IMG/VR virus record: IMGVR_UViG_3300003316_000080
Span: 1 to 64,000 of that record
Strand: one strand, 5' to 3'
Length of the DNA stretch: 64,000 bases
Source of the DNA: a virus
Shown here: positions 1-64,000 of the stretch, piece after piece
Layout of the letters: every line of letters begins with the position of its first letter
Position numbering within the stretch: the first letter of the stretch is position 1
Program-made: the position numbers and the translations under genes
Notes under the pieces: model-generated
What the model was told of the DNA's origin: nothing
The model's input: the letters and a program-made list of their open reading frames with translations, nothing else
The model's database searches: none

Positions 1-127
1 AGCCGGAGCCGTCGCCGTCGCCGTAGCCGGAGCCGTAGCCGGAGCCGTAGCCGTCGCCGTCGCCGTCGCCGTAGCCGGAGCCGGAGCCGGAGCCGTAGCC
101 GGAGCGGAAGACCTTACTTGCAGGCAT
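1..127 (-). CDS. Gly/Tyr/Ser/Asp-rich low-complexity repeat protein, N-terminal part only (continues past left edge)
   Basis: minus-strand ATG at 125-127 with AAGGAG 7 nt upstream; reads MPASKVFRSGYGSGSGSGYGDGDGDGYGSGYGSG...; no stop before coordinate 1. Confidence 0.5.
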   Translation of the reverse strand, partial: MPASKVFRSGYGSGSGSGYGDGDGDGYGSGYGSGYGDGDGSG

Positions 128-413
128 CGATTTGCTCCTTCACGCCTTCGGCGGTCGGGATCAGCTCGCAGACGCCGGTCAAGTACAGCTCAGGATTCAT
201 GACATCGACCTTGCTGGCCTTGGCGTTGATGCCGTGCTGTGCCAGGCCAGACAGCGCGACACCATCCGCAGCGCGCCACGACCACAGACGGCGCGAGTTC
301 TTCAGTACGACGTTTTCGCCGTCGACAGCGACCACCTCGCCGGCGTGGACGCCTGCGGAGTAGCAACGCGCGATGACATAGCGGCCGATGAGAGATTGGG
401 CAATTTGGCTCAT
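114..413 (-). CDS. hypothetical protein (99 aa)
   Basis: ORF track 114..461; internal ATG at 411-413 with AAAGGA SD; protein-like sequence MSQIAQSLIGRYVIARCYSAG... Confidence 0.5.
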   Translation of the reverse strand: MSQIAQSLIGRYVIARCYSAGVHAGEVVAVDGENVVLKNSRRLWSWRAADGVALSGLAQHGINAKASKVDVMNPELYLTGVCELIPTAEGVKEQIDACK

Positions 414-484
414 GTTTTCCTTTCGTTGCGTGTCGTCGTTTGACTCCACTCGCAAGCCCACGAGGGTGGGCTTAGCGGCTGGGG

Positions 485-880
485 TCAGGCGGCCCGCGCT
501 GCCTTGAACTCAGCCCACTGGCGCGCCCCCAAGAGGCGCGCAAACTGGGCTTCCGGGATTTGCGTCGCCTTGGCCATGGCGCGCTGCGCCATCGCGACGA
601 CGGCCATGGTGGATGCCTCTTCCTTGCCGAAGCGCTCCTGGTAGTCGCCGACGATCTCCTGAAGAGCAAACAGCAGGTTCGGGGCGGCGGACATGGCGAG
701 GCCGATGGCCACGTTGTCGTGATCGGGGCCGCAGAAAGGGAGGGATGCGATGCAGCCAATGCCGTCCTCGACAATGACGGAGGGAAGCATGTGGACGAGG
801 CCGGTTGCCTCGTCACGGTGTTCCATGGCCGGCACGAAAGACCATTCGCGGCGCTCGCGGATTGGGGTGAAGCTGCTCAT
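485..880 (-). CDS. hypothetical protein (131 aa)
   Basis: ORF track 485..1120; ATG at 878-880 (MSSFTPIRE...) with GGAG upstream; lies just downstream of leftward promoter. Confidence 0.5.
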   Translation of the reverse strand: MSSFTPIRERREWSFVPAMEHRDEATGLVHMLPSVIVEDGIGCIASLPFCGPDHDNVAIGLAMSAAPNLLFALQEIVGDYQERFGKEEASTMAVVAMAQRAMAKATQIPEAQFARLLGARQWAEFKAARAA

Positions 881-905
881 GTCGTCTGCTCCGTCTGAAG
901 TTGAT

Positions 906-941
906 GGAGAGATTGTATATAAACTTCTTACTGGTCCGCAA
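906..941 (-). promoter_or_regulatory. sigma70-like leftward promoter (TTGCGG-N18-TACAAT) with embedded CCAGTAAGAAGTTT motif
   Basis: -10 TACAAT = revcomp of 912-917, -35 = revcomp of 936-941; same TATATACAATCTC element recurs at 28783 and 62654. Confidence 0.35.
921..934. repeat. CAGTAAA-palindrome motif copy (CCAGTAAGAAGTTT, minus orientation)
   Basis: inside leftward promoter spacer. Confidence 0.5.
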
Positions 942-1132
942 GCACTTTTCGCGGTGTCTTCAGCACGTGGCGCGGTGTGTTGCGTAGCTGATGGCGGGGA
1001 CGCGTCTGTGCGCCACCGAACACAAGAGGCTCTGTACCCGTCTTGCTGGGTGTGTTCACAGCCAGCCCCTTCCCAGGAACCACGCTGTACTTGAACGGCC
1101 ACGGTGTGGCACGTAGCCACACGCCGTTCTTC

Positions 1133-1840
1133 TTAGCCACGACGCCCGCCCAGTTGACGCGCCACCATGACAGCAAGGCCAGAGCGCAGATAGCCGGGGA
1201 ATGCAGCATCGAACAGTGATGCCACATTAGCCTGACACGTCGACAACAGCTTTGCTCCCAGTGGCACTTCCATGCGACGGCTGATGCGCCGCGCATGTGC
1301 AACCACCAGTTCAGCCAACAGGTGATATACGGACACTCGTGTTGTGACTGGTTGCTCCAGCAACTTGCTTTGCTTCATGAAGTCGAGCACTGGAGTGAAG
1401 ACCGCACCAGAGGCCGCAGTACGCTTCATCGTGTGCACCGAGCCACCCGCCCCCACCGAGCCTCCGAGAGTGTCGTGTAGGGCCTTGTGTAGCGCCACAG
1501 CCCACATGTCCGAATCACGAGCCGGTGCAGCTTCGTTGACTTCGAGACTTAGCTGAGCAAGCAGCTGCTTTTTCTGGTCGAGGCTCAGACGATTTATGTT
1601 GGTCGAGTCTTCATCATCTTCAACAACCAAAACATGTCGAGCAGTTTTGTGTTGTGTTGATTTATGTAGACCCTGTCCGGGGTAATCACCACACCCACCC
1701 CCCTCCCCTAAAGGGAGGGGTGGGGTGGTGTGTGTTGTTCCCTGGCGCTTTTTTTGAGAAGTGCCAGACGACACTGAAGCACTCGCCACTGGTGGATAGT
1801 GGCGAACTGGCCTTGTCAGAGAAACCTTGCTACGCGCCAT
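1133..1840 (-). CDS. hypothetical protein; start uncertain
   Basis: ORF track; ATG at 1838-1840 with GAGG upstream, but ORF contains GC-rich palindrome 1687-1734; C-terminal two thirds protein-like. Confidence 0.35.
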   Translation of the reverse strand: MARSKVSLTRPVRHYPPVASASVSSGTSQKKRQGTTHTTPPLPLGEGGGCGDYPGQGLHKSTQHKTARHVLVVEDDEDSTNINRLSLDQKKQLLAQLSLEVNEAAPARDSDMWAVALHKALHDTLGGSVGAGGSVHTMKRTAASGAVFTPVLDFMKQSKLLEQPVTTRVSVYHLLAELVVAHARRISRRMEVPLGAKLLSTCQANVASLFDAAFPGYLRSGLAVMVARQLGGRRG

Positions 1841-1867
1841 AAGTGCCTCAGTATCGATTTGTGGGCG

Positions 1868-2371
1868 TCAGGTGGCCCGGGAGTGCACCTTGCCTTGTTT
1901 CGCGGGCTTGTGCGGCTTCTGTGCGGTTTTGCTCTTGCTGGCGGCAGAGACAGCCTTGCCGCGCGCAGCTTTCGCGTACAGACCTTCTTGCTTGTCTTGC
2001 TGCGGCGCAGACTGTTCACGCTTGGTCGGCGTCTTGATGGGCGGCTTGGGGTCACTGGACTCGCTGCCGTCGTCAGTTGCGCGCACAGCGCCCTTCTTGT
2101 TCTTCACCGGCTTCGTCTTCGCGACGGGCCCGGGTTGCTTGTTGGGCTCAGACGCGGCGGGCGGATTGAACTTCACGCCGTGATCCTTGGCCCACTTGGC
2201 AACTTCGCTCAGCTGGTACACCAGCTTGCCGTCGTCGCCGGTCGTGTAGGGCAGCGGCGCCTTGGTCGGCGTCCCGTTGCGCCAGTTATAGACGGTCATG
2301 TTTGCGACGCCGAACGCCTTCAGGATGTCCTTGTGCGTCAGCGTCTTCACGCCGTTCTTTTGCTTTGCCAT
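1868..2371 (-). CDS. HTH DNA-binding protein with Lys/Pro-rich basic tail
   Basis: ATG at 2369-2371 with AAGGAG 8 nt upstream; N-terminus MAKQKNGVKTLTHKDILKAFGVANMTVYNWRNG looks like a helix-turn-helix; tail KPVKNKKG...KPHKPAKQGK. Confidence 0.55.
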   Translation of the reverse strand: MAKQKNGVKTLTHKDILKAFGVANMTVYNWRNGTPTKAPLPYTTGDDGKLVYQLSEVAKWAKDHGVKFNPPAASEPNKQPGPVAKTKPVKNKKGAVRATDDGSESSDPKPPIKTPTKREQSAPQQDKQEGLYAKAARGKAVSAASKSKTAQKPHKPAKQGKVHSRAT

Positions 2372-2481
2372 GGGGTGCTCCTTCTTCATAGATGAAATGG
2401 CACGAGGATTATATATGAACTCGTTTGCGCTCTGTATATAGGCGCACGGCTACACTGCCGCCTTCCCACAGGAGAACTCAC
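2372..2481. promoter_or_regulatory. divergent intergenic region with AT-rich boxes (ATTATATATGAA, TGTATATAGG)
   Basis: 110-bp gap between leftward gene ending 2371 and rightward gene starting 2482; TATAAT readable on minus strand. Confidence 0.3.
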
Positions 2482-3132
2482 ATGAAGAACGCCAGATACG
2501 AGTTGGCCGGCCTGACGCTGCCTGTTCTGGGCATCGGCCGAGGCCAAGTGCTGCACGTAGGACCCAATGCCGGGTTCATGTGCATCAACCTTTTACTGGG
2601 ATCCTTGCCGAAAGCAGACGGGACCTTGAAGGAGATCACGACGGAAGCAGACCAGGTGTTGCACGAACTGATCGCCGCCTTCAACAAGTACCAGCACATC
2701 AACATCCTGCGTGTCCACTCGTCCGGCGATGCGATCGATCCGCTGCAGTGTGGCACCTTGTACGACCTGCATAAAGCGCTGCTCGCGTGGAGCCGTGAGC
2801 AGGGGCGTTCCTTCCAGATGCAGATCGAGACGAATGGGAAGCACGAGCACCCGAAGTTCCACGGCGCTGTGTCGATGATCCACGCACGGGCTGAGTCCCT
2901 GCTGTTCCTTGTCTTCGTGCACGGAAAGCCAGTGACTCAGATGCAGAACCTGTGCAAGCACTGGGTCTACACGTGTCAGGAACTGCTGGGCGAGCACTGG
3001 TCACATCTGTCACTGCCCTGGAAGACTTCGGCCTATGTCACGTACACACTCGATGACATCGTGTCGGACAAGGCCGCTCTCTTCACTGCCGCGAACAGGG
3101 AGGGCGTTCGTCTCCAGAAGGTGGTGGGCTGA
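2482..3132 (+). CDS. hypothetical protein
   Basis: ATG 2482 with AGGAG upstream; ORF track frame. Confidence 0.5.
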   Translation: MKNARYELAGLTLPVLGIGRGQVLHVGPNAGFMCINLLLGSLPKADGTLKEITTEADQVLHELIAAFNKYQHINILRVHSSGDAIDPLQCGTLYDLHKALLAWSREQGRSFQMQIETNGKHEHPKFHGAVSMIHARAESLLFLVFVHGKPVTQMQNLCKHWVYTCQELLGEHWSHLSLPWKTSAYVTYTLDDIVSDKAALFTAANREGVRLQKVVG

Positions 3133-3134
3133 TC

Positions 3135-3419
3135 ATGACGCTTTCGCTAACAGCAATGTCAGGGTGTGTGCCGCCTTGGGACATCTCCATCGTGGCGGCA
3201 CACCAGATCAGTGTGATTCGCGGCATGACCAAGCCCGGCGTGTGGACTGGTGCACAAATCATCCGTCCCCACCTGTACAGACAGGTGGACACGTGGTTTT
3301 GCCAGGACGGCGTACAACTGGGCATCGGGCGCTCACCACAAGAAGCGTGGGAGGACCTGGATTACCACCGGTTGTTTTCTGGTCGCGATTCTCTCCACCT
3401 TTACTTCTATCAACGCTGA
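3135..3419 (+). CDS. hypothetical protein (94 aa)
   Basis: ORF track; start and stop overlap neighbours (translational coupling). Confidence 0.4.
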   Translation: MTLSLTAMSGCVPPWDISIVAAHQISVIRGMTKPGVWTGAQIIRPHLYRQVDTWFCQDGVQLGIGRSPQEAWEDLDYHRLFSGRDSLHLYFYQR

Positions 3420-4276
3420 TGCAAGGCACTATTCACCTTCCCCGCCCGCGCGTCCTGCTGCTCGCGGACATGAGCTATGCCCTGCACCGCGCTGCAGCAA
3501 TCCACAAAGACCTTCAGTACGAGGGCACGTACACAGGTGGCCTGTTCGGACTCATGGGCACACTCGCTAAGCAGATACGCGAGATCAACGCGACGCACGT
3601 GGTCATGTGCACGGATCAGCCGCCGTATGAGCGCTCGCGCGAGTACCCGCAGTACAAGATGGTTCGCAAGAAGGCGGCCGATCCTGAACTGAAGGAACGC
3701 GTGAGGCTGTCTAAGCCATTGGCTGAGGAGTTCTGCCGGACGGTGGGGATTCCCATCGTGGGTGTGCAGGGCTTTGAAGCTGACGACTGCTCGGGGATGA
3801 TCGTCAAGATGCACCGGGCCCGCTTCGACGAAATTTACCTGGGTGCCAAGGACTCTGATCTGTACCAACTGCTTGTGCACTCGAATGTTCGAGTGATGAA
3901 GGGTTCTGAGCGTGAAGACATCGTCACGCGTGAAAGCCTCGCTGTGGGCAAGTTGGGCATGACGCCTGATGAATACGTGTTGTCGCAATGCCTTCAGGGC
4001 ACGCACAACGACGTGGAAGGCATTGATGGTGTTGGACCGGTGTCGGCCTACAAGGCTGTGAAACAGCCGGGCTACATGGCAGCACTACGCGCCAAGCATG
4101 CTGACCTGATCGACAGGAACTTGGCTCTGTCAAAGCTGCCACACACCAAGATGCCGTATCTGCCACTCCCTGAGCGCGGCCACTTCGATGCACGGGCTCT
4201 GTATAGATTCGCGGGAGCGCTGGGCATCGAGGTCACGATCTCCGTGCTGGACGCGCTCAAGCAGATCTCGAAATAA
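3419..4276 (+). CDS. 5'-3' exonuclease / flap endonuclease (FEN, PIN-like + H3TH)
   Basis: ATG 3419 overlapping upstream stop; motifs GFEADD, IDGVGPVSAYKAV typical of T5/T4 RNase H-type 5' nucleases. Confidence 0.8.
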   Translation: MQGTIHLPRPRVLLLADMSYALHRAAAIHKDLQYEGTYTGGLFGLMGTLAKQIREINATHVVMCTDQPPYERSREYPQYKMVRKKAADPELKERVRLSKPLAEEFCRTVGIPIVGVQGFEADDCSGMIVKMHRARFDEIYLGAKDSDLYQLLVHSNVRVMKGSEREDIVTRESLAVGKLGMTPDEYVLSQCLQGTHNDVEGIDGVGPVSAYKAVKQPGYMAALRAKHADLIDRNLALSKLPHTKMPYLPLPERGHFDARALYRFAGALGIEVTISVLDALKQISK

Positions 4277-4285
4277 GGACACGTT

Positions 4286-5737
4286 GTGGAGATTCAAACC
4301 ACGCTAGACGCAAGTCTGGCTGAGAACCTGTTGACGCTTCTGTGCTTTGACGACGAGCACTGCAAGCTGATCCGGTATGGGCTGACGCCGCAGATGTTTG
4401 AATCGGCGGTGCTCAAGCAGATTGCCGGCGTCGCAATCGACTTCATCGATCAGTTTGGTGTCGCGGTCAAGGAGCACTTGCCCGACCACCTAGAAGACAT
4501 CCTGAACGGTGAAGACCAGCGCAAGGCGAAGTCGTATCGGATGGTGCTGGAAAAGCTGTATGACTCGAAGGACGCGGTGAATGCCGAGTTCGTCATGTCG
4601 CAGTTGCATGCATTCGTTCGCGCAGCCACGCTGAAGAGCGGACTGATGGACGCCGTTGCTCACATGGAGTCGGGCCGGATCGCGGAGTGCGAAACAGCCA
4701 TGACGACAGCCTTGAGCCGTCAGGTGATTTCGTTCGAAGTGGGCACGCGACTGGACAATGCAGACAGCTTGTCGGAAGCGCTGACCAATCTGGAAGAACC
4801 GGGCTTCAACCTCGACATTGACGCTTTCGATCGCGTTGGTGCGATTCCACGCCGCAAGCAGCTGTCTGTGTTCTTGGCAGCACGTGGCCGTGGTAAGTCA
4901 TGGTGGTCGATCTACATGGGCAAGCAGGCGCTGCTGCAGCGCTGGTCCGTGCTGATTGTCACGTTGGAGTTGTCTGAGGCGTACTACACGAAGCGCTTTC
5001 TGCAGTCGTTCTTCTCAATCTCGGACCGACAAGCCAAGGTGCTGGTGTCGGAGTTCAAGCGCGGACGTGATGGCTCGATCGTGGACGTCGTTCAGTCGGA
5101 ACTGCACCGACGCACACTGCGTGACGATGACTCCTTGGAGTACATCGCAGCGCGAGCACGGCGCGAGTTCAAGCAACGCCCCCCGCTGATCATCAAGAAC
5201 TTTCCTACAGCGACACTGACAGCTGAGACGCTGGAAGCGTATCTGGACGGTCTGCAGCGCCATCAGAACTTCACACCGGACCTGATCCTTGTCGACTATC
5301 CAGGCTTGATGAAGCTCGATCCCAAGAACAAGCGCATTGAGCTGGGATCGGCGGTGGAGCGTCTACGCGGCATTGCCGTAGCCCGCAACGCCCACATGGG
5401 GATCATGGCTCAGGGCAATCGTGAGTCGGAGACGGCACACACGGTCACGGCGGACATGACCGCCGAGGACATCTCGCTGTTGGCTACGGCTGACTTGTTC
5501 TTCACCTACAGCCAGACCAAGCTGGAGGAAAAGCTTAACCTCGCCCGCATCTTGTGTGAGAAGAACCGTAATGGTGTGGACGGCTTCGGGGCTCTGATCA
5601 CACAAAGCTATGAGATCGGCCAGTTCTGCCTGGACTCCAGTCCGCTAGAAACTTCTTACTGGGAACTGGACGTGCACGAGCAGGAAGACGAGGACCGGCC
5701 GCGCCGCAAGAAGCGTCGCAACGAGGACGAAGAATGA
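4286..5737 (+). CDS. dnaB: DnaB-like replicative DNA helicase
   Basis: GTG start; Walker A AARGRGKSW, Walker B LILVDYPG, C-terminal EKNRNG as in DnaB family. Confidence 0.75.
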   Translation: MEIQTTLDASLAENLLTLLCFDDEHCKLIRYGLTPQMFESAVLKQIAGVAIDFIDQFGVAVKEHLPDHLEDILNGEDQRKAKSYRMVLEKLYDSKDAVNAEFVMSQLHAFVRAATLKSGLMDAVAHMESGRIAECETAMTTALSRQVISFEVGTRLDNADSLSEALTNLEEPGFNLDIDAFDRVGAIPRRKQLSVFLAARGRGKSWWSIYMGKQALLQRWSVLIVTLELSEAYYTKRFLQSFFSISDRQAKVLVSEFKRGRDGSIVDVVQSELHRRTLRDDDSLEYIAARARREFKQRPPLIIKNFPTATLTAETLEAYLDGLQRHQNFTPDLILVDYPGLMKLDPKNKRIELGSAVERLRGIAVARNAHMGIMAQGNRESETAHTVTADMTAEDISLLATADLFFTYSQTKLEEKLNLARILCEKNRNGVDGFGALITQSYEIGQFCLDSSPLETSYWELDVHEQEDEDRPRRKKRRNEDEE

Positions 5738-7314
5738 TTCTGGTGTCGCGCCATGCCATCACACGCTACCTTGACCGAGAGCTAGAAACACACAAGTGGG
5801 TCAAGAAGCTGACAGAGCGTCAGCTGTGGCAGGAACTGAAGCAGCTGCGCACTGTCCCTCAGTTCAAGACTGACCCATGGCTGCACCAACTGGCGTGCTT
5901 CTATCTGGGCCTGCACTACCTGCGCTTCCTGTTCATCCTAGACATGGGGCTGGGCAAGTCGAAGTTGGTGATTGACCTGATCGAGCACCGTTTTCGGCAG
6001 AAGCGTCTCAGCATGCGCCGCGACGGACGCACAGCGCTGGTGATCGTTCCAGGCGTGCTGAATACGGTTGGATGGGGTGAGGACATCGAGCGCCATTCAC
6101 TCATGGAACCGCACCTGATCACGTGCGAGAACATTGAGCAGAAGCGCTATGAACTGCTGCACCCACAAGGTGAAGTGACCGTGATCGACATGCCGTCGCT
6201 TGCCCTAGCACTGTCCACCAAGAAGAAAGGCAAGGGTCGTGGCAAGTTGCTGGCAGACAAGCAGGCGATTGCACGCGCTCAGCAGTTGTACGGTTTCATT
6301 GGCGTTGATGAGACGCACAAGTACAAGAACCACGAAACCCTGTGGTACGACGTGCTCGATCCTCTGTGTGCAGCAGCCGACGAGGTGAAGGGGCTGACTG
6401 GAACCATCTTCAGTGCAAGTCCGATCGAGATGTGGCCGCAGTTTAATCTCGTCGACCGAGGTGAGACGTTCGAGAACCGTGGACTCTTCCAGGCGGCCTT
6501 CTTCGACTCGAAGTCAGATCATGTGAAGGGGACTGTGTACACCTTCAGGCCTGAGAGGACACGTACTCTCAACAGGATGATGCAGCACCGCTCGATTCAG
6601 TATGACGAATCGGAGGTGCACGAACTTCCAGAGCGCGTCTATCGTCCGATCAGGATGGAACTGGCAGGCGAAGCGGACGAGCATTACCGTCGCGCTCTGG
6701 AAGGTGTCATTAATGTTGGCGCCGCCGAGAGTAGCAAGCTAGATGGAGGCTGGGTGCGCATGCGCCAGATCTGCGGTGGCTACCTGAAGTGGTCTGATGC
6801 ACACGGAGCGCACAAGCTCATCTTTGCACAGAACCCGAAGTTGGACATGCTGATGCGCCTGCTGGAGGACATCGGAAGTAAGAAGGCTGTTGTGTGCCAT
6901 GACTACACCGACAGCGCGGAACTGATCGAAGCGCGGTTTAAGAAGGAGGGCATCAAGTACGCCACGTGCTCAGGGCGGACGAAGGACAAACCGGCAGAAC
7001 GCGCTCGCTTTCTCGATGATCCAACCTGCCGCGTCTTCTTGATGCAGAACGCGGCTGGGGGAACAGGCACTGACGGCCTGCAGAAGGTGTCCAACTACAT
7101 GATCTTCTTTGAGTCGCCAGCCTCCCCGGGTCTGCGCAAGCAAGTAGAAAAGCGCATACATCGTCCAGGTCAGACACAGAGGGCGTTCTACTACGATTTG
7201 ACATATGGGCGCACCGTCGATAGCGGCATCCGTGAAGCACACAAGCAGGGTTTTGACCTATACGAAGCCGTGATGTCTGGACGCTCTTCGACCTTGAGAG
7301 GGCTCATGAGTTGA
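5734..7314 (+). CDS. SNF2/SF2-family DNA helicase
   Basis: motif I LDMGLGKS, motif II VDETHK, motif VI HRPGQTQ. Confidence 0.75.
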   Translation: MILVSRHAITRYLDRELETHKWVKKLTERQLWQELKQLRTVPQFKTDPWLHQLACFYLGLHYLRFLFILDMGLGKSKLVIDLIEHRFRQKRLSMRRDGRTALVIVPGVLNTVGWGEDIERHSLMEPHLITCENIEQKRYELLHPQGEVTVIDMPSLALALSTKKKGKGRGKLLADKQAIARAQQLYGFIGVDETHKYKNHETLWYDVLDPLCAAADEVKGLTGTIFSASPIEMWPQFNLVDRGETFENRGLFQAAFFDSKSDHVKGTVYTFRPERTRTLNRMMQHRSIQYDESEVHELPERVYRPIRMELAGEADEHYRRALEGVINVGAAESSKLDGGWVRMRQICGGYLKWSDAHGAHKLIFAQNPKLDMLMRLLEDIGSKKAVVCHDYTDSAELIEARFKKEGIKYATCSGRTKDKPAERARFLDDPTCRVFLMQNAAGGTGTDGLQKVSNYMIFFESPASPGLRKQVEKRIHRPGQTQRAFYYDLTYGRTVDSGIREAHKQGFDLYEAVMSGRSSTLRGLMS

Positions 7315-7322
7315 TATACAAT
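7294..7322 (+). promoter_or_regulatory. sigma70-like promoter TTGAGA-N17-TACAAT
   Basis: -35 7294-7299, -10 7317-7322 within TATACAATCT element shared with leftward promoters; 32 nt upstream of primase start. Confidence 0.4.
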
Positions 7323-7353
7323 CTGCTGCAAGATAAACAAGAAGGCGGCAAAC

Positions 7354-8424
7354 ATGACTGGGCGGGTCTTTCGTTGGCGTGAACTATTTGACGAACATCA
7401 CGTTCGTTACATAGAGCGCGGCGCCAACGTGAAGCGCGGGGAGATCAACATCAAGTGTCCGTTCTGTGGCGCAGCTGATCCCAGCTACCACATGGGCGTC
7501 AACCTTGAATCAGGCTTTTGGGCCTGTTGGCGTAATGAGAACCACCGGGGCAAGTCGCCGCTGCGTCTCATCGTCACGCTGCTCAAGGTGTCGTACTACA
7601 GGGCCCGCGAGATCGCTGGCTTTGGTGACGACTACATCGATCCCGAGGGCTTCTCTGCTATGGCTGCACGCGTGCTGGGCCGCGACGGCCTGCTCGCTGG
7701 TGGCCGCACGGTTGACGAGGACCGGCAGCACCTGAAGTTCCCGCGTGACTTCGACACGCCACGCCGTCAGCGTGGATCGCGCGTGTGGAATTACCTCGCA
7801 CGTGAACGCGGTTTCGGTGTCTTCACAGATGAGTTGATCGACTACTACAGCATCAAGTGGACTCAAGGCGCTGAAGTCAACGAGAAAGATCCCGACGCGT
7901 GGAAGAAGAAATACGCCTGGACGGATCGCGCCATCATTCCGTATTACCTCGACCACAAGCTGATGACCTGGACAGGCCGCACGGTAAACGGTCATGCGAT
8001 CCGCTACAAGGATCTCTCAGTGGACGAGTCCATCAAGCCCCCCAAACAGACGCTGTTCAACTTTGATCGCACGATCAAGGGCGGTCGGGTGCTGCTGGCT
8101 GTCGAAGGTCCCATTGATGCACTGAAGGTCGATTTCTTCGGTGCAGAGGTCAAAGTGCGCGCTGTGGCGATGAGCACCAACAGCATGACGGATGAGCAGG
8201 TATATATGCTGGCCGACGCTGCCGAACGCTTTGACCGCCTGTTGTTCATGCTCGACAACAAAACGCAATTCGGCATCGTCGATTCGATGAAGATCAAAGC
8301 CAAGCTGAGCCACATCCCGAACGCGGGTGTGATCAGTGTTCCCTACGGCTTGGGGGATGCTGGGGCGCTCAGTCCCAAACAAGCAACGGAATGGACGGAC
8401 AAACTTTCTTCGGGGGAGCTATGA
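7354..8424 (+). CDS. dnaG: DNA primase (zinc-ribbon + TOPRIM)
   Basis: CPFCG...H zinc finger near N-terminus; TOPRIM-like LLAVEGPIDALK. Confidence 0.75.
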   Translation: MTGRVFRWRELFDEHHVRYIERGANVKRGEINIKCPFCGAADPSYHMGVNLESGFWACWRNENHRGKSPLRLIVTLLKVSYYRAREIAGFGDDYIDPEGFSAMAARVLGRDGLLAGGRTVDEDRQHLKFPRDFDTPRRQRGSRVWNYLARERGFGVFTDELIDYYSIKWTQGAEVNEKDPDAWKKKYAWTDRAIIPYYLDHKLMTWTGRTVNGHAIRYKDLSVDESIKPPKQTLFNFDRTIKGGRVLLAVEGPIDALKVDFFGAEVKVRAVAMSTNSMTDEQVYMLADAAERFDRLLFMLDNKTQFGIVDSMKIKAKLSHIPNAGVISVPYGLGDAGALSPKQATEWTDKLSSGEL

Positions 8425-8741
8425 GGTTCAATCACGAGATGAACACGCATTTCCGCGACTGCACGTTGATCGCGGAAGCCTACGACAGTCACCGCGATCG
8501 CCACGTGACGCTGCACATCCTGCCGGGCACTGAAGATTGCGTGGGTGTCACGGACGGCACAGACGCGTGGCTGTGCCCGATCAGCGTGGATGCGTTCGGC
8601 ATCAACATCGCCAAGGCGCGCTCAGACGTGCGCGACGGCAAAGACCCCATCCGACGACAGAAACCGGCCGCGCGCCGCAAGCTGTTGCTGGAGGATCAAC
8701 CCACCAGCAAGACCCGTCGTGCTTTGCTGGTGGAGGTGTGA
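8421..8741 (+). CDS. hypothetical protein
   Basis: ATGA overlap with primase stop; ORF track frame. Confidence 0.4.
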   Translation: MRFNHEMNTHFRDCTLIAEAYDSHRDRHVTLHILPGTEDCVGVTDGTDAWLCPISVDAFGINIAKARSDVRDGKDPIRRQKPAARRKLLLEDQPTSKTRRALLVEV

Positions 8742-8742
8742 A

Positions 8743-9330
8743 ATGCGCAAGCAACTCGTTGCACACAAGGTGGCTCCGTTGCCGTTCGAGGGCAAGATAG
8801 CCGGCTACGTCGTGAACAACCTGGAGATGTGGAAGTACGAACCGCTCTTCACGTACAACGACATGATCCAAGAAGCCACGCTGGTGTGGCTGAAGTGCGG
8901 ACAGGAATACCCGCACGTCGTCAGTAAACACTTTATGGCCCTGTTCAAGACGGCGTGGTATCGGCGCTGTGTCGATCTCGCCTATGAAGCATCGGAGTGC
9001 CGCGCACAGATCGCGATCACTTTCGGCGATACATACGGTTCGGATGACGAAACCATTGCGCTGGCTAAAGAACCGATGGGCGATGAAGAGAACGCGGGCT
9101 ACATGCGCACCCTGATCCGTCAGATCACGGAGCAGGCACCGGAAGAAGTCGTCAGCGTGTTCACGCTGATGCTCAATGCGCCGGTTGAACTGCTTGAACT
9201 GGCGTCGAACGCACTGGGACGTCGCAACAAGAACAACTCCAACATGATGGTTGCTCGTTGTCTGGGCCTGCCCGATGACAGCAAGCCTGTAGACGCAGCA
9301 AAAAGTTATGTACGCAGCGCACTGAAATAA
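8743..9330 (+). CDS. hypothetical protein; weak resemblance to ECF-type sigma factor
   Basis: ATG 8743 with GGAGGTG SD; DMIQEATLVWLKC (region-2-like) and MMVARCLGL (region-4-like); similarity weak. Confidence 0.45.
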   Translation: MRKQLVAHKVAPLPFEGKIAGYVVNNLEMWKYEPLFTYNDMIQEATLVWLKCGQEYPHVVSKHFMALFKTAWYRRCVDLAYEASECRAQIAITFGDTYGSDDETIALAKEPMGDEENAGYMRTLIRQITEQAPEEVVSVFTLMLNAPVELLELASNALGRRNKNNSNMMVARCLGLPDDSKPVDAAKSYVRSALK

Positions 9331-9403
9331 GCAAAGCGCTACGTATACTTGTCCAGCTGCACAGAGCAGCAATTTCCAACCCCCTCCAAAACAAGGAGTT
9401 CCC

Positions 9404-10387
9404 GTGAGCAAGATCCAGAAAGAACTGCAGGACGTGACCGGCGTGAATCCGGCCGAGGACCAGTCGATCATCGACCCGGCCTACATGAAGAAGGTCGTCA
9501 AGGCCGCTTCGAAGGACATTCCCGAGAAGGACTGGGACAAGCTGTCCGAGGAAGCCAAGGACTGGGTCAACGCGGCTGTGGACGCGATGAACGAGCGCGA
9601 AGACATCAAGCCGTATCCCGACTACAAGGAACCGGCAAAGGAAGAGAAGAAGTCGACCCGCCGCCGCACCGATGATGACGAAGGCGACAAGCCGGCCGCT
9701 GCCGCCTACGCCGTCGGCGACGAGGTCGAAGTGACCAAGACCAACGGCAAGACCGTGGCCGGCGTCGTCAAGAACCTCGATGATGACGGCGACCTCGTCC
9801 TCGAAGACGAAGAAGGTGAACTGGCCGTGCAGCTGAGCAAGATCGAGGCGGTCGTCGTGACCAAGGCCGCGAAGCCGGCCAAGGAGGAGAGCAAGCGTCG
9901 CCGCAACGATGACGACGAGGACGATGCGAAGGATGCGGGCCCCGGCGTCGGCGACGAGGTCAAGATCGTCAAGACCAACGACCGCACCAACGAGGGTGTG
10001 ATCACCTCGATCGACGAAGACGACATCGTCATCAAGGACGAAGACGGCGACGAGATCACGATCGCCCGCAGCAAGGTCAAGACCGTCGAGATCATCAAGA
10101 AGGCGAAGAAGGCGTCTGCCAGCAAGTCCGACGTGAAGGACGACGCCAAGGACGACGAAGGCGACGGCAAGCGCAAGCGCGCCGGCAAGGGCGAGGATGG
10201 CGTGTCCGCCGCGCAGCGCGTCTTCGAGATCATGTGCGAAGACCCGCTGGACCCGCCCTCGCTGGAAGAACTGACCAAGCAGATCCAGAAGGAAGGCCGC
10301 GACTGCAACGCCAACACGCTGAAGATCAACCACACGACCGCGTCGAAGATCTTCACGCTGCTGAAGGCCGGCAAGCACCTGAAGTGA
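9404..10387 (+). CDS. highly acidic protein with two internal repeats
   Basis: GTG start with AAGGAG 5 nt upstream; repeats VGDEVEVTKTNGKTVAGVV... and VGDEVKIVKTNDRTNEGVI...; D/E-rich. Confidence 0.55.
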   Translation: MSKIQKELQDVTGVNPAEDQSIIDPAYMKKVVKAASKDIPEKDWDKLSEEAKDWVNAAVDAMNEREDIKPYPDYKEPAKEEKKSTRRRTDDDEGDKPAAAAYAVGDEVEVTKTNGKTVAGVVKNLDDDGDLVLEDEEGELAVQLSKIEAVVVTKAAKPAKEESKRRRNDDDEDDAKDAGPGVGDEVKIVKTNDRTNEGVITSIDEDDIVIKDEDGDEITIARSKVKTVEIIKKAKKASASKSDVKDDAKDDEGDGKRKRAGKGEDGVSAAQRVFEIMCEDPLDPPSLEELTKQIQKEGRDCNANTLKINHTTASKIFTLLKAGKHLK

Positions 10388-10422
10388 TCGCCACACGGCA
10401 GCGCCCGCAAGGGCGTTGAACA

Positions 10423-10459
10423 GAGGGGCCCTGTATATTGCGGGGCCCCTTTTCTTTTG
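10423..10459 (+). terminator. rho-independent terminator
   Basis: stem 10424-10431 / 10443-10450 (GGGGCCC), loop TGTATATTGCG, T-tract 10450-10459; followed by GGAGAA and ATG 10471. Confidence 0.6.
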
Positions 10460-10470
10460 TCGGAGAACCC

Positions 10471-11637
10471 ATGACCACAATCGACAGAAGCTCGATCATG
10501 CGAGCGTGCGCCCAGGTGCGCCCCGCAGTGAGCAAACAGCCGTTCATTCCCGCGTTCACGCACTTCTGCTTCAACGAGGGTGCCGTGTTCGCATACAACG
10601 ACACGCTGCTGCTCATGATGTCGTTGCCTGACGACGCGGCCGAGATGCCATCTTGCTGCGCGCCTGCCGACGTACTGACAGAAGCCCTGCGCAGCATGGG
10701 CGGCGACACAATGGAGGTGCAGCACGACACTGACTCTCGCGAACTGCACATCAAGGCCGGCCGCTCGAAGTTCAACCTCAAGACGCTGCCGACGGAAGAC
10801 TTCCAGATGCACCTGGAGCTACCCACGGCCGAAGAGAAGAAGCGCGGCTGGAAGTTTGATGCGTCTGCCGACTTCATCGAAGGCTTGCGGGCCTGCCGTA
10901 TGGCCGTAGGCAACAACCCCAACCATCCGGCCTCCATGGGCATCACGCTGGGTAGTGTGAGCGGCAATGCGGTGCTGTACGCAACGGACAACGTGACCAT
11001 CACGCGCTATGCCGTCGACATGGAACACGATGGAGAAGATGACGCGATCCTGCCCACACCATTCTGCGATGCCCTGCTCAGCTTCGCAAAGGCCATGCCC
11101 AACGACAGGATCGAGATCTCTGTGCTGCGCGGCGTGGTGAGCGCCACATTCCACGATAAGCGGGACAAGCACGGGATCGGCGGCGTCATCGTCACGAAGA
11201 CACTGACAGACTTGGCCGCCCTCGACTATGAGCAGATCATGCGCAAGCACGTGGACATGAAGCGCGTGGCGGACATTCTGTCACCGCTGCCGGCAGACAT
11301 GGGTGCTGTGTTCGAGCGTGCCGCCGCAGTCGGCGTGGATGAGCCGCGCACCACACTGCGCCTTGTGTCGGGCTCCGATAACGAGGTCAGCGTCAGCGCA
11401 TCGGGCGTGGGTGCTCAAGCGTCAGACGTGCTCGTGTTCGATGGCAAGCGCTCAGACGAAGCTTTGGCCGCGCTCGACGAAGAAGCGGAAGACGTCAATG
11501 CTGCGCATGTGCTGCGCGCGGTCAAACACACTGACCGACTGGCTTTCGTCAAGAACGCGCTGCTGTTCGGAGACGCTAAAGCGAAGCTCCTTCACCTCGT
11601 GGGGTATATGGCACCCATCAAGAAGTCCAAGAGGTAA
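10471..11637 (+). CDS. dnaN: beta-clamp-like DNA polymerase sliding clamp
   Basis: IKAGRSKFNLKTLPTEDF matches DnaN VRSGRSRFSLSTLPAADFP; ~388 aa. Confidence 0.65.
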   Translation: MTTIDRSSIMRACAQVRPAVSKQPFIPAFTHFCFNEGAVFAYNDTLLLMMSLPDDAAEMPSCCAPADVLTEALRSMGGDTMEVQHDTDSRELHIKAGRSKFNLKTLPTEDFQMHLELPTAEEKKRGWKFDASADFIEGLRACRMAVGNNPNHPASMGITLGSVSGNAVLYATDNVTITRYAVDMEHDGEDDAILPTPFCDALLSFAKAMPNDRIEISVLRGVVSATFHDKRDKHGIGGVIVTKTLTDLAALDYEQIMRKHVDMKRVADILSPLPADMGAVFERAAAVGVDEPRTTLRLVSGSDNEVSVSASGVGAQASDVLVFDGKRSDEALAALDEEAEDVNAAHVLRAVKHTDRLAFVKNALLFGDAKAKLLHLVGYMAPIKKSKR

Positions 11638-11640
11638 GGC

Positions 11641-14274
11641 ATGTCGTTTTTCTTCGCAGAGACAAAGCGCGCCAAGAAGACAGGCGCTCCGTCGAAGAAG
11701 GCCGTGATCCCCATCGCAAGCCTGCAGCGTGCCGGCTGCACTGTATGTCCGCGCAAGGCAGACTGGGACGACGGCATCAAGACGCCACAGATGAAACCGG
11801 CCGGCCATCAGTCGCCGACGGTGTATCTGCTAGGCACGGCCCCGTCTGAGAAGGAAGACCGACTGGACGAGCCCTTTGTGTCCACAGCCTATGAAGAGGT
11901 GCTGTCGAAGTTGCCGGCGTCTCTGAGGCGGTATAGCCGCGTCGGCTATCTGACGCAGTGCAAGGCCGCCAGTAAAAACTTGATGCTGGAGATGTCGCCG
12001 GACCACGCGGAGATCGAGTGCTGCCGTCCTCGCGTGATCGCAGACATCGAAGAGACGAAGCCGATTGTCGTGATCGGCATCGGCGACAAAGCGCTTAATT
12101 GGGCCCTCCCCTTCTCATCGGGCGTCACCTCGATCACGCATCGAGGCACCTTGTTTCCGGTGAAGTTCGGGACGCACACGTGCTGGTTTTACAGCGTCAT
12201 GTTCCCGGCATATGTGCACCGAGAAAAGCGCAAGTATCCGACTGAGTACGAGATCGCGCTGACGCACGACCTACGCAATCTCGCTAAGTTGATCAACAAC
12301 GAAGAGATTGGTGTTCCGAAGATCTACGCAGACAAGTGGGAAGAGGGTATCGAGATCGTGACAGGTCACGATGCCGGAGACTTCCAGCGTGTGGAGCGCG
12401 CACTTGCAGACATGGCAGCGCTGCCCGATGTCGCACTCGACATCGAAACCAATGGCCTGCGGCCCTGGCACTTGAACAAGCCCAGGTTGTGGACTGCCGC
12501 AGTAGGCACATTCGAGCGTGTGATCGCCTTCCCGATTGATCATCCTGACGGCTGGGGCGCTGACGCGCGCATCCGCAAGATGCACGGTCTGTTCGCTGAG
12601 TGGCTGTGGCAATCGCGCCGGAAGTGGGCACATAACCTTGCAATGGAACTGGAGTGGTTTAACTGGTTCTACAGTCCGCACGCGATCATGGGCAATGAGT
12701 GGGGCGACACGATGGCCCTTGCCCATGTACTCGACGAGCGCAAGGGCACGAAGTCATTGGAGGTGCAGACGATCATTGGCGCCGGCTTCAACCTGAAGTC
12801 CATGAGTCCAGTTGATCCGTCGTTGCCTGACTGGATCAGTAAGTACCCGATTAAGACGGTGCTGAAGTACAACGGTGGAGACTCGAAATGGACGGACTTC
12901 CGTCGCCGCCAGCTGCAGCCGATCGTGGAGGCCGACGAAAAGCTCCATGACGTCTATCAGCACAAGATTCGAATGGCGCCGGCTTTGATCCTCACAGAGG
13001 CCAAGGGCCTACCGGTGTCTGTGCCGCGTGCTGAGAAGATGAATCGCGCACTGACGGAGCAACTGCACAAGATTGAAGACAAGCTGCGGGCTGATGTGGC
13101 TGTGCGCCGCCATACAACGCAGTTCGGCCAGTTCAGCCCGACGAACTCCGATCATGTGCTCGCGCTGATGGAAAAGACCCTCAAGCGCGATGAGATCTAC
13201 ATCATTGAGAAAGACGGGTCTGAGTCGAAGTCAGTCGCTGAAGAAGTGCTGGCGCTGATGCCTGAAGATGAGGTGCCATCAGCGAAGTTGATCCTGGAGC
13301 ACCGGGGCATCTCCAAGCTGAAGTCGACGTATCTGGAGCCAGTGATCAAGGGCACGATGATCAGCGTCGATGGCTATGTGCACTCGAAGTACAGCAGTCT
13401 GTTCGCCGCGACCCACCGCCTGAACTCTGAAGATCCCAACGCGCAGAACTGGCCTAAGCGCAAGCACAAGGAAGTTCGCTCGATCTTCTACGCGGAAGAT
13501 GATGAAGAGATTCTGGCGTGCGACTACGGCCAGATCGAGTTCCGCGTCGTGGGCATGTGCTCGGAGGACGACAACCTGTGCCGGGCCGTGTGGACCGGGT
13601 ACGACGTGCACTTGCACTGGGCAGAGCGGATCGTCGCCCTGTATCCCAAGATCAAGGACTGGATCAGATCAGAGTTCGAGGTGGACTGGGATGAGAAGGG
13701 CATCAAGACGCTGCGCCAGGAGGCCAAGAACAAGTGGGTGTTTCCGCAGTTCTTCGGTGCCTCGATCAAGTCGTGTGCAGCCTCTCTGCACTTGCCTGAA
13801 GAGGTCGCGCAGGATCTGGCTGATGAACTATGGGATGAGTTCCGAGGCGTCAAGCGCTGGCAAGACAAGTTGATGGAGTCGTTTGCGCGCAAGCTCTACG
13901 TGGAGACGCTGGACGGTGCGCGCCGTCGTGGGCCCATGACCAAAAACGAGATCATCAACATGCCGATCCAGGGCACAGCGGCCCGCATCGTGCAGACCGC
14001 GCATGCAGCTTTGGCTGAACGCGGCTTCATCATGGATCGCGGCGTGTATATCCCATCGCTGAACGTACATGATGACCTCTCAACCTGGAGCAAGAAGGCA
14101 GAGCGGGAGGCCAACGTGAAGATCATCGTCGAAGAGATGTGCAAGCACCGATTTGACTGGATCAACGTGCCGCTGCTGGTGGAAGTGTCGGCCGGGCCTG
14201 ACTGGTCCGACCTGACCGAGATCGGCAAGTACAGCAGCCATGAGCTGTTCAACATCAGGAACCCTTACCAATGA
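11641..14274 (+). CDS. polA: family-A DNA polymerase with N-terminal UDG-like (family 4) domain and 3'-5' exonuclease domain
   Basis: Exo I LDIETNGL; motif A DYGQIEFRV; motif C VHDDL; N-terminus YLLGTAPSEKEDRLDEPFV with Cys cluster resembles Fe-S UDG. Confidence 0.85.
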   Translation: MSFFFAETKRAKKTGAPSKKAVIPIASLQRAGCTVCPRKADWDDGIKTPQMKPAGHQSPTVYLLGTAPSEKEDRLDEPFVSTAYEEVLSKLPASLRRYSRVGYLTQCKAASKNLMLEMSPDHAEIECCRPRVIADIEETKPIVVIGIGDKALNWALPFSSGVTSITHRGTLFPVKFGTHTCWFYSVMFPAYVHREKRKYPTEYEIALTHDLRNLAKLINNEEIGVPKIYADKWEEGIEIVTGHDAGDFQRVERALADMAALPDVALDIETNGLRPWHLNKPRLWTAAVGTFERVIAFPIDHPDGWGADARIRKMHGLFAEWLWQSRRKWAHNLAMELEWFNWFYSPHAIMGNEWGDTMALAHVLDERKGTKSLEVQTIIGAGFNLKSMSPVDPSLPDWISKYPIKTVLKYNGGDSKWTDFRRRQLQPIVEADEKLHDVYQHKIRMAPALILTEAKGLPVSVPRAEKMNRALTEQLHKIEDKLRADVAVRRHTTQFGQFSPTNSDHVLALMEKTLKRDEIYIIEKDGSESKSVAEEVLALMPEDEVPSAKLILEHRGISKLKSTYLEPVIKGTMISVDGYVHSKYSSLFAATHRLNSEDPNAQNWPKRKHKEVRSIFYAEDDEEILACDYGQIEFRVVGMCSEDDNLCRAVWTGYDVHLHWAERIVALYPKIKDWIRSEFEVDWDEKGIKTLRQEAKNKWVFPQFFGASIKSCAASLHLPEEVAQDLADELWDEFRGVKRWQDKLMESFARKLYVETLDGARRRGPMTKNEIINMPIQGTAARIVQTAHAALAERGFIMDRGVYIPSLNVHDDLSTWSKKAEREANVKIIVEEMCKHRFDWINVPLLVEVSAGPDWSDLTEIGKYSSHELFNIRNPYQ

Positions 14275-15236
14275 CACGACGCAAACTGGCCGATGAAGTC
14301 ACGCACGGTAAAGACCTCGCGCAGCGCTGGCGACCTCGCAATCTGGGTGAGGTGGTCGGACAAAGCGCAGTGGTTCGCTCGCTCGAAGCGATGCTGAAGC
14401 GCGAGACGCGTCCGCACTGCTTCATCTTCACTGGACCCTCGGGCGTGGGCAAGACCACACTGGCGCGGATCGTCGCTCAGGAGTTGGGGGCACAGCACAA
14501 CATTGTGGAGATCGACGCTGCGACCAACACGGGCGTTGACGCAATGCGTGATGTGCTGGCAGGCACGATCTACAGCGGCTTTGGCAGCAACTCCAAGTTC
14601 TATCTGATCGACGAGGCACACATGCTCTCGAAGGCAGCGTGGAACTCGATGTTGAAGACGCTGGAGGAACCACCCGACCACGTTTACTTCGCGATCTGCA
14701 CGACGGAGCCAGAGAAGCTGCCGGCAACGATCAGCACACGCGGTCCTGTCTATGCACTGAAGTCTGTGCCGCGCAAGGACATCAGCAACCACCTGATCCT
14801 GATTGCTGAAGAAGAGAGCCTGGAAGTCACAGATGAGGGGCTGGATAGGATCGCAGAGGCTGCTGGCGGCTCGCTGCGCGCTGCGATCAACATGATGGTT
14901 GCAGCAGACGGTGTGAGGGGTGATGACCTGGATGACATCATCGAACGTGCAGATGCGGGCGGCAACAAGCAGGTCATTGATCTGGCCCGCGCATTGGTCA
15001 ACGACCAACTGACGTGGACGAAGCTGACGGGCATCCTGAAGGATCTGGAGGGCCAGAGCGCGGAGGGCGTCCGCATTGTTGTGGTCAACTTCACAGCTGC
15101 GTGCTTGATGAAGGCCACATCAGACAAGCAGATCGCACGGCTGTTGAACGTGCTGCACGCCTTCTCCACCCCATACACCACAGCCGACAAGATGGCACCC
15201 TTGCTCCTCTCGTTCGGCAACCTTCTGTATAAGTGA
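14271..15236 (+). CDS. dnaX: clamp-loader AAA+ ATPase (DNA pol III gamma/tau-like)
   Basis: Walker A GPSGVGKTT, Walker B LIDEAHML, KTLEEPP, SRC-like SLRAAIN. Confidence 0.8.
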   Translation: MTRRKLADEVTHGKDLAQRWRPRNLGEVVGQSAVVRSLEAMLKRETRPHCFIFTGPSGVGKTTLARIVAQELGAQHNIVEIDAATNTGVDAMRDVLAGTIYSGFGSNSKFYLIDEAHMLSKAAWNSMLKTLEEPPDHVYFAICTTEPEKLPATISTRGPVYALKSVPRKDISNHLILIAEEESLEVTDEGLDRIAEAAGGSLRAAINMMVAADGVRGDDLDDIIERADAGGNKQVIDLARALVNDQLTWTKLTGILKDLEGQSAEGVRIVVVNFTAACLMKATSDKQIARLLNVLHAFSTPYTTADKMAPLLLSFGNLLYK

Positions 15237-15238
15237 TC

Positions 15239-15739
15239 ATGGACATCGCCTATTTCCGCTCGCGCATCAAGGTCAGCCAGCACACGCTGGCGGAAGATCT
15301 GGAGATCCATGCTGACCATATGGAGAAGATCGGCCGTAAGTCAGCAGCAGCAGCCCGGGCAGAGGCCAAGGCCAAGCAGGCGCGCGACGAGACAGAGGCG
15401 AGGTTGATAAAAGATTTACTGGAGGACAACGAGCGCATGGCGCTCAACAAGGCGCAGGCGACTGCCAAGGCGTCGCGCGAGTATCAGCAGGCCCAGTCCG
15501 TATATCTCGACGCACAGAACGAACTTGCCGAATGGCAAGAGGTGGAGAAGGCGTGGTATCAGCGTGGCTTCGATCTGCGGGCGCTCGTCGAGTTGTTCTC
15601 GGCCCAGTACTTCCAGATCGATCCCACTGCCGGCGCAGGCCGGGCTGAATCGCGCCGCTCCGTGTCTGAATACATGAGCAATCGAGACAAGGGCGAAGAG
15701 AAGCGCAACCGCCAACGACGGAGCTTGAACGATGAGTGA
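15239..15739 (+). CDS. hypothetical coiled-coil protein
   Basis: ORF track; Ala/Glu/Lys-rich helical sequence. Confidence 0.45.
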   Translation: MDIAYFRSRIKVSQHTLAEDLEIHADHMEKIGRKSAAAARAEAKAKQARDETEARLIKDLLEDNERMALNKAQATAKASREYQQAQSVYLDAQNELAEWQEVEKAWYQRGFDLRALVELFSAQYFQIDPTAGAGRAESRRSVSEYMSNRDKGEEKRNRQRRSLNDE

Positions 15740-15857
15740 ATTTTTGGCATTGGTAGTGGGCGCAGTCGGCGGCGTGCTGGCGGTCTACATCTGTGTGCGG
15801 GTCGCCTCAGCCGCATATTTCAAGTCACTGAGGCAACACAATGAGGAAACCAAATGA
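15732..15857 (+). CDS. small membrane protein (41 aa)
   Basis: ATG 15732 and stop 15855-15857 both overlap neighbours; single hydrophobic helix FLALVVGAVGGVLAVYICV. Confidence 0.35.
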   Translation: MSEFLALVVGAVGGVLAVYICVRVASAAYFKSLRQHNEETK

Positions 15858-17083
15858 GAAACCGTGACGATGATGACCGTGGTTCGCGCCGTGGTCGCGA
15901 TGATGACGATGACCGCCGCAGCAGCCGTGGCCGTGACAGCGGTTCGAGCCGTGGCGGTTTCGTCTACAAGCAGCGCAGCGCCGAAGAGAACCGCAAGCGC
16001 GCCGAGAACACCGGACGAGACTTCGAGTCGATTTACAAGGACGGTGTCAACCTATACAAGGTCAAGGACGGCGACAACAGCGTCCGTGTGCTGCCGCCGA
16101 CGTTCAAGGGCGCCCAGCACTACGGACTCGACATCCAGGTCCACTTCGGCATCGGGCCCGACCGCGCGACGTACCTGTGCCTCAACAAGATGCTGGACAA
16201 GCCGTGCCCGATCTGCGAGGCACGCCAAGAAGCGCAGCGTGACGGGGACGACGAACTGGCGAAGGAACTGGCACCCAAGCAGCGTGTTCTCGTCGCCCTG
16301 ATCGATCGTGATGATGAGAAGGCCGGTGTGCAGATCTGGGGCATGCCCTGGACCGTCGACCGTGACCTGGCCCAGGTTGCCGTCGATCGCAAGACCAAGG
16401 AAGTGCTGCCGATCGACCATCCTGAAGAAGGGTATGACGTCTTCTTCACGAAGACGGGCAAAGAGCGCAACACGAAGTACGGCGGCATCTCTGTGGACCG
16501 GCAGCCGTCAGAACTCGGCCGGCGCGGCGACGAGTGGCTGGACTGGATTCAGGAACACCCGCTGGACACGCTGCTGAACTACGCCAGTTACGATGACATC
16601 GCCAAGGCGTTCAACGGCGGCGGCTCTGGTGGCGGTTCGCGTCGTCGCGATCGCAGCGATGACGACGATGACCGCTCTTCGCGTCGTGGCCGTGATCGTG
16701 ACGATGACCGCAAGAAGGACGATGTCCTGTCGTGGGATGACGTTCACGGCATGAAGCCGCGCGAACTCGAAGACCTCGCAGCTGAGCACGGCATTAAGTC
16801 GTCCAAGTACGACGATGACGAAGAACTGGCTGACGCGATCTGTGAAAAGCTGGACATCAGCAAGCCCAAGCCGCGACGCTCGCCTGGACGTGATGGCGAT
16901 GACGACGATGACCGCTCTTCGCGTCGTGGCCGTGATCGTGATGACGATTCCAATGAGAAGACGGCGCGTCGTCGGTCCAATGATGACGACGAGGACGACA
17001 CCCCGCGCACCCGTCGCCGTGAGGCCAATGACGACGATGACGCGGAAGAAGGTCTGCGCAAGATGCGCCGCCGCGCGGAGTGA
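15854..17083 (+). CDS. ssDNA-binding protein, T4 gp32-like Zn site, with Arg/Asp-rich repeat tails
   Basis: H-x12-C-x8-C-x2-C (HFGIGPDRATYLCLNKMLDKPCPIC) resembles gp32 Zn ligands; three DDDDDRSSRRGRDRDDD repeats. Confidence 0.55.
   Translation: MRNRDDDDRGSRRGRDDDDDRRSSRGRDSGSSRGGFVYKQRSAEENRKRAENTGRDFESIYKDGVNLYKVKDGDNSVRVLPPTFKGAQHYGLDIQVHFGIGPDRATYLCLNKMLDKPCPICEARQEAQRDGDDELAKELAPKQRVLVALIDRDDEKAGVQIWGMPWTVDRDLAQVAVDRKTKEVLPIDHPEEGYDVFFTKTGKERNTKYGGISVDRQPSELGRRGDEWLDWIQEHPLDTLLNYASYDDIAKAFNGGGSGGGSRRRDRSDDDDDRSSRRGRDRDDDRKKDDVLSWDDVHGMKPRELEDLAAEHGIKSSKYDDDEELADAICEKLDISKPKPRRSPGRDGDDDDDRSSRRGRDRDDDSNEKTARRRSNDDDEDDTPRTRRREANDDDDAEEGLRKMRRRAE
16658..16940 (+). repeat. two identical 43-bp direct repeats 240 bp apart inside SSB gene
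   Basis: GATGACGACGATGACCGCTCTTCGCGTCGTGGCCGTGATCGTG at 16658-16700 and 16898-16940; degenerate third copy near 15890-15940. Confidence 0.7.
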
Positions 17084-17085
17084 TC

Positions 17086-18189
17086 ATGGCAGCACGCAAA
17101 ACGACCAAGCCTGCGGTGAAGCAGGCAGCGCCCAAGTCGGTCGCGGCTCGCAAGCGTGCTGTTCTCCGTGATGTGGATGAGGGCTCTGACGAGTTCGTCG
17201 AGCCCTCCTACTTCTCTGCGGGGGACAGCAAAACCAACATCGAGTTCATCTCAACTGGATGCACGATCCTGGACGAGGCGCTGGGTGGGGGTGTCGCTGA
17301 AGGACGTGTGCTGAATGTCGTCGGTGACTCGTCCACGGGCAAGACACTGCTGGCAATGGAGATCGCGGCCAACTTCGCGCTGAAGCATGCGGAAGGACTC
17401 GTCCGTTACGCTGAAGCAGAACTGGCCTTCGACGATGATTATGCGGAAGCGATGGGCATGGACCTGTCGCGTGTCGAGCGCAACAGCGGCTCGCGCCTCG
17501 TGGGCACCGTCGAGCAGTGGCACGATGATCTCGTCGACTTCATGAAGAGGCTGAAGGGTCGTCCTGGCCTGTACATCCTCGACAGCCTCGACGCGATCTC
17601 CGATGACGATGAGGTGAAGGCCGAGTTCGGTGAAGCCAGCTACGGCGGCAAGAAGCCCAAGCTGATCTCCCAGCTGTTCAGGCGCACGATCAATGATCTG
17701 CATGCGGCCAACGTGACGCTGATGATCGTCTCGCAGACGCGAGACAAGATCGGTGTGACCTTCGGGCCGACGAAGACGCGATCAGGCGGCAAGGCGCTGG
17801 AGTTCTATTCGTCACAGATCGTTTGGCTGGCGCATGTCGGCAAGATGGACAAGACGATCGATGGCATCAAGCGCGTGATCGGTCATGAGGTCCGCGCCAA
17901 GGTCAGCAAGAACAAGTGCGGACTGGCGCACCGGACTGTCGACTATCCCGTGCTGTATGGCTACGGAATCGACGACATGATGGCGGGCGTGACGTGGCTG
18001 ATCGAGAACAAGTGCGATGAAGCTCTGGAAGAACTCGAACTGACCAAGGCCGGTGCGAAGACTTCAGTGGCGGCCATGCGCAACAAGCCGGAGCGCGCTC
18101 GCGAGTTTCGTCCGAAGATGCGCAAGATCGTGCGTAGGGAATGGGCGCGCATCGAAAACCTGTTCTTGCCTAAGGCCCGTAAATACTGA
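17086..18189 (+). CDS. recA: RecA-like recombinase
   Basis: TGCTILDEALGGGVAEGRVLNVVGDSSTGKTLLA matches RecA core and Walker A. Confidence 0.75.
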   Translation: MAARKTTKPAVKQAAPKSVAARKRAVLRDVDEGSDEFVEPSYFSAGDSKTNIEFISTGCTILDEALGGGVAEGRVLNVVGDSSTGKTLLAMEIAANFALKHAEGLVRYAEAELAFDDDYAEAMGMDLSRVERNSGSRLVGTVEQWHDDLVDFMKRLKGRPGLYILDSLDAISDDDEVKAEFGEASYGGKKPKLISQLFRRTINDLHAANVTLMIVSQTRDKIGVTFGPTKTRSGGKALEFYSSQIVWLAHVGKMDKTIDGIKRVIGHEVRAKVSKNKCGLAHRTVDYPVLYGYGIDDMMAGVTWLIENKCDEALEELELTKAGAKTSVAAMRNKPERAREFRPKMRKIVRREWARIENLFLPKARKY

Positions 18190-18193
18190 CGAT

Positions 18194-18239
18194 GTGAAAC
18201 GCCATGCGGTCTTGACCTACAAGACAACGTGGCGTTCAC
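18194..18239. promoter_or_regulatory. 46-bp nested imperfect palindrome
   Basis: GTGAAACGCCA...GTCTTG-ACCTA-CAAGAC...TGGCGTTCAC directly after RecA stop; no T-tract. Confidence 0.3.
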
Positions 18240-18299
18240 CTACTGTCTGTTACCGCAGGTCGTGGCAAAAGGTCTATACCGTCGGACAAAGGAGTCTCT

Positions 18300-18470
18300 A
18301 TGCAAACCCGTCACGCACACACAAGCCTGTCTCTGAAGGAACTGATTACCAAGCACACCCAGCCTTGCTGGAAGTTTTGGCACCCAGGCTCCGGCCTCGT
18401 CGGTGGCCTGATCACCTCAGTCCTTCTGCTGGTGATCGTGCCTGCACTGTGGCAAACCTTCTTCAAGTGA
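18300..18470 (+). CDS. small membrane protein (56 aa)
   Basis: ATG 18300 with AAAGGAG 5 nt upstream; C-terminal helix GLVGGLITSVLLLVIVPALW. Confidence 0.4.
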   Translation: MQTRHAHTSLSLKELITKHTQPCWKFWHPGSGLVGGLITSVLLLVIVPALWQTFFK

Positions 18471-18471
18471 C

Positions 18472-19071
18472 ATGACCAGTAAAAAGTTACTGTGTGGAAT
18501 CGATCCGGGCGCCAAGGGCGCCTTGGTCGTTTTGGATGAAGACGGCACGGTGATCGCGTGGTTGCTGATGCCCATGATCAAGCAGGGAACTCAGGAGCGT
18601 GTGAACGCTGCGGCTGTGGCGGCATTCCTGAAGCCCTATGCCGCCAACATCACAGCGAATCTCGAACTGGTCGGAGCAATGCCGGGTCAGGGCGTCGCCA
18701 GCATGTTCAGCTTTGGTCACTCGGCCGGCGTAGTTACTGGGGTACTGGGCGCACTGGAGATCCCTGTCACGCTGATCACGCCTCAGAAGTGGACGAAGCA
18801 CTTCAACCTGGGTTCGAAGACAAAGAGCCCAGACCAAGCACGCGGCCTCGCAGCACGCTTCTGGCCCGCGTGGCGTGAACTTGACTTCAAGGGCAAAGGC
18901 GGTGCACTGGCAGACGCGGCGTTGATCGCGCGCTACAGCCTCGGACTCAATCGGGAAGCCATCGCGTATAACTCGGCACCGCGCAAGACGCGTCATGTGC
19001 TGAAAGAACTCGATGAAACTCCCCGCACTGCTGGTCGCCGACCTGCACCTGACGGCAAGCCCAGCCGATGA
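18472..19071 (+). CDS. ruvC: RuvC-like Holliday junction resolvase
   Basis: N-terminal LCGIDPGAKGALVVL and C-terminal ADAALIA catalytic-type motifs. Confidence 0.7.
   Translation: MTSKKLLCGIDPGAKGALVVLDEDGTVIAWLLMPMIKQGTQERVNAAAVAAFLKPYAANITANLELVGAMPGQGVASMFSFGHSAGVVTGVLGALEIPVTLITPQKWTKHFNLGSKTKSPDQARGLAARFWPAWRELDFKGKGGALADAALIARYSLGLNREAIAYNSAPRKTRHVLKELDETPRTAGRRPAPDGKPSR
18476..18492. repeat. CAGTAAA-palindrome motif copy (CCAGTAAAAAGTTACTG)
   Basis: overlaps first codons of ruvC-like gene, just after upstream stop. Confidence 0.5.
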
Positions 19072-20008
19072 GTACCGGTGGGATCTTTTCCCCTGGCTGC
19101 TTCACACGCTGCAGCAAGAGCGTGTAGCAACACTGAACATCCTTGGCGACATCACTGACGCCAAGGACTACCACCCGGCCAAGTTGGCAAACAGGCTGGT
19201 GGGTGAAGTCCAAAAGTTGTCCCAGGTGGTGCCCGATGTGCGCATCCTGATGGGCAATCACGATTACCTGAAGCGCCAGGAGGCGTACTTTTCTTTCCTG
19301 TCCTATCTGCCCGGCGTGCGCTACATCGATACGGCCTGGGAGGACACACTAGACGACGGCCCGTCTGTCTACTACCAGCCCCACACGAAAGACCCTGTGA
19401 AGGATCTGGCTGGCGACTTCACTCATTACGACTACCTGTTTATGCATCAGACAGTGAAAGGGTCTGTTGCATCGAACGGTCAGGAGATGCCGGGCTACGG
19501 AGACAGTCGCATCAAGGCGCTGAAGATCTACAGTGGTGACATCCACGTGCCCCAGATCATCAATGGCGTCGAGTACGTCGGCTCGCCCTACCACGTTCAC
19601 TTCGGCGATGACTTCAAGCCACGTGCAGTGCTGCTCGACAAGAAAGGTCGCGCCCATGATCTGCACTTTGACTCACCACGGCGCGTGATGCTTAAGGTGG
19701 GATCGCTGAAGCAGTTGCGTGCTCTCCAACTGGACAAGGGTGATCACGTCAAGGTCACGTTCAACCTGGAACCGTCTGATGCGGCGGATTGGTCGCAGAT
19801 TCGCCGTGCTGCTGCACGCGTGCTGGGCGACAGAGGTGTGATCACGCATGAACTCAAGATGTCCATGAACAAATCGGATCGCCGTATATCGAGCCAGCAG
19901 GCCACGCAGATGGCGCTGCTGCGGCCGGAGGACATCATGACGCGCTGGGTTGAGCGCGAAGAACTGGGCGGCGAGGCCCTTGAGATCGGATTGGAGCTAC
20001 TGAAATGA
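19013..20008 (+). CDS. sbcD: SbcD/Mre11-type metallophosphoesterase nuclease
   Basis: LVADLHL, GDITD, GNHD phosphoesterase motifs. Confidence 0.8.
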   Translation: MKLPALLVADLHLTASPADEYRWDLFPWLLHTLQQERVATLNILGDITDAKDYHPAKLANRLVGEVQKLSQVVPDVRILMGNHDYLKRQEAYFSFLSYLPGVRYIDTAWEDTLDDGPSVYYQPHTKDPVKDLAGDFTHYDYLFMHQTVKGSVASNGQEMPGYGDSRIKALKIYSGDIHVPQIINGVEYVGSPYHVHFGDDFKPRAVLLDKKGRAHDLHFDSPRRVMLKVGSLKQLRALQLDKGDHVKVTFNLEPSDAADWSQIRRAAARVLGDRGVITHELKMSMNKSDRRISSQQATQMALLRPEDIMTRWVEREELGGEALEIGLELLK

Positions 20009-20322
20009 GGCAACCGCCGAAGCGCTTCCAGAAGATGGGAGGGGGTCACACGCGCAAGTACGTGGTGCAAGGCGTGTGCGCCAACGGTGAAACGCACGCT
20101 GTAGCTGTCTTCACCTATGCCATCGACGCAGAGGCGTTCTCACTCGTCTGCTATGCCGCCCAGATTGAGGCGCCAGTGCCCAGTGACAAGCTGCCGGCGA
20201 ACAGTGATGCATACCGGCGTGCTGTGCAGACGTGGCGAGGAAAGCACCCTCTCGGCCGCACCGCCAACCCTCGACATGACCACTTCGAGGTGCATCCAGC
20301 GCCTCTGATGATTGGGTACTGA
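20005..20322 (+). CDS. hypothetical protein
   Basis: ATGA overlap with sbcD stop. Confidence 0.4.
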   Translation: MRQPPKRFQKMGGGHTRKYVVQGVCANGETHAVAVFTYAIDAEAFSLVCYAAQIEAPVPSDKLPANSDAYRRAVQTWRGKHPLGRTANPRHDHFEVHPAPLMIGY

Positions 20323-20323
20323 T

Positions 20324-20515
20324 ATGCAAGACTCTCGGCGCCGAATGCCCTCATACATCAAGCCTCACATCTTCCTTCACCACAACGGCTTTTGGTACGT
20401 GACGAAGTGCCGCACGCCATTTCGGAGGCGCACGGATTCACAAGTGAAGATGTGGGACGCTGCTTATCGTGCCGTGATGGCTTTGAACGCCGGCAGAAAG
20501 ATCCCACGAGAATGA
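20324..20515 (+). CDS. hypothetical protein (63 aa)
   Basis: ATG 20324; stop overlaps sbcC start. Confidence 0.3.
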   Translation: MQDSRRRMPSYIKPHIFLHHNGFWYVTKCRTPFRRRTDSQVKMWDAAYRAVMALNAGRKIPRE

Positions 20516-22479
20516 TCCCGCTGTCCATCACCATCAAGGATTGGGGCCCGTTCGTGGGCTCCCACACCTTCAAGTTCTCTGAGGCACCGGGCCTCTATTT
20601 CCTGTGGGGAGAGAACCGCGCAGAACCGCGCCTAGGCTCCAACGGCGCCGGCAAATCTCGCCTGTGGCAGGCGCTCACGTGGGTCTTTCATGGCAAGGAT
20701 CTCGACGGCAAGAAGGCTGGTGACGTCGCGAACTGGAAGGTGGGTAAAGGCGCCTCCGTCGAGTTCTGCTACAGCATGGGTGGTGAGCAGTGGGTGATCG
20801 TCCGCCGCTGGTCGCCGAACGCATGGGAACTGCTGAGCGAGCACGGAGAGGTGTTTGACCTAGCAAAGGACAACACCAATTTGGCGCTGGTTCACGTCAA
20901 GTTGTCCTTTACGGCTTGGAAGCAGACCGTCATGCTCGGACAGGACCAAGACCTGTTCCTGGATCTCGGCGCTGAGCAGAAGGCAGCACTCTTCGCCGAG
21001 TTGATGAACCTCGATCATTGGCTGGATCTGGCCGCCAAGGCGTCGAAGAAGTCGACGGAAGAGGATGGACGGGCCCGCACGCTAGAAGCGCACATGGGTC
21101 GCTTGGAAGGGCAGTTGCAGCAACTGGATAACGACACGGGCGCGGAAGCCTCGCGTATCTGGGAGGAAGACCGCCAGAAGCGCCTGGGCGTCTACACACA
21201 CGAGTTCGAGGCTGGAGCAACACGCCAAGCAAAGATGAAGGACGGTCTGAAGGCTGTGGAGGCCCAGGCAAATGAAATGCGCGAGCGGGCACGCAAGGCG
21301 CGTGAGCAGGAAGACAGCATTAGGCTCATGTACACGGAGTTGGACAAGACAGAGCCTGATGCGCGAGCAGAGGTGACTTTGCTTCAGTCACAGCTGGATG
21401 CGCTGATCAAGCACGAAGCAATGCTGGATGAGATGGACGACTGCCCAACGTGTGGTCAGACGATCGACACCAAGCACAAGCGCAAGGAACAAGAGGCCGT
21501 GTCCAAACAGGTCTTCGCCCTTGATCGTGATTTGGCAGCGGCCAAGCGCCACCACTCTGACGTCAAGGCCAAGGCGCGCGAATGGGAAGACGCCTTTAAC
21601 AAGGCAGTAGAGGAAACAGAGAAGCTAACTCAGCGCGTGCGTGAGCTTGAGCAGGACATCAAGGACCGCACACGCTCGATCACACTGATGGATCGGGACC
21701 TGGACGATATCGAGATGCGCGTAGAGCGTCTGGAAGCACAGACGAACCCTCACGCTGCCGCAGACACCAAGCGTGCTGAAGAGCGTGAGCGTTTGACAGA
21801 AGCTGTACGAGCGACAAGGCGCCACCTCGACCAAGCCTCGAACCGCGCTGCGTACTTCAGCTACTGGGCACGCTGGTGCAAAGACATCCGCCTGATGTTG
21901 ATCTCTGAGGCGCTGGCCCAGCTGGAGATCGAGGTCAATAACGAGTTGCACGCGGCCGGCCTCGATGAGGGGTGGGCCCTGCAGTTTGCTGTGGATCGCG
22001 AGACGAACGCCGGCACGGTGAAGCGCGGGTTCAACGTGCTTGTGCTATCGCCACACAACGATCGTGCAGTGCCCTGGGAGATGTGGTCAGGTGGAGAGGC
22101 TCAGCGACTGCGTGTTGCAACTCAATGCGGCCTTGCCAACCTCGCCCGGGCACAGACAGGGGCATCCATCAACCTAGAGGTGTGGGATGAACCCACCAAC
22201 GGGCTGTCGGAACAGGGCATCAACGATTTACTGACGATGCTCGCGCGTCGGGCAGAAGACGAGCAACGTGCGATCTGGGTTATCGACCATCGATCGCACA
22301 GCTTCGGCGGTTTCGCCGGATCGTCTGGCGTGATCAAGACAGACGCCAGTTCTTCGTTTGACCAGACCGGTCTGTATAACGGAGGGGGCAATGTCGAAGT
22401 ACATGAACAGCCCGTATCTGAGGCAAGCAATCGTGCGGCACATGATGTCCGCCGAATCGGACGCAAGGAACTCACATGA
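20512..22479 (+). CDS. sbcC: SbcC/Rad50-type ATPase
   Basis: Walker A GSNGAGKS, long coiled coil with CPTCGQ zinc hook, signature SGGEAQRL, Walker B LEVWDEPTNGL. Confidence 0.8.
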   Translation: MIPLSITIKDWGPFVGSHTFKFSEAPGLYFLWGENRAEPRLGSNGAGKSRLWQALTWVFHGKDLDGKKAGDVANWKVGKGASVEFCYSMGGEQWVIVRRWSPNAWELLSEHGEVFDLAKDNTNLALVHVKLSFTAWKQTVMLGQDQDLFLDLGAEQKAALFAELMNLDHWLDLAAKASKKSTEEDGRARTLEAHMGRLEGQLQQLDNDTGAEASRIWEEDRQKRLGVYTHEFEAGATRQAKMKDGLKAVEAQANEMRERARKAREQEDSIRLMYTELDKTEPDARAEVTLLQSQLDALIKHEAMLDEMDDCPTCGQTIDTKHKRKEQEAVSKQVFALDRDLAAAKRHHSDVKAKAREWEDAFNKAVEETEKLTQRVRELEQDIKDRTRSITLMDRDLDDIEMRVERLEAQTNPHAAADTKRAEERERLTEAVRATRRHLDQASNRAAYFSYWARWCKDIRLMLISEALAQLEIEVNNELHAAGLDEGWALQFAVDRETNAGTVKRGFNVLVLSPHNDRAVPWEMWSGGEAQRLRVATQCGLANLARAQTGASINLEVWDEPTNGLSEQGINDLLTMLARRAEDEQRAIWVIDHRSHSFGGFAGSSGVIKTDASSSFDQTGLYNGGGNVEVHEQPVSEASNRAAHDVRRIGRKELT

Positions 22480-22829
22480 AAGACCAGAAGCAAGAGCCGA
22501 TGTTTCCGGAGATCGACTTGGAGAACATCGACGCGGGGGATCTGATCGGCGTGACCGATTGGCAGTTTCCACGAGGTGGGGAGATCCCGACGCAGAACGG
22601 TTGGTATGAGGTCAATGACTTCAACAGCGCTGTGGGATCACCTGAAGAGGTGGAGCGGCGCCAACTTGCACAGCGTGCTTTCTGGTCCGACGGAACCTGG
22701 ATGTTTCCCAGTGAGAAGTATGCGGTCACCGGTTTTCAACTGCTCCAGGCCGGCCAGCCCTACGGCCACATCACTGTGGCGAACATCGTCTGGCGTGGCC
22801 TGAAGGCACCGTGGCCGACGCAGGAATGA
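22476..22829 (+). CDS. hypothetical protein (GWYEV motif)
   Basis: ATGA overlap with sbcC; shares GWYEV with next gene. Confidence 0.4.
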   Translation: MKDQKQEPMFPEIDLENIDAGDLIGVTDWQFPRGGEIPTQNGWYEVNDFNSAVGSPEEVERRQLAQRAFWSDGTWMFPSEKYAVTGFQLLQAGQPYGHITVANIVWRGLKAPWPTQE

Positions 22830-23179
22830 AGCCGCTGCCGGAGGGGATGTCAGACTGGTTCCCCTTCCCTCCTACGCTGCCCGGTTGGTACGAGGTGCTG
22901 CCACTCTTGTCTGTGGGATGGACGCCGGCACACGGCGCTCGCTGGAAGAAGCTCTACGGCTACACGCCAAGGCTGCAGACGATCGCACAGCGCCACTGGG
23001 ATGGGTCAAGCTGGTCAGACCCTGTCGAGCCTGATGCAACGCACCAGCAGCGCGTCCAGGCGTGCCAGCGTCGACGTCTGCCAAGACAACTGAACACCAG
23101 CACGCTATGGCGCGGTCGGTTGCAAGATGGCTGGCCTCCGCGTCCCCTGATCATTAGGGAGGTTCTACGCGATGCGTAG
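22826..23179 (+). CDS. hypothetical protein (GWYEV motif paralog)
   Basis: ATGA overlap; TLPGWYEVLPL. Confidence 0.4.
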   Translation: MKPLPEGMSDWFPFPPTLPGWYEVLPLLSVGWTPAHGARWKKLYGYTPRLQTIAQRHWDGSSWSDPVEPDATHQQRVQACQRRRLPRQLNTSTLWRGRLQDGWPPRPLIIREVLRDA

Positions 23180-23191
23180 ACAATCCACGTC

Positions 23192-24133
23192 ATGACTGTC
23201 TATTACAACGAGTTCAATCTGCACGCAGCCAAGTGGATTAGCAATCTGATCAAGGCAGGTTTGATAGCACCCGGGATTGTCGACACAAGGAGCATTGAGG
23301 ATGTCAGACCGCGAGACTTGCGAGGGTTCAAGCAGTGTCATTTCTTCGCCGGAGTGGGCGTGTGGAGCTATGCACTCCGACAAGCGGGATGGGCAGATGA
23401 CAGAGAGGTCTGGACAGGTAGTTGCCCCTGCCAACCTTTCAGCTCGGCAGGCGCAAAAGCTGGGTTTGATGACGAGCGGCACTTGTGGCCCCACTTCCAC
23501 TGGCTCATCGGCGAGTGCCGACCTACAGTCATTTATGGAGAGCAGGTTGCAAGCAAGAACGCGGACCCTTGGATCGACCTTGTATGTTCTGACCTGGAAG
23601 CCTTGGGTTACGCCTTCGGGGCGGTCCCGTTTGCGTCAGCGGGCGTCGGCGCCCCGCACGCGCGAGAGCGTACGTACTGGATGGCCCACACCAACAACAA
23701 GGGACTGGAAGGACGGCAAGGGTTGCGACAACGTACCGGCGAACGCGCTGCTGGGGCGTGTGGTGTGGCTGGCCGGTTGGGCAACGCCGACTACGTTGCA
23801 CAACAAGCGGACGGAGGCTTTCGCGGCGGGCCGCACTCCGACGCCTTCGGAAGTGCTGCCGACCTGCCAGCCGGCCCGACTAACGGCTACTGGAAAACTG
23901 CTGACTGGCTCTTCTGCCGGGATGAGCAGTGGAGGCCCGTTGAACCCGGCACATTCCCGTTGGCTGATGGCGCTGTTGCCAGAATGGGACGCGTGCGCGC
24001 CTATGGAAACGCTATCAATGCTGAGCAAGCCCGAATCTTTATTGAAGTGGGCATGGAAGCCTTGCACGCCCAGACACAAGCTGAGAACACCTCGGCATCA
24101 ACTGCGCGGAAGCAACTGAGAGGCCCTACGTGA
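23192..24133 (+). CDS. DNA (cytosine-5) methyltransferase
   Basis: motif I FFAGVGVWS, motif IV GSCPCQPFSSAG, motif X AYGNAINAEQARI. Confidence 0.7.
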   Translation: MTVYYNEFNLHAAKWISNLIKAGLIAPGIVDTRSIEDVRPRDLRGFKQCHFFAGVGVWSYALRQAGWADDREVWTGSCPCQPFSSAGAKAGFDDERHLWPHFHWLIGECRPTVIYGEQVASKNADPWIDLVCSDLEALGYAFGAVPFASAGVGAPHARERTYWMAHTNNKGLEGRQGLRQRTGERAAGACGVAGRLGNADYVAQQADGGFRGGPHSDAFGSAADLPAGPTNGYWKTADWLFCRDEQWRPVEPGTFPLADGAVARMGRVRAYGNAINAEQARIFIEVGMEALHAQTQAENTSASTARKQLRGPT

Positions 24134-24363
24134 AGATCACTGACGTGTCCAACAAGAAGACAGTGGTGTGTGGCTTCACATGCTGGCATTGCCGCCGCGT
24201 GGTGTTATCTGGTGGCGCCGCTGAAGTCGTCGAGATCTCGATCAAGTTGCGGCCGGGCGCTGACAGACGTGAGCGTGCAAACCGCCTGAGAATGGCCCGT
24301 GCTGAACTGCGCCATGCCCTTGCTATATTCCGCGCCAACAAAGAACTTGAGGACCTCGCATGA
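24130..24363 (+). CDS. hypothetical small Cys-containing protein
   Basis: GTG start overlapping upstream stop; VVCGFTCWHC. Confidence 0.35.
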   Translation: MKITDVSNKKTVVCGFTCWHCRRVVLSGGAAEVVEISIKLRPGADRRERANRLRMARAELRHALAIFRANKELEDLA

Positions 24364-26852
24364 GTGTGCGTTGTGTTGACTGCCTTGTGGGCCTGCGCCA
24401 GCTTCCAGATGCATCCGTTGATGCCATCGTCACGGATCCGCCCTACGGCCTGAGCGAGCAGAAGCCAGCGGAACTCGCTGCTTGCATCGCTGCATGGCTG
24501 GCCGGCGAGGTCTACCAGCCGAAGGGCAAGGGCTTCATGGGCAAGTCCTGGGACGCCTGGGTGCCTGGGCCCGAAGTCTGGCGCGAGTGCTTCCGCGTTC
24601 TCAAGCCGGGCGGACACATCCTGGCCTTCGCCGGCACGCGCACGCAGCACTTGATGGCGCTGTCGATGGCCCTGGCTGGATTCGAAATCAGGGACATGAT
24701 CGCCTGGGTGTATGGCTCCGGGTTTCCGAAGTCGCTGGACGTGTCGAAGGCGGTCGACAAGGCAGGCGGAGCCTCGCCCGTCGAGCAGGCTGAACTGCTG
24801 CGCCGCAAGCGCGTGGCGGCCGGCCTGACGCGAGAGCAGGTCGCGGAACACTGCGGGTGCACTCCATCGAGCGTTCGAGACTGGGAAGAAGGCCGAGCGC
24901 GCGCCGTCGGTGCCGCCGTTGAGTTCATCGTCCCGAGCGACGAGTACCGCACCAAGCTGGCCGACTTGCTCGGTTACAGCGTGGACGAGCGCAAGCTGAT
25001 TGGAACCTCGGCTGACCGGCGCGGCGATGGCACCGTCTACGGGGTGGGCCACAGCGGAGAGTTGCGCGCTGGCGGCAACACCGACGCTGCCCGCCAGTGG
25101 GAAGGCTGGGGCACCGCCCTGAAGCCGGCCCTTGAAACGGTTACTTTCGCTTCAAAGCCGTATACCGAAGAGCAGGAACGGAGTATAATTCAATCGAACC
25201 TAATTCGATTGGAGGCCCGTTTATGGTTGCTGTCGTCTGCGAGTGCTGCGGAAAAGAGTTCAACGTCAAGCCAAAGCGAGTACGGCGCGGCGTGCGCTAT
25301 TGCTCAATGGAGTGCCGACGAAATCACCAGTACACGGGCCGCTTTGTGCGGTCAGATGGATACGTCGCTGTTCGAGTGGGCAGCGACTACCAGCTTGAGC
25401 ATCGTGTCGTCATGGAGGCGCACATTGGTCGAAAGCTGGAGCGATGGGAGCACGTCCACCACCGAAACGAAGTCAAACACGACAACCGACTCGAGAACCT
25501 TGAAATTCTCACTGTCGCAGATCACGCCGAGCACCATCATCAAGGCCTGCAGCCTTCCCGGTGGGTTCAATGCGAATGCCTCCACTGCGGAAAGCCACTT
25601 CAACGCCTCGCTGTTGTTGTTGCAAAGCATCCGCACACTTTCTGCGACCGAGCCTGCTATATCGCAGGCGCAGCACGAACACCTGGGCGCGGGCGTAAAG
25701 CCGAACCTTGATCCATGCATCATGGCGCGCAAGCCGCTGGTCGGAACGGTCGCGGCCAACGTTCTGGAGCACGGGACGGGGGCGCTGAATATCGACGGGT
25801 GCCGCGTGGGCGATGAGGAGCGGGTGAACGGCGCCGGATCTGTGACCTCGCTTCAGCGTCAATCACGGGTCGCGGCGGGATACCGCGATGATGCTGGCGT
25901 TGGCCCAGGCTCTGACGCGAAGACCGTTGTTGGCCGTTGGCCCGCCAACCTGATCCACGACGGCAGCGACGAGGTGCTGGCGGCGTTCCCGAACGCGCCT
26001 GGTCAACTCGCGACGGCGAGCACCAGCGACACGCAGCGCTCCGGACAGAACACCTACGGTGCGATGACCCGTGGCAGCACGGGACAAGAACCGCGCGACG
26101 AGCTCGACAAGAGCGCCGCCCGATTTTTCAAGGAGTGTGCATGGGACGAACCTCGATCTGTTGCGAGCACTGCCGCGCAGCCTTTGTGCCTGCAAAACCA
26201 AGTCGCCGATTCTGTTCAGAGCGCTGCAGCAACTTGGGCCAGCCTCGCGGGAATACTCTCAAACGATTCGAAGGAACGTTCTATGAACGTAACTCCGATC
26301 GAGTCAAGAGCGATCGCAGAAACCGTTATCACTGCGACGACGAGTATCGCAAGCGGGTTCTCGCTCGAGTCGCAGCACGAAAGGCTCACCCCGTGCCGCA
26401 GCCTTGTGAAGACTGTGGTGCGCCGAACGCCGATCGGCATCACGACGATTACGACAAGCCTCTCTCGATCCGATGGAAGTGCCGGAGCTGCCACGTTCAC
26501 CATCACGCCGACGAGCTTGGATCGTGGGGATCTGGGCTCGCGGTTTGAGTACTGCGCCAAGGCTAGCAAGAAGGATCGCGGCGAGGGTAACAACCACCCT
26601 ACTGTCAAGCCGACCGCGCTGATGCGGTATCTCGTCCGCCTTGTTACCCCTCCGGGTGGCACTGTACTTGATCCTTACACGGGCTCTGGTTCAACAGGAG
26701 TGGCCGCGCAAGCGGAAGGCTTCAAGTTCATCGGATTTGAGAATGACCCTGCTTCTTGTGCGATTGCAAACAGGCGAATGGGACTCACGGGCCTGCTTGC
26801 TGTGAACAAAGAGCGCCGCCAGCTGCGTCTTCGCAAGCAGTTGATTGAGTGA
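24360..26852 (+). CDS. N6-adenine/N4-cytosine DNA methyltransferase (DPPY...FxGxG order), interrupted by two HNH cassettes; 830-aa open frame
   Basis: N-terminal AIVTDPPYG, VLKPGG; C-terminal HPTVKPTALMRYLVRLVTPPGGTVLDPYTGSGSTG; intervening frame is S/T-rich. Confidence 0.65.
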   Translation: MSVRCVDCLVGLRQLPDASVDAIVTDPPYGLSEQKPAELAACIAAWLAGEVYQPKGKGFMGKSWDAWVPGPEVWRECFRVLKPGGHILAFAGTRTQHLMALSMALAGFEIRDMIAWVYGSGFPKSLDVSKAVDKAGGASPVEQAELLRRKRVAAGLTREQVAEHCGCTPSSVRDWEEGRARAVGAAVEFIVPSDEYRTKLADLLGYSVDERKLIGTSADRRGDGTVYGVGHSGELRAGGNTDAARQWEGWGTALKPALETVTFASKPYTEEQERSIIQSNLIRLEARLWLLSSASAAEKSSTSSQSEYGAACAIAQWSADEITSTRAALCGQMDTSLFEWAATTSLSIVSSWRRTLVESWSDGSTSTTETKSNTTTDSRTLKFSLSQITPSTIIKACSLPGGFNANASTAESHFNASLLLLQSIRTLSATEPAISQAQHEHLGAGVKPNLDPCIMARKPLVGTVAANVLEHGTGALNIDGCRVGDEERVNGAGSVTSLQRQSRVAAGYRDDAGVGPGSDAKTVVGRWPANLIHDGSDEVLAAFPNAPGQLATASTSDTQRSGQNTYGAMTRGSTGQEPRDELDKSAARFFKECAWDEPRSVASTAAQPLCLQNQVADSVQSAAATWASLAGILSNDSKERSMNVTPIESRAIAETVITATTSIASGFSLESQHERLTPCRSLVKTVVRRTPIGITTITTSLSRSDGSAGAATFTITPTSLDRGDLGSRFEYCAKASKKDRGEGNNHPTVKPTALMRYLVRLVTPPGGTVLDPYTGSGSTGVAAQAEGFKFIGFENDPASCAIANRRMGLTGLLAVNKERRQLRLRKQLIE
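25137..25712 (+). mobile_element. 576-bp HNH endonuclease cassette inserted in MTase, flanked by ~42-bp imperfect direct repeats
   Basis: flanks 25119-25160 and 25695-25736 (AAGCCGGCCCTTGAA vs AAGCCGAACCTTGAT); AT-rich leader with TATAAT 25184-25189 and hairpin 25191-25211. Confidence 0.6.
25223..25711 (+). CDS. HNH homing endonuclease (HNH_3-like)
   Basis: ATG 25223 with GGAGG SD; DGYVAVRVG...YQLEHRVVMEAH...HHRNEVKHDNRLENLEILT; different frame from MTase. Confidence 0.8.
   Translation: MVAVVCECCGKEFNVKPKRVRRGVRYCSMECRRNHQYTGRFVRSDGYVAVRVGSDYQLEHRVVMEAHIGRKLERWEHVHHRNEVKHDNRLENLEILTVADHAEHHHQGLQPSRWVQCECLHCGKPLQRLAVVVAKHPHTFCDRACYIAGAARTPGRGRKAEP
26130..26548 (+). mobile_element. second HNH endonuclease cassette inserted in MTase
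   Basis: flanked by degenerate copies of MTase RFF(Y)CAKAS segment (SAARFFKECAW upstream, GSRFEYCAKAS downstream). Confidence 0.5.
26141..26548 (+). CDS. HNH endonuclease (small, zinc-ribbon N-terminus)
   Basis: ATG 26141 with AAGGAG 5 nt upstream; CEDCGAPNADRHHDDYDKPLSIRWKCRSCHVHHH. Confidence 0.7.
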   Translation: MGRTSICCEHCRAAFVPAKPSRRFCSERCSNLGQPRGNTLKRFEGTFYERNSDRVKSDRRNRYHCDDEYRKRVLARVAARKAHPVPQPCEDCGAPNADRHHDDYDKPLSIRWKCRSCHVHHHADELGSWGSGLAV

Positions 26853-26964
26853 CACAATGAACACTCTTTCGTGACCTCTCGATGGAACAGATCAACCGAC
26901 CGGAAAGGATGGGTAGGCGCATGCGTTGAAGCGAACAGGACACGCCCACGTGGGCATTTAGGCA

Positions 26965-26995
26965 AAAGGCCCCTGACTCAACATCAGGGGCCTTT
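26965..26995. terminator. bidirectional rho-independent terminator between convergent genes
   Basis: 12-bp stem AAAGGCCCCTGA / TCAGGGGCCTTT, 7-nt loop, A-run before and T-run after. Confidence 0.6.
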
Positions 26996-27020
26996 ATGCT
27001 TTCGAGCGGAGGGGAGGGTG

Positions 27021-27443
27021 TCAGAACGTGACACCCATGCGCTTCAATTTCACCTTGATCTCATCCACCGTGTGGATCACCTCGGGTCGAGAGAACAAAC
27101 CCCAGCGATCTTTGTGCACCATGCACGACACGTCGTCGACGATCAGTGACGCATTGGCAACGAGGGCAAACGGCAGGTCCATCACCTTGGTGTTGGTTGC
27201 GAAGGCTGCTGTCTGTCCGTTGAGGCAGAACAGCAACCGTGTGAGTTGTGGTTGCTCAGAGCGACGCTTGCGCTCGTCCACATCACGCTTGACCGCGCGC
27301 AGCAGATGGTGGACGACGGCCACAGCACGGCGCTGATCAGGTGTGCTCTGGCGAGCCACCATACAGTCAAGCTCATGCACCCACCACTGGCCCTCTTGGA
27401 AGTCCTCCAGTGGACTTGTCCCGTCACACTTGTCATTGCTCAT
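27021..27443 (-). CDS. hypothetical protein (140 aa)
   Basis: ATG 27441-27443 with AAGGAG upstream; ends at terminator. Confidence 0.5.
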   Translation of the reverse strand: MSNDKCDGTSPLEDFQEGQWWVHELDCMVARQSTPDQRRAVAVVHHLLRAVKRDVDERKRRSEQPQLTRLLFCLNGQTAAFATNTKVMDLPFALVANASLIVDDVSCMVHKDRWGLFSRPEVIHTVDEIKVKLKRMGVTF

Positions 27444-27633
27444 CGCTTTTCTCCTTTGATGCTGCGAAGCTCTTGGTGTCCGCAGGAATGTCGTCCATGA
27501 GTGGACCCAGACCGAATGCGTCTGCTATCACCCGAGTGAATGGCTGAACCGGGCAGTGCACGTACCAGTGACCGCGCTGGCCGCAAGTGACGCACTCGCG
27601 CTCCGGGTTGAGTTGTTGTGGATCAGCTGGCAT
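27433..27633 (-). CDS. small CCHC zinc-knuckle protein (66 aa)
   Basis: ATG 27631-27633 with GGAGG 6 nt upstream; CVTCGQRGHWYVHC = C-x2-C-x4-H-x4-C. Confidence 0.45.
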   Translation of the reverse strand: MPADPQQLNPERECVTCGQRGHWYVHCPVQPFTRVIADAFGLGPLMDDIPADTKSFAASKEKSDEQ

Positions 27634-27772
27634 TGGTGCCTCCGATGAAGTCCGCTGGATCAGGCCGGCGCTCGTCGAACTCACGGCCGTCGCGGGCGGC
27701 TGCGAACATGCGCGCGTACCATGACTCCAGCGCTGCTCGATAGCGCATCAGCGCGCGGAACTCGGCGCTCAC
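27623..27772 (-). CDS. small hypothetical protein (49 aa)
   Basis: GTG start with GGGAGG SD; overlaps both neighbours. Confidence 0.3.
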   Translation of the reverse strand: MSAEFRALMRYRAALESWYARMFAAARDGREFDERRPDPADFIGGTNAS

Positions 27773-27891
27773 GATCCGCCTCCCTGGGACAGCGCGGCAC
27801 TATCGGTTTCAGCCATGTAGCGATGCGCTGCGGATTGCGCTTTCAAGCGTTCGATCAGCGCTTCCAGCGCCTGGGTGCGTGAGGTGGTCAT
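27769..27891 (-). CDS. small hypothetical protein (40 aa)
   Basis: ATG 27889-27891 with AAGGA SD; overlaps downstream GTG. Confidence 0.3.
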   Translation of the reverse strand: MTTSRTQALEALIERLKAQSAAHRYMAETDSAALSQGGGS

Positions 27892-27940
27892 GGGTGTCCT
27901 TGGTGCGGGAATGTGGAATGTGGATAGGACTTAAGCCGTG

Positions 27941-28228
27941 TCAGGCGGGTCGAACAGCGTCAGGTGACACCGTGGCGAAGCGGCTCCGAGGGCTTTTGTA
28001 GTAGTCCATTTCAACGCGAAGTTGAATGCTGGCAGTCGTGCCGCTGCCAAAGTTCCAAGTGTGTACGGTGCAGCCCCAGATAGTGGCCGGTGACGGATTG
28101 ACTTGGCGGCTGCTGAGTAGCACCCCGACACGTGTTCCAACTGGATAGAGGTCTGCGGCCAGGGCGAGTGCGTCGTCATGGGCTTTACCAACGGCGCCCA
28201 GTAGTTGGTTCAGGGCCTTTTCGTTCAT
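27941..28228 (-). CDS. hypothetical protein (95 aa)
   Basis: ORF track; ATG 28226-28228 with AAGGAG SD. Confidence 0.5.
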   Translation of the reverse strand: MNEKALNQLLGAVGKAHDDALALAADLYPVGTRVGVLLSSRQVNPSPATIWGCTVHTWNFGSGTTASIQLRVEMDYYKSPRSRFATVSPDAVRPA

Positions 28229-28425
28229 GTCAGTTCTCCTTCACGATAGATTGCTTCAGTTGGGGATACTTTTCCTCCAAGTCGTCCAGCTGCTCGCGGG
28301 CGTGTTCACGTGTTTTCTCAAACACGGAGGTGAGCATGCTGGTCCATAGTGCATGACGCCGGCACGCCGACTCCCACATGCGCTGGTCGAAGGATTGGGC
28401 GAAGTCTTTGGGCACGGTGGTCCTG

Positions 28426-28752
28426 TCAGCGCGCTCTGATGCGCACCAGTATTCCCAAGCCACTGCCGCAGTACGTTGCGTGCACGCGGCATGCCTCTTC
28501 CAACGAGGCGCATTGCTGCAGGCGCGACCACGGGTGAAACCTGGACACACGCACTTGGACCTCCCAAGGAAACTGAAAGATGTGTTGCCGCTTGCGTTCA
28601 GCTTCACGATGCAATCGCTCCACAGCCTCAGTGGAGGATGGAAACCAGTCCTCCCACGAGGTGGGCTTGTGTGACGTGCCCCATGCACCAGAGATCAGTG
28701 TCTGGATGTCCGCCAGGATTTGGTCACGCGATTTTTCGTCCCAGGTGGTCAT
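28426..28752 (-). CDS. hypothetical protein (109 aa), first gene of leftward operon
   Basis: ATG 28750-28752 about 30 nt downstream of leftward -10. Confidence 0.45.
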   Translation of the reverse strand: MTTWDEKSRDQILADIQTLISGAWGTSHKPTSWEDWFPSSTEAVERLHREAERKRQHIFQFPWEVQVRVSRFHPWSRLQQCASLEEACRVHATYCGSGLGILVRIRAR

Positions 28753-28776
28753 GTCTTGTTTCAGTGCGCTGTAGAT

Positions 28777-28848
28777 GTGGAGATTGTATATAAACTTCAA
28801 GCCAGAACGCAAGCACTTTCTTAGAAACTTTTTACTGCCCTCTACAAT
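28777..28848. promoter_or_regulatory. divergent promoter/operator region
   Basis: leftward TTGCGT-N18-TACAAT (-10 revcomp of 28783-28788, -35 revcomp of 28807-28812); CAGTAAA motif 28824-28838; rightward TACAAT 28843-28848. Confidence 0.4.
28824..28838. repeat. CAGTAAA-palindrome motif copy (GCAGTAAAAAGTTTC, minus orientation)
   Basis: between divergent promoters. Confidence 0.5.
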
Positions 28849-29008
28849 GAGCCACCTGACCTGCTGCGCGTGGCGGTCTGGGGTGGAAGGTGATCCAGCA
28901 TCAGGCTGGTGACTACAGGGGCGCCAGCTTCTAACGAACTTCCACGCTCACGTGTGCCCGGCGGTGGGTTGCCGTCGGGCTCTTTTACACAGAATCGTTG
29001 GGGGTTGT

Positions 29009-29422
29009 ATGCACCACATCAAGGGGAACTTGTACGCGGCGCGTCTCAACGAACGAGGCGACGTCCGCTTGGTCAAACTGACCAGTCAGGCGGGTACGCG
29101 GGAGGTGGACTTTGACAAGCCCCTGCCTCCGCAGATCGTCGCGGTAGACACCATCCTAGACGCTGGCACATTCGCGGCCTTGGTAGTTGCTGTCAGCGCC
29201 CGTGGTGATGATTACAAACATACGCACTACCATCAGGTTCTTGCGAACCACCAGAAGCCGCAGTCAGCCGCTAGGCGCTACCTTGATGCCATCGTGTCGG
29301 CGTATAACGTAGCGGGTGAGTACGCTAAGGCGCGCGCAGTGGAGAGCATGGGAGAAGGTGATCTGCACCGTGCGATCGACATGCTGCTTGCTGACTATGT
29401 GAACCGCCAGGAGTCAACATGA
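29009..29422 (+). CDS. hypothetical protein
   Basis: ORF track; ATG 29009. Confidence 0.45.
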   Translation: MHHIKGNLYAARLNERGDVRLVKLTSQAGTREVDFDKPLPPQIVAVDTILDAGTFAALVVAVSARGDDYKHTHYHQVLANHQKPQSAARRYLDAIVSAYNVAGEYAKARAVESMGEGDLHRAIDMLLADYVNRQEST

Positions 29423-29631
29423 ACGAATACAACGCACTGGAGCGCCGGTGCCGCGAGGTGAACCAGTTGCCGGCATCGCCGGAGCGGGACAGGCTGGCGC
29501 GCGAACTCCAGATTGATCTGGGCGCAGCTTACTGCGAGATGGAAGCGCGACGCATCCGCACGACGAATCGAGTGCTCGTTCTGATCATCGCTGCTGTGAT
29601 GGCAGCGGTGTACATCCTCCTGGAGGGCTGA
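29419..29631 (+). CDS. small protein with C-terminal TM helix
   Basis: ATGA overlap; C-terminal VLVLIIAAVMAAVYILL. Confidence 0.45.
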   Translation: MNEYNALERRCREVNQLPASPERDRLARELQIDLGAAYCEMEARRIRTTNRVLVLIIAAVMAAVYILLEG

Positions 29632-29632
29632 C

Positions 29633-29779
29633 ATGCTTCTACGCCACTACACCAAGGTGTCTGACAACCCGGAGCGCTGGGAATACCAGTGGATCACGCT
29701 GGAGGAATTCCAGCAGCGTGTGCAGCAACGAGTGGAGCAATCTGTACAGGAGGTGCCAAATGATCAAGTGGATCGGTGA
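29633..29779 (+). CDS. small hypothetical protein (48 aa)
   Basis: ATG 29633 two nt after upstream stop; below ORF-track size cutoff. Confidence 0.3.
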   Translation: MLLRHYTKVSDNPERWEYQWITLEEFQQRVQQRVEQSVQEVPNDQVDR

Positions 29780-29867
29780 CGTGTTCGAACTCGTGTGCAC
29801 CTTCCTGATGGCAGTCGTCACTGTCTGCATCGGTGGAGACGAATATGACGACGAAGAGGATCTGTGA
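29760..29867 (+). CDS. small membrane protein (35 aa)
   Basis: ATG 29760 with CAGGAGGTG SD; hydrophobic core plus acidic tail. Confidence 0.3.
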   Translation: MIKWIGDVFELVCTFLMAVVTVCIGGDEYDDEEDL

Positions 29868-30045
29868 GTGCGCGGTGTGCATTGCAGTGGACCTGCAGTA
29901 CCAGCGCGAATGTGCACGCAACGAAGCGCGCCCGGCCGCCGTGCTGACTGATGCTGAGCGTGAACACGTCAGCTTCGAGGGCATGGACGACATGGCTGAG
30001 TACCAGCGTCTGGAACTGCAGATCAAGAAAGAACTGGGGTGGTGA
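29845..30045 (+). CDS. small Cys-rich hypothetical protein
   Basis: ATG 29845 with GGAG upstream; RICECAVC. Confidence 0.35.
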   Translation: MTTKRICECAVCIAVDLQYQRECARNEARPAAVLTDAEREHVSFEGMDDMAEYQRLELQIKKELGW

Positions 30046-30199
30046 CCAGAACCAAGAGAACACCAAAGTCACCTCACACAGGGTGGCCGCCTGGACTTCT
30101 GCAAGACGATTGCCGCGAACTCTCGATCTGGTTCGCAAGCAAACCTGAAGCCCGCTACCTAGTTAGACAGGTCGCAGCAGAGATCAAACGGAGCAAACA

Positions 30200-30442
30200 A
30201 TGAGCAAGAAGGCAAAGAAGTTCAAGGCCAAAGAGTCGAAGTTGACACCTTGGTTTTCCGCACACGAATTCCCCAGCCGTCCTGGGTACTACCAGCGTGA
30301 GTACGAAAGCGGGCGGCACACGGAAGAGGCACCAGACTACTGGGACGGTCAGTGCTGGATCCTGTGCGACTTCTTTGGAAACTTCTTGCATGAGTCTAGT
30401 GTCTGGCGCCGTTGGCGCGGCTACACCACACGTCAGGAGTGA
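30200..30442 (+). CDS. hypothetical protein
   Basis: ORF track; GGAG upstream. Confidence 0.45.
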   Translation: MSKKAKKFKAKESKLTPWFSAHEFPSRPGYYQREYESGRHTEEAPDYWDGQCWILCDFFGNFLHESSVWRRWRGYTTRQE

Positions 30443-30444
30443 AC

Positions 30445-30663
30445 ATGATCGACAGACGCACGCTGAGGCAAAGTGACCCCAACAGTCTGGCGTCGCGTAT
30501 CTGTGCCTTCTTCTCCAACAATCCCGACGAGATGCTCACGTACAGCGACATTGCTGTGAAGTTTGACTGTACGGTTGAACAAGCTCGCAATGCTGTGAAT
30601 GATCTACGCAAGAGGAAGAAGGGCGTAGACACCAGTCACATCGTACACAGAGCGGGTCAGTAA
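30445..30663 (+). CDS. small putative DNA-binding (winged-helix-like) protein
   Basis: ATG 30445 with AGGAG SD; LTYSDIAVKFDCTVEQARNAVNDLRKRKKG. Confidence 0.4.
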   Translation: MIDRRTLRQSDPNSLASRICAFFSNNPDEMLTYSDIAVKFDCTVEQARNAVNDLRKRKKGVDTSHIVHRAGQ

Positions 30664-30674
30664 AAACTTTCTGG
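30658..30674. repeat. CAGTAAA-palindrome motif copy (CAGTAAAAACTTTCTGG)
   Basis: contains stop codon TAA of upstream gene and GGAG of next gene. Confidence 0.5.
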
Positions 30675-30681
30675 AGCAGAC

Positions 30682-30891
30682 ATGGCAGAACAACTCACAC
30701 ACGAGCAGTTGGAGCAACTGGCAGACAAGATCACAGCACTGAGCGAGCAGCGTCTAGTTGCAGTCCGTGAACGTAACTGGAAGGCAGCACGCGATATGAC
30801 AGAGCAGATGAAGGACTTGCACAAGCAGTATCTGGAGCAGTTTGACATGCTGTCTGCACAGGCACGTGTACTGCGTGTACTGAACAAGTAG
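30682..30891 (+). CDS. hypothetical protein
   Basis: ORF track; immediately follows CAGTAAA motif and GGAG. Confidence 0.45.
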   Translation: MAEQLTHEQLEQLADKITALSEQRLVAVRERNWKAARDMTEQMKDLHKQYLEQFDMLSAQARVLRVLNK

Positions 30892-30983
30892 CAAGACACT
30901 CGCACTGAACAACAAGTAAAAACCCAACAGACAAACACCACACTGATCAGGAGGCCCCTAGCAAACCTACATGAGATTTTGAT

Positions 30984-31403
30984 ATGGACGAAAAACGCAA
31001 ACGTGGTCGGCCGGCTGGAGCAATGAACAAGCTCAGTCAGGAGGCTGTCAACCTCGCAAAGCAGACAGGTAAGTTGCCCCATGAGATCTTGCTAGAGATC
31101 GCACGGGGCAATCCCATTTGTGTGCTGAGTATGGAAGAAGGCGTTCTGAAGCCTGTCTATGTCATGACAGATCCTGCACAGGTGCTTGATGCAGCAAAGG
31201 CAGCAGCACCGTACTTCGCGCCGAAGATTTCTACAGTTGAAGTGATTGCAGGGGTATCTGACCATGAACTTGATCGCATCATTGCGCTCGCTGCCGCCGA
31301 AGCAGGCATTAGCCTTGGCGCTAGCGGAGAAGGCGAAGAGACAGAGGAAGAGGAACCAACTGAGCGAAGCAGCCGAAAGGGCCGTAGACAGCTACGCGAG
31401 TGA
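30984..31403 (+). CDS. putative terminase small subunit
   Basis: position directly upstream of terL; N-terminal basic KRKRGRPAG; 3' end overlaps terL by ~158 nt, so true end uncertain. Confidence 0.4.
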   Translation: MDEKRKRGRPAGAMNKLSQEAVNLAKQTGKLPHEILLEIARGNPICVLSMEEGVLKPVYVMTDPAQVLDAAKAAAPYFAPKISTVEVIAGVSDHELDRIIALAAAEAGISLGASGEGEETEEEEPTERSSRKGRRQLRE

Positions 31404-33111
31404 AGCAGAGGGGCCTCCTGTCCCTCTGCAGGTTTCCTCAGTCGTACTAGACGACACGCACGTAATCAGCCAACTGCTTACAACAGGCAAGTTGTGTGCG
31501 GGTCCGTCTGCACAGCACATCCGCTACAAGATCTACTGGGGCGGTCGTGGTGCTGTGAAGTCGTGGGGCATGGCAGAAGCACTAGTACGTCTGGCAGCTG
31601 CCAAGCCTCTACGCATACTGTGCTGCCGTGAGTTTCAGAACTCGATCAAGGACAGTGCACACAAACTGCTGAAAGACACGATCGAGAGACTTGGTCTGTC
31701 TACGTGGTTCACTGTCACTGCCGACAGCATCAAGTCTCGTGTCGGTGCAGAGTTCATGTTCAAAGGCCTGCACAACAACGAGAACGGCATCAGGTCGACT
31801 GAAGGCGTAGATATCTGCTGGGTGGAAGAAGCACACAGCGTTACTGCACTTAGCTGGCAGAGCCTACTGCCCACGATCCGTGGTGACGAGTCAGAGATCT
31901 GGATCTCGTTCAACATGGTCGAAGAGAGTGATGCTACGTACCAGATGTTCGTAGCAAATGAACGCCCTCACTCGATCGTTCACCACATCAATTACGACAG
32001 CAATCCGTTCCTACCGAAAGTGCTCCGTGATGAAATGGAGCACGACAAGAAGACGGACTACGCGCTGTACGAGCACATCTGGCTGGGCAAGCCTCGCAAG
32101 CGTAGTAACGCAATCGTCCTCAACGGCAAGTACCGCATTGAGGAATTCCCAGATGATCTGTACGAACACGCAGATAGGTTGTTCTTCGGTGCTGACTGGG
32201 GCTATGCAGAAGATCCGTCCACGCTGGTGCGTTGCTTCATCCTGAACAACAAGCTGTACATCGAGTACGAGGCATACGGCAAGCACATCGAACTGAACGA
32301 CTACGCTGCGTTCTATGACCAAGTGCCCGGGTCACGTGACTGGCCTATCTATGCCGACAGCGCGTTGCCAGCAACGATCTCGCATGTGCGCGGTCTGGGC
32401 TTTGCGATCGATGCGGCAGAGAAGTGGCCGGGCAGTGTCGAAGACGGCATCAAGCATCTGCGGGGGTACGACGAGATCATCATTCACCCGCGCTGCAAGA
32501 TGGCGGCCGACGAGGCTTACAAGTGGCGGTACAAGGTCGACAAGAAGGTGCTGGATGCCAACATGCAGCCACTCGTACTGCCCACGCTGGTAGACGCACA
32601 CAATCACTGCATTCCGGCTGGCGTGCTTGTGTCTACTGCGTGTGGCGATGTGCCTATTGAGCAAGTACAAGTAGGCGACCTCGTGTGGACGCGTGTTGGT
32701 CTGCGTCCTGTGTTGTGGGCAGGTGCCACAGACACGAACCGTGAAGTGCTGGAGATCACGTTGTCATCTGGTCATGTAGTGCGCTGCACTCCTGACCACG
32801 AAGTCTTCGTGAATGGTGAGTTCATTCGTGCAGACGCTGCTCAGGTGTCTGACAACATGAACACACTCGACAGCACGGCACATGGCAGGCGAATTGGCAC
32901 TGCGTCTGTAGTCTCTATCACTCGCATCGCGGAAAAGGCTGATGTTGTCTATGACGTAACGGTCGATGGACAACACGAGTTCTTCGCGAATGGTGTGCTG
33001 GTTCACAACTGCTGGGACGCGGTCCGGTACGCCCTACATGGCTACATCCCCAGATCGGGTGAGATGGGCGTGTGGAACAGACTAGGCGCCCAAGCTCTGG
33101 GACAATCCTGA
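31246..33111 (+). CDS. terL: terminase large subunit carrying a 134-aa mini-intein
   Basis: Walker A GGRGAVKSWG, Walker B DICWVEEAH; intein between DAHNH and CWDAV; exact start uncertain. Confidence 0.8.
   Translation: MQGYLTMNLIASLRSLPPKQALALALAEKAKRQRKRNQLSEAAERAVDSYASEAEGPPVPLQVSSVVLDDTHVISQLLTTGKLCAGPSAQHIRYKIYWGGRGAVKSWGMAEALVRLAAAKPLRILCCREFQNSIKDSAHKLLKDTIERLGLSTWFTVTADSIKSRVGAEFMFKGLHNNENGIRSTEGVDICWVEEAHSVTALSWQSLLPTIRGDESEIWISFNMVEESDATYQMFVANERPHSIVHHINYDSNPFLPKVLRDEMEHDKKTDYALYEHIWLGKPRKRSNAIVLNGKYRIEEFPDDLYEHADRLFFGADWGYAEDPSTLVRCFILNNKLYIEYEAYGKHIELNDYAAFYDQVPGSRDWPIYADSALPATISHVRGLGFAIDAAEKWPGSVEDGIKHLRGYDEIIIHPRCKMAADEAYKWRYKVDKKVLDANMQPLVLPTLVDAHNHCIPAGVLVSTACGDVPIEQVQVGDLVWTRVGLRPVLWAGATDTNREVLEITLSSGHVVRCTPDHEVFVNGEFIRADAAQVSDNMNTLDSTAHGRRIGTASVVSITRIAEKADVVYDVTVDGQHEFFANGVLVHNCWDAVRYALHGYIPRSGEMGVWNRLGAQALGQS
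32608..33009 (+). mobile_element. mini-intein (Hint domain, no endonuclease domain) within terL
   Basis: starts with Cys (CIPAGVLV), block B TPDH, ends VYDVTVDGQHEFFANGVLVHN followed by +1 Cys; 402 nt in frame. Confidence 0.8.
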
Positions 33112-33136
33112 ATGTTTTCAACGAAGGGGAACTGAA

Positions 33137-35374
33137 ATGCCACGTGTCTTGACACCATCGCCTCTCACCGCCGAACTGCGTGCGGCAGGGTTTCCATGGG
33201 CAGATGATTCCGGTGTACTGCGCGCTGCCGATGGCACTGTCATCAGTAGCGGTGGGGGTGCGTCGACCTTCACTGCGCTGACGGATAGTGCGAGTGCAGA
33301 CATTCCTGCCACCAATGCACCGACAGCAGCAGCACTCGCTCTGAAGGCTAGTCTGGTGAATGGCGGTGTACCGACATCGCAACTGCCGCGATCCACTGCA
33401 GCCGTGACGCTCTCTGCAACGACGAGTGCAACTCCCACAGACGGCACCTTTGCTGCGCTGCCGGCGCAGGCGTGTACGGAACTGGAGGTATTCAACGACA
33501 GCCAAGTGCCCGTCGAGTACCGCCGTAATGGCGCCGGCAACGTCGTCACACTCCTGGCGAATCAGCGTCGCCGCATCCTCGGCATCACCGACGCCAGCCA
33601 GATCGCATTCCGGCGCTCTGACTACGCAGTGGCCGGCCGGACGCAGCCGACGACGATCTCTGTCCGTGCTCGCACGAACACGGACACGTACACGCTTGCC
33701 GGCACGCTGTCGATGGTGCTCAGTGGTGGTTCGTACACGGCGTTTAGCAGCCTCGCGTGTACGTCCATGGAGATCTTCAACAACTGCAACCACGACATCC
33801 TCTTCACGATCGACAGCGGCACGGCGTACAAGCTGCGTCACGGTGAGTCGGCTGTGATTCTGGGCATCGCCAACGCCAACCAAGTGCGTGTCAAGACCTA
33901 TGATTCGATCGCTCGTCAATCTCGCAATCTCGAGGCCGAGTGCTGGACGGTAGGTCTGGGTCGGGAGACGCTGAGTCCGTACCGTGCAGACGCCATCACG
34001 GCTGAAGCCGACATTCTCAACGGCGAGCCCAACTATCCGAACCTTCAGCCAATCGGCGCGGTCCTGACGCTGGGCAACCTGCGTCCTGTGCCGCGTCTGC
34101 GCAAGAAGCCGGTGGAGTTGGCGAAGTGGGATCTGGCGGCCAATGTGGTCACCAACCGTGCGGCTGACTTCGCTGACATCACACCGGCCGCTGTGGGCAA
34201 GGACGAGATTACCTTCGGCACCACGATCGTCGAGTACACGCAGTCTCAGACGGCGGAAGTACTGATCGCTCCTGCTGGTGTGCAGTCCACACCGGTCGAC
34301 GTCTCCAATGGCTCGATCCACTTCACGCATGTGTGGCCGGACAACGCCGGCAACAACTACGGCGTGAACGGGCCTTCCAGCTTCATCATCGAACTGCACA
34401 GCGCGGGCTCGCCGTCAGCGCCCACGGCCAACTACCACACCAGTGGCGTACTGAACTCGCTGAATGCGGGCTTCATGGGCGCGTCCACGCTGGGCTATAA
34501 CCTGCAGCGCTGCTTCTCTCTGCCGATCAACGCATTCACTGCGGCTGGCACGGGTGCTACGCTGACGGCGATCACCTGGGCCCGCATTCGCATCACGGGC
34601 CCGTCGGCGTCCAACGGCTGCAAGTTGCGCCCTGTCCGCCTCGACTTCGTGCCCAACGCGTTGACGAAGGGGACGGTGATCTTCACCTTCGACGACCTGC
34701 ACGCGGGCGCCTGGACCAACGCGCTGCCGATCATGTCGAAGTACTCGTACCCGGGCGTCCTGTGCATGGACACCACGGTCAAGATGGGCCAGTCAGGCTT
34801 CCTGACACCCGAGCAGATCATTCAGATGCACCAGACGTACGGCTGGGAGGTCGGCTATCAGGTCTATCAGAACGAAACGGGGTTCAACCTCAACTCCGAA
34901 TCCTGGATGCGCCAGGTCGGCAAGTGGGTGCTGGAGATGAACCGTCTGGGCATCCACGAGACGTACAACGGCTCGTACGGCTCGGGCACTGTGACGAACG
35001 TCGACGAAGAACGGCTGATGGCTGCTCGCCGTGCACTGTCGACGATGCGTCGCTTCACCAGTGGCACGAACACGTCCCCGCCCTTCAAGAACCCGGAGAC
35101 GGTGCCCTACGGCGACCCGTACAACCTGCGGTGCCTCAACATGAGCAGTGGCTTCACGGCCGGCACGATCTACGATCGCTGGAAGGATCACGTCGATCAG
35201 GCCGTTGCTGCAAAGGGCGTGGCGATCTTCGCGTGTCACAGTGAATTCAACGGCGCCGGTGAAGCGCTGACGGCACTCGGTACGCTCTGCGCGTACATCC
35301 GCACGCTGGAACTGGCCGGCAACTGCCAAGTGACCACCTTCGCCGGTCTGAACAAGCAGGCTTACGGGGTCTGA
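33137..35374 (+). CDS. large (745 aa) putative virion/host-interaction protein with beta-rich repeats and C-terminal polysaccharide-deacetylase-like region
   Basis: AAGGGGA SD; two internal repeats (ACTELEVFND..., ACTSMEIFNN...); C-terminal TFDDLHAG...PYG resembles NodB/CE4 motifs weakly. Confidence 0.5.
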   Translation: MPRVLTPSPLTAELRAAGFPWADDSGVLRAADGTVISSGGGASTFTALTDSASADIPATNAPTAAALALKASLVNGGVPTSQLPRSTAAVTLSATTSATPTDGTFAALPAQACTELEVFNDSQVPVEYRRNGAGNVVTLLANQRRRILGITDASQIAFRRSDYAVAGRTQPTTISVRARTNTDTYTLAGTLSMVLSGGSYTAFSSLACTSMEIFNNCNHDILFTIDSGTAYKLRHGESAVILGIANANQVRVKTYDSIARQSRNLEAECWTVGLGRETLSPYRADAITAEADILNGEPNYPNLQPIGAVLTLGNLRPVPRLRKKPVELAKWDLAANVVTNRAADFADITPAAVGKDEITFGTTIVEYTQSQTAEVLIAPAGVQSTPVDVSNGSIHFTHVWPDNAGNNYGVNGPSSFIIELHSAGSPSAPTANYHTSGVLNSLNAGFMGASTLGYNLQRCFSLPINAFTAAGTGATLTAITWARIRITGPSASNGCKLRPVRLDFVPNALTKGTVIFTFDDLHAGAWTNALPIMSKYSYPGVLCMDTTVKMGQSGFLTPEQIIQMHQTYGWEVGYQVYQNETGFNLNSESWMRQVGKWVLEMNRLGIHETYNGSYGSGTVTNVDEERLMAARRALSTMRRFTSGTNTSPPFKNPETVPYGDPYNLRCLNMSSGFTAGTIYDRWKDHVDQAVAAKGVAIFACHSEFNGAGEALTALGTLCAYIRTLELAGNCQVTTFAGLNKQAYGV

Positions 35375-35379
35375 TCGCC

Positions 35380-35721
35380 ATGGCAACAACACCCACTCCA
35401 GCAGCACGCACTCTTGTGGTGGGCCCGAGTGCTTTCCGCGTCATCGACTTCGGCAAGCAGGCTCAACTCGATCTGTGCTTTGACTGGTCGCAGACGACGT
35501 GGCTGACTGCGATCACGTCGTACACGCTGTCAGTTCCTTCTGGGCTCACCATCGAAGCAGAGAGCTTTGCCGACAAGAAGGTGACGGTCACACTGAAGTT
35601 CACTGATCCCACTGCGCTGTACGAAGGGCAGCTGTTCGATGTGGAGTGCGAGGTGATCACGAACGACACCCCTCCCCTGTCTGACACACGCAGCATCACC
35701 GTGCGTGCAGTCAGTCGCTAG
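35380..35721 (+). CDS. hypothetical protein
   Basis: ORF track. Confidence 0.45.
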   Translation: MATTPTPAARTLVVGPSAFRVIDFGKQAQLDLCFDWSQTTWLTAITSYTLSVPSGLTIEAESFADKKVTVTLKFTDPTALYEGQLFDVECEVITNDTPPLSDTRSITVRAVSR

Positions 35722-35943
35722 CGTGCGTATACTGGGAGCGGGCGGACCGGAACGCCGCCCCTCCTAGTCTTGTCTCCTCCTGCGATATAGAGCAAAGGGC
35801 TCCTCCTCACGGTGGGGCCCTTTCAATTTGTGCGTCTGACAGTTCGCCACTCCCCCAAAAGGGGGATGTAATGTCTTACAGGTTGACGCCGGACAATTCT
35901 CACGTTCCTTCAACGAACGTGCTCTATGAACAGGAGAACTGCC

Positions 35944-36054
35944 ATGAAATGGATGTACCGCTTCGGCCTCGCGGCCGTGCTCGCCTTCGTCTCTTCCCTC
36001 GGGCATGTCCAGGCCACGGACGCACACCCACAAGCACAGACAGCGCGGCAGTAA
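35944..36054 (+). CDS. small signal-peptide-like ORF (36 aa)
   Basis: ATG 35944 with AGGAG 7 nt upstream; MKWMYRFGLAAVLAFVSSLGHVQA; stop shared with CAGTAAA motif. Confidence 0.3.
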   Translation: MKWMYRFGLAAVLAFVSSLGHVQATDAHPQAQTARQ

Positions 36055-36065
36055 ACAGTTTCTGC
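36048..36065. repeat. CAGTAAA-palindrome motif copy (GCAGTAAACAGTTTCTGC)
   Basis: contains stop codon of small ORF; precedes terminator. Confidence 0.5.
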
Positions 36066-36073
36066 CGTATATA

Positions 36074-36108
36074 GGGCGCGGGAGCGATCTTGCGCCCTTT
36101 CCTTTTGG
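36074..36108 (+). terminator. rho-independent terminator
   Basis: stem GGGCGC 36074-36079 / GCGCCC 36092-36097, T-tract TTTCCTTTT; followed by GGAGAA and ATG 36116. Confidence 0.55.
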
Positions 36109-36115
36109 AGAACTC

Positions 36116-36721
36116 ATGAGCTACTCATTCACCAAGCGTGCTGCGACACGCTCAGCCTTGCTGGCGCTGGTCTGCCGTGAACTCGATGTGATCGCGAAGC
36201 AGCAACCCCTGCATGAACACGATTTCGACCAGATCCTGAGCAACTTCGCCAATGCCGCGTCACTGGTGGCGCCGGACAAGGATCGTCCCTACTCCGGCCA
36301 CATGCTGCAAGCCGCGCTGAACGGATATGTGTCGTGGCGCAGCCGCAAGCATGAAGGTATCGAAGAGCCCGAGATCGTCGGCGTCAACATCTCGTGCAGC
36401 GTGTCGTGGTGCCAGATGACGCAAGCCGAACTGGCGGACGAGGCTGCGACGCGTGTGAGCGACCCCAGCGTGTACGGCTCCGGCGAGGGTGCGAATCCCC
36501 AAGTGGGCAATCCGCCTTACGGACAGGAAGAAGGCAGCGCTTACACGCCGCCGATCAACACGCAGATGTCGGCCATGGAAGCTGCCATCACCCGTTCTGG
36601 CCCGGCGCACCAGCCCCGTGATGAAGGCCCCTGCGGCATCACGAACTGCGATGCTTCGTGTGACAACCACAAGGGCTGCAGTGGCCTGACTGACACCGGC
36701 ACCGGCCTGGGCACGGACTGA
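36116..36721 (+). CDS. hypothetical protein
   Basis: ORF track; ATG 36116 after terminator-RBS module. Confidence 0.5.
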   Translation: MSYSFTKRAATRSALLALVCRELDVIAKQQPLHEHDFDQILSNFANAASLVAPDKDRPYSGHMLQAALNGYVSWRSRKHEGIEEPEIVGVNISCSVSWCQMTQAELADEAATRVSDPSVYGSGEGANPQVGNPPYGQEEGSAYTPPINTQMSAMEAAITRSGPAHQPRDEGPCGITNCDASCDNHKGCSGLTDTGTGLGTD

Positions 36722-36723
36722 CC

Positions 36724-37107
36724 ATGGTCACTGGTGAGTACCCAGTGCCTGGGACGGGCACCAAGGCGGCTGGTGTGGACGTCGGCGCCATCGTGCAGTC
36801 GCGTGACGCTCAGTACGGCGGCTTCGCGAACGTGGCGCGTGTCACGCAGACGATCAAGCACATCATTCGCGAGGAAGCGGAAGGCAGTCGTTTCCGTGCG
36901 ATGACTGCCGACCAGCAAGAAGCCCTCGATATGATCGCTCACAAGATGGCGCGGATCATCTGTGGTGACGCTAACTGCATCGACTCGTGGGCTGACATCG
37001 CCGGCTATGCGAAGCTGGTGGCTGATCGTCTGCAGTCAAGCGACAAGCCGGCCTGCGGCAGCGCAAGGCCGATGACGCGTCCTCACGACATCGGCACCGA
37101 CCACTGA
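36724..37107 (+). CDS. hypothetical protein
   Basis: ORF track. Confidence 0.5.
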   Translation: MVTGEYPVPGTGTKAAGVDVGAIVQSRDAQYGGFANVARVTQTIKHIIREEAEGSRFRAMTADQQEALDMIAHKMARIICGDANCIDSWADIAGYAKLVADRLQSSDKPACGSARPMTRPHDIGTDH

Positions 37108-37124
37108 TCGACACTTGACCACCG

Positions 37125-37157
37125 AGGGCCCGTATACCTGCGGGCCCTTTTCATTTG
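37125..37157 (+). terminator. rho-independent terminator
   Basis: stem AGGGCCCG 37125-37132 / CGGGCCCT 37141-37148, loop TATACCTG, T-tract TTTTCATTT; followed by GGAGAAA and ATG 37168. Confidence 0.55.
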
Positions 37158-37167
37158 GAGAAACAAG

Positions 37168-37371
37168 ATGAACGAGAGGCTCACGGGACGGATACGACAT
37201 CGACTCGGGTATGAAAGTGCCGGAGGGTTTCGGCCGCCACGCGCTGTGTTGGTCCTGCAAGTTGAAGTGTCACGTGAGGACGGGCCGCCCGATGGACAGG
37301 GCATGCCTGCATATCTGGCTGCTGTCTATTGGCGTGATGCCCGTGTCGAAGACATGCACCTGATCACATGA
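37168..37371 (+). CDS. hypothetical protein
   Basis: ORF track. Confidence 0.45.
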   Translation: MNERLTGRIRHRLGYESAGGFRPPRAVLVLQVEVSREDGPPDGQGMPAYLAAVYWRDARVEDMHLIT

Positions 37372-37659
37372 ACATGCCAACCTGGGCTGACGTGGCGACC
37401 CTCGTCGCCTTCATCATTGCGGTTGCTGTCGTGGACCGCTTACTAGACTGGATGGACGAATGAACACACATGCTGCGGAAGGGCGCGCTCTTCAGTTGCG
37501 CTGCGCGTGTGAAGGCTGCGCAGAGGTTGCTGCCACACGGCGCCAACTGACTGCATATCATAACGACGATAGCAACTGGAACTAGTTGTGCTTGTGGCAC
37601 CAAGCTGAAGCCGATGCGTACTGGCAGGAACGCTGGGCTGACTACTATGGAGGTCTGCT

Positions 37660-37854
37660 ATGACTGAACTGACACGTGTCCGCAACGAAGAACGATGCAA
37701 GGCTGTGCCGGGCGCGTACATCACTGATGACGGACACGTGCTTGTGGACAGCACCAACGCAACGTCACCACTTGAAGTGCTGTGCGCGATCGCAGTGCTG
37801 GTGACTGCAAGGACAATGCGTCGGATGAAACACCCGCCCGTGCCGACACGATGA
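37660..37854 (+). CDS. hypothetical protein
   Basis: ATGGAGG SD; stop overlaps HNH start. Confidence 0.4.
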   Translation: MTELTRVRNEERCKAVPGAYITDDGHVLVDSTNATSPLEVLCAIAVLVTARTMRRMKHPPVPTR

Positions 37855-38306
37855 AGCTCACCAAGAAACAACGTGAAGCCCTTAAACAGAAGTTCGGGGG
37901 CTTTTGTGCATATTGCGGCTGCAAACTTGGTGAGCGCTGGCAGGCGGATCACATACAGGCCGTTCAGCGCAGTGTGCAGGGACATTGGGTGCGCCAAGAC
38001 CCTAGCAAGCGCTGGTCGCCGATGGTGTTCAAGCGCACCGGCGTCACTGTGGGTCGGCCGGAACTGGACATCCTTGACAATCTTGCACCAGCGTGCGGAC
38101 CTTGCAACGGCGATAAGTCCGATATGGACCTAGAGACGTGGCGCCATCGCCTCTCTCAAACATTGACCGTGCTGGGCAACAACTACGGTCGGTACAAAGA
38201 CGCCCTGCGCTTCGGGTTGATCGTCGAAACCCCCAAGCCCATAGAATTCCACTTCGAGCGGTGGCAACGGACCCCGCGCCGCCAACTGAAAGAGGACACC
38301 CTATGA
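37851..38306 (+). CDS. HNH endonuclease (packaging-associated position upstream of portal)
   Basis: CAYCGC...WQADHIQAV...NLAPACGPCNGDKSD. Confidence 0.8.
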   Translation: MKLTKKQREALKQKFGGFCAYCGCKLGERWQADHIQAVQRSVQGHWVRQDPSKRWSPMVFKRTGVTVGRPELDILDNLAPACGPCNGDKSDMDLETWRHRLSQTLTVLGNNYGRYKDALRFGLIVETPKPIEFHFERWQRTPRRQLKEDTL

Positions 38307-39865
38307 GCAACAAGGTATCCGTGCGCGCTGCCAAGCAAGCTGCCGTCCGGGAGGACACGCGGGCCCGTAAACAACTTACTGGTGATGCTCAGCCACAGCT
38401 AGGTGCAGTCACCACGATCGACAGCTTCCAGAACCTCGCTCATCGTCTGGGCGTCGGTGCGGATAACGTGCTGTCCTACGGCTCATATGCCTTCAACCCC
38501 CTCACACGCAACCGCGTGCTGCTGGAGTGGATCCACCGGGGCTCGTGGATCGGCGGGCAGGCGATCGACATCATCCCGGAGGACATGACGAAGAACGGGA
38601 TTGAGATCGAAGGCGAGATGGACCCGGCTGATGTGCAGCACATCGAGCGCATCGCCACTGCAACTGATGTGTGGGGGCAGATCAACGAAACGCTGCAGTG
38701 GGGACGCCTGTACGGTGGCGCTATCTGTGTGGCGCTGATCGACGGACAGGATCTGCGCACGCCCCTCAATCTCGATACCGTCGGCACTGGGCAGTTCAAG
38801 GGCCTGCTGACGCTGGACCGGTGGATGGTGGAACCTACACTGGAAGACCTCGTGACGGAGATGGGCCCTCATCTGGGTCTGCCGAAGTACTACCGCGTCA
38901 ACGACAGTGCCCCGGCCCTGCGTGGCCGTGTCGTGCACTACACGCGTGTGATGGTGCGGCATACGGGCATCAAGTTGCCGTACCAGCAGCGCCTGCAAGA
39001 GAACCTGTGGGGCATCTCGGAACTGGAGCGCCTGTATGACCGCATGCTGGCCTTCGACACAGCCACCATGGGCGCAGCACAACTCGTGTCCAAGGCGTTC
39101 TTGCGCACGCTGTCGGTGGAGAACCTGCGCGATGTGGTCGCTGCTGGTGGCAAGCCTCAAGCAGGTCTGTACAGCTACGTCGAGATGATGAGGCGCTTCC
39201 AGGGCGTAGAAGGCATCACGCTGATCGACGCCAAAGACAAGTTCGAGGCACAGGCAGGCGCCCTCACCGGCATGACGGGCATCAAGGAAGTGCTGCTGAG
39301 CCTTGCTGAGCAACTCGGCGGCGCGCTGCAGATGCCACTGACGCGATTGCTGGGCCAGTCGCCTGGTGGCCTGAACAGTGACGGCGACGGCGAGATGCAG
39401 ACGTACTACAGCGGCATCAAGCGGCGCCAGGAAAGAGATCTGCGCTTCGGCGTCAACACGATTTATCACCTGATCGCACGCTCGATCGGCATCAAGATTT
39501 CTGACGACGTCAACATCAGTTTCTGCGATCTGTTCGAGCAGTCTGACGACAAGAAGTCGGATATCGCCACGAAGACGGCGACGGCAGTCACGGAAGCCTA
39601 TGACGCCGGCTTGATCAATCAGCAGGTCGCTATGAAGGAACTGCGTCAGTCCTCGCGCCGTACTGGTCTCTTCTCCAATATCACCGCCGAGATGATCGAG
39701 AACGCAGACGAAGAGATCCAGGCGCCCGGCATCGAGGAACTGCAAGCGGCCATGAAGGCTGGAGGTACGGAAGATGGCAACAACACCCCGCCGAATGGGC
39801 AGCAGCAAGAGAAGCCGGTGGGAGCCGAAAAGACACCTCGCAAACAGCTACTACAAGCAACTTGA
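38303..39865 (+). CDS. portal protein
   Basis: ~520 aa, ATGA coupling to HNH, followed by MuF-like gene; assignment mainly by size and synteny. Confidence 0.65.
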   Translation: MSNKVSVRAAKQAAVREDTRARKQLTGDAQPQLGAVTTIDSFQNLAHRLGVGADNVLSYGSYAFNPLTRNRVLLEWIHRGSWIGGQAIDIIPEDMTKNGIEIEGEMDPADVQHIERIATATDVWGQINETLQWGRLYGGAICVALIDGQDLRTPLNLDTVGTGQFKGLLTLDRWMVEPTLEDLVTEMGPHLGLPKYYRVNDSAPALRGRVVHYTRVMVRHTGIKLPYQQRLQENLWGISELERLYDRMLAFDTATMGAAQLVSKAFLRTLSVENLRDVVAAGGKPQAGLYSYVEMMRRFQGVEGITLIDAKDKFEAQAGALTGMTGIKEVLLSLAEQLGGALQMPLTRLLGQSPGGLNSDGDGEMQTYYSGIKRRQERDLRFGVNTIYHLIARSIGIKISDDVNISFCDLFEQSDDKKSDIATKTATAVTEAYDAGLINQQVAMKELRQSSRRTGLFSNITAEMIENADEEIQAPGIEELQAAMKAGGTEDGNNTPPNGQQQEKPVGAEKTPRKQLLQAT

Positions 39866-40547
39866 GCAGATCGTCAGGGTCGTGCGCCAGTTGATCACTG
39901 GCATCGATCCTGACGGCGATCTGAGGCTTGCTGGTGAGGTGTCGCGGGCGCTGACCACCTACGCTCAGGTGCTCACGCCCTGGGCAGAGGCTGTGGCCGG
40001 CCAGATGATTGCTCAGGTCGCACAGTCCAACTGGAACCAATGGGACCAGTGGATGAACCACAGTCGTGACATCAGCCGGGCCCTGAAGCACGAAATCGAG
40101 TTCGCTCCTACGGGTGTCACGCTGCGTGCGCTGCAGGCTGAGCAGGTCAAACTGATCAAGTCCCTGCCCCTCGATGCAGCAGAGCGTGTACAGGATCTCG
40201 CACTGGGCAATCTGTACTCTGGTGAGCGCGCAGACGTGCTGCGTAAGCATTTACTGGAGACATCAGAGATCACAGAGAACCGGGCCAAGTTGATCGCTCG
40301 CACGGAGACATCTCGTGTGCACACCAATCTGATCAAGGCACGTGCTGAATACGCGGGGTCAGTGGGCTTTATCTGGCGCACCAGTCGTGACGGCGATGTG
40401 AGGCACTCTCACAAGGAGCAAGAAGGCAAGTTCTTCCAGTGGGATAACCCGCCCAAAACCGATGCTGGATTGGCCCCATACGTTGCAGGCGCAGGTCCGA
40501 ACTGCAGATGCTGGCCTCAGCCAGTGTGGCCTGACGACGATGACTGA
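39774..40547 (+). CDS. head morphogenesis protein (Mu F / SPP1 gp7 family)
   Basis: RTETSRVHTNLIKARAEY...WRTSRDGDVRHSHKEQEGKFF...GPNCRCW. Confidence 0.75.
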   Translation: MATTPRRMGSSKRSRWEPKRHLANSYYKQLEQIVRVVRQLITGIDPDGDLRLAGEVSRALTTYAQVLTPWAEAVAGQMIAQVAQSNWNQWDQWMNHSRDISRALKHEIEFAPTGVTLRALQAEQVKLIKSLPLDAAERVQDLALGNLYSGERADVLRKHLLETSEITENRAKLIARTETSRVHTNLIKARAEYAGSVGFIWRTSRDGDVRHSHKEQEGKFFQWDNPPKTDAGLAPYVAGAGPNCRCWPQPVWPDDDD

Positions 40548-40621
40548 TACACTGGCGGCGCCTGCGGTGGTCTGAACAGCGCCGCAGGCTGTTTGTCTCC
40601 AATGTGGCTAATCACCACTTC

Positions 40622-40652
40622 AGCCCGGTGCAACACACCGGGCTTTTTCTTT
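40622..40652 (+). terminator. rho-independent terminator
   Basis: stem AGCCCGGTG / CACCGGGCT, loop CAACA, T-tract TTTTTCTTT; weaker hairpins at 40560-40589 and 40741-40764. Confidence 0.65.
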
Positions 40653-40806
40653 GCTACGATGCTTACGCTTTCACGAGCAGACTCCGAGAGAAGGGGAATA
40701 GACGTGAACCGGGGCCGATACCGGTGATCGTCGGCTAGGGCCGGTTGACACGTGGGGTCACCGGCCCTTGTTTTATGTTCTCGCGGGATATCTATAATCC
40801 CTGCCA

Positions 40807-40824
40807 CCAGTAAAAAGATTCAGG
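40807..40824. repeat. CAGTAAA-palindrome motif copy (CCAGTAAAAAGATTCAGG)
   Basis: between TATAAT (40793-40798) and scaffold-gene RBS. Confidence 0.45.
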
Positions 40825-40835
40825 AAGCTCCCTAC

Positions 40836-42335
40836 ATGAAGCTCTTGGTCAAATCCTCTTGGTGGAGGTCACTTGTGACACGAAAACGAGTTCGCACCAT
40901 TGACCGCGCTGCCGGGGATTTCCACACTCCCCTGCAACTAGGCCCGAAGCGCCGTATGACGCCGGAAGGCTTCCTACTCTGTGAAGACGTCCCCATTGGA
41001 CGCACAGGTGAACTGCTCTATGCAGCTGGTGAAGTTCCGGTGGAACCTGACCGGCGCGGTCTCATCACCATCACCCGGGATGCCGCCGCCCTCTTCCACC
41101 CCGACACGATCGCCAGTTTCAACGGCAAGCCGGTTACCGACAATCACCCGCCCGGTATGGAGGTAAGCCCGGACAACTACCTGATGTACGGCAAAGGCTT
41201 CACGGTGAATGCCCGCCGTGGTGAAGGTGAGTACAGCGACTGCATCGTGGCAGACCTACTCATCATGGATAAGCACACCATCGCGAAGATCATCGCGGGG
41301 AAGGTCGAAGTCTCGTCGGGATACAAGGCAGACTACGAAGACAACGGCGGCGGCTTCGGCCGTCAAATCGCCATCCTGGGCAATCATGTAGCGCTGGTCG
41401 ATAAAGGTCGCTGTGGCCCGCGCTGTGCTATCGGCGACCATGACACCACTGAAGGAGAAGAGGAAATGCCAACACCGAACGCCAAACCGGCGAACAAGGG
41501 TCAGCGTGCGCAACTGCTCGCACACGCGCTCAAGGCTGCTCTGACCGCCGACGAGGCGGGCGAGTTGGCCGATCAACTGGCCGGCGACAACGCGGGTGAT
41601 CCCGTCGACGGCGCCACCCACATCCATTTCCACAGCAGCGGCGCCACGCTGAGCCCCACGGGCGCTGACGGCGGCGCTGCCTCGAAGACCGGCACCACGA
41701 CCGGCGACGAGCGCATGGACAAGCTGGAGAAGATCGTCGGCGACATGGGCACCACGCTCAAGACTGTCGGCGATTCCGTCGCTGAACTCATGAAGAAGTT
41801 CGGCGGCCCCGGTGGCGACAGCGCCGCGACGACCGAAGAAGACGGCAAGAAGACGGGCGACGAAGGCTCCGGCGAGGATGACAAGTCCAAGACGGGCGAT
41901 TCCGCCGCTCTGGCGACCAGCTATGCCAAGCTGGCCCAGGACTGCGAGATTCTCGTGCCGGGCTTCAAGCCGCCGACGCTGGACACCAAGGCCAAGCGCA
42001 GCGCTACCGTGGACAGCATGTGCGCGATCCGTCGCAACGCGCTGGGCCACTTCGCGATGGCTCCCGGTGCCGCCCAGGTGATCCAGGCCGCGTCGGGTGA
42101 TGCCCAGTTCAACGTGGCAACCGCCGACTGCGCCACCGTCGCTGAGGTGTTCAGCGCCTCGGTGATGGCGAAGCGGATGGCGAACAACCAAGCCGCCACC
42201 GGTGACGCTGCCAAGATCCCGGCGCTGCTCAAGCCTGTCGGTGTCTCGTCGTCTGGCGCTCCGGCGTCCCTGAGCCCTGCTGACCTCAACAAGCAGTACT
42301 CGGACTTCTGGGCCAAGCAGAACCGCATGAACTGA
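40836..42335 (+). CDS. putative scaffolding / prohead protein
   Basis: position between MuF-like and capsid genes; Ala-rich acidic C-terminal half. Confidence 0.5.
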   Translation: MKLLVKSSWWRSLVTRKRVRTIDRAAGDFHTPLQLGPKRRMTPEGFLLCEDVPIGRTGELLYAAGEVPVEPDRRGLITITRDAAALFHPDTIASFNGKPVTDNHPPGMEVSPDNYLMYGKGFTVNARRGEGEYSDCIVADLLIMDKHTIAKIIAGKVEVSSGYKADYEDNGGGFGRQIAILGNHVALVDKGRCGPRCAIGDHDTTEGEEEMPTPNAKPANKGQRAQLLAHALKAALTADEAGELADQLAGDNAGDPVDGATHIHFHSSGATLSPTGADGGAASKTGTTTGDERMDKLEKIVGDMGTTLKTVGDSVAELMKKFGGPGGDSAATTEEDGKKTGDEGSGEDDKSKTGDSAALATSYAKLAQDCEILVPGFKPPTLDTKAKRSATVDSMCAIRRNALGHFAMAPGAAQVIQAASGDAQFNVATADCATVAEVFSASVMAKRMANNQAATGDAAKIPALLKPVGVSSSGAPASLSPADLNKQYSDFWAKQNRMN

Positions 42336-42336
42336 A

Positions 42337-42354
42337 GCAGTAAACAGTTACTGC
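42337..42354. repeat. CAGTAAA-palindrome motif copy (GCAGTAAACAGTTACTGC, perfect 7+7 inverted repeat)
   Basis: 2 nt after stop of scaffold gene. Confidence 0.55.
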
Positions 42355-42380
42355 AACACCTTCAACTCCAAGGAACCGAA

Positions 42381-43076
42381 ATGAAAAACGTGCTCAAGCG
42401 CTTCGACGCGATCCTGCTGGTGGGTCTGGCCGCCGTCGTTGCGACCATTTCCACCGTTGTGCAGACGGTGGCCGGCTTCGCTGCCTACGTCGTCCACACC
42501 CTGAAGGAAACCGGCCTGCGCATCGTGTGCGGCCCGCAAGTCTCCCTGACCCCGACTGGCGATGTCGCCATCACCTACCGCATGGGTGGCGGCACCCCCG
42601 GTGACGTGAACCGCACTCATCCGTTCTCTGTGCTGCCCTGCCTGATGGACGCGGCCAACCCGGTGCTGTTCTACGGTGATGCTGTCTTCGTCGGCACTGC
42701 CTCGAACGTGCGTCGTGTGGCGACCACCGACGGTTCTGCGACGGCTGGTCCGCTGTACGGTGTGGCGGCCCGTCCGTACCCGATCCAGCAGACCAGCGGC
42801 GGCATGTCGTCGTCGTTTGGCGTGGCCCCTGTGTCGTCCAATCAACCGCTCGACGTGGTGCGCCAAGGCTTCGTGATCGTGAAGCTGCCTGCTGGCGCTG
42901 TCGTCAAGAAGGGTGATCCGGTGCAAGTGTGGGCGGCTGCTTCGGCGGGTGCCAACGTGCAAGGTCAGTTCGTCGCTGCGGCGTCGGGCACCAACACTTT
43001 CACCGCGACCAACGCGAAGTACAACGGCCCGGCCGATGCCGACGGCAACGTCGAAATCGAAATCTGGGCCGCCTGA
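42381..43076 (+). CDS. capsid-associated structural protein
   Basis: AAGGAA SD; position between scaffold and major capsid. Confidence 0.45.
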   Translation: MKNVLKRFDAILLVGLAAVVATISTVVQTVAGFAAYVVHTLKETGLRIVCGPQVSLTPTGDVAITYRMGGGTPGDVNRTHPFSVLPCLMDAANPVLFYGDAVFVGTASNVRRVATTDGSATAGPLYGVAARPYPIQQTSGGMSSSFGVAPVSSNQPLDVVRQGFVIVKLPAGAVVKKGDPVQVWAAASAGANVQGQFVAAASGTNTFTATNAKYNGPADADGNVEIEIWAA

Positions 43077-43117
43077 TCCGCCTCGGCGTCACCTCAGCAA
43101 CTACCAAGGAATCCATC

Positions 43118-44338
43118 ATGAAATTCCCGAAGATCTTCACGCCGAAGCGCTCCATCGTGCGCGTGGTGCGTGGTCACATGACTGGCGACAACGGCAGCGC
43201 CCTTGCGGCACTGCTGGCCGGCGCCGGTCACAACACCTTCGACGCCAACGCGGTCGGCGCGCTGCTGGCCGCTCCGACGGCCTCGATCGATCTGTACGGC
43301 AACCAGCGCGGCCACACCCTGCAACACCCGGTGCAGATCAAGACCGCTGACGGCCAGATGCGCACGGTCGACTCGACCGGCGCCTTCATGGTCGGTGAGC
43401 TGGAGCGCCTCGACCCGACCATGAACATGCCGCTGGTCGACGTGTCATGGTCGCGTGACATCGACCTGCGCGAAGACGTGTCGCTGGCCGACGAACTGTC
43501 GTCGTACACGCTGAGCCAGATCGCGGCGGCTGGTGGCCTCGCTGCCGGCGCCGGCATCCGCAACGGTAAGGCGTGGATCGGTAAGGTGTCCAACCAGATC
43601 GGCGGCGTGTCCGTCGACATCTCGAAGATCACCAACCCGCTGACGCTCTGGGGCATGGAAGTCAAGTACTCCATCCCGGAACTGGAGAGCGCCGCGCGCG
43701 CCGGTCGTCCGATCGATGAACAGAAGCTGGAGGGCCTGCGCCTGAAGCAGCAGATGGACGTCGACGAGCAGGTCTACGTGGGTGACGCCCAGATCAACGT
43801 GGGCGGCCTGTGCAACCACTCGCTGGTCACCAACGTCGCCAACCTGCCCAACGGTGCGGGCGGCTCGCCGCGCTGGTCCCTGAAGACGGCCGATGAGATC
43901 CTGACGGACGTCAACGCGATCCTGACCTCCGCGTGGCGCGCGTCAGGCTACGCGCAGATCCCCAACCGCCTGCTGCTGCCGCCCACCGTGTTCGGCATGC
44001 TGACGACCCGGATCGTGTCGTCTGCCGGCTCCGTCTCGATCCTGCGGTACCTGCTGGAGAACAACATTCTTACCAAGCAGGGCAAGGGTGATCTGGAGAT
44101 CTTCCCGGTCAAGTGGCTGGTCGGCTGCGGCGTCGGCGGCACCATCGGCACGGAAGGCGGTGTCGACCGCATGGTGGCGTACCGCAAGGACAAGCGTCTG
44201 GTGCGCTTCCCCATGACCGGCCTGCAGCGCACCCCGGTGCAGTTCTCGTCGATCTACCACAGCACGACGTACTTCAACCGCCTCGGCGTCGTCGAGTTCG
44301 TCTACCCGGAGACGGCGGCCTACAGAGACGGTCTCTAA
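43118..44338 (+). CDS. major capsid protein
   Basis: 406 aa, position after scaffold; ATG 43118. Confidence 0.6.
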   Translation: MKFPKIFTPKRSIVRVVRGHMTGDNGSALAALLAGAGHNTFDANAVGALLAAPTASIDLYGNQRGHTLQHPVQIKTADGQMRTVDSTGAFMVGELERLDPTMNMPLVDVSWSRDIDLREDVSLADELSSYTLSQIAAAGGLAAGAGIRNGKAWIGKVSNQIGGVSVDISKITNPLTLWGMEVKYSIPELESAARAGRPIDEQKLEGLRLKQQMDVDEQVYVGDAQINVGGLCNHSLVTNVANLPNGAGGSPRWSLKTADEILTDVNAILTSAWRASGYAQIPNRLLLPPTVFGMLTTRIVSSAGSVSILRYLLENNILTKQGKGDLEIFPVKWLVGCGVGGTIGTEGGVDRMVAYRKDKRLVRFPMTGLQRTPVQFSSIYHSTTYFNRLGVVEFVYPETAAYRDGL

Positions 44339-44355
44339 TGTGAATTCATAGTGTA

Positions 44356-44389
44356 CCATGGGGACCTTTTCACAAGGAGGTCCCCATGG
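44356..44389 (+). promoter_or_regulatory. RNA hairpin sequestering RBS and start codon of GIY-YIG gene
   Basis: perfect 11-bp inverted repeat CCATGGGGACC (44356-44366) / GGTCCCCATGG (44379-44389); loop holds AAGGA; ATG 44386 inside right arm. Confidence 0.5.
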
Positions 44390-45051
44390 ACACAAGAGTT
44401 CGCAAGGTTTACGCGTTGATGGACCCACGTGGGGCTGTAACCAGCGTCCGATATGTCGGGTGCACGCTTCAGAAGATTCTGAACAGGTTGCAGTCCCACA
44501 TTTACGAAGCAGAGACGAGTCCTGATGTCACACCAAAGCTTGTGTGGTTGCGAGCGCTGGCCGACGCGGGTTTAAAGCCTCTGATCGTGCACTTGGAAAC
44601 AGTGGCACCTGAAGACGACTGGCAAGAGCGTGAGAAGTACTGGATCGCGAAATACAGCGGACCTGAATTGCTCAACACAACGACAGGTGGTATCGGGGCA
44701 CAGGGTTTAGCCCAAGATGTTCGTGATCGAATTTCGGAAGCGCTGCGCGGTCGTAGCCTGAGTGAAGAGCACAAAGCAAAGCTACGGAAGAACGCAGCAG
44801 AGAACCCATACAAGCACACAGAAGAAGCGAAGCGCGCTATCTCGGAGTCCAAGAAAGGTCTGAAGTTAGGACCCTTGTCCAACGAAGCCAAGCAGAAACT
44901 GCGTGATGCCATGGGCTCTCTGGTGTGGATCACCAACGGGCGGGAAAACCGACGTGTGAAAGCAGATGCCATTCCGGCTGGGTGGCAGAAGGGGCGAGCC
45001 CCAAAGGACCAGCCAAAGCAATCACGCCGCGTACTTCGCGACGACCTTTAA
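44386..45051 (+). CDS. GIY-YIG homing endonuclease with NUMOD3-like repeats
   Basis: KVYALMDPRG...VRYVGCT, conserved Glu in QEREKYWIAKY, repeated S-E-E-H-K-A-K-L motifs; free-standing between capsid and tail genes. Confidence 0.8.
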   Translation: MDTRVRKVYALMDPRGAVTSVRYVGCTLQKILNRLQSHIYEAETSPDVTPKLVWLRALADAGLKPLIVHLETVAPEDDWQEREKYWIAKYSGPELLNTTTGGIGAQGLAQDVRDRISEALRGRSLSEEHKAKLRKNAAENPYKHTEEAKRAISESKKGLKLGPLSNEAKQKLRDAMGSLVWITNGRENRRVKADAIPAGWQKGRAPKDQPKQSRRVLRDDL

Positions 45052-45067
45052 CCCAAGGAGAGCCGAA

Positions 45068-45355
45068 ATGGCAAAAGCCCCGACGAACACCAACAAGTCG
45101 ACGAAGTCCACGGCGCGCAACACGCTGCTGACCACGGACAAGTCGCCGATTCCGCAGCCGGAAGGCCATGGCCCGACGGAGACGGAGAAGCTGGCCGCTG
45201 AAGACAAGGTGCGTGTCTTCGTGCCCAAGGCGTTCAAGATCACGCTGGACGATGGCGACATGGTCGACATCGCGGCCGGTGAACAGAAGATGCCCAAGTC
45301 GCTCGCCGAGCACTGGTACTCCAAGGTCAACGGCGTCGAGATCGCTGAAGACTGA
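45068..45355 (+). CDS. hypothetical structural protein
   Basis: ORF track; GGAGAG SD. Confidence 0.45.
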   Translation: MAKAPTNTNKSTKSTARNTLLTTDKSPIPQPEGHGPTETEKLAAEDKVRVFVPKAFKITLDDGDMVDIAAGEQKMPKSLAEHWYSKVNGVEIAED

Positions 45356-45384
45356 GGACACGTCGCACTGCTGCAGGAGATCGT

Positions 45385-45855
45385 ATGGACTGCTCTACCT
45401 CGGATGTGGTTGTCACGGTGACGGGCTTTCGGGAGACGTTTCCCGAGTTCGTCAACGACGTGGCGTACCCGGCGTACATGATCGAGCCGCTGCTGACACT
45501 GAACAAGCAGCTGGTGAACCAAGCGCGCTTCGGGGATCTGACGGCCTACATGATCTACCTGCGCACTGCGCACATGCTGGTGATCCAGAAGCAAAGCATG
45601 AACGCGGCGGCACGCGGGGGTGTGCCGGGGATGTCGGTCGGACCCATGAGCAGCAAAGGCGCTGAAGGCATGTCGGCTTCGTATGAGGTCGGTGCCGTCA
45701 TGGAAGACGGTGCGGGATGGTGGAATGGCACCGTCTACGGCCGTATGTGGTGGTCGTACAAGAACCTGTTTGGCGCAGGTCCCATGCAGGTCGGTGGCCC
45801 CGGTCCTGCTGTGCTGACGGCGTGGCCGGGCCCAGGTGGTTTCTTCCCTGTGTGA
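45385..45855 (+). CDS. hypothetical structural protein
   Basis: ORF track. Confidence 0.45.
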   Translation: MDCSTSDVVVTVTGFRETFPEFVNDVAYPAYMIEPLLTLNKQLVNQARFGDLTAYMIYLRTAHMLVIQKQSMNAAARGGVPGMSVGPMSSKGAEGMSASYEVGAVMEDGAGWWNGTVYGRMWWSYKNLFGAGPMQVGGPGPAVLTAWPGPGGFFPV

Positions 45856-45861
45856 GGCCAC

Positions 45862-46461
45862 ATGGCAAACAGCAAACGCGATGTGCCCAAGGAGTTACCC
45901 TCGTCCCTGAGTGTCACCAAAGACAACATGGCGGCGCTCTTCAGTGGACTCTCGCGTCTGGTGAGCCGTGAGGTGCTGGTGGGCTTTCCCGAGGGGGAAG
46001 ACAACGAGCGCAAGCCTGAGCCTGGTGAGCCCGAAGGTCTGACCAACGCGGCACTGGGCTACATCCACGACAACGGATCTGAAGACGCACATATCCCTGC
46101 GCGTCCGTTCATGGTGCCCGGTCTGGAGTCTGTGAAGGAAGAGACTTCCAGCGCACTGGGCGGCGCTGCACGTGTAGCTCTGTCGGCGCGCGGGGGTGAT
46201 GCTGTCGAGCAGCGTCTGCACCGTGCCGGCAGCATCGCAGCCAACGGTATCAAGGCCAAGGTCAATGAAGGTGTGCCCCCTCCACTTGCAGACGCCACCG
46301 TGCGTGCACGTGCTCGTCGCGGCCGCAAGGGCGCCAAGGAGGAATTGGAGCGCCGCAGTCAAGGTGAAGCCCCCGGCACTGATCTCGCGAAGCCCTTGGT
46401 CGACACAGCCCAGATGCGCAACGCGATCACCTACGCAATCCGCAACAGGGAGGCCGAATAA
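45862..46461 (+). CDS. head-tail joining protein (HK97 gp10-like)
   Basis: ARPFMVPG ... KPLVDTAQMRNAITYAI resembles gp10 family. Confidence 0.5.
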   Translation: MANSKRDVPKELPSSLSVTKDNMAALFSGLSRLVSREVLVGFPEGEDNERKPEPGEPEGLTNAALGYIHDNGSEDAHIPARPFMVPGLESVKEETSSALGGAARVALSARGGDAVEQRLHRAGSIAANGIKAKVNEGVPPPLADATVRARARRGRKGAKEELERRSQGEAPGTDLAKPLVDTAQMRNAITYAIRNREAE

Positions 46462-46871
46462 TGGGCACCTTGGACATGACCGACGTGTTTATGTCGGAAG
46501 AGTTCTGCGATGACGCGGGCTTCTACGTCATTCAGCGCTTCGAGACGATCAACGACAAGGGACGCAGTGTCGTCAACGAAGTGCGCACGGGGCCTCACTT
46601 CGGAACGTGTGTCTACGGCAAGATGCCAACCAGCCGGGCTGAAGATCACCAATCGACGTGGGCACCTCTGATCATCATCACGCAGTTCCAGCTGAATGGC
46701 GCGTCTGAGGGCCGCCAGCCTGATCAAGTCGAATACAACGGGCGTCTGCACACGCTGATCGAGGTCAAGCCCTACGACCGCTTCGGGCAGGGCTTCTGCC
46801 GCGCAATCTTGGTGGTGCAGCAGTCCAACACACCGCCCACACAACAGCCAGGGGAAGATGATGGCGAGTGA
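46461..46871 (+). CDS. hypothetical structural protein
   Basis: ORF track; ATGA-type coupling. Confidence 0.45.
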   Translation: MGTLDMTDVFMSEEFCDDAGFYVIQRFETINDKGRSVVNEVRTGPHFGTCVYGKMPTSRAEDHQSTWAPLIIITQFQLNGASEGRQPDQVEYNGRLHTLIEVKPYDRFGQGFCRAILVVQQSNTPPTQQPGEDDGE

Positions 46872-47448
46872 TTCGTCAGTGGCCGGCTACCTGCCGTTTA
46901 CGACCGACAACGGTCTGTATGACGACGCGCTGGAGGACTTCTATCACGACGTGCTGGTGGGGCTAACTGGTCTGCCCAACAACCTCGTGCGTCCGAAGTT
47001 CATTCAGGAGCCCTCGCAGCAACCTGGGTTCGAGGTCAACTGGATGACGTTCTCCTTGCTGCAGACGTCCGCAGACTCGCAGCATTACGAGGGTCATGAT
47101 CCTGAAGACGAGGGCACCACCACGATCGAGCGCGATCGCATCATCACGGCGCGGCACACCTTCTACGGGCCCAACATGACGCAGTACGCAGAGCGCCTGC
47201 GCACGATGCTCAGCCTGAGCCAAAATCGCGACCAACTGATTGGCGCGGGCTTCGGCTGGATCTCGACAGGTGACCTGATCCCACTGCCGGCGCTGATCAA
47301 GGAACGCTGGGTACACAAGTGCGAGATCCTTGTGCGCTACCGGTTCCGTGCCGCTACTCTCTTCCGTGTTCTCAACCTTCTGTCGGCACAAGCGACAATC
47401 AACACAGACGAGCCGCCGCGCTCAGTCAGCATCGAAGTCAACCCGTAA
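46858..47448 (+). CDS. hypothetical structural protein
   Basis: ORF track. Confidence 0.45.
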   Translation: MMASDSSVAGYLPFTTDNGLYDDALEDFYHDVLVGLTGLPNNLVRPKFIQEPSQQPGFEVNWMTFSLLQTSADSQHYEGHDPEDEGTTTIERDRIITARHTFYGPNMTQYAERLRTMLSLSQNRDQLIGAGFGWISTGDLIPLPALIKERWVHKCEILVRYRFRAATLFRVLNLLSAQATINTDEPPRSVSIEVNP

Positions 47449-47457
47449 GGAGCCAAC

Positions 47458-48963
47458 ATGGCAACCACGCCCGTTCAATTACCGCTGTCTCGTCTGATCA
47501 ACGTCGCTGTTGTTCTGACCGCAGCAGCTGCTCAAGCGCAGAACCTGTCGACCCTGCTCATCCTGGGCACGTCATCTGTGATCGACACCGTGACGCGCCA
47601 GCGCGATTACGAATCCCTCACCGATGTCGGCGCCGATTTCGGCAGCAGCGCACCTGAATATCTGGCCGCCCAGATCTACTTCGCGCAGTCGCCTCAGCCC
47701 ACCACGCTGAAGATCGGCCGCTGGTTCCTGACGGCCGCTGCGGGCTCGCTGGTGGGTAAGACACTGAGCGCGGCTGAACAGACACTGGCGAACTTCACTG
47801 CCGTGACCTCGGGTGGTTTCACCTACACCAAGAACGGCGGCGCTCCGACCAACGTGACGGGCATCAATCTGTCCACGGCAACCAACCTCAACGCGGTTGC
47901 CTCGCTGATCACGGCGGCGCTCACGGGTGCCACGATGGTCTGGAATGCGCAGTACCAGCGCTTCGAACTGACTTCGGCCGCCACCGGCGCGACTTCAGCG
48001 ATCAGCTTTCTGACGGCGCCGGGCTCTGGCACCGACATCAGTGCACTGCTGGGCATGACGGCCGCATCGTCGGGTGCCTACCAAGCGCCCGGTGCTGACG
48101 CAGAAACGCCGATCGCCGCAGTAACGTTGTTCGAGCAGAACTGGGGCCAGACGTGGTACGGCCTGCAGATGCTGGGTATCAGCGGTGGCGGCGCAACTGC
48201 TGACCATCTCGCTGTCGCTCAGTTCATCGAAGGCACGAACACGAAGCACGTGTACGGCATCACGACTCAGGATGCAGCGGCCCTCGTGCAGGGCAACACC
48301 ACCAACGTCGGTGCGGTCATGAAGGCCAACGGCCTAGACAAGACGATGGTGCGCTATTCGTCGAAGTCGCCGTATGCGGTCGCAACTGACTTCGGCCGCA
48401 TGCTGACGGTGAATTACAACGGCGAAAACACCGTCATCACGATGATGTACAAGCAGACGCCGGGGCTGGAGGCTGAGGCCATCAACAGCACGCAGGCGAA
48501 CGCGCTGCAGTCCAACAACATCAACGTGTCGGCGGGCTACTCGAACGGCACCGCAATCACGCAGTACGGCGTCATGTCGTCGGGTGAATACATCGACACG
48601 ATCTTTGGCATCGACTGGCTCGCGGTGACCGTGCAGACGAATCTGTACAACGCCCTGTACACGACGACCACGAAGATCCCCCAGACCGACGCCGGTCAGA
48701 ACCTCCTGAACACCAAGGTGGAAGAGGTCTGCCAACAGGGTGTGACCAACGGTCTGCTGGCACCGGGCGTGTGGAACGCAACAGGCTTCGGCACGCTGAA
48801 GCAAGGCGACTACATGGAGAAGGGCTACTACGTGTACAGCGCTCCGATGCGCACGCAGAACCAGTCCGATAGGCAAGCACGCAAGTCGATGCCGATCCAG
48901 GCCGCTGCCAAGCTCGCTGGTGCGATCCACACGGTGCAACTGACCGTTACCGTCAACCAGTAA
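47458..48963 (+). CDS. contractile tail sheath protein
   Basis: 501 aa immediately upstream of tube and frameshifted chaperone genes. Confidence 0.6.
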   Translation: MATTPVQLPLSRLINVAVVLTAAAAQAQNLSTLLILGTSSVIDTVTRQRDYESLTDVGADFGSSAPEYLAAQIYFAQSPQPTTLKIGRWFLTAAAGSLVGKTLSAAEQTLANFTAVTSGGFTYTKNGGAPTNVTGINLSTATNLNAVASLITAALTGATMVWNAQYQRFELTSAATGATSAISFLTAPGSGTDISALLGMTAASSGAYQAPGADAETPIAAVTLFEQNWGQTWYGLQMLGISGGGATADHLAVAQFIEGTNTKHVYGITTQDAAALVQGNTTNVGAVMKANGLDKTMVRYSSKSPYAVATDFGRMLTVNYNGENTVITMMYKQTPGLEAEAINSTQANALQSNNINVSAGYSNGTAITQYGVMSSGEYIDTIFGIDWLAVTVQTNLYNALYTTTTKIPQTDAGQNLLNTKVEEVCQQGVTNGLLAPGVWNATGFGTLKQGDYMEKGYYVYSAPMRTQNQSDRQARKSMPIQAAAKLAGAIHTVQLTVTVNQ

Positions 48964-48989
48964 GAACTTTCATCTGAAGGAGAGCCACC

Positions 48990-49433
48990 ATGGCTGCAAA
49001 AACCTACTCGTTCGCGGATGTGGTTGCCGCGCTGTCGGGCCCCGGTGGCTTGATCAACGTCGGCGCCGGCGCGGGCCCGTCGAAGGAAGGTGTGACCGTC
49101 ACCCCGGGCGCGGACGCCAACATCATGCAGATCGGCGCTGACGGCGGCGGCCAGCACAGCATGACGTCCGATTTCTCCGGCACGATCACGATCCGTCTTC
49201 TGAAGACGTCGCCTACTAACGCACTGCTGGCGGCGATGCTGAGCTTCCAGCGCGCGTCGGCGGCCAACTGGGGTCAGAACACCTTCAGCCTCGCGGACAA
49301 GAACCGCAACGACATCGTGACGGCCTCGCAAGTCGCTTTCAAGAAGTGGCCTGACCTGACCTTCGCGGAAGAAGCCGGCGTCAACGAATGGGTGTTCGAC
49401 GCCGTGCGTATCTCGATGGCACTCGGCGCCTGA
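48990..49433 (+). CDS. tail tube protein
   Basis: 147 aa between sheath and chaperone genes. Confidence 0.55.
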   Translation: MAAKTYSFADVVAALSGPGGLINVGAGAGPSKEGVTVTPGADANIMQIGADGGGQHSMTSDFSGTITIRLLKTSPTNALLAAMLSFQRASAANWGQNTFSLADKNRNDIVTASQVAFKKWPDLTFAEEAGVNEWVFDAVRISMALGA

Positions 49434-49468
49434 TCCACCTCCCCTTCTCTCCCTGTCAAAGCAAAATC

Positions 49469-49954
49469 ATGAGCAACATCGTAGAAGTCCAAGGTCAGAG
49501 GTACTCCATCGGAAGACTCGACGTGTTTGTGCAGATGCACATTGCACGTCGAGTCGGTACCGTCATCAACGAGATCGAAGCGGCCAAGTACGAGATGTAC
49601 CAAGACGGCACGCTGGCAGAACTGATCGAAGGCGAAGATCCGGTGCTGAGGGCCTCGCGAATCATGCATGGCATGGTAAAGGCAGGCTGGCGCGCAATGG
49701 GCGCCATGGCACAAGATGACGCCGACTACGTGATGTTCGAGTGCCTGAAGGTCGTCCAGCGCGAGCAGCAAGGTGGCGACTGGGCCAAGGTCGTCACGGG
49801 CAAGCAAGCACTTTTCGCGGACATGACGGGACAGGTGCTGATGCGTCTGGTCGTCGAAGTCTGCAAGGAGAATCTGGCCGATTTTTTTCCTTTGCTGAGC
49901 GGCATGCAAGATTCCTCGGAGAGTGCCGACACATCGTCGGCGACGGGGGCGTGA
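49469..49954 (+). CDS. tail assembly chaperone (short product)
   Basis: position upstream of tape measure; slippery run near 3' end. Confidence 0.6.
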   Translation: MSNIVEVQGQRYSIGRLDVFVQMHIARRVGTVINEIEAAKYEMYQDGTLAELIEGEDPVLRASRIMHGMVKAGWRAMGAMAQDDADYVMFECLKVVQREQQGGDWAKVVTGKQALFADMTGQVLMRLVVEVCKENLADFFPLLSGMQDSSESADTSSATGA

Positions 49955-50139
49955 CGCTCATAGGGCTGGAAGGAGGTGAGCAGTTCCTTCTCCAGCCCGT
50001 GCACGCAGGGATGTGCACATATCTGGATCTGAAGAACGGTTCTCTGTCCCTCTATGACGTGGCTCTGCTCAATGAGTACCTGGAAATGGAGGCAGAGAAC
50101 AGAGCCCGCCTAGAAGCGGCACGACCAACAAGGAGTTGA
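49469..50139 (+). CDS. tail assembly chaperone, -1 frameshift-extended product
   Basis: -1 shift at T7 run 49882-49888 joins frame of ORF 49741..50139, which ends 2 nt before tape-measure ATG. Confidence 0.5.
49882..49888 (+). promoter_or_regulatory. programmed -1 ribosomal frameshift slippery heptamer T-TTT-TTT
   Basis: GAT TTT TTT CCT in zero frame; -1 frame open for 83 codons with protein-like sequence. Confidence 0.5.
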
Positions 50140-50140
50140 C

Positions 50141-51586
50141 ATGGCAGCTGGTTCCTCTGAAGTCCTGCGCGAGTATCTGATTCGTCTGGGCTTCCAGATC
50201 GACCAGCGCGGCCAACGCAACTTCGACACGGCAACGGTCAACATCCAGAAACGCGTGATGGGAATCGCGCAGGCTGTGACCGCCGTGACGGGTGCTGCAA
50301 CCGCAATGGTTGTCTCGTACACCCGCGACATGGAGAAGATGTATTACGCCTCCCGTAAAGCGGAGGCGCCTGTCGCAGCGCTGAACAACCTCGCATACGG
50401 ATACCGTCAGATCGGACTGGATGGTAAACAGGCGATTGCCACAGTCGAAGGCATTGCACGCAGCATGCGCAGCAACCCGGGCTTGACGGCATTGCTGAAG
50501 GACCTGGGAGTGCCCGTGCAGGGCCGCACCAAAGATCAGGTACTGCTGGACCTCGTCGGTGCCTTGCGCAAGATGCCTGAGCACATCGCCATCCAGTACG
50601 GCAACCTGTTTGGGATCGACCCTGATCAGCTGAAACTTCTTACTGAAGGCTATGACAAGTTGCTGGCTGCTGAGAAGCAGCGCCAGATGATGACGCAGGG
50701 TCTGAACATCGATACAGAGGCAGCGGCAAAGGCTGCTGTCGAATATGCGAATGCACTCGACAAGGTGACGGAGCGCGCCAAGATCCTGTTTAGCGTCATT
50801 TCCGTTGGCATGCTGCCTTACTTCAAGCAGATGACGTCCAATCTGGACGAGATGCTGAAGAGCATGACACGCGTCGCTGCTTTTGCTCAAAAGGCCACGC
50901 CTGCTGAATTCTGGGCAGAGACGAAGAATCAGGCCCGGCTGCTGTGGGAGACGCTGTCGGGCAGTCGCGGCAGTGTGACGCTGAGCCCGCGAGCCCAGGC
51001 GCAGAAGGACACAGCAGGCTTGTCGGGCCTCCCCGCCCTCCCACCAGGGCCGCCAGCGCCAGCTGGCAATTTGCCCCTAGGCCTGCGGAACAACAATCCT
51101 GGCAACTTGCGCGCCGGCTTGGGTCAGACGGGCATGAACCGGGGGTTCGCAACTTTCGACACGCCGGAGCAGGGCCTTGCTGCAATGGCGCGGCAGCTAC
51201 TGCTGTACCAGAACCGCGACGGCCTCAAGAACATCTCGCAGATCATCAAGAAGTACGCACCGGCCAGCGAGAACAACACACAGGCATACATCGACGCAGT
51301 AACGAAGGCGACAGGCTTCAACTCTCAGGAGTACATTGACCTCAACGCGACAGGCAATCTGGCCGCGATCATGGAGGCCATGGTCAAGCACGAGAATGGG
51401 CGCAATCCGTTCTCGTCTGCCCAGTTTGAGACAGCGGCACGTCAGGGTGCCGCCTTCCAGCAGCAGACCAATATCACCGTCTATGGCGCCACAGACCCCA
51501 CAGCAACGGCAAATGCCATCGGCGGTCAGCAGCGCTCTGTCAACTCCGATCTGATGCGTCAGATGGGCACACGCAAGGTGGAATAA
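50141..51586 (+). CDS. tail tape measure protein (short) with C-terminal conserved LRNNNPGNLR region
   Basis: position after chaperone; helical N-terminus. Confidence 0.5.
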   Translation: MAAGSSEVLREYLIRLGFQIDQRGQRNFDTATVNIQKRVMGIAQAVTAVTGAATAMVVSYTRDMEKMYYASRKAEAPVAALNNLAYGYRQIGLDGKQAIATVEGIARSMRSNPGLTALLKDLGVPVQGRTKDQVLLDLVGALRKMPEHIAIQYGNLFGIDPDQLKLLTEGYDKLLAAEKQRQMMTQGLNIDTEAAAKAAVEYANALDKVTERAKILFSVISVGMLPYFKQMTSNLDEMLKSMTRVAAFAQKATPAEFWAETKNQARLLWETLSGSRGSVTLSPRAQAQKDTAGLSGLPALPPGPPAPAGNLPLGLRNNNPGNLRAGLGQTGMNRGFATFDTPEQGLAAMARQLLLYQNRDGLKNISQIIKKYAPASENNTQAYIDAVTKATGFNSQEYIDLNATGNLAAIMEAMVKHENGRNPFSSAQFETAARQGAAFQQQTNITVYGATDPTATANAIGGQQRSVNSDLMRQMGTRKVE

Positions 51587-52222
51587 ATGTCAGGTGTCGG
51601 CATCATCGCAGCGGGGGCCCAACTGGGCCTCCAGTCCATTGTGGTTAAGCCCCGCCGCTCCATCGGCACACTAAGTCCACAGGTGACGATCTCTGAACTG
51701 CACACGGATGAACTCGACATCACGGACCATCCTGTCGAGCGTGGTTCTGTGATCACCGATCATTCGTACAAGCGACCGGCCGAGGTGGTCATTGAGTGCG
51801 GGTGGAGCAACTCGCCGTCGGAAACGGGCTACTTCAATGGGCTGCTCTCGGGCCTTGCCGGCACTGTGACTGGCGTTCAGTCACTGCTGTCAGGCAACTC
51901 GGCGAGTCAGGTGCGCGAGTGGTACACGAAGTTGCTCAAACTGCAGGCCGATCGCGAGCCCTTCGATGTGTACACGGGCAAGCGCGTGTACAAGAACATG
52001 CTGATTCGTCAGATCATCACCCGCACCGATAAGAACACAGAAAACGTGTTGATGGTCACGGTGACTCTGCGTGAGGTGCTGCTGGTCAGCACCAAGGTGG
52101 TCACGCTGGCTGCTGACAAGAGCGCACAGAAGACACCGGACAAGACGCAGCCCACATCTGATCGCGGCACACAGGCCCTGGGTCCCGGATCGAGCTACAC
52201 GACCCCAGGCCCGTCTAACTGA
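51587..52222 (+). CDS. tail/baseplate protein (Mu DNA-circularisation-protein-like position)
   Basis: synteny with Mu-like tail module. Confidence 0.4.
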   Translation: MSGVGIIAAGAQLGLQSIVVKPRRSIGTLSPQVTISELHTDELDITDHPVERGSVITDHSYKRPAEVVIECGWSNSPSETGYFNGLLSGLAGTVTGVQSLLSGNSASQVREWYTKLLKLQADREPFDVYTGKRVYKNMLIRQIITRTDKNTENVLMVTVTLREVLLVSTKVVTLAADKSAQKTPDKTQPTSDRGTQALGPGSSYTTPGPSN

Positions 52223-52229
52223 GGTGGCT

Positions 52230-52538
52230 ATGACTCCCTACGAAATTCCGTTGGTCAACGATCCGCAGACGCTGCAGATCCCGCTGGGCGGCGTCGTGTA
52301 CACGCTCACGGTGCAATTCAACAGCATTGCCGGTTCGTGGACCCTCGACATCGCTGATGCGCAGCGCGTTCCTATCGTGTCTGGAATTCCACTGGTCACA
52401 GGTGTGGATCTGCTGGAACAGTACGAGTACCTGGGCATCGGCGGCCGGCTGGAGGTGCAGTCGGACGGTGATGTGACGGCTGTGCCCCAGTTCAACGACC
52501 TGGGAGTCACCGGTCGCCTCTTCTTCGTGGTGGAGTGA
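52230..52538 (+). CDS. hypothetical tail protein
   Basis: GAGGTGG SD; synteny. Confidence 0.4.
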   Translation: MTPYEIPLVNDPQTLQIPLGGVVYTLTVQFNSIAGSWTLDIADAQRVPIVSGIPLVTGVDLLEQYEYLGIGGRLEVQSDGDVTAVPQFNDLGVTGRLFFVVE

Positions 52539-53479
52539 TGGCGAACTCTGATCTTCAGTACAAGCGCAAGTGCACCTTGGTCGTGACCGAGGGTGAGAAA
52601 GGTCTGGACCTTTCTGAACTGCGCATTACCTTCGCCACGCAGCAGCAGGACGTGGAAAGCCCTTCCAATGTGCTGATCCGCGTGTACAACCTCGCAGACG
52701 ACACGGAGAAGCGCATCCGGGGCGAGTTCTCACGTGTGACGCTACAAGCTGGCTATGACGCTGCGTTTGGCGTCATCTTCCAAGGCCAGATCAAGCAATT
52801 TGGCATGGGCCGTGTCGATGCCAAGAACAAGTATCTGGACCTGCTTTGCGCGGATGGCGATGAGGCATACAACTTCGCTTACGTCAACAAGACGTTGGCG
52901 GCAGGATCGAATGCGCGCGATGAGGTCAACGCGGCAGGTGCTGCCATGAAGCCCCACGGCATTGATATGGGCTACATCGCTGATGCGACGGGCGGTGTGC
53001 TGCCGCGCGGCAAAGTGCTGTTCGGCCTCGCACGTGCGTCCATGCGCCGGGCAGCGCGCAACATGGGCACAAGCTGGACGATCAATAACGGTCAGGTGAA
53101 CGTGGTGCCGCTTGACGGCTACCTGCCTGGGGAAGCTGTCGCACTGAACTCGCAGACCGGCATGATCGGTGTGCCCCAGCAGACGGAAAACGGACTGATC
53201 GTCACGTGCCTACTGAACCCAAAGATTGTGGTGGGTGGCCTCATCCAGATCAACGAGCGGGACATCAATCGCGTGATTGGTGCTCCTGGCAACACGGCTA
53301 ACGTCGCTTACAACACGTACACAGGCGTGCAGCGCTTTGCGACCACGACCTTCGACGGCTTCTATCGTGTGATCGTTGCGGAACACCGAGGCGACACGCG
53401 CGGCCAAGAGTGGTACACGACAATGACCTGCCTCGCAGTCAACCGTGACACGCTGAAGATTGCACCGGAGACGACATGA
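52535..53479 (+). CDS. baseplate hub protein (P2 gpD / Mu gp44-like)
   Basis: size and position upstream of gpV-like spike. Confidence 0.45.
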   Translation: MMANSDLQYKRKCTLVVTEGEKGLDLSELRITFATQQQDVESPSNVLIRVYNLADDTEKRIRGEFSRVTLQAGYDAAFGVIFQGQIKQFGMGRVDAKNKYLDLLCADGDEAYNFAYVNKTLAAGSNARDEVNAAGAAMKPHGIDMGYIADATGGVLPRGKVLFGLARASMRRAARNMGTSWTINNGQVNVVPLDGYLPGEAVALNSQTGMIGVPQQTENGLIVTCLLNPKIVVGGLIQINERDINRVIGAPGNTANVAYNTYTGVQRFATTTFDGFYRVIVAEHRGDTRGQEWYTTMTCLAVNRDTLKIAPETT

Positions 53480-54216
53480 GCGACCGCCGCGAACGCATTG
53501 ACGATCTGCCCACTGTCATGCAGGGCATGCTGGAGCAGTTCCAGTCCACCCTGTGGACGGCCATGCCGGCGCGGATCGTCAGCATCACCTCGATGCGAGA
53601 CAAGATCATCGTGGATTGCCAGCCAACCCTGCGCTGCAAGTTCAACAACAAGGATGGTGGCTTTGAGTGGGTCGACATGCCAGTGCTCGCAGACGTGCCA
53701 GTTGTCTTTCCGTCAGGTGGTGGCTTCATGCTGGCCTTTCCACTGAAGATCGACGATGAGGTGCTGGTTGTCTTCGCCAATCGATGCATTGATGCTTGGT
53801 GGCAGAGCGGTGGTGTTCAGAACCAGATCGAGTTCCGTACCCACGACCTTTCTGATGGCTTCGCACTGCCGGGTCCTTTCTCACAGCCACGTGTGCCCCC
53901 TCAACCACTGAACAGCAACAATGTGCAGTTGAGGAACATGGAAGGTGACACTTTCGTGGAGATCACACCAAGCGGAACGGTGCGCATCAAGGCGACAGAG
54001 AGCTTGGAAGTACAGACACCGGTGGTGACTATCGCTGCTACTGACCATATCCTTCTGAGCGCGCCGACGATCCAGATCAGCGGCGACGTCCAACAACTTG
54101 GCGGTGATGTGTCCTTCGCTGGCGGCACCCTCACCCACCAAGGTGTCAATGTGGGCAGTACCCACAAGCACAGTGGTGTGGCGCCGGGCAGCAGCAACAC
54201 AGGAAACCCAGTATGA
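53476..54216 (+). CDS. baseplate assembly protein V / central spike
   Basis: C-terminal THQGVNVGSTHKHSGV motif typical of gpV. Confidence 0.55.
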   Translation: MSDRRERIDDLPTVMQGMLEQFQSTLWTAMPARIVSITSMRDKIIVDCQPTLRCKFNNKDGGFEWVDMPVLADVPVVFPSGGGFMLAFPLKIDDEVLVVFANRCIDAWWQSGGVQNQIEFRTHDLSDGFALPGPFSQPRVPPQPLNSNNVQLRNMEGDTFVEITPSGTVRIKATESLEVQTPVVTIAATDHILLSAPTIQISGDVQQLGGDVSFAGGTLTHQGVNVGSTHKHSGVAPGSSNTGNPV

Positions 54217-54569
54217 AGTACCGCAAACAAGATGCTGACGGCGACTACATCTTTGGGCGTGGTGACGCCCAGTTGTTTGTCGATTCACCTGAAGGCGTTG
54301 CCCAGGCCATCAAGACGCGGCTACTGCTCGCCACTGGTGAGTGGTTCTTGGACGTCGACGCTGGCACGCCCTACAAGGAAAGCATTCTGGGCTACGGCAC
54401 GCAGGGTTCGCGGGATCTCGCCGTCAAGGCGCGCATCCTCGAAACACCCGGAGTGTCTGAGATCCTAGAATACTCATCGGACGTGACGAACCGTCAATTC
54501 ACTGTGTCTGCCCGGGTGCAGACGATCTACAGCACCACGGTTCTGCCCACGATCAACGTGACCTTTTAA
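54213..54569 (+). CDS. baseplate protein W (gp25-like)
   Basis: 118 aa; FGRGDAQLFVDSPEGVAQAIKTRLLLATGEW matches GPW/gp25 pattern. Confidence 0.6.
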   Translation: MKYRKQDADGDYIFGRGDAQLFVDSPEGVAQAIKTRLLLATGEWFLDVDAGTPYKESILGYGTQGSRDLAVKARILETPGVSEILEYSSDVTNRQFTVSARVQTIYSTTVLPTINVTF

Positions 54570-54578
54570 GAGGGCCGC

Positions 54579-55769
54579 ATGGCAACCTACCCGCTTTCCA
54601 CGCTCGCCGCACAGGTCACAGCGACCGGCATCTCCGCTCCGTCCTATGCCGACATCTTCGAGTCGCTGAAGGCGTCGGCGCGCAACATCTTCGGACCGGA
54701 TCTGTATCTCGAAGAGGACAGCCAGGACGGCCAACTGCTGGCTGTGTTTGCCTTGGCGATTCACGATGCCAACCAGACGGCGATCAAGGTGTACAACGGC
54801 TTTAGTCCGCAGACGGCCCAGGGTGTGGGCCTGTCCAACGTGGTCAAGATCAATCACATCAAGCGAGCCCCTGCCTCAAATTCACAAGTTCTGCTAGAAC
54901 TGACAGGCGTCGCCGGCACGACTATCAACACTGGTGTGGTGTCGGATGTCTTCGGCAATAAGTGGAACCTGCCAGGGGTTGTGGTGATTCCACCAGCCGG
55001 CACTATCACCGTGACGGCCGCGGCACAAGAGGTCGGCGCACTCAGTACCGGAATCGGCACGATTACTCAGATCGTCACTCCCGTCGCTGGCTGGCAGACA
55101 GTGACGAACCCAGCAGTACCCTCGCCGGGTCAGGCTGTCGAGTCTGATGCCGAGTTGCGCGCCCGTCAAGAGATCGCACCGGCACTGAACTCGTACACAG
55201 TATTGGATGGCCTTACCTCCAACCTGGAGGCGCTCACTGGTGTTGACTACGTGCGTGTGTACGAGAACGACACCAACGCGACCGATTCCATGGGACTGCC
55301 AGCACACTCGATCGCTGCCGTGGTGCGCGGTGGTGACCTGCAAGACATTGTGGAGACGATCTACAAGTTGAAGGGACCCGGCGTCTATACGCATGGCACT
55401 ACCAGTGGCACCGTGACTGACGTGAGCGGCACCGTCCACACGATCAGATACTTCGAGCCCACTGAAGAACCAATCAAGGCGGTGATCAACATCACGGCAC
55501 TGACCAACTACACCAGTGTGACGGGCGACCGCATCAAGCAGGCGTTGGTTGACTATGTGAACGGCATGGACGTGGGTGAAGACCTCGTGGTTAACCGCCT
55601 GTACACGCCAGCACTCCTGAATGGCGACCAGATCAACGAGACGTACAAGATCACGTCTCTGACAGCCTCGTTGTCTTCTGGAACGCCTGGTACTGCCGAC
55701 GTGCCCATCGCCTTCAATGAAAAGGCCATCTCTGATCTGTCTCAGATCACCCTTAACGTGACGGTCTGA
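54579..55769 (+). CDS. baseplate protein J
   Basis: 396 aa following gpW-like; synteny V-W-J-I. Confidence 0.6.
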   Translation: MATYPLSTLAAQVTATGISAPSYADIFESLKASARNIFGPDLYLEEDSQDGQLLAVFALAIHDANQTAIKVYNGFSPQTAQGVGLSNVVKINHIKRAPASNSQVLLELTGVAGTTINTGVVSDVFGNKWNLPGVVVIPPAGTITVTAAAQEVGALSTGIGTITQIVTPVAGWQTVTNPAVPSPGQAVESDAELRARQEIAPALNSYTVLDGLTSNLEALTGVDYVRVYENDTNATDSMGLPAHSIAAVVRGGDLQDIVETIYKLKGPGVYTHGTTSGTVTDVSGTVHTIRYFEPTEEPIKAVINITALTNYTSVTGDRIKQALVDYVNGMDVGEDLVVNRLYTPALLNGDQINETYKITSLTASLSSGTPGTADVPIAFNEKAISDLSQITLNVTV

Positions 55770-55771
55770 TC

Positions 55772-56413
55772 ATGTTCAATTACACGAGTCTGATCACGAG
55801 CGAGCACCAGAAGCCGAAATTTACGGCGTGGGTGGAGGCGCTGACACAGCCATTCAACGACATCAACACCACGCAGGAAAAGATTCAGGCCGGCTTTGAC
55901 GTTGACGTGGCTGTGGGCGAACAACTGGACATGGTCGGCCTCTGGGTGGGCCTCAGCCGCGTTCAACAGGTGCCAATCGACGGCGTCTTCTTCACCTGGG
56001 ACGATGCAGACCTGGGCTGGAACTTTGCTGTGTGGAAAGGCCCATTTGAGCCGACTCAAGGTGTTGTGTCGCTCGATGATGAGTCCTACCGCGCCGCAAT
56101 TCTGGGCAAGATCGCCAGTAACTATTTTCTGGGCACCATCCAATCTGCAAACGAAATCGCGATGAACAGCTTCACGCTTTTTGGCGTGAATTACTTTTTC
56201 ATCGATCACCAAGACATGAGCATTGACATCTACATCGCTGGTGGTGCATCGGCGGTGTTGATTGAAATGATCAGGCGTGGTGACATCATCCCTAAGACGG
56301 CTGGTGTGCGCATCAATAGCATCACAGTTGCTCCGGGCCCGTTCTTTGCCCTCGATGCGCCCACAACACCTTTCAGCGCTGGCCTCGACGTTGGCGTCTT
56401 CAGCACCACCTAA
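55772..56413 (+). CDS. baseplate/tail protein I-like
   Basis: position after J-like gene. Confidence 0.45.
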   Translation: MFNYTSLITSEHQKPKFTAWVEALTQPFNDINTTQEKIQAGFDVDVAVGEQLDMVGLWVGLSRVQQVPIDGVFFTWDDADLGWNFAVWKGPFEPTQGVVSLDDESYRAAILGKIASNYFLGTIQSANEIAMNSFTLFGVNYFFIDHQDMSIDIYIAGGASAVLIEMIRRGDIIPKTAGVRINSITVAPGPFFALDAPTTPFSAGLDVGVFSTT

Positions 56414-56422
56414 GAGGAAACT

Positions 56423-57133
56423 ATGGCTACCACTGAGTATGTACCTTTCGCTAATGATCCGGCCGCGAATACACAGACGCCGGCTACATACACCGCAGAC
56501 AGTCAGCGCACGATCGGCAACCAGCCCGGTATTGCTCGCAGTGAGTTCGTCAATACATCCTTGCGACAAGCATGCACAGGTGTGGCTGGCGTGGCTCAGT
56601 TTGCCGTCACAGAAGGCACGTTGGATCTGCCAGATGACGGTGATCCTGCCACTTTTGCGGCGGCGCTGAAGAATGCTATTCAGGCCCTCATCACCGGTGC
56701 GCAGTTCTGGAAGCCCGGTGATGTGAAAGCCACGATGGATTCAGGTGCGCAAACTGGTTGGCTCGAACTGAACGGCCAATTCATCTTGCAAACGTCCTAT
56801 CCAGCGCTGTATGCCATTGGTGTTGCGAATGGTTGGGCCACTACCGGCACTGGCCCGACAGCTGCTGTGCAGCTTCCTGATGGCCGCGCTGAATTCCTGC
56901 GTGGTGCTGATCTAGGTCGTAATGTGGATCCTGGGAGAACGTTGGGCAGTGCTCAAGGCTTTGCTATCCAGTCGCATACCCACCAGATCATCGGTCTGCG
57001 TGATGCTGGGTCGGGTGGCCTTGACATCAACGGAGGCACTGGCCCTGTTGACGCTACTGGCAACACACAGGCCACTGGTGGCAGCGAAACGCGCCCCCGC
57101 AACATCACCGTCCGTTATCTGATCAAGACTTAA
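56423..57133 (+). CDS. tail fibre protein with tail-collar domain
   Basis: GWLELNGQFILQTSYPALYAIG collar motif; QSHTHQ. Confidence 0.6.
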   Translation: MATTEYVPFANDPAANTQTPATYTADSQRTIGNQPGIARSEFVNTSLRQACTGVAGVAQFAVTEGTLDLPDDGDPATFAAALKNAIQALITGAQFWKPGDVKATMDSGAQTGWLELNGQFILQTSYPALYAIGVANGWATTGTGPTAAVQLPDGRAEFLRGADLGRNVDPGRTLGSAQGFAIQSHTHQIIGLRDAGSGGLDINGGTGPVDATGNTQATGGSETRPRNITVRYLIKT

Positions 57134-57142
57134 GGAGCCGTT

Positions 57143-59227
57143 ATGGCGACCAATGAATTTCTGCCCTTTGCCACAGACGCTGGCGCCGAGGTTGATACTC
57201 AGGCTGTGTGGGCTTCTCCTAGTGGTTACCGCCCGGTAGGTTATGGACCTGGGATTCTGACGAAAGAAAAGCTGAACAAGGCTCTTCGTCAGAGCACCTC
57301 TATCGCCTCTGCCGTCGCTCAATTGATGGCAGAGAACCTGCCCAGTGAAGACATCCTGGATAACGGTGACATCAACACGTTGGTGGACCAACTCTCGCGG
57401 GCTGTGATCACCGGTACATTCCTGAGTGGCACTGCCAGCACGCAGGGCTCGAACGCCGTTGGCACGCGTCAGAACTTGGCAGGGGCTGTCGATCGCACAC
57501 AACATGAAAAGAACGCCGACTTCATCAGCGTGAAGGATTTCGGTGCTGTTGGTGACGGTGTGCACGATGACACGACGGCTTGCGTGGCCGCAGCCACGGC
57601 CGCTCTTGCAGTTGGAGCGGGTCTGTATTTTCCAGACGGCCGCTATTACATCAACGGACTTTTCAGTGTCCCGAACAAAGTATCTTTGTATGGGTCTGGT
57701 AAGACTACCAGCGAGATCCAGTTCGGTTCCTCTGGAAGCCTTCGTGTGGTCGGCACATCACCCAGCTACGTGGGGCGTTTGTCTATCAGTCGACTAGGCT
57801 TGACCAATCAGGGCGCGGGTTCCCCCTTCGGCATTCAGTTCACGTATGCGACTCGCATCACGATGTACGACTGTGTCGTCTATAACACCAGCATTCAACT
57901 GTCTGCGTTCTCGTACATCACCTTTGAAAACTGTGACCTGTTTGGTGGCAGCATTCAAGGCGACCACCCCACAGTCAACGAGATCAGTGAAGCACTGAAG
58001 ATCATCGGCTGCAACGGCAGCAACTTTGCGATTAACGTGAAGGACACTGCCGACGTTCTCGTGTCACGTACACATCTGCTTGGGCCCACCTCACAGATCA
58101 TGATCCAGCGTGGCGAGCAAAACAGCGCGTTTTACCCACCTGTACAGATTGCCAATTGCATTGTGGATTCTGGTGATGATGAAGGCATTTATCTGATTGG
58201 CGTTGCGCCAAGAATTTCGGATACCTTCGTCAGCAGTGGTCGCACCAACCTGAAGTCAGGTGTGCGCTTGAATGATTGCATTGAAGGCAGCTTGATCGGT
58301 GTTACGGCGCGCTTTTGCGGCAATCATGGTCTGCATGTTGGCTTCAGCAAGCAGATCAAGGTTTTGGGGGGCCATTTTGACGACAACAAGGTGTCGGGTG
58401 TGCGTATCGGTGATTCGTCAGATCTGACTTTCATCGGCAATACGATGATGAACCAGCCATCGTGGTTCGGTGGTAGCTACCCACAGGTAAACGGCATCAC
58501 GGATGAGCCCTCGAACTGCACGAACATCACATGCATCGGAAATCAGACGGTGGGCAACACGAGTGCTCAGGTGTACCTGCCGTCTGCTACCAACATCATC
58601 CACAGCAACGTCGGATACAACGAAGGTCGCCTGACCTGTGATAGCTGGCGCAACAACACGGACAATGCGGCGTCTCTTGGGACTGCCGGCGCTAGATACA
58701 CCGTGGTGCATGCGGTCAGTGGCACCATCAACACGTCAGATGCCAATGAAAAGCAGGATATCGAAGATATTCCTGTGGAGTGGTTAGAGGCATGGTCCTC
58801 CGTAAGGCGTGTGCGCTTCAAATGGAAGGACGCTGTGCAGAAGAAAGGCACCGGTGCCCGTTGGCACATCGGTCTGATTGCACAAGAGATCTGGGAGGCT
58901 TTCGCCGCTCGCGGTATCGACGCGTTCGAGATTGGTCTTCTGTGTTATGACGCGTTCGAAGAAGTACCAGAGCGCACGGTGGAAGTGCCTGAAATCCCGG
59001 CACTCGTCATCGAGCACCCAGAAGTTCCTGAAGTGCTGGATGAAGACGGCCGTGTCATACAAGAATACAAGCCAGGATGGCACGAAGTGGTCGAAGAAGC
59101 GCAGCCAAGCCGTGTAGTAGTCGTCCAGGAGTACAAGCCTGCTGGTGGTCGCTATGGTGTGCGTTACGAAGAGGCTGAGGCACTAGAGGCCGCTTGGGTT
59201 CGCTGGAAATTGGAATCTCTTCAGTAA
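57143..59227 (+). CDS. tailspike, right-handed beta-helix (pectate-lyase-like) with C-terminal intramolecular chaperone domain
   Basis: ISVKDFGAVGDGVHDDTTAC; C-terminal SDANEKQDIEDIP (S74-like); N-terminal ~50 aa similar to preceding fibre. Confidence 0.65.
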   Translation: MATNEFLPFATDAGAEVDTQAVWASPSGYRPVGYGPGILTKEKLNKALRQSTSIASAVAQLMAENLPSEDILDNGDINTLVDQLSRAVITGTFLSGTASTQGSNAVGTRQNLAGAVDRTQHEKNADFISVKDFGAVGDGVHDDTTACVAAATAALAVGAGLYFPDGRYYINGLFSVPNKVSLYGSGKTTSEIQFGSSGSLRVVGTSPSYVGRLSISRLGLTNQGAGSPFGIQFTYATRITMYDCVVYNTSIQLSAFSYITFENCDLFGGSIQGDHPTVNEISEALKIIGCNGSNFAINVKDTADVLVSRTHLLGPTSQIMIQRGEQNSAFYPPVQIANCIVDSGDDEGIYLIGVAPRISDTFVSSGRTNLKSGVRLNDCIEGSLIGVTARFCGNHGLHVGFSKQIKVLGGHFDDNKVSGVRIGDSSDLTFIGNTMMNQPSWFGGSYPQVNGITDEPSNCTNITCIGNQTVGNTSAQVYLPSATNIIHSNVGYNEGRLTCDSWRNNTDNAASLGTAGARYTVVHAVSGTINTSDANEKQDIEDIPVEWLEAWSSVRRVRFKWKDAVQKKGTGARWHIGLIAQEIWEAFAARGIDAFEIGLLCYDAFEEVPERTVEVPEIPALVIEHPEVPEVLDEDGRVIQEYKPGWHEVVEEAQPSRVVVVQEYKPAGGRYGVRYEEAEALEAAWVRWKLESLQ

Positions 59228-59238
59228 ACTTCTTACTG
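59222..59238. repeat. CAGTAAA-palindrome motif copy (CAGTAAACTTCTTACTG)
   Basis: contains stop codon of tailspike gene; followed by hairpin 59239-59257. Confidence 0.5.
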
Positions 59239-59275
59239 GGCCGCTGAAGTGGCGGCCTTTACACAAAGGGCGGAC

Positions 59276-59635
59276 ATGAGCCATAACAGCTTGGAGGAGC
59301 CTTTCCGTTTGGGCAATGTGCCTGACGGACTGGCTTCTGGGGAGGCCAAGATCCTTGCGCAGATGATCATTGCCGTTGATCGTCGGTGCGAGCAGACGCA
59401 CGAGGATCTGCCCGACATGATCTCAACCGCAGTGGCACGGCACCTGGAGGAGCGTGCATTGACGCCGGAGCAGCGGCAGTTCCTGCTGATGCTGATCAAG
59501 CGTGAAGAGCGACGCGATGCCCTGCGCAAGGCAGTGATCGAAAAGACGGTGACGGGTCTAATGTGGTCCCTCGTCGTGGCTGCAGGCGTCATCCTGCGGG
59601 AGTGGTTTCAATCTCACATGGGGAAGACGCCGTGA
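59276..59635 (+). CDS. membrane protein, holin candidate
   Basis: single C-terminal TM (VTGLMWSLVVAAGVIL); immediately upstream of endolysin. Confidence 0.35.
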   Translation: MSHNSLEEPFRLGNVPDGLASGEAKILAQMIIAVDRRCEQTHEDLPDMISTAVARHLEERALTPEQRQFLLMLIKREERRDALRKAVIEKTVTGLMWSLVVAAGVILREWFQSHMGKTP

Positions 59636-60420
59636 GCAAACTCGACGATGCCATCGCGCGACTGAATGCGCGGAACTTCAACTGGCCCATTCCCTGGGAG
59701 GTCGTCGAGACGATGGCCCGCAAGGAGAACTGCTTTCTGGTCGCGTATCTGTGCCCTGCCGGCGTGTGGACGTGCGGCTGGGGCGAGACAGAAGGTGTGA
59801 CGGCTTCGACGCGCTGGACGGCTGATCAAGCTGACCAGCGCTTCTTCGATTCCGTCAGCAAGTTCGCGGCCAAGGTGGAAGCGCTGTGTGCCGACGCACC
59901 TACCACACCGAACCAGCTGGGCGCCATGACCTCACTAGCGTACAACATTGGACTGGCCGGCTTCAGCACCTCGTCTGTGCTGAAGGCCCACAAGCGTGGA
60001 GAGAGTGCTGCTGCGGCCCGCGCCTTCTCCCTGTGGAACAAGATGCGTGTGGGCGGCAAGGGTCCGCTGGTGGAAGCTCGGGGCCTGACGGCCCGGCGCG
60101 CCATGGAAGCGGCGTTGTACCTCAAGCCCGAAGATGAAGCACCGGCCGAACTGACCAGTCAAGCCGTTGCTGACGAGAGCAAGCTGACAGCCTCGCCGAT
60201 CAGCCAAGCCGGTGCTGCCACGGCGGCCACAGGTGTCGCGGCGACGCTGGCCTCCGTGAACGATCAGGCATCGACGGTGCAGACGCTGACGTCGACGGTT
60301 GCCGGTATCGCGACGTCGATCGGTGTCCAGCCTGGGGTGCTGCTGGGCGCGGTGCTGGTGGGTGCCGGCGCTGTCACGTTGTACTGGCGCTACCAGCAGC
60401 GCAAGGGTGGCTGGGCGTGA
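59632..60420 (+). CDS. endolysin, GH24 (T4-lysozyme-like) with C-terminal hydrophobic helix
   Basis: ENCFLVAYLCPAGVWTCGWGET; C-terminal GVLLGAVLVGAGAVTLYW; GTG start overlapping upstream stop. Confidence 0.7.
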   Translation: MSKLDDAIARLNARNFNWPIPWEVVETMARKENCFLVAYLCPAGVWTCGWGETEGVTASTRWTADQADQRFFDSVSKFAAKVEALCADAPTTPNQLGAMTSLAYNIGLAGFSTSSVLKAHKRGESAAAARAFSLWNKMRVGGKGPLVEARGLTARRAMEAALYLKPEDEAPAELTSQAVADESKLTASPISQAGAATAATGVAATLASVNDQASTVQTLTSTVAGIATSIGVQPGVLLGAVLVGAGAVTLYWRYQQRKGGWA

Positions 60421-60932
60421 TCTCAGCGCTTCTTTGGCTTGGCGGCCGTGCACTGAAGGTGTTGGGAAGCATCCCTGTGTGGGCGTACGCTGCGGCGGCA
60501 CTCTTTGCCTGGGGTGCTTACGGCCACCACAAGGCTACGAGCGCCAAGCTGGAGGCCGTTCAGCAGGAAGCGCGGGCCGAAGCCAAGTTGCGTGAGCAGC
60601 AGGAGAGCAACAGAAATGACGAGTGGACACGGAACGAATCGAATCGACTCATCGCTGCCAGTCTGGCAAAAGCAAGGGAGCATAGTCGGGCTGTTGAGCG
60701 TGATGCTGCTGGCCGGATGCGGGCACTTGCCGCAGCCTGGGCAGCAAGTGCAGCCAGTGCGGGTGCCGCCTCCTGCGCCGCAGCTGATGGAACCCCCGCC
60801 GTCGCAGTCCTTCGTGACGACGTTAGAGAAGTGCTTGTCAGCAACGCGGCCGTCGCGGACGGATTGCGAGATCAAGTGAAGGGTCTGCAGGACTACGTCA
60901 CCAACGTATGCCGGCCCGCCAGCGCTCCTTAG
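60417..60932 (+). CDS. i-spanin (Rz-like)
   Basis: N-terminal TM IPVWAYAAAALFAWGAY followed by coiled coil; hosts embedded o-spanin. Confidence 0.6.
   Translation: MISALLWLGGRALKVLGSIPVWAYAAAALFAWGAYGHHKATSAKLEAVQQEARAEAKLREQQESNRNDEWTRNESNRLIAASLAKAREHSRAVERDAAGRMRALAAAWAASAASAGAASCAAADGTPAVAVLRDDVREVLVSNAAVADGLRDQVKGLQDYVTNVCRPASAP
60616..60879 (+). CDS. o-spanin (Rz1-like lipoprotein) embedded in +1 frame of i-spanin
   Basis: ATG 60616 with AGGAGAG SD; lipobox LLAGC; Pro-rich mature part. Confidence 0.6.
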   Translation: MTSGHGTNRIDSSLPVWQKQGSIVGLLSVMLLAGCGHLPQPGQQVQPVRVPPPAPQLMEPPPSQSFVTTLEKCLSATRPSRTDCEIK

Positions 60933-61543
60933 TACCAGCCCTCCAGGCCGAGTCGAGTTCGCTGCTCACTCGGTAGACGCGCCTGCCCATCGGTGTAGTC
61001 GCGCAGCAGCTCCCGGGCCCGCGACAGATCGACCAGATCCTTTTCCGTGCTCAGGATCTCAGTCTGCTTGCCTTCAATCTTCTGTTGTATCAGGCCGCCG
61101 ATCACGTTCTCGCCTGTCTCCTTGAGAAACCGCACAGACGACGCCTTGCGTGTCAGAAACGCGAGATCTTGTTGCAGATGCCTGATGGCTCGCTGGACCT
61201 GCGTGATGCGGTCAGCGATCACGATGTCCGTTGACTCGATCACGTCCATCAGGCCGGGCGCGTTCATGTTGGCCGTCAGCACAGCACTGACAGCGTTCAG
61301 CATCACCTCGCGAGCATCAGTGTCCTTGTCGACCTGCTCGATGCGCTTTTCTTCATCCCATAGTCGGCGCTTCTCCGCGTCGAGCAGGATGCGCGCTGCC
61401 TCGTTGATCTGAACCATCACGGCCGGGTCGCCGCCGCGATCCGGGTGATTGTCCCAAGCGAACTTGCGCCGGGCCTTCTTGATGTCGTCCAGGCTGCAAT
61501 TCTTGTCGAGTTGCAGGATGCGATAAGGGTCGAAGTTGTCCAT
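60929..61543 (-). CDS. J-domain (DnaJ-like) protein
   Basis: DPYRILQLDKNCSLDDIKKARRKFAWDNHPDRGGD with HPD motif. Confidence 0.75.
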   Translation of the reverse strand: MDNFDPYRILQLDKNCSLDDIKKARRKFAWDNHPDRGGDPAVMVQINEAARILLDAEKRRLWDEEKRIEQVDKDTDAREVMLNAVSAVLTANMNAPGLMDVIESTDIVIADRITQVQRAIRHLQQDLAFLTRKASSVRFLKETGENVIGGLIQQKIEGKQTEILSTEKDLVDLSRARELLRDYTDGQARLPSEQRTRLGLEGWY

Positions 61544-61545
61544 GT

Positions 61546-61962
61546 TCAGCTTCCGTAGTTCTTGATCAGATAGTCACGCAGCGCTTCATAGCCGGCCATC
61601 CACTGGCCGTCCGCGCATGCATCCCGATTGCTCTTCAGGAATTCTTGTGCCGTGGGGATGTGTGCTGGGATCGTCATGGTGCGCGGCATGTTCTGGGAAT
61701 AGCCCGTGCCGGACACAGACCCTAGGCCAACTACGGCCTTGCGCATAGGCACGCCCTTGGAGTCTTTGCTGGAGGACCCGTCTTCGATCATCCAGTGTCC
61801 CGTTGCTTTGGGCACGTTGTCGCGGGCCCATTTCCAGCCGTTAAGCCAGGATTGGCGTTGCCCGTCAAAGAAACGATCAAATCTTGACGGTGGTGCCTCA
61901 TGAATGCCCTTGCCAGCCCGATAGGCGTCCACGCCCTGCTGCCACAAACTGATGCTGTTCAT
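61546..61962 (-). CDS. protein with N-terminal ribosome-modulation-factor (RMF)-like domain
   Basis: GVDAYRAGKG ... QRQSWLNGWKWA aligns with E. coli RMF GYQAGIAG ... QRSQWLGGWREA. Confidence 0.45.
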   Translation of the reverse strand: MNSISLWQQGVDAYRAGKGIHEAPPSRFDRFFDGQRQSWLNGWKWARDNVPKATGHWMIEDGSSSKDSKGVPMRKAVVGLGSVSGTGYSQNMPRTMTIPAHIPTAQEFLKSNRDACADGQWMAGYEALRDYLIKNYGS

Positions 61963-62159
61963 GTCTCTTCCCTCAGTTGCCGCCGCTCACGCAGTTGATG
62001 CCGGCGCTTGCGTGCTTGTTGTGATTCCGCCCACAGCCAGCCGTTGGTCCACGACCAGCTAGGTCGTCCGTCTTGCTCCCGTGGGGCATCACCACGCCCT
62101 TCCCCACGCCGGAAGGCATCACAGCCCTCCTGCCAACGAGAGACGAAACGATTCACCAT
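61959..62159 (-). CDS. small RMF-like protein (paralog)
   Basis: GCDAFRRGEG ... RPSWSWTNGWLWA; tandem with previous gene. Confidence 0.4.
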   Translation of the reverse strand: MVNRFVSRWQEGCDAFRRGEGRGDAPREQDGRPSWSWTNGWLWAESQQARKRRHQLRERRQLREET

Positions 62160-62623
62160 GACTTCGGCGGCGGGATAGGGGTGTCGTCGTCCAAGGGCAC
62201 AAAGAACCTGACCGCCGCTGGATTCGTTGCTTTGTGGAAAGCTGCTGACATTTCTTTCTGAAGTTGATGCTCGAAGTTCTTGACCTCGTCATTCGCTTCC
62301 CGCGCCACGCTCTCAGGATCGAGCAGCATGCGAAGTTGTTGGTAGTGGCTGGAGTGGCGGATCACAGACGAGTCGTACATCAGGTCACGGGCACGGTTCA
62401 GGCGCGCTTGCAGTTCCACGTTGGCGTGGCGCAGCTTGCCTGATTCATGTGCTTCCGCCAGCCGCAGAGAGCGGCACTCAGCGTGGTGCGTGCGCTCCGT
62501 GTCCAGATCCGCCTGCACGATCGCGACTTGATCCTTCGCACACATCCAGCCTATGAACAGACCCACGATTGCCCCGAAAAGCATGAGGGTCACCATCGCT
62601 CCACCGATCATCCAGTCCGACAT
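62153..62623 (-). CDS. membrane protein with N-terminal TM and coiled coil
   Basis: ATG 62621-62623 about 30 nt downstream of promoter -10; MSDWMIGGAMVTLMLFGAIVGLFIGWM. Confidence 0.45.
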   Translation of the reverse strand: MSDWMIGGAMVTLMLFGAIVGLFIGWMCAKDQVAIVQADLDTERTHHAECRSLRLAEAHESGKLRHANVELQARLNRARDLMYDSSVIRHSSHYQQLRMLLDPESVAREANDEVKNFEHQLQKEMSAAFHKATNPAAVRFFVPLDDDTPIPPPKSW

Positions 62624-62647
62624 GTTGTTGCTCCAATGAGAAAGGGT

Positions 62648-62683
62648 GCAGAGATTATATACAAACCTCTGCACCCTCTACAA
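62648..62683 (-). promoter_or_regulatory. leftward sigma70-like promoter (TTGTAG-N18-TATAAT) with -10 inside 10-bp inverted repeat
   Basis: -10 = revcomp of 62654-62659; inverted repeat GGGTGCAGAG 62644-62653 / CTCTGCACCC 62667-62676; CAGTAAA motif 62684-62698 adjacent. Confidence 0.35.
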
Positions 62684-62698
62684 GAAACTTTTTACTGG
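62684..62698. repeat. CAGTAAA-palindrome motif copy (CCAGTAAAAAGTTTC, minus orientation)
   Basis: abuts stop codon of leftward gene and -35 of leftward promoter. Confidence 0.5.
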
Positions 62699-63148
62699 TC
62701 AGCGCAGGAACAGCACATCTCGTAGATACCTCATGACGTGTTCCTGTATCACATCGTTGTAGCAGTCCAGCACCACGTGTGAAAAGCGCAGGCCACGCAG
62801 CATGGCGAGATCTTCCAGGCGATCGAAGGCGAAGGCCATCATGACGTTGGTCAGGTCGCTCTTCCGAGTCACGATGATCGGGTTGCTGTTGCGGTTGAAG
62901 CTAAAGCCCTCCCCGGCCAGTAGTCCCGTCGCGACCATACGACGCAGGTGCTGCTTGCCTTGGATCAGGAGCAGCATTTGCTCAGGCTCCGCGTGCCTCT
63001 TGGTCTGTTGCTCCAGAGCCTTCGCCGCCCTTTCCAGCGCCTGGGCGGCTGCTTCCTTGTTGCCGACGGCGAGGTCATCGGAAAGGATGCCGACGGCCAG
63101 TGCTCGAACGAGTTCCGCGTCGGTCACTTGGTTCTTCGCTTCAGTCAT
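62699..63148 (-). CDS. hypothetical protein
   Basis: ORF track; stop directly abuts CAGTAAA motif. Confidence 0.45.
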   Translation of the reverse strand: MTEAKNQVTDAELVRALAVGILSDDLAVGNKEAAAQALERAAKALEQQTKRHAEPEQMLLLIQGKQHLRRMVATGLLAGEGFSFNRNSNPIIVTRKSDLTNVMMAFAFDRLEDLAMLRGLRFSHVVLDCYNDVIQEHVMRYLRDVLFLR

Positions 63149-63375
63149 GTCTTGATCTCCATATGATGCAGTTGGTTGTTGATGTCCTGAAGCTCTTGCT
63201 TGATGCGAGCGATCTTCTCTCTGGTGCGCGTGGCTTCATCAGTAGACCACCCGAGGGTGCGCATGCGATCACACGCCTTCTGCAGGGCCTGGAGATCCAA
63301 GGCCCGGTGAATGTCCGATCGGATGGACGCGTGGCGCTGTAGTTCAAGCGCACTCAGTTGCTGGATCTTGCTCAT
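63145..63375 (-). CDS. hypothetical protein (76 aa)
   Basis: ATG 63373-63375 with GGAAGGA SD; a 23-aa hydrophobic micro-ORF (63372-63443) lies immediately upstream. Confidence 0.4.
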   Translation of the reverse strand: MSKIQQLSALELQRHASIRSDIHRALDLQALQKACDRMRTLGWSTDEATRTREKIARIKQELQDINNQLHHMEIKT

Positions 63376-63493
63376 TGCTTTCCTTCCGATTTGATGATGA
63401 CCCACAGCACAACGATGCTGCCCAACAGAATCACCCACGACATATAGCTCTCCAGGCGTATGCGAAAGGAGGCGCACAGACCTCCTTGATGCA

Positions 63494-63982
63494 TCAGCCC
63501 ATGAACGGCTCCGGCTGCGACATCACCTCCCGATGACGACGCACGTGCTCTTCCAGGACCGCCAGCATGTTGGGAGCGATGTAGTTCACACCCTTGATCC
63601 ACTTGCCGTCAGGTGTCTTGTCGATCTTGCCGGTCGCCGGGTTCGCCTTGGAGGCGTTTCCGCGATTGGCTTCGACGAAGGCTTCGCGCCCAGGCACACC
63701 GGCCGCGAGAGAGAAGCCAGCTGTGACCACGGCAACGTCAGCGGCGCCGTCGATGATCTCTTTGAACATGGACAGAGGCGGGACCGTACTCCAATGGTCG
63801 GACACGCTTTCCAGCAGTTTGCGGATCTTCTTGGATTGATAGCCCATGTTCGATCGAACTTGCTCAATCGAGATCACTGCATCTCGCAGGGCCGGTGCTT
63901 CGTTTCCACACCTCGACGCCAGGATTGCCACCAGCGCTTCACCCAGTTCACTGGCTTCTTCCAGGATCAGTGCGTAGTACAT
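63494..63982 (-). CDS. mazG: MazG-like nucleotide pyrophosphohydrolase (may extend past right edge)
   Basis: LILEEASELGEALVA resembles MazG/HisE EExxE motif; frame stays open upstream of ATG 63982 to window end. Confidence 0.45.
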   Translation of the reverse strand: MYYALILEEASELGEALVAILASRCGNEAPALRDAVISIEQVRSNMGYQSKKIRKLLESVSDHWSTVPPLSMFKEIIDGAADVAVVTAGFSLAAGVPGREAFVEANRGNASKANPATGKIDKTPDGKWIKGVNYIAPNMLAVLEEHVRRHREVMSQPEPFMG

Positions 63983-64000
63983 CAGCGCACCCTTGTTGAT

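Follow-up and report, generated by a model that had tools for sequence, protein, structure and literature searches.

A probable gp32-family single-stranded DNA-binding protein encoded by a phage, with mixed-charge disordered tails, an acidic SAP-like module and an internal 46-bp DNA repeat

We have analyzed a stretch of 64,000 nucleotides of viral DNA (the window), positions 1 to 64,000 of IMG/VR virus record IMGVR_UViG_3300003316_000080, and find that its gene at 15854..17083 probably encodes, at a rough probability of 0.75, the phage's own SSB (a protein that binds single-stranded DNA) for replication and recombination, a member of the T4 gp32 family that carries modules on flexible linkers. 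The gp32 protein is the textbook model of an SSB whose terminal domains coordinate replication, recombination and repair. In the family described here the gp32 core is kept and both termini are rebuilt, with long charge-balanced disordered segments, a folded SAP-like module of acidic character and, at the end, a basic helix; the family is abundant yet mostly annotated as "hypothetical". The features used below are as follows.

14271..15236, plus strand: clamp-loader subunit (DNA polymerase III delta'/gamma-like AAA+)
15732..15857, plus strand: mini-ORF, 41 aa, hydrophobic, translationally coupled to the SSB gene
15854..17083, plus strand: gp32-family ssDNA-binding protein gene, complete, 409 aa plus stop
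15854..15955, plus strand: N-terminal Arg/Asp/Gly-Ser polyampholyte extension, aa 1-34, predicted disordered
15956..16006, plus strand: conserved basic motif GFVYKQRSAEENRKRAE, aa 35-51, with a short helix at 43-49
16007..16612, plus strand: gp32-type OB-fold core, aa 52-253, AlphaFold pLDDT above 90 from about aa 60
16142..16216, plus strand: zinc-site segment, predicted ligands H97, C109, C118 and C121
16142-16144, 16178-16180, 16205-16207 and 16214-16216, plus strand: codons of H97, C109, C118 and C121, respectively
16613..16723, plus strand: GGGSGGGS linker and Arg/Asp-rich disordered segment RD1, aa 254-290
16656..16701, plus strand: 46-bp perfect direct repeat, copy 1, acceptor in an intragenic gene conversion
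16724..16861, plus strand: acidic three-helix SAP/HeH-like module, aa 291-336, pLDDT 92-97 by 10-residue block
16862..17044, plus strand: Arg/Asp-rich disordered segment RD2, aa 337-397
16896..16941, plus strand: 46-bp perfect direct repeat, copy 2, donor, lying 240 bp (80 codons) further downstream than copy 1
17045..17080, plus strand: basic amphipathic C-terminal helix EEGLRKMRRRAE, aa 398-409
17080..18189, plus strand: RecA/UvsX-like recombinase

The SSB gene starts with ATG, preceded by a GAGGA Shine-Dalgarno sequence 6 nt upstream; its start overlaps the stop of the mini-ORF as ATGA, and its stop overlaps the GTG at 17080 with which the RecA-like gene starts. It sits in a myovirus replication/recombination block, with the clamp loader on one side and the RecA/UvsX-like gene on the other. 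Genes for an exonuclease, a DnaB-like helicase, a second helicase, a primase, a sliding clamp, a family-A polymerase and the clamp loader come before it in the window, and RecA-like, RuvC-like and SbcCD-like genes come after it. The two helicases are encoded at 4286-5737 and 5734-7314, the primase at 7354-8424, the clamp at 10438-11637 and the polymerase at 11641-14274, and a coiled-coil protein of 168 aa at 15233-15739. The order of polymerase, clamp loader, a hypothetical gene, mini-ORF and SSB is kept in Edwardsiella phage vB_EpM_ZHS (ZHS) and Vibrio phage MAR10; a RecA-like gene follows the SSB directly in ZHS, and a thymidylate kinase gene comes between in MAR10. A small ORF at the position of the mini-ORF was found in these two phages and in L001, a 97%-identical relative of 66 kb from an independent assembly (Logan SRR31214434). 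The gp32 genes of T4 and RB69 likewise lie among replication and recombination genes beside a RecA/UvsX-type recombinase. Antisense ORFs over the repeats (e.g., 16744-17061, minus strand) are unsupported, Ser/Arg-rich by-products of GAY/CGN repeats and were rejected.

A gp32-like SSB had been proposed in an earlier note on this DNA, and the proposal is borne out by a Pfam gp32 match and by the AlphaFold fold of the core. PF08804 (gp32) scored 41.9 bits against a cut-off of 26.8, with aa 71-210 aligned to profile positions 1-163 of 208, and phrog_1192 (SSB) matched at 6.5e-20. The same note had made its proposal depend on likeness to gp32-type OB folds; a Foldseek comparison, in which the query was the predicted AlphaFold model and not an experimental structure, found such likeness, and at E<=0.001 the PDB matches were gp32 entries only (2a1k, 1gpc, 8gme and 2atq; probability 1.00, target TM 0.53-0.64). 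The best match was RB69 2a1k (E 3.7e-7, target TM 0.63), followed among the others by T4 1gpc (E 1.7e-6) and the gp32-Dda complex 8gme, and the first match beyond gp32 structures had an E of 0.05. Searches of PDB sequences with the whole protein (phmmer) and with a 70-member profile gave nothing significant and did not reach gp32, which was reached by the Pfam HMM and fold comparison only; no PF00436 (bacterial SSB) hit was obtained at E<=0.1. Identity in the structural alignments with T4 and RB69 gp32 (E 3.7e-7 to 1.7e-6, target TM 0.62-0.64) is only 14-15%, and it is from homology at this level that the protein is predicted to bind ssDNA and zinc, to act cooperatively and to recruit partners.

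The length of the aligned core region is almost invariant in 70 homologues (216-223 aa). Its His/Cys set is H97-x11-C109-x8-C118-x2-C121, compared with H64-x12-C77-x9-C87-x2-C90 in T4, so that a zinc site "spaced as in T4 gp32", as it had been described, is right in the order of the ligands, but two intervals are one residue shorter. In a profile alignment to T4, the Cys residues are in register with C77, C87 and C90 and the His is one position off H64; the alignment that hhalign made between the family profile and the T4 gp32 sequence alone was only short and weak and covered the zinc segment (probability 15%), and it was used for ligand register only and not as homology evidence. Asp is found at the C118 position in 29 of the 70 homologues, and a residue other than Cys at C121 in 29 of the 70. 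Since 41% of the aligned family lacks the CxxC pair, the family as a whole does not depend on zinc.

The plan of this SSB is common to hundreds of metagenomic homologues and some from cultured phages, a large existing family that the earlier note had missed: a protein search gave >340 matches, and 224 loci were confirmed in IMG/VR, in addition to cultured Vibrio and Edwardsiella phages. ZHS_54 of ZHS (UNA00810.1), MAR10_073 of MAR10 (AFV81307.1), the SSP002 group and phrog_34306 ("unknown function") are uncharacterised orthologues, whose records are mostly "hypothetical protein" and in a few recent cases "single-stranded DNA-binding domain protein". The cultured-phage orthologues have the domain order found here (a charged N-tail, the core, a first charged linker, the SAP-like module, a second charged linker and the RLxxMR tip), the same gene neighbourhood and a core identity of 42-49%; they differ in repeat sequences and tail lengths and have no DNA-level similarity to the window, and in the MAR10 orthologue the Cys ligands are missing and the N-tail is short. 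Megablast against cultured phages gave no DNA-level relative of the window, no record of the exact SSB protein was found, and no strain-level relative came up when JGI metagenomes were scanned for exact matches to two patterns and IMG/VR for exact matches to the repeat pattern. The family thus described offers a natural series in tail length, in Arg/Asp versus Lys/Glu composition, in zinc-containing versus zinc-free cores and in one to three module copies, with which one could test the influence of disordered polyampholytes on the cooperativity of an SSB and on its recruitment of partners. It is of practical relevance to gp32-based isothermal amplification reagents, and it has value for annotation in accounting for a class of low-complexity, repeat-rich phage ORFs.

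AlphaFold pLDDT is about 50 or lower in the three charged segments. The N-tail (aa 1-34) is 32% basic and 29% acidic with a net charge of +1 (pLDDT 40-52), RD1 is 32% basic and 32% acidic with a net of 0, and RD2 is 30% basic and 36% acidic with a net of -4 and significantly blocky charges (z 4.7). With 60-65% charged residues and near-neutrality, and with Arg as the cation (57 Arg and 27 Lys in the whole protein), the tails have the composition of arginine-rich mixed-charge domains. In the 70-sequence alignment, no charged segment goes beyond a net charge of about +/-4, each is roughly 60% charged, and the segment lengths range over 18-86, 33-97 and 13-61 aa. The ratio R/(R+K) in the tails correlates with gene GC content (rho 0.67), the tails of AT-rich relatives being Lys/Glu-rich; because the ratio tracks GC, it is charge that is kept and not residue identity. 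Blocky charge was dropped as a candidate for a conserved tail property, since the family median z is -0.5 and significance was obtained here only in RD2.

The arginine-rich mixed-charge domains (R-MCDs) that eukaryotes have in nuclear-speckle proteins also combine Arg with Asp/Glu, are about 60% charged with a near-zero net and, like the SSB tails, are attached to a nucleic-acid-binding domain (10.1101/771592); they differ in that the present setting is a bacteriophage, with no evolutionary relation, and in that AT-rich relatives have Lys/Glu versions. Pure Arg/Asp dipeptide repeats and natural domains of this type condense in a manner that depends on length and arginine and can be tuned by net charge, and Lys substitution abolished the condensation (bioRxiv 10.1101/771592). 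On this precedent the Arg/Asp segments could be cohesive "stickers" instead of passive linkers that, together with the SAP-like module, make SSB-ssDNA associate with itself multivalently, form a replication/recombination compartment and determine the proteins that partition into it, and the high charge and near-neutrality of the tails, the tandem module arrays with mixed-charge linkers described below, in both SSBs and non-SSB proteins, and the similar build of another window protein (9404-10387) would suit such a scaffold. We consider it improbable, however, because Lys/Glu-rich tails occur in AT-rich relatives in spite of the reported effect of Lys, the blocky patterning is not conserved, and charged tails are replaced by Pro/Ala-rich ones in three homologues (L055, L057 and L068).

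Between the two exact repeat copies lies a folded SAP-like module, which, like the conserved basic C-terminal helix, was absent from the earlier note. The predicted fold of aa 291-336 is helix-extended-loop-helix, of the SAP/Rho-N/LEM type. Pfam SAP, Rho_N and HeH HMMs were run against the module and none passed, the best being Rho_N with 13.8 bits (cut-off 24.9, E 0.059), and a weak Pfam match was found in only 3 of 36 homologous modules. It differs from SAP, HeH, LEM and Rho N-terminal helical domains in its strong acidity (its net charge is -9, and those of 70 homologues lie between -6 and -16) and in an invariant Cys (C330); conservation is 90% or more at W294, H298, M300, E304, L305, L325, A326, D327 and I329. 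Since the module is net acidic and has no basic surface, a protein-binding or DNA-mimicking role is favoured. Near the C-terminus the family has a tip motif, [RK]Lxx[ML]R, which is present in 104 of 136 proteins and occurs elsewhere at 0.006 per 25 aa, with L401 and R405 at least 90% conserved. The C-terminal 156 aa (254-409) have a net charge of about -11, contributed by segments of 0, -9, -4 and +2.

Related proteins carry 2-5 module copies in tandem, and such arrays with mixed-charge linkers were found in the SSBs P0124, P0125 and P0129 and also in non-SSB proteins, one of which adjoins replication/repair genes. A PDB sequence search with the N-terminal domain of P0123, a module-bearing non-SSB protein, gave no match. 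P0121 was rejected as a free-standing module array, since on its contig it comes directly after a truncated SSB core ORF and is thus a split or frameshifted SSB, and P0241, which seemed to match the module profile with 11 repeats, is a false positive due to leucine-rich repeats. As a separate observation, the window protein at 9404-10387 also consists of small domains joined via mixed-charge linkers.

For the main reading, that of a gp32-family SSB with modules on flexible linkers, we propose that the gp32-type core would coat ssDNA and that the basic motif at aa 35-51 would stand in for the N-terminal basic cooperativity (B) segment of T4 gp32. In this motif, FVYKQRSAEENRKRAE, which precedes the core, Y38, R41 and R49 do not vary among 70 homologues. 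In T4 and RB69 gp32, too, a basic motif comes before the core and the C-terminal region is net acidic, and the differences from gp32 are several: the basic motif is internal here, in contrast to the B domain (KRKST) at the T4 N-terminus, and is preceded by a 34-aa polyampholyte extension with no T4 counterpart; the C-terminal region is longer, at 156 aa against about 48, and contains Arg mixed with Asp where that of gp32 is simply acidic; and it has a folded SAP-like module and a tip that is basic instead of acidic. In the three-domain model of gp32, as given in PMC5892887, the acidic C-domain binds at or near the DNA site. The net-acidic C-terminal region of the present SSB may be the counterpart of that domain, gating the DNA-binding cleft and recruiting partners (recombinase, helicase, polymerase or clamp); the recruiting elements would be the discrete SAP-like module and the terminal helix, carried on flexible polyampholyte linkers whose length matters little. 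The N-terminal extension is restricted to an RD-rich subfamily and is unexplained by this argument on linker length.

The linker of E. coli SSB (EcSSB) is Gly/Gln/Pro-rich and not a polyampholyte, and its tip is acidic and hydrophobic (DDDIPF), in contrast to the basic helix at the present C-terminus. Bacterial SSBs of the E. coli type belong to another OB-fold family, EcSSB being a homotetramer, and work by the same logic: the core binds DNA, the intrinsically disordered linker is of low complexity and varies in length, and the short conserved peptide at the C-terminus could act as a hub that recruits proteins. Because the tip is basic here, unlike the acidic tips of gp32, T7 gp2.5 and bacterial SSB, the analogy with recruiting tails may fail in detail. 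The EcSSB linker also promotes cooperativity and phase separation (bioRxiv 10.1101/2022.01.17.476650).

A broader and rather doubtful proposal is that the tails and the acidic SAP-like module form a portable, multivalent and previously unrecognised docking system of phage replisomes with a common partner and a replication/recombination compartment. The partner might be the conserved basic RLxxMR helix, a recombinase or a helicase, and the module would be carried in 1-5 copies on gp32-type SSBs and on at least two other uncharacterised protein families. If true, the system would be a functional analogue of the bacterial SSB-tip interactome or of eukaryotic mixed-charge-domain condensates.

At the DNA level, an exact direct repeat of 43 bp had been reported in the tails; the repeat is real and is 3 bp longer, 46 bp, and it reaches 52 bp if 2 mismatches are allowed. 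Its copies encode the same peptide of 17 aa, DDDDDRSSRRGRDRDDD, at aa 269-285 and 349-365. Both exact peptide copies are therefore in the C-terminal half, and of the repeats that had been placed at both ends, the N-terminal ones (aa 1-34) are related, degenerate and non-identical units: DDDDRGSRRGRDDDDDRRSSRGRD. When the gene was shuffled 1000 times with its protein and its codon usage kept, the longest exact repeat had a mean of 15 bp and was in no case above 25 bp, which means that the 46-bp repeat is not a by-product of the repeated peptide.

Comparison with L001, in which the two copies are diverged, points to its origin. On either side of each copy the two sequences are orthologous; inside the repeat, copy 1 of the window is identical to copy 2 of the window and of L001 and differs from copy 1 of L001 at 4 sites. 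This sequence pattern shows that copy 2 has overwritten copy 1 through intragenic gene conversion, and the earlier suggestion of recent duplication or recombination-prone sequence is supported by the agreement of copy 1 with copy 2 at the 4 diagnostic sites. The core has 30 synonymous changes and 1 non-synonymous change against L001, and the three indels (6, 6 and 3 bp) are all in frame and all in RD1 or RD2; in 107 close family pairs, gaps number 0 in the core and gap events 1.3 in the N-tail and 2.2 in the C-tail. This shows a core under purifying selection, with indels and gene conversion confined to the tails, and also shows that perfect internal DNA repeats in such low-complexity phage ORFs arise by ongoing gene conversion and slippage. 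In our proposed mechanism, GAY/CGN-rich coding repeats would drift by slippage, unequal exchange and gene conversion because composition alone is constrained, and the 46-bp repeat would be the trace of one recent conversion.

The repeats might instead serve at the DNA level, as origin iterons inside the gene (as in lambda O) or as recombination sites at which the 80-codon segment with the SAP module would be excised in frame, as a programmed event, so that a population has two SSB isoforms. The SSB gene has eight degenerate 28-nt units, the phage encodes RecA-, RuvC- and SbcCD-like functions, and long exact repeats bracket the inter-repeat segment also in ZHS (38 bp, spacing 324 bp), L028 (42 bp, 318 bp), L038 (49 bp, 243 bp) and L069 (34 bp, 333 bp), all of which would fit such a role. 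Spacing in multiples of 3 is automatic, since the repeats encode the same peptide. We regard a DNA-level function as very unlikely, because the repeat DNA is wholly different between lineages and follows the amino-acid and GC usage of each genome, what is conserved is protein properties (charge balance, module and tip) with indels all in frame, cumulative GC skew has no inflection at 16-17 kb, and a tandem-repeat finder reported no array in the SSB gene; no deletion variant was found, and L001, the sole close relative in the collections searched, retains the module.

Low-complexity GAY/CGN repeats are hard for assemblers, and in a related contig (L085) the tail is a separate ORF after a truncated core, possibly by a frameshift error, and hence mis-assembly or collapse of low-complexity reads was considered as a source of the perfect repeat or of the whole tail architecture. 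An artefact of this kind is extremely improbable: the repeat of 46 bp is below typical read length, the SSB ORF is uninterrupted, the independent L001 assembly has the same gene plan with differences in frame only, and the completely sequenced cultured phages ZHS and MAR10 show the same architecture.

The open reading frame at 15854..17083 (+) is a real gene, and its product of 409 residues, which include 73 Asp and 57 Arg, is assigned to the gp32 family of single-stranded DNA-binding proteins (SSBs) by a sequence threshold and by its predicted fold. PF08804 (gp32) was matched over aa 71-210 with 41.9 bits (gathering score, 26.8), and in PHROGs the matches were phrog_34306, annotated as "unknown function" (1.8e-64 over aa 23-382), and phrog_1192, annotated as SSB (6.5e-20). 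In an AlphaFold2 model built on 70 homologues, the core (about aa 60-254) was predicted with pLDDT above 90. Foldseek search of this model against PDB gave the RB69 gp32 core at the top (2a1k; E 3.7e-7, target TM 0.63), with further matches to the T4 gp32 core (1gpc; 1.7e-6), the gp32-Dda-dT17 complex 8gme and 2atq, and the first match after the gp32 entries had an E of only 0.05. The gp32-type OB fold proposed in an earlier note is thus supported by the predicted model.

The zinc site had been described as spaced as in T4 gp32. The order of His and Cys and the last interval agree, but the ligands of the window SSB (H97, C109, C118 and C121) have the spacing H-x11-C-x8-C-x2-C, whereas those of T4 gp32 (NC_000866; H64, C77, C87 and C90) have H-x12-C-x9-C-x2-C, two intervals being one residue longer. 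In a profile alignment, the Cys residues are in register and the His is one position off. Judging from the alignment of 70 sequences, the zinc site is complete in the window SSB, and a large share of the family does without it: H97 is retained in 67, C109 in 63, and C118 and C121 each in 41, the C118 position being Asp in the remaining 29. The MAR10 homologue differs in having no zinc Cys residues.

The window is most of a myovirus genome of about 65 kb, and the SSB gene is located among replisome genes.

Genes of the window, in order
Exonuclease, DnaB-like helicase, SNF2-type helicase, primase
Sliding clamp, family-A polymerase, clamp loader
168-aa coiled-coil protein, mini-ORF, SSB
RecA/UvsX-like, RuvC-like, SbcD-like and SbcC-like proteins, then methyltransferases
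Terminase, portal, protease, major head, sheath, tape measure, baseplate, fibre

No match to cultured phages was found at the DNA level. By tblastn, the SSB core (aa 36-253) matches proteins of Edwardsiella phage vB_EpM_ZHS (ZHS) and the Vibrio phage MAR10/SSP002 group with 42-49% identity. ZHS and MAR10 keep the order of polymerase, clamp loader, hypothetical protein, mini-ORF and SSB; next comes the RecA-like gene, adjacent to the SSB in ZHS and separated from it by a thymidylate kinase gene in MAR10. The SSB start is preceded by GAGGA with a spacer of 6 nt, and the SSB TGA overlaps the GTG of the next gene. The mini-ORF (15732-15857, +; 41 aa, hydrophobic, MSEFLALVVGAVGGVLAVYICVRVASAAYF...) overlaps the SSB start, its TGA sharing ATGA at 15854-15857 with the SSB ATG. 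A small ORF occupies this position also in L001, a 97%-identical relative (41 aa), in ZHS (ZHS_55) and in MAR10 (MAR10_072), and the product is probably a membrane peptide within the replication operon. About 2.8 copies of a 13-nt unit, TGAGGAAACCAAA, lie at 15829-15863, spanning the ribosome-binding site and start codon of the SSB, and may be relevant to its translational coupling or autoregulation. Between the clamp loader and the SSB, the 168-aa protein (15233-15739, +) is helix-rich and a coiled coil by eye, and its position is conserved (ZHS_56, MAR10_071). No family could be assigned to it, the top match being phrog_1069 (E 0.005); possible roles are in mediating recombination or as an accessory protein of the loader.

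Outside the core, the tails are disordered and balanced in charge, and a folded acidic module lies between two Arg/Asp-rich segments, RD1 and RD2.

Segments of the window SSB outside the core
N-tail (aa 1-34): 34 aa, basic 32%, acidic 29%, net +1
RD1 (aa 254-290): 37 aa, basic 32%, acidic 32%, net 0
Helical module (aa 291-336): 46 aa, basic 11%, acidic 30%, net -9
RD2 (aa 337-397): 61 aa, basic 30%, acidic 36%, net -4
Tip (aa 398-409): 12 aa, basic 42%, acidic 25%, net +2

In the AlphaFold2 model, pLDDT is below 50 at about aa 11-35, 260-289 and 348-395, aa 291-335 are modelled with confidence as a unit of three helices (pLDDT 92-97 by 10-residue block), and aa 398-408 make a terminal helix. 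BFVD matches of the module are annotated as Rho_N or SAP; at the sequence level it belongs to no Pfam family, the best being Rho_N with 13.8 bits (cut-off, 24.9). Its strongly negative charge argues against DNA binding by the module and fits protein binding, or DNA mimicry towards the core. Between N-tail and core, FVYKQRSAEENRKRAE contains Y38, R41 and R49, invariant in the family; in where it lies and in its character it resembles the N-terminus of T4 gp32, MFKRKSTAEL, which offers a lead only. T4 and RB69 gp32 have no N-terminal polyampholyte extension, SAP-like acidic module or basic tip. The gp32 family itself is already known, and what is new relative to T4 and RB69 is this terminal architecture and the recurrent conversion of coding repeats. 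Full-text searches of one literature collection found no phage SSB described as having a SAP domain or repeats of this kind, and database records for the homologues are mostly "hypothetical protein".

Of the candidates that were scored, the protein search gave 348 matches; the listed ones are mostly 350-480 aa long. In IMG/VR, 224 loci were confirmed. The homologue sequences that were printed share the plan of N-tail, core, Gly-rich hinge, charged segment, module (consensus TWDxVHxMTxxELxDLIDxxxLDIxPxxxKDDEDLADWICEEL), second charged segment and RLxxMRxxR end, the charged N-tail being restricted to a GC-rich subfamily. Core length is nearly constant (216-223 aa), and the N-tail, RD1 and RD2 range over 18-86, 33-97 and 13-61 aa, with a net charge of about +/-4 at most per charged segment. 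In 68 IMG/VR and phage genes, the charged fraction outside the core, SAP-like module included, has a median of 0.51, and non-core R/(R+K) correlates with the GC content of the gene (Spearman 0.67); tails of AT-rich members are Lys/Glu. The terminal helix is conserved: [RK]Lxx[ML]R occurs in the last 25 residues of 104 of the 136 distinct proteins and elsewhere at 0.006 per 25 residues, and the window tip, GLRKMRRR, is a near variant. Two related loci, L038 and L069, have a CxxC...CxC knuckle in place of the helical module, which suggests module swapping in a shared tail framework, and three others (L055, L057 and L068) have Pro/Ala-rich tails without the module.

A profile of window aa 286-340 detected the module also in 3-5 tandem copies, with Glu/Lys-rich linkers, in two further uncharacterised protein families (P0123/P0130/P0137 and P0158/P0185/P0193/P0257; loci L086 and L087). 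The P0123 gene adjoins HNH, 5'-3' exonuclease and endonuclease VII genes, and the P0158 gene adjoins QueC and GTP cyclohydrolase I genes. Two or three modules are present in some SSBs (P0124, P0125 and P0129). In L085:2-1212, the gp32-like core ORF is truncated, and 24 nt beyond it begins a separate ORF of 273 aa, P0121, made up of four SAP-like modules plus a basic tip and nothing else. Either the SSB gene is split here or there is a frameshift, whether programmed or introduced during assembly. That tails and module form a condensate or scaffold of the SSB is compatible with the composition; Arg/Asp repeats condense depending on Arg and net charge, according to 10.1101/771592. This reading also fits the occurrence of the module in tandem arrays in SSBs and other uncharacterised phage proteins; the Lys/Glu and Pro/Ala tail variants and the lack of conserved charge patterning weaken it.

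The earlier note had also reported identical 43-bp DNA repeats and peptide repeats at both ends of the protein. A perfect direct repeat does exist; its true length is 46 bp (16656-16701 = 16896-16941), reaching 52 bp with two mismatches. It encodes an identical DDDDDRSSRRGRDRDDD at aa 269-285 and 349-365, both in the C-terminal half, and the N-terminus has only related units (DDDDRGSRRGRDDDDDRRSSRGRD). When synonymous codons were shuffled among positions of the same amino acid, keeping protein and codon usage, the longest exact repeat was 15 bp on average and at most 25 bp over 1000 trials, so the DNA identity of the copies is not a consequence of the repeated peptide.

L001 (Logan SRR31214434; a 66-kb contig, product 406 aa, genes 97% identical) was the only close relative found.

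Differences between window and L001
Core: 4.7 substitutions per 100 nt; 30 synonymous, 1 non-synonymous
RD1: 14.4 substitutions per 100 nt; one 6-bp indel
RD2: 7.0 substitutions per 100 nt; indels of 6 bp and 3 bp

All the indels are in frame. In the four-way alignment of copies, window and L001 are orthologous in the left flank of either copy, and within the repeat, window copy 1 (in RD1) is identical to window copy 2 and L001 copy 2 (in RD2), with four diagnostic differences from L001 copy 1. The simplest history, as read from these sequences, would be that RD2 donated a gene-conversion tract, 46 bp or longer, to RD1 in the window lineage, in line with the recent duplication or recombination-prone sequence suggested before. 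Turnover of long repeats in SSB tails is a general phenomenon: exact intragenic repeats were found in ZHS (38 bp), L028 (42 bp), L038 (49 bp) and L069 (34 bp), and tandem repeats in L070 (60 bp) and L075 (53 bp). In L038 and L069 (exact repeats of 49 bp and 34 bp), the knuckle DCLACSDTGKNSKGGFCVCAKG is outside the interval bounded by the two copies, directly downstream of the second. Over 107 pairs with cores at least 90% identical, gaps were absent from the core and averaged, per pair, 1.3 events for the N-tail and 2.2 for the C-tail; the core is under purifying selection, and the repeats in the tails turn over rapidly and in frame. A role of the repeats as DNA, either as iterons or for programmed deletion of the 80-codon interval, is not supported, because repeat sequences of different lineages are mutually unrelated, a skew inflection is absent and no deletion variant was seen in the collections scanned. 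An assembly artefact is excluded, since independent assemblies and finished phage genomes carry the architecture.

We propose that the SSB core would coat ssDNA, with the motif at aa 35-51 aiding cooperativity, and that the net-acidic C-terminal region may act like the gp32 C-domain, for which PMC5892887 proposes binding in or close to the DNA site and contacts with partner proteins. In the window SSB, the discrete module and terminal helix would make such contacts, with polyampholyte linkers as tethers. Because selection acts on charge and flexibility, not sequence, the tails would tolerate slippage, unequal exchange and conversion, and phage-encoded recombination functions may contribute to repeat turnover. 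Since disordered, fast-evolving interaction tails are expected of SSBs, the finding will not greatly surprise a specialist; it is useful and testable.

Polyampholyte segments like those of the SSB occur in only one other window protein, encoded by an ORF of 327 aa (9404-10387, +) that lies after the primase region and before the sliding clamp. Mixed-charge linkers (EEKKSTRRRTDDDEGD; EESKRRRNDDDEDD) separate its two small beta modules, which are KOW/SH3-like (VGDEVEVTKTNGKTVAGVV... and VGDEVKIVKTNDRTNEGVI...), and its C-terminal segment looks helix-turn-helix-like by eye. Pfam gave only sub-threshold matches for the protein (KOW7_SPT5, 1.5e-4); L001 has an ORF of equal length. The window opens with a hexamer tandem repeat at positions 1-105, AGCCGT x17.5 (12-nt unit AGCCGGAGCCGT).

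Follow-up and report, generated by a model that had tools for sequence, protein, structure and literature searches.

How can a DNA methyltransferase (MTase) gene hold two nuclease genes in another reading frame and yet stay open from end to end? The locus that raises this question lies in an environmental tailed phage (IMG/VR record IMGVR_UViG_3300003316_000080), of which positions 1 to 64,000 were analyzed (64,000 nt, here called the window), and all features described below are on the plus strand. The original prediction for this DNA had offered three options, namely an in-frame tolerated endonuclease insertion, a split or disrupted MTase, and an arrangement based on splicing or recombination. 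We consider it likely that the MTase gene has been invaded by two independent hidden-HNH homing elements that are read through rather than spliced.

The host gene (24360..26852) is a single 830-codon ORF encoding a β-class N6/N4 DNA MTase, and about 498 codons remain when both inserts are subtracted. Its homologs number in the thousands and are 460–1010 aa long. Pfam N6_N4_Mtase (PF01555) matches the 830-aa product with an E-value of 3.5e-31 in a match that is split between the two ends of the protein, and the NCBIfam matches are of the adenine-MTase/CcrM type. The catalytic motifs are all kept in this insert-bearing enzyme and, as had been noted from the sequence, they are far apart: DPPY (24435..24446, aa 26–29), which is invariant in both homolog alignments (A1 and A2), is at the N terminus, and the AdoMet-binding motif I, DPYTGSGSTG, of FxGxG type (26670..26699, aa 771–780), is in the C-terminal extein. 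The host frame also encodes an XRE-type helix-turn-helix (HTH) domain (24789..24992, aa 144–211; Pfam HTH_31, 1.1e-9, and HTH_3, 7e-7). This domain is lineage-specific, being present in homologs P0003, P0005, P0076, P0116, and P0096 and missing from others. Further nuclease ORFs are hidden elsewhere in the same MTase family, and the host frame is open there too. At another site, AWVYG·C...HN·S (a centered dot marks a junction here and below), an intein-like insert occurs in homologs P0008 and P0017.

The proposal that two cassettes interrupt the gene is borne out by aligned homologs, among which empty sites were found for both. These empty-site homologs, together with DNA alignments that show sharp identity edges for insert 1, set the exact boundaries of both inserts. 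Insert 1 (25137..25712; 576 nt or 192 codons, host-frame aa 260–451) sits between Glu259 and Pro452 in the motif LKPALE·PxxxARKP, and homologs with an empty site read ALKPALE·PITVARKP. Insert 2 (26130..26549; 420 nt or 140 codons, host-frame aa 591–730) sits between Phe590 and Tyr731 in SAARFF·YCAKAS, the empty site reading ARFF·YCAKAS. Collinear segments, which had been named in advance as evidence against insertion, do occur in many homologs, but they are there because these homologs carry the same mobile element, and the segment is not native to the enzyme. Both inserts bear the signature of mobile elements, with presence/absence polymorphism across homologs. Among 11 copies of insert 1, DNA identity is 88–93% compared with 67–72% for the flanks; copies of insert 2 are about 57–70% identical as protein, with comparable divergence of the host. 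Such inserts are rare: in a sample of 80 MTase family members, drawn without bias by means of the insert-free N terminus, an HNH2-type insert is present in 2 and a close HNH1 in 0.

Both nested ORFs are offset +2 from the MTase frame, and both have the strong ribosome-binding site that had been ascribed to them. HNH1 (25223..25711; 162 aa) is an HNH homing-type endonuclease gene by its matches to Pfam HNH_3 (3.3e-9) and to PHROG HNH families (down to 1e-17). Its stop codon falls within the final 4 nt of insert 1 (TGAT), and 87 nt of the insert lie outside the ORF. The Shine-Dalgarno sequence, GGAGG (25211..25215), is separated from the ATG by a 7-nt spacer and is retained in most close copies, and a hairpin at about 25189–25213 (z = −1.8) partly covers it. 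Upstream, a perfect TATAAT hexamer (25184..25189) is kept in 11/11 close copies by alignment. No matching −35 element was found and a promoter scan returned no complete σ70 site, so TATAAT is only a putative internal −10 box.

HNH2 (26141..26548; 135 aa) likewise has its stop codon within the final 4 nt of its insert (TGAG), and just 12 nt of insert 2 are outside the ORF. The Shine-Dalgarno sequence AAGGAG (26130..26135) opens the insert and is followed by a 5-nt spacer and the ATG. Other copies of insert 2 have longer leaders with TATAAT and either GGAGG or AAGGAG, and leader length ranges from 11 to about 100 nt across copies. The assignment of HNH domains to both nested ORFs thus holds by HMM for HNH1 but not for ORF 2, as Pfam, NCBIfam, a PDB sequence search, and Foldseek all failed to recognize HNH2, and a comparison with annotated phages gave no match save a PacI-like one at 29% coverage. 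The HNH2 product is probably a ββα-Me (HNH-like) zinc-finger nuclease.

Is the continuity of the MTase frame, which the original prediction had singled out, beyond chance? An open frame could arise by chance from the composition of GC-rich DNA, together with a bias toward picking out long ORFs; the window, at ~59% GC, contains many long shadow ORFs. Permutation of a gene's own codons gives P(open) of 0.03–0.8 for single genes, often non-significant, and 0.17 and 0.56 for the two nuclease genes of this phage taken alone. When synonymous codons were resampled according to their genomic usage, P(open) was 0.005 for HNH1 and 0.054 for HNH2. Control genes of the window, on the other hand, have 0.037 stops per codon at the same offset, with no open run longer than 149 codons. 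Far stronger than this single-gene resampling is the comparative evidence. When loci were gathered by nuclease-protein search, independently of any long ORF, the host frame was found open through the nuclease gene in 11/11 HNH1-type and 18/18 HNH2-type copies, the latter with nucleases 57–70% identical. The third frame is closed in every copy, and in free-standing relatives the corresponding frame is closed and does not span the gene. Even in the AT-rich copy L011 (37% GC) no stop interrupts the host frame, as against 16 in the third. An accident of composition is therefore, in our assessment, improbable in the extreme.

Codon choice in the embedded genes points in the same direction. At Val, Leu, and Ile codons at risk of creating a host-frame stop, the stop-making third base is used in 0/375 cases in embedded genes versus 93/266 in free-standing ones, and a Met codon followed by an A-initial codon occurs in 0/42 embedded cases versus 6/39, although these counts pool related sequences, so that a Fisher P value overstates independence. 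Where the context is safe, the embedded nuclease genes use A- or G-ending codons 32–43% of the time. These patterns indicate that selection maintains a stop-free MTase frame across both inserts. What the host frame encodes within the insert is another matter. Variable sites in HNH1 are distributed 32:13:61 over the HNH codon positions, the most variable host codon position in insert 1 is position 2, and amino acid identity is higher in the HNH frame than in the host frame in every comparison (61% versus 34% for L011 and 48% versus 33% for ShiLan, discussed below). Substitutions in the insert track the HNH codon phase, and the host-frame insert peptide is without amino acid selection. Neither frame is inviolable, as copy L007 has a host-frame TAG just upstream of the nuclease gene and copies L008 and L010 have a truncated HNH ORF.

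The open frame could be selected for a reason besides MTase function, such as avoidance of polarity or translational coupling. The MTase would then be non-functional or dispensable, with its frame kept open for the sake of the element or its neighbors through effects on Rho-dependent polarity, mRNA decay, or melting of the Shine-Dalgarno hairpin by ribosomes. The partial sequestration of the HNH1 Shine-Dalgarno sequence in a hairpin would fit this reading, as would the tolerated stop in L007, the lack of a confident AF2 fold in the middle of the protein, and the report that mycobacteriophages can do without the methylase (PMC11855218). Coupling, however, requires an open frame only as far as the HNH start and not all the way to a C-terminal extein in register, and the MTase itself shows constraint. 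In the flanks of insert-bearing alleles, variation by host-frame codon position is 63:0:268 and 332:194:867, such that the exteins upstream and downstream are clearly under purifying selection, and the retention of all catalytic motifs also speaks against a dispensable enzyme, which we consider unlikely. With a continuous frame and constrained flanks, the option of a split or disrupted MTase can be set aside. The option of a tolerated in-frame insertion is favored by the empty sites, the selected open frame, and the constraint on the exteins.

The ends of the inserts provide a further argument for the importance of the host protein. The imperfect direct repeats of ~42 bp reported to bracket cassette 1 (25119–25160 and 25695–25736) are 42 nt or 14 aa long and identical at 24/42 nt and 6/14 aa. 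Their BLOSUM62 score of 29 makes them the best 14-mer pair in the protein (the next best scores 19) and was reached in 0/20,000 shuffles. At the left junction, the element carries its own copy of the downstream motif half, TVTFASKPYT (25137..25166), which completes the motif with host LKPALE; at the right junction it carries a copy of the upstream half, VKPNLD (25695..25712), which overlaps the C terminus of HNH1 and completes the motif with host PCIMARKP. Variable sites by host codon position number 1:1:6 in the TVTFASKPYT copy versus 7:7:7 in the remaining leader, and this terminal copy is thus under selection in the host frame, at the peptide level, a pattern to be expected only if the host protein is of importance. 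The shape of the left-junction motif persists in diverged lineages, as IITVAQKP in L011 and PVCVAVKP in ShiLan. The RFF/RFEYCAKAS copies said to bracket cassette 2 are also present: the element ends in SRFE (26538..26549), a copy of host ARFF that makes xRFx·YCAKAS complete again at the right junction, and xRFx·Y(C/S/V/A)AKA is found in 12/12 aligned copies of insert 2 whose nucleases are only ~60% identical. Regeneration of the motif is therefore common to diverged lineages of insert 1 and to the unrelated insert 2.

Could the inserts be removed from the RNA? Group I introns are the classical carriers of HNH homing genes in phages, as in the DNA polymerase genes of Bacillus phages SPO1 and SP82, where the HNH ORF of I-HmuI lies in such an intron. 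The inserts resemble introns of the I-HmuI type in having an HNH homing nuclease with its own translation signals at a conserved site of a phage gene, but they are without a ribozyme core, have almost no non-ORF sequence, and keep the exon frame. The Rfam 15 scan of positions 23000–28000 returned no intron family at E ≤ 10, and the RNA folds of leader and junctions are unremarkable. A group I intron was rejected for its missing ribozyme core, the scant non-ORF RNA, and the selectively maintained host frame, in keeping with the original prediction, which had dismissed both introns and inteins. There remains removal by an unrecognized mechanism, self-splicing or host-assisted, that is, a novel and very compact intron whose open frame is incidental or put to another use. 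This idea draws on the modest hairpin in the leader of insert 1 and on the resemblance of the insert start to the downstream exon, which is reminiscent of pairing with an internal guide sequence (PMC11855218). The repeat, however, is kept as a peptide with synonymous changes and not as RNA (24/42 nt), and neither a whole number of codons nor a stop-free frame is required of introns, yet both are maintained in diverged copies. Moreover, insert 2 offers as few as 12 non-ORF nt, its leader varies greatly in length among copies, and the last exon base before each insert is A or C, where U is usual. We judge RNA-level removal to be quite improbable.

Removal after translation, either by non-canonical protein splicing or by proteolysis that yields an active two- or three-piece enzyme, would account for the open frame and for lengths that are multiples of three, as these are requirements of inteins. 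Like inteins, the inserts are in-frame, are located at highly conserved motifs, are distributed sporadically, and have features of spread by homing, and the P0008 and P0017 homologs appear to carry a genuine intein elsewhere. The duplicated motif halves could furthermore be overlapping fragment ends, with the copies flanking insert 1 leaving each fragment a complete structural element. Unlike inteins, however, the inserts have no Hint domain (at E ≤ 0.1, Pfam detected neither a Hint nor an intein domain in the 830-aa product), their nuclease gene uses a frame different from that of the host, and presumably they are not excised. The junction residues, T...LD·P for insert 1 and K...FE·Y for insert 2, differ from the C/S/T nucleophiles and terminal HN of inteins and are incompatible with the chemistry of splicing as it is known. 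The host-frame peptide is of low complexity and, being without amino acid selection, is unlikely to be a catalytic module or one for specific cleavage. On these grounds an intein was rejected, and post-translational removal in any form seems to us very improbable. The remaining option of the original prediction, splicing or recombination, accordingly finds neither an Rfam intron nor sufficient non-ORF sequence nor intein residues.

An AF2 model of the protein shows the MTase core (residues 1–116 and 735–830) with block-mean pLDDT mostly of 83–97, including 89–95 in the region of AdoMet motif I, and the HTH domain mostly at ~75–95 (49 near residues 181–190). Residues 257–265, at the left junction of insert 1, are modeled as a β-strand. 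From 402 to 644, a stretch that includes the conserved extein segment between the inserts, pLDDT is below 50, and thus the model cannot demonstrate folding of the double-insert protein. The model does not render the host-frame peptides of the inserts as simple disordered loops; in insert 1, helices reach pLDDT values of up to ~87, possibly an artefact of many near-identical alignment rows.

A free-standing homing endonuclease gene that splits its host gene was also considered and rejected, the host being one continuous 830-codon ORF. Such a case is reportedly that of mobE in nrdA of Aeromonas phage Aeh1, said to have been described by Friedrich and co-workers in 2007, in which the host gene gives two separately translated polypeptides. 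The inserts are similar to mobE in that a homing nuclease gene, neither intron- nor intein-borne, lies within conserved coding sequence with host function retained (presumably so for the MTase), but here the MTase frame is continuous and is kept so by selection.

We thus favor two read-through, non-splicing elements, and propose the following scheme. Each element consists of little beyond a nuclease gene, offset +2, and its own ribosome-binding site, and would never be removed. Because it spans a whole number of codons and its constrained codon choice leaves the host frame free of stops, the ribosome would read straight through, producing a methylase with internal insertions of 192 and 140 aa. 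The ends of the element encode short peptides that mimic the displaced half of the host motif, such that an intact motif stands beside the extein (LKPALE-TVTFASKP and VKPNLD-PCIMARKP for insert 1, xRFx-YCAKAS for insert 2) and the effective point of insertion would be shifted outside the conserved motif. The nuclease would be made separately by internal initiation at its own Shine-Dalgarno sequence and ATG and, by analogy with HNH homing enzymes, may cut insert-free methylase alleles of co-infecting phages, with repair copying the element in. Read-through translation, retained methylase activity, the activity and specificity of the nucleases, and a structural role of the motif copies are what we infer from the patterns described above.

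The closest known relative of insert 1 is the ShiLan domain, an out-of-frame HNH insertion that lies hidden in a DNA methylase, gp65 in Mycobacterium phage ShiLan, and occurs in related actinophages as well (Gosselin et al. 2023, PMC9957025; Arsenault, Gosselin & Gogarten 2025, PMC11855218), described in studies that are computational throughout. Judged by sequence, insert 1 is an ortholog of this domain. The MTase family (40% identity) and the site (GWGTALKPxxE·PxxVARKP) are the same, and HNH1 is 47–50% identical over 97–98% of its length to the hidden HNHs of ShiLan, Starcevich, Mantra, and other mycobacteriophages (48.2% and E = 2e-35 for ShiLan itself). Common to both are a stop-free host frame, an HNH stop codon within the final 4 nt of the insert, mimicry of downstream extein residues at the insert start, a patchy distribution with an element far less diverged than the host gene, and neither intron nor intein signature. 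The differences are that insert 1 has 192 codons rather than 202 and resides in an environmental tailed phage of ~59% GC and not in an actinophage, with a 93% identical HNH copy inside a methylase of cyanophage Cr-LKS3. For ShiLan no ribosome-binding site was reported, and leaderless initiation at a GTG near the insert start was proposed (PMC11855218), whereas HNH1 starts from a canonical GGAGG-N7-ATG; in our alignment, ShiLan too has a GTG led by GGAGGA at the corresponding position. Likewise, the 5′ repeat alone was noted there and discussed as a possible intron feature (PMC11855218), whereas insert 1 duplicates both halves of the split motif.

Insert 2 resembles ShiLan in kind but, as HNH2 had no match to the ShiLan HNH among annotated phages, falls outside that family proper; its nuclease family appears unrelated to that of HNH1 and ShiLan, yet the architecture is the same. 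Mycobacterium phage Pacc40 has another hidden insertion, of HNH/AP2 type, in its helicase-methylase, gp60 (PMC11855218, section 3.6). Insert 2 shares with it a nuclease ORF in an alternative frame within a phage methylase insertion, an open host frame, and a less secure assignment of the nuclease to HNH. HNH2 is, however, without detectable similarity to the Pacc40 ORF (tblastn E > 0.1), and the two insertions differ in host methylase family and in site.

Overall, the arrangement is less novel than the original prediction assumed, in that insert 1 is an ortholog of the already published ShiLan domain (PMC9957025, PMC11855218). Insert 2 represents a new family, absent from those two papers. New relative to the ShiLan work is also the quantitative evidence of selection on two frames.

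The methylase frame at 24360..26852 (+) runs for 830 codons without a stop, and its match to the N6/N4 DNA methyltransferase (MTase) family PF01555 (N6_N4_Mtase; Pfam, 3.5e-31) is divided between both ends of the 830-aa protein. The gene belongs to a tailed phage, as the window also encodes a DNA polymerase, a helicase, an SbcC-like nuclease, a large terminase, a portal, a tail sheath, and tail fibre proteins. A protein search with the 830-aa query returned thousands of homologs of 460–1010 aa. In alignments, relatives without inserts read GWGTALKPALE^PITVARKPL and SAARFF^YCAKAS (the caret marks the insertion point), which fixes the boundaries of two inserts: insert 1 at 25137..25712 (+; 576 nt, aa 260–451) and insert 2 at 26130..26549 (+; 420 nt, aa 591–730). 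The original prediction had proposed a search for empty sites and boundary mapping by alignment, and insert-free homologs were indeed found for both sites; example empty-site sequences are ...AAGCCGGCCCTTGAA^CCGATCACCGTGGCGCGCAAGCCG... for insert 1 and ...GCCCGATTTTTC^TACTGCGCCAAGGC... for insert 2. Both insert lengths are divisible by three, and SSTSSQSEYGAACAIAQWSADEITSTR is an example of a peptide predicted from translation of the inserts in the MTase reading frame (the host frame).

Each insert carries a nuclease gene at offset +2. ORF 1 (HNH1, 25223..25711, +) encodes 162 aa and is preceded by GGAGG-N7-ATG, and ORF 2 (HNH2, 26141..26548, +) encodes 135 aa and is preceded by AAGGAG-N5-ATG. 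The predicted arrangement, a methylase with two nested ORFs that have their own Shine-Dalgarno (SD) sites inside a stop-free MTase frame, is therefore confirmed, the ORFs, the Pfam match, and the SD sites all being present. The nuclease stop falls within the final four bases of each insert (TGAT in insert 1, TGAG in insert 2). Sequence outside the ORF amounts to 86 nt before and 1 nt after in insert 1, and to 11 nt before and 1 nt after in insert 2.

HNH domains had been predicted in both nested ORFs, and this held for the first of them. HNH1 is an HNH_3 endonuclease by profile (Pfam, 3.3e-9; PHROG HNH families to 1e-17). HNH2 has no HNH match in Pfam or NCBIfam, where the latter gives a sub-threshold TnpB zinc-finger match and nothing else; it does match PHROG_2340 "endonuclease" at 1e-10. 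A PDB sequence search with HNH2 returned no match, and a Foldseek search of its model against the PDB gave zinc-finger noise only (E > 0.4). Its Cys/His pattern is unchanged across 12 homologs, and its AF2 model (mean pLDDT 78) has a beta-beta-alpha unit at the C terminus. HNH2 is probably a His-Me finger nuclease.

The GGAGG is kept in most close copies of element 1, with a conserved TATAAT upstream. We considered an internal sigma-70 promoter for HNH1, but the TATAAT is not accompanied by an acceptable −35 element and a promoter scan returned 0 sites. Many copies of element 2 have a longer leader holding TATAAT plus GGAGG or AAGGAG, and leader length ranges from 11 to about 100 nt among copies. 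From these signals, both nucleases would start at a canonical SD-ATG, at least in the window lineage, which would answer the published question of their translation there. An inverted repeat (TCAATCGAA...TTCGATTGGA) comes after the TATAAT within 25184–25215 and overlaps with the SD site of HNH1; its pairing is preserved by a G:C to T:A double change in six copies and is mismatched in four. It is a weak candidate (z = −1.8) for an operator or for a hairpin that controls translation.

That the inserts are removed by splicing is poorly compatible with their sequence, in agreement with the earlier view that they are neither introns nor inteins. For a group I or II intron, a permissive Rfam scan returned no intron family, its three weak matches being a terminator-like hairpin downstream and noise; RNA folding of the leader and junctions was unremarkable, and insert 2 has 12 nt in total outside its ORF. 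For an intein, no Hint domain was found, and the junction residues, T...D^P in insert 1 and K...E^Y in insert 2, are incompatible with protein splicing. The hairpin in question is GC-rich (GGCCCCTGA...TCAGGGGCC), is followed by TTTAT, and lies at 26948–27000, just 3' of the methylase stop; this probable intrinsic terminator accounts for a weak Rfam Thr_leader match (25.5 bits, below threshold).

A frame that is open across a nuclease gene could also be open by chance. Viral contigs were searched with the nuclease proteins to avoid ascertainment through long ORFs. Among relatives of HNH1 (62–95% identity), the +1-shifted host frame is open over the entire nuclease gene in all 11 loci and runs on for 554–1110 codons in 10 of them; the exception, L007, has a host-frame TAG (~2972–2974) in its leader, shortly before the start of the HNH gene. 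The host frame is likewise open in 18/18 loci with HNH2 relatives (57–70% identity). The third frame is closed in nearly all copies; four HNH2-type loci have it open over about 125 codons. The nuclease gene is not spanned by the shifted frame in free-standing relatives, which are more distant. For the single sequences, resampling with genomic codon usage gave probabilities of an open frame of 0.005 (HNH1) and 0.054 (HNH2), and the longest open run at the same offset in 18 control genes was 149 codons.

The codons themselves indicate how the frame is kept open. We defined an at-risk context as a Val, Leu, or Ile codon before a purine-initial codon, such that a host-frame stop arises if the wobble base is a purine; this test replaced a permutation of each gene's own codons, which is low in power because codon composition has already been shaped by the constraint. 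The stop-making base occurs in 0/375 at-risk contexts of embedded genes versus 93/266 in free-standing relatives, whereas in safe contexts embedded genes end codons in A or G 32–43% of the time. Met before an A-initial codon shows the same direction (0/42 embedded, 6/39 free-standing). The pooled Fisher P of 4e-41 overstates independence, but the direction is unambiguous. In L011, an AT-rich copy (37% GC), there are 0 stops in the host frame versus 16 in the third frame; its at-risk codons are safe in 21/21 cases, while 9/12 safe-context codons end in A or G. Together, the control genes, the free-standing relatives, and this AT-rich copy rule out a chance open frame.

What is conserved within element 1 is the nuclease. 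Variable sites among 11 close copies of element 1 fall 32:13:61 at HNH codon positions 1:2:3, so that host-frame position 2 is the most variable, and every pair is more alike in the HNH frame than in the host frame (identity 61% versus 34% for L011, 48% versus 33% for the Mycobacterium phage ShiLan). The nuclease protein is under purifying selection, and the host-frame peptide is not. Outside the inserts, variable sites in the flanking MTase parts (exteins) of alleles that carry an insert fall 63:0:268 and 332:194:867 by host codon position, which shows that the methylase is a live gene there. Insert-free relatives, stop avoidance, and extein constraint together support the in-frame tolerated endonuclease insertion that had been offered as one reading of the locus.

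DNA identity is 88–93% in insert 1 versus 67–72% in its flanks, a signature of homing. In L008 (~3445–3447) and L010 (~656–658), a premature TGA cuts 14 aa off the HNH protein while the host frame is still open, which fits nuclease decay after fixation. Both inserts occur together in 3/101 aligned homologs (the window protein, P0002, and P0110), a set in which insert 1 is over-represented, since it is part of the query. A second sample of 80 family members, drawn via the insert-free N terminus and scored solely for presence or absence of nuclease matches, contains an HNH2-type gene in 2/80 and a close HNH1 copy in 0/80; both elements are therefore sporadic.

A hidden nuclease of this kind has been described in the ShiLan domain, an insertion that adds 202 aa to gp65, the DNA methylase of ShiLan (Arsenault, Gosselin & Gogarten 2025, PMC11855218; Gosselin et al. 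2023, PMC9957025). According to these papers, the domain leaves the host frame stop-free, lacks intein or intron features, is patchily distributed and horizontally transferred, hides an HNH gene in another frame with its stop in the last four bases, and begins with a sequence resembling 11 residues downstream of the site (PMC11855218, PMC9957025). Over 97–98% of its length, HNH1 shares 47–50% identity with the hidden HNH proteins of ShiLan, Starcevich, Mantra, Filuzino, and others, and a copy within the Cylindrospermopsis phage Cr-LKS3 methylase is 93% identical to it. The MTase family of the window methylase also includes ShiLan gp65 (40% identity), whose insert lies at exactly the insert 1 site (...KPSYE^PVCVAVKPY...TAFE^PIVVARKPL). 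Insert 1 is therefore a ShiLan-domain ortholog in a non-actinobacterial phage lineage.

The comparison also bears on translation in ShiLan. The published model has no ribosome-binding site, a leaderless GTG near the 5' end of the insert, and a 195-aa product (PMC11855218). In the ShiLan locus (L109 2418–3023), a GTG at 2501, 84 nt into the insert, is homologous to the HNH1 ATG and follows GGAGGA (CTGGAGGACGAGTG). This suggests that ShiLan HNH starts at an SD-led internal GTG and yields a product of ~169 aa rather than 195 aa; the published start codon may be wrong; the SD-led product fits the alignment better.

Insert 2 has no counterpart in annotated phage genomes except a PacI-like match of 29% coverage. 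HNH2 was considered as a relative of the second hidden HNH of the 2025 paper, Pacc40 gp60, and shows no similarity to it (PMC11855218). The element at ARFF^YCAKAS is absent from both ShiLan papers (PMC11855218, PMC9957025). ShiLan gp65 itself (L109 3575–3966, with gp66 and gp67) stops soon after the ARFF/YEAKAP region and does not include the C-terminal AdoMet motif, and a separate 84-aa ORF annotated "methyltransferase" (gp67) lies downstream, which may mean a split or an interruption of the ShiLan methylase near the insert 2 site.

How could a methylase accommodate such insertions? Insert 1 starts with TVTFASKP, similar to the displaced PITVARKP, and ends with VKPNLD, similar to LKPALE. The ends of element 1 thus mimic both motif halves, and a complete motif is rebuilt on each side. 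This 14-aa repeat far outscores every other 14-mer pair in the protein, and 0/20,000 shuffles equal its score. Codons 2–10 of element 1 vary 1:1:6 by host codon position, versus 7:7:7 in the rest of the leader, and the motif shape is retained in diverged lineages (IITVAQKP in L011, PVCVAVKP in ShiLan). The 5' repeat of ShiLan was noted in the published work and treated there as a possible intron feature (PMC11855218). In insert 2, xRFx ends the element directly before the host Y(C)AKAS in 12/12 aligned copies, despite about 60% nuclease identity. We propose that the terminal motif copies may be an adaptation that shifts the effective site of insertion to a point outside the conserved motif.

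An AF2 model of the 830-aa protein places the MTase core (residues 1–116 and 735–830) and a helix-turn-helix (HTH) domain with confidence. The left rebuilt motif (aa 257–265) is a beta-strand in this model, and the right copy is unstructured. Residues 402–644 are of low confidence and insert-bearing rows dominate the alignment, and the model therefore decides neither which motif copy is used nor whether the protein folds. The HTH domain, of XRE type (Pfam HTH_31, 1.1e-9; 24789–24992, aa 144–211), is mostly folded with confidence and is itself an in-frame insertion within the methylase's variable region. Only a subset of homologs has it, including a chromosomal copy in Kaistia sp. 32K, and it could be involved in autoregulation or extra DNA binding.

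Further elements were observed, most of them in the same MTase family. In L121, on a contig shared with L029, the methylase variable region holds an HNH_3 ORF (4362–4880, offset +1) with the host frame open; an HNH2-type element is present as well. L197 (methylase homolog P0049), again with the host frame open, has a second HNH_3 ORF (1743–2186, offset +2; 8e-17) within an insert that precedes NHPTVKP. In L196 (homolog P0003), a 271-aa antisense ORF (403–1215, minus strand) occupies an insert of ~280 codons after DPPYGL; the host frame is open, and the ORF has sub-threshold matches of PD-(D/E)XK type (Vsr, PvuRts1I-N, REase). At a third conserved methylase site, which corresponds to G119/S120 of the window (~24716/24717) and is empty there, the homologs P0008 and P0017 have an insert that resembles an intein (AWVYG^CL...HRVIVERGG...VF(P/I)TGN^SGFPKS); it matches an intein reported for actinophage homologs. 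Finally, L012 2869–3420 holds a 45% identical relative of HNH1 (Pfam HNH_3, 3.6e-9) at offset +2 inside an unrelated 575-codon frame (1821–3545) that has no Pfam family, and it may represent the read-through design in a different host gene.

A second case of overlapping frames lies next to the methylase. A C5-cytosine methylase gene (23192–24133, +) overlaps a second same-strand open frame (23277–24119, +) shifted by +1 nt. Frame A (313 aa) matches phrog_363 across its full length (4e-84), and frame B (280 aa) matches phrog_1008 (6e-28) and phrog_31772 (9e-23) and has >5,600 database relatives, with a Pfam domain in none among the 120 matches listed. Both frames are open and conserved (A 48–58%, B 45–51% identity) in five distant phages or prophages (L191–L195), namely phages of Burkholderia, Edwardsiella, Salmonella, and Klebsiella and a Ralstonia prophage. 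Wobble identity in frame A is 0.42–0.58 outside the overlap and 0.55–0.78 inside, and wobble positions are as conserved as first positions exactly where frame B is conserved. The centre of frame A is barely conserved; there, frame B has repeated GWPTP modules. Frame B ends in LNPxxSRWLMGLPxxWD, resembling C5-MTase motif IX, and a conserved ATG was not seen for it. The gene appears to be dual-coding, and frame B could be a true overlapping gene or depend on frameshifting for expression; we found no literature on dual coding in a C5-MTase gene.

To our knowledge, homing endonucleases have been thought to last in essential or conserved genes only when a self-splicing intron or an intein carries them. 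A third route, without splicing, is suggested by ShiLan-type elements, in which the nuclease gene would be overprinted on a stop-free host frame. The hidden-HNH kind of insertion is already known from computational work published in 2023 and 2025 (PMC9957025, PMC11855218). New here are the ShiLan-element lineage outside actinophages, a second element family, quantitative selection evidence, and the tolerance hypothesis. The locus strengthens and widens the published idea, as a second, unrelated nuclease family has the same build in the same gene, and selection was measured at three levels: the nuclease protein, the avoidance of stops in the host frame, and the terminal motif copies. Motif regeneration is suggested as a testable mechanism of tolerance.

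We regard it as a serious possibility, a little short of an even one, that both inserts belong to a wide and mostly unannotated class of homing elements that are read through without splicing. Such elements would colonise conserved motifs via stop-free overprinting and via terminal peptide mimics that rebuild the interrupted motif, such that the host protein would tolerate the insertion unspliced. This class would comprise at least five element types at different sites in this methylase family (one at offset +1, one antisense), with relatives in other host genes such as that of L012, and motif regeneration rather than intron-like guide pairing would lie behind the ShiLan terminal repeats. Gene callers annotate one oversized methylase and miss the nested nuclease; with 11 database proteins matching HNH2, such elements are therefore systematically under-counted.
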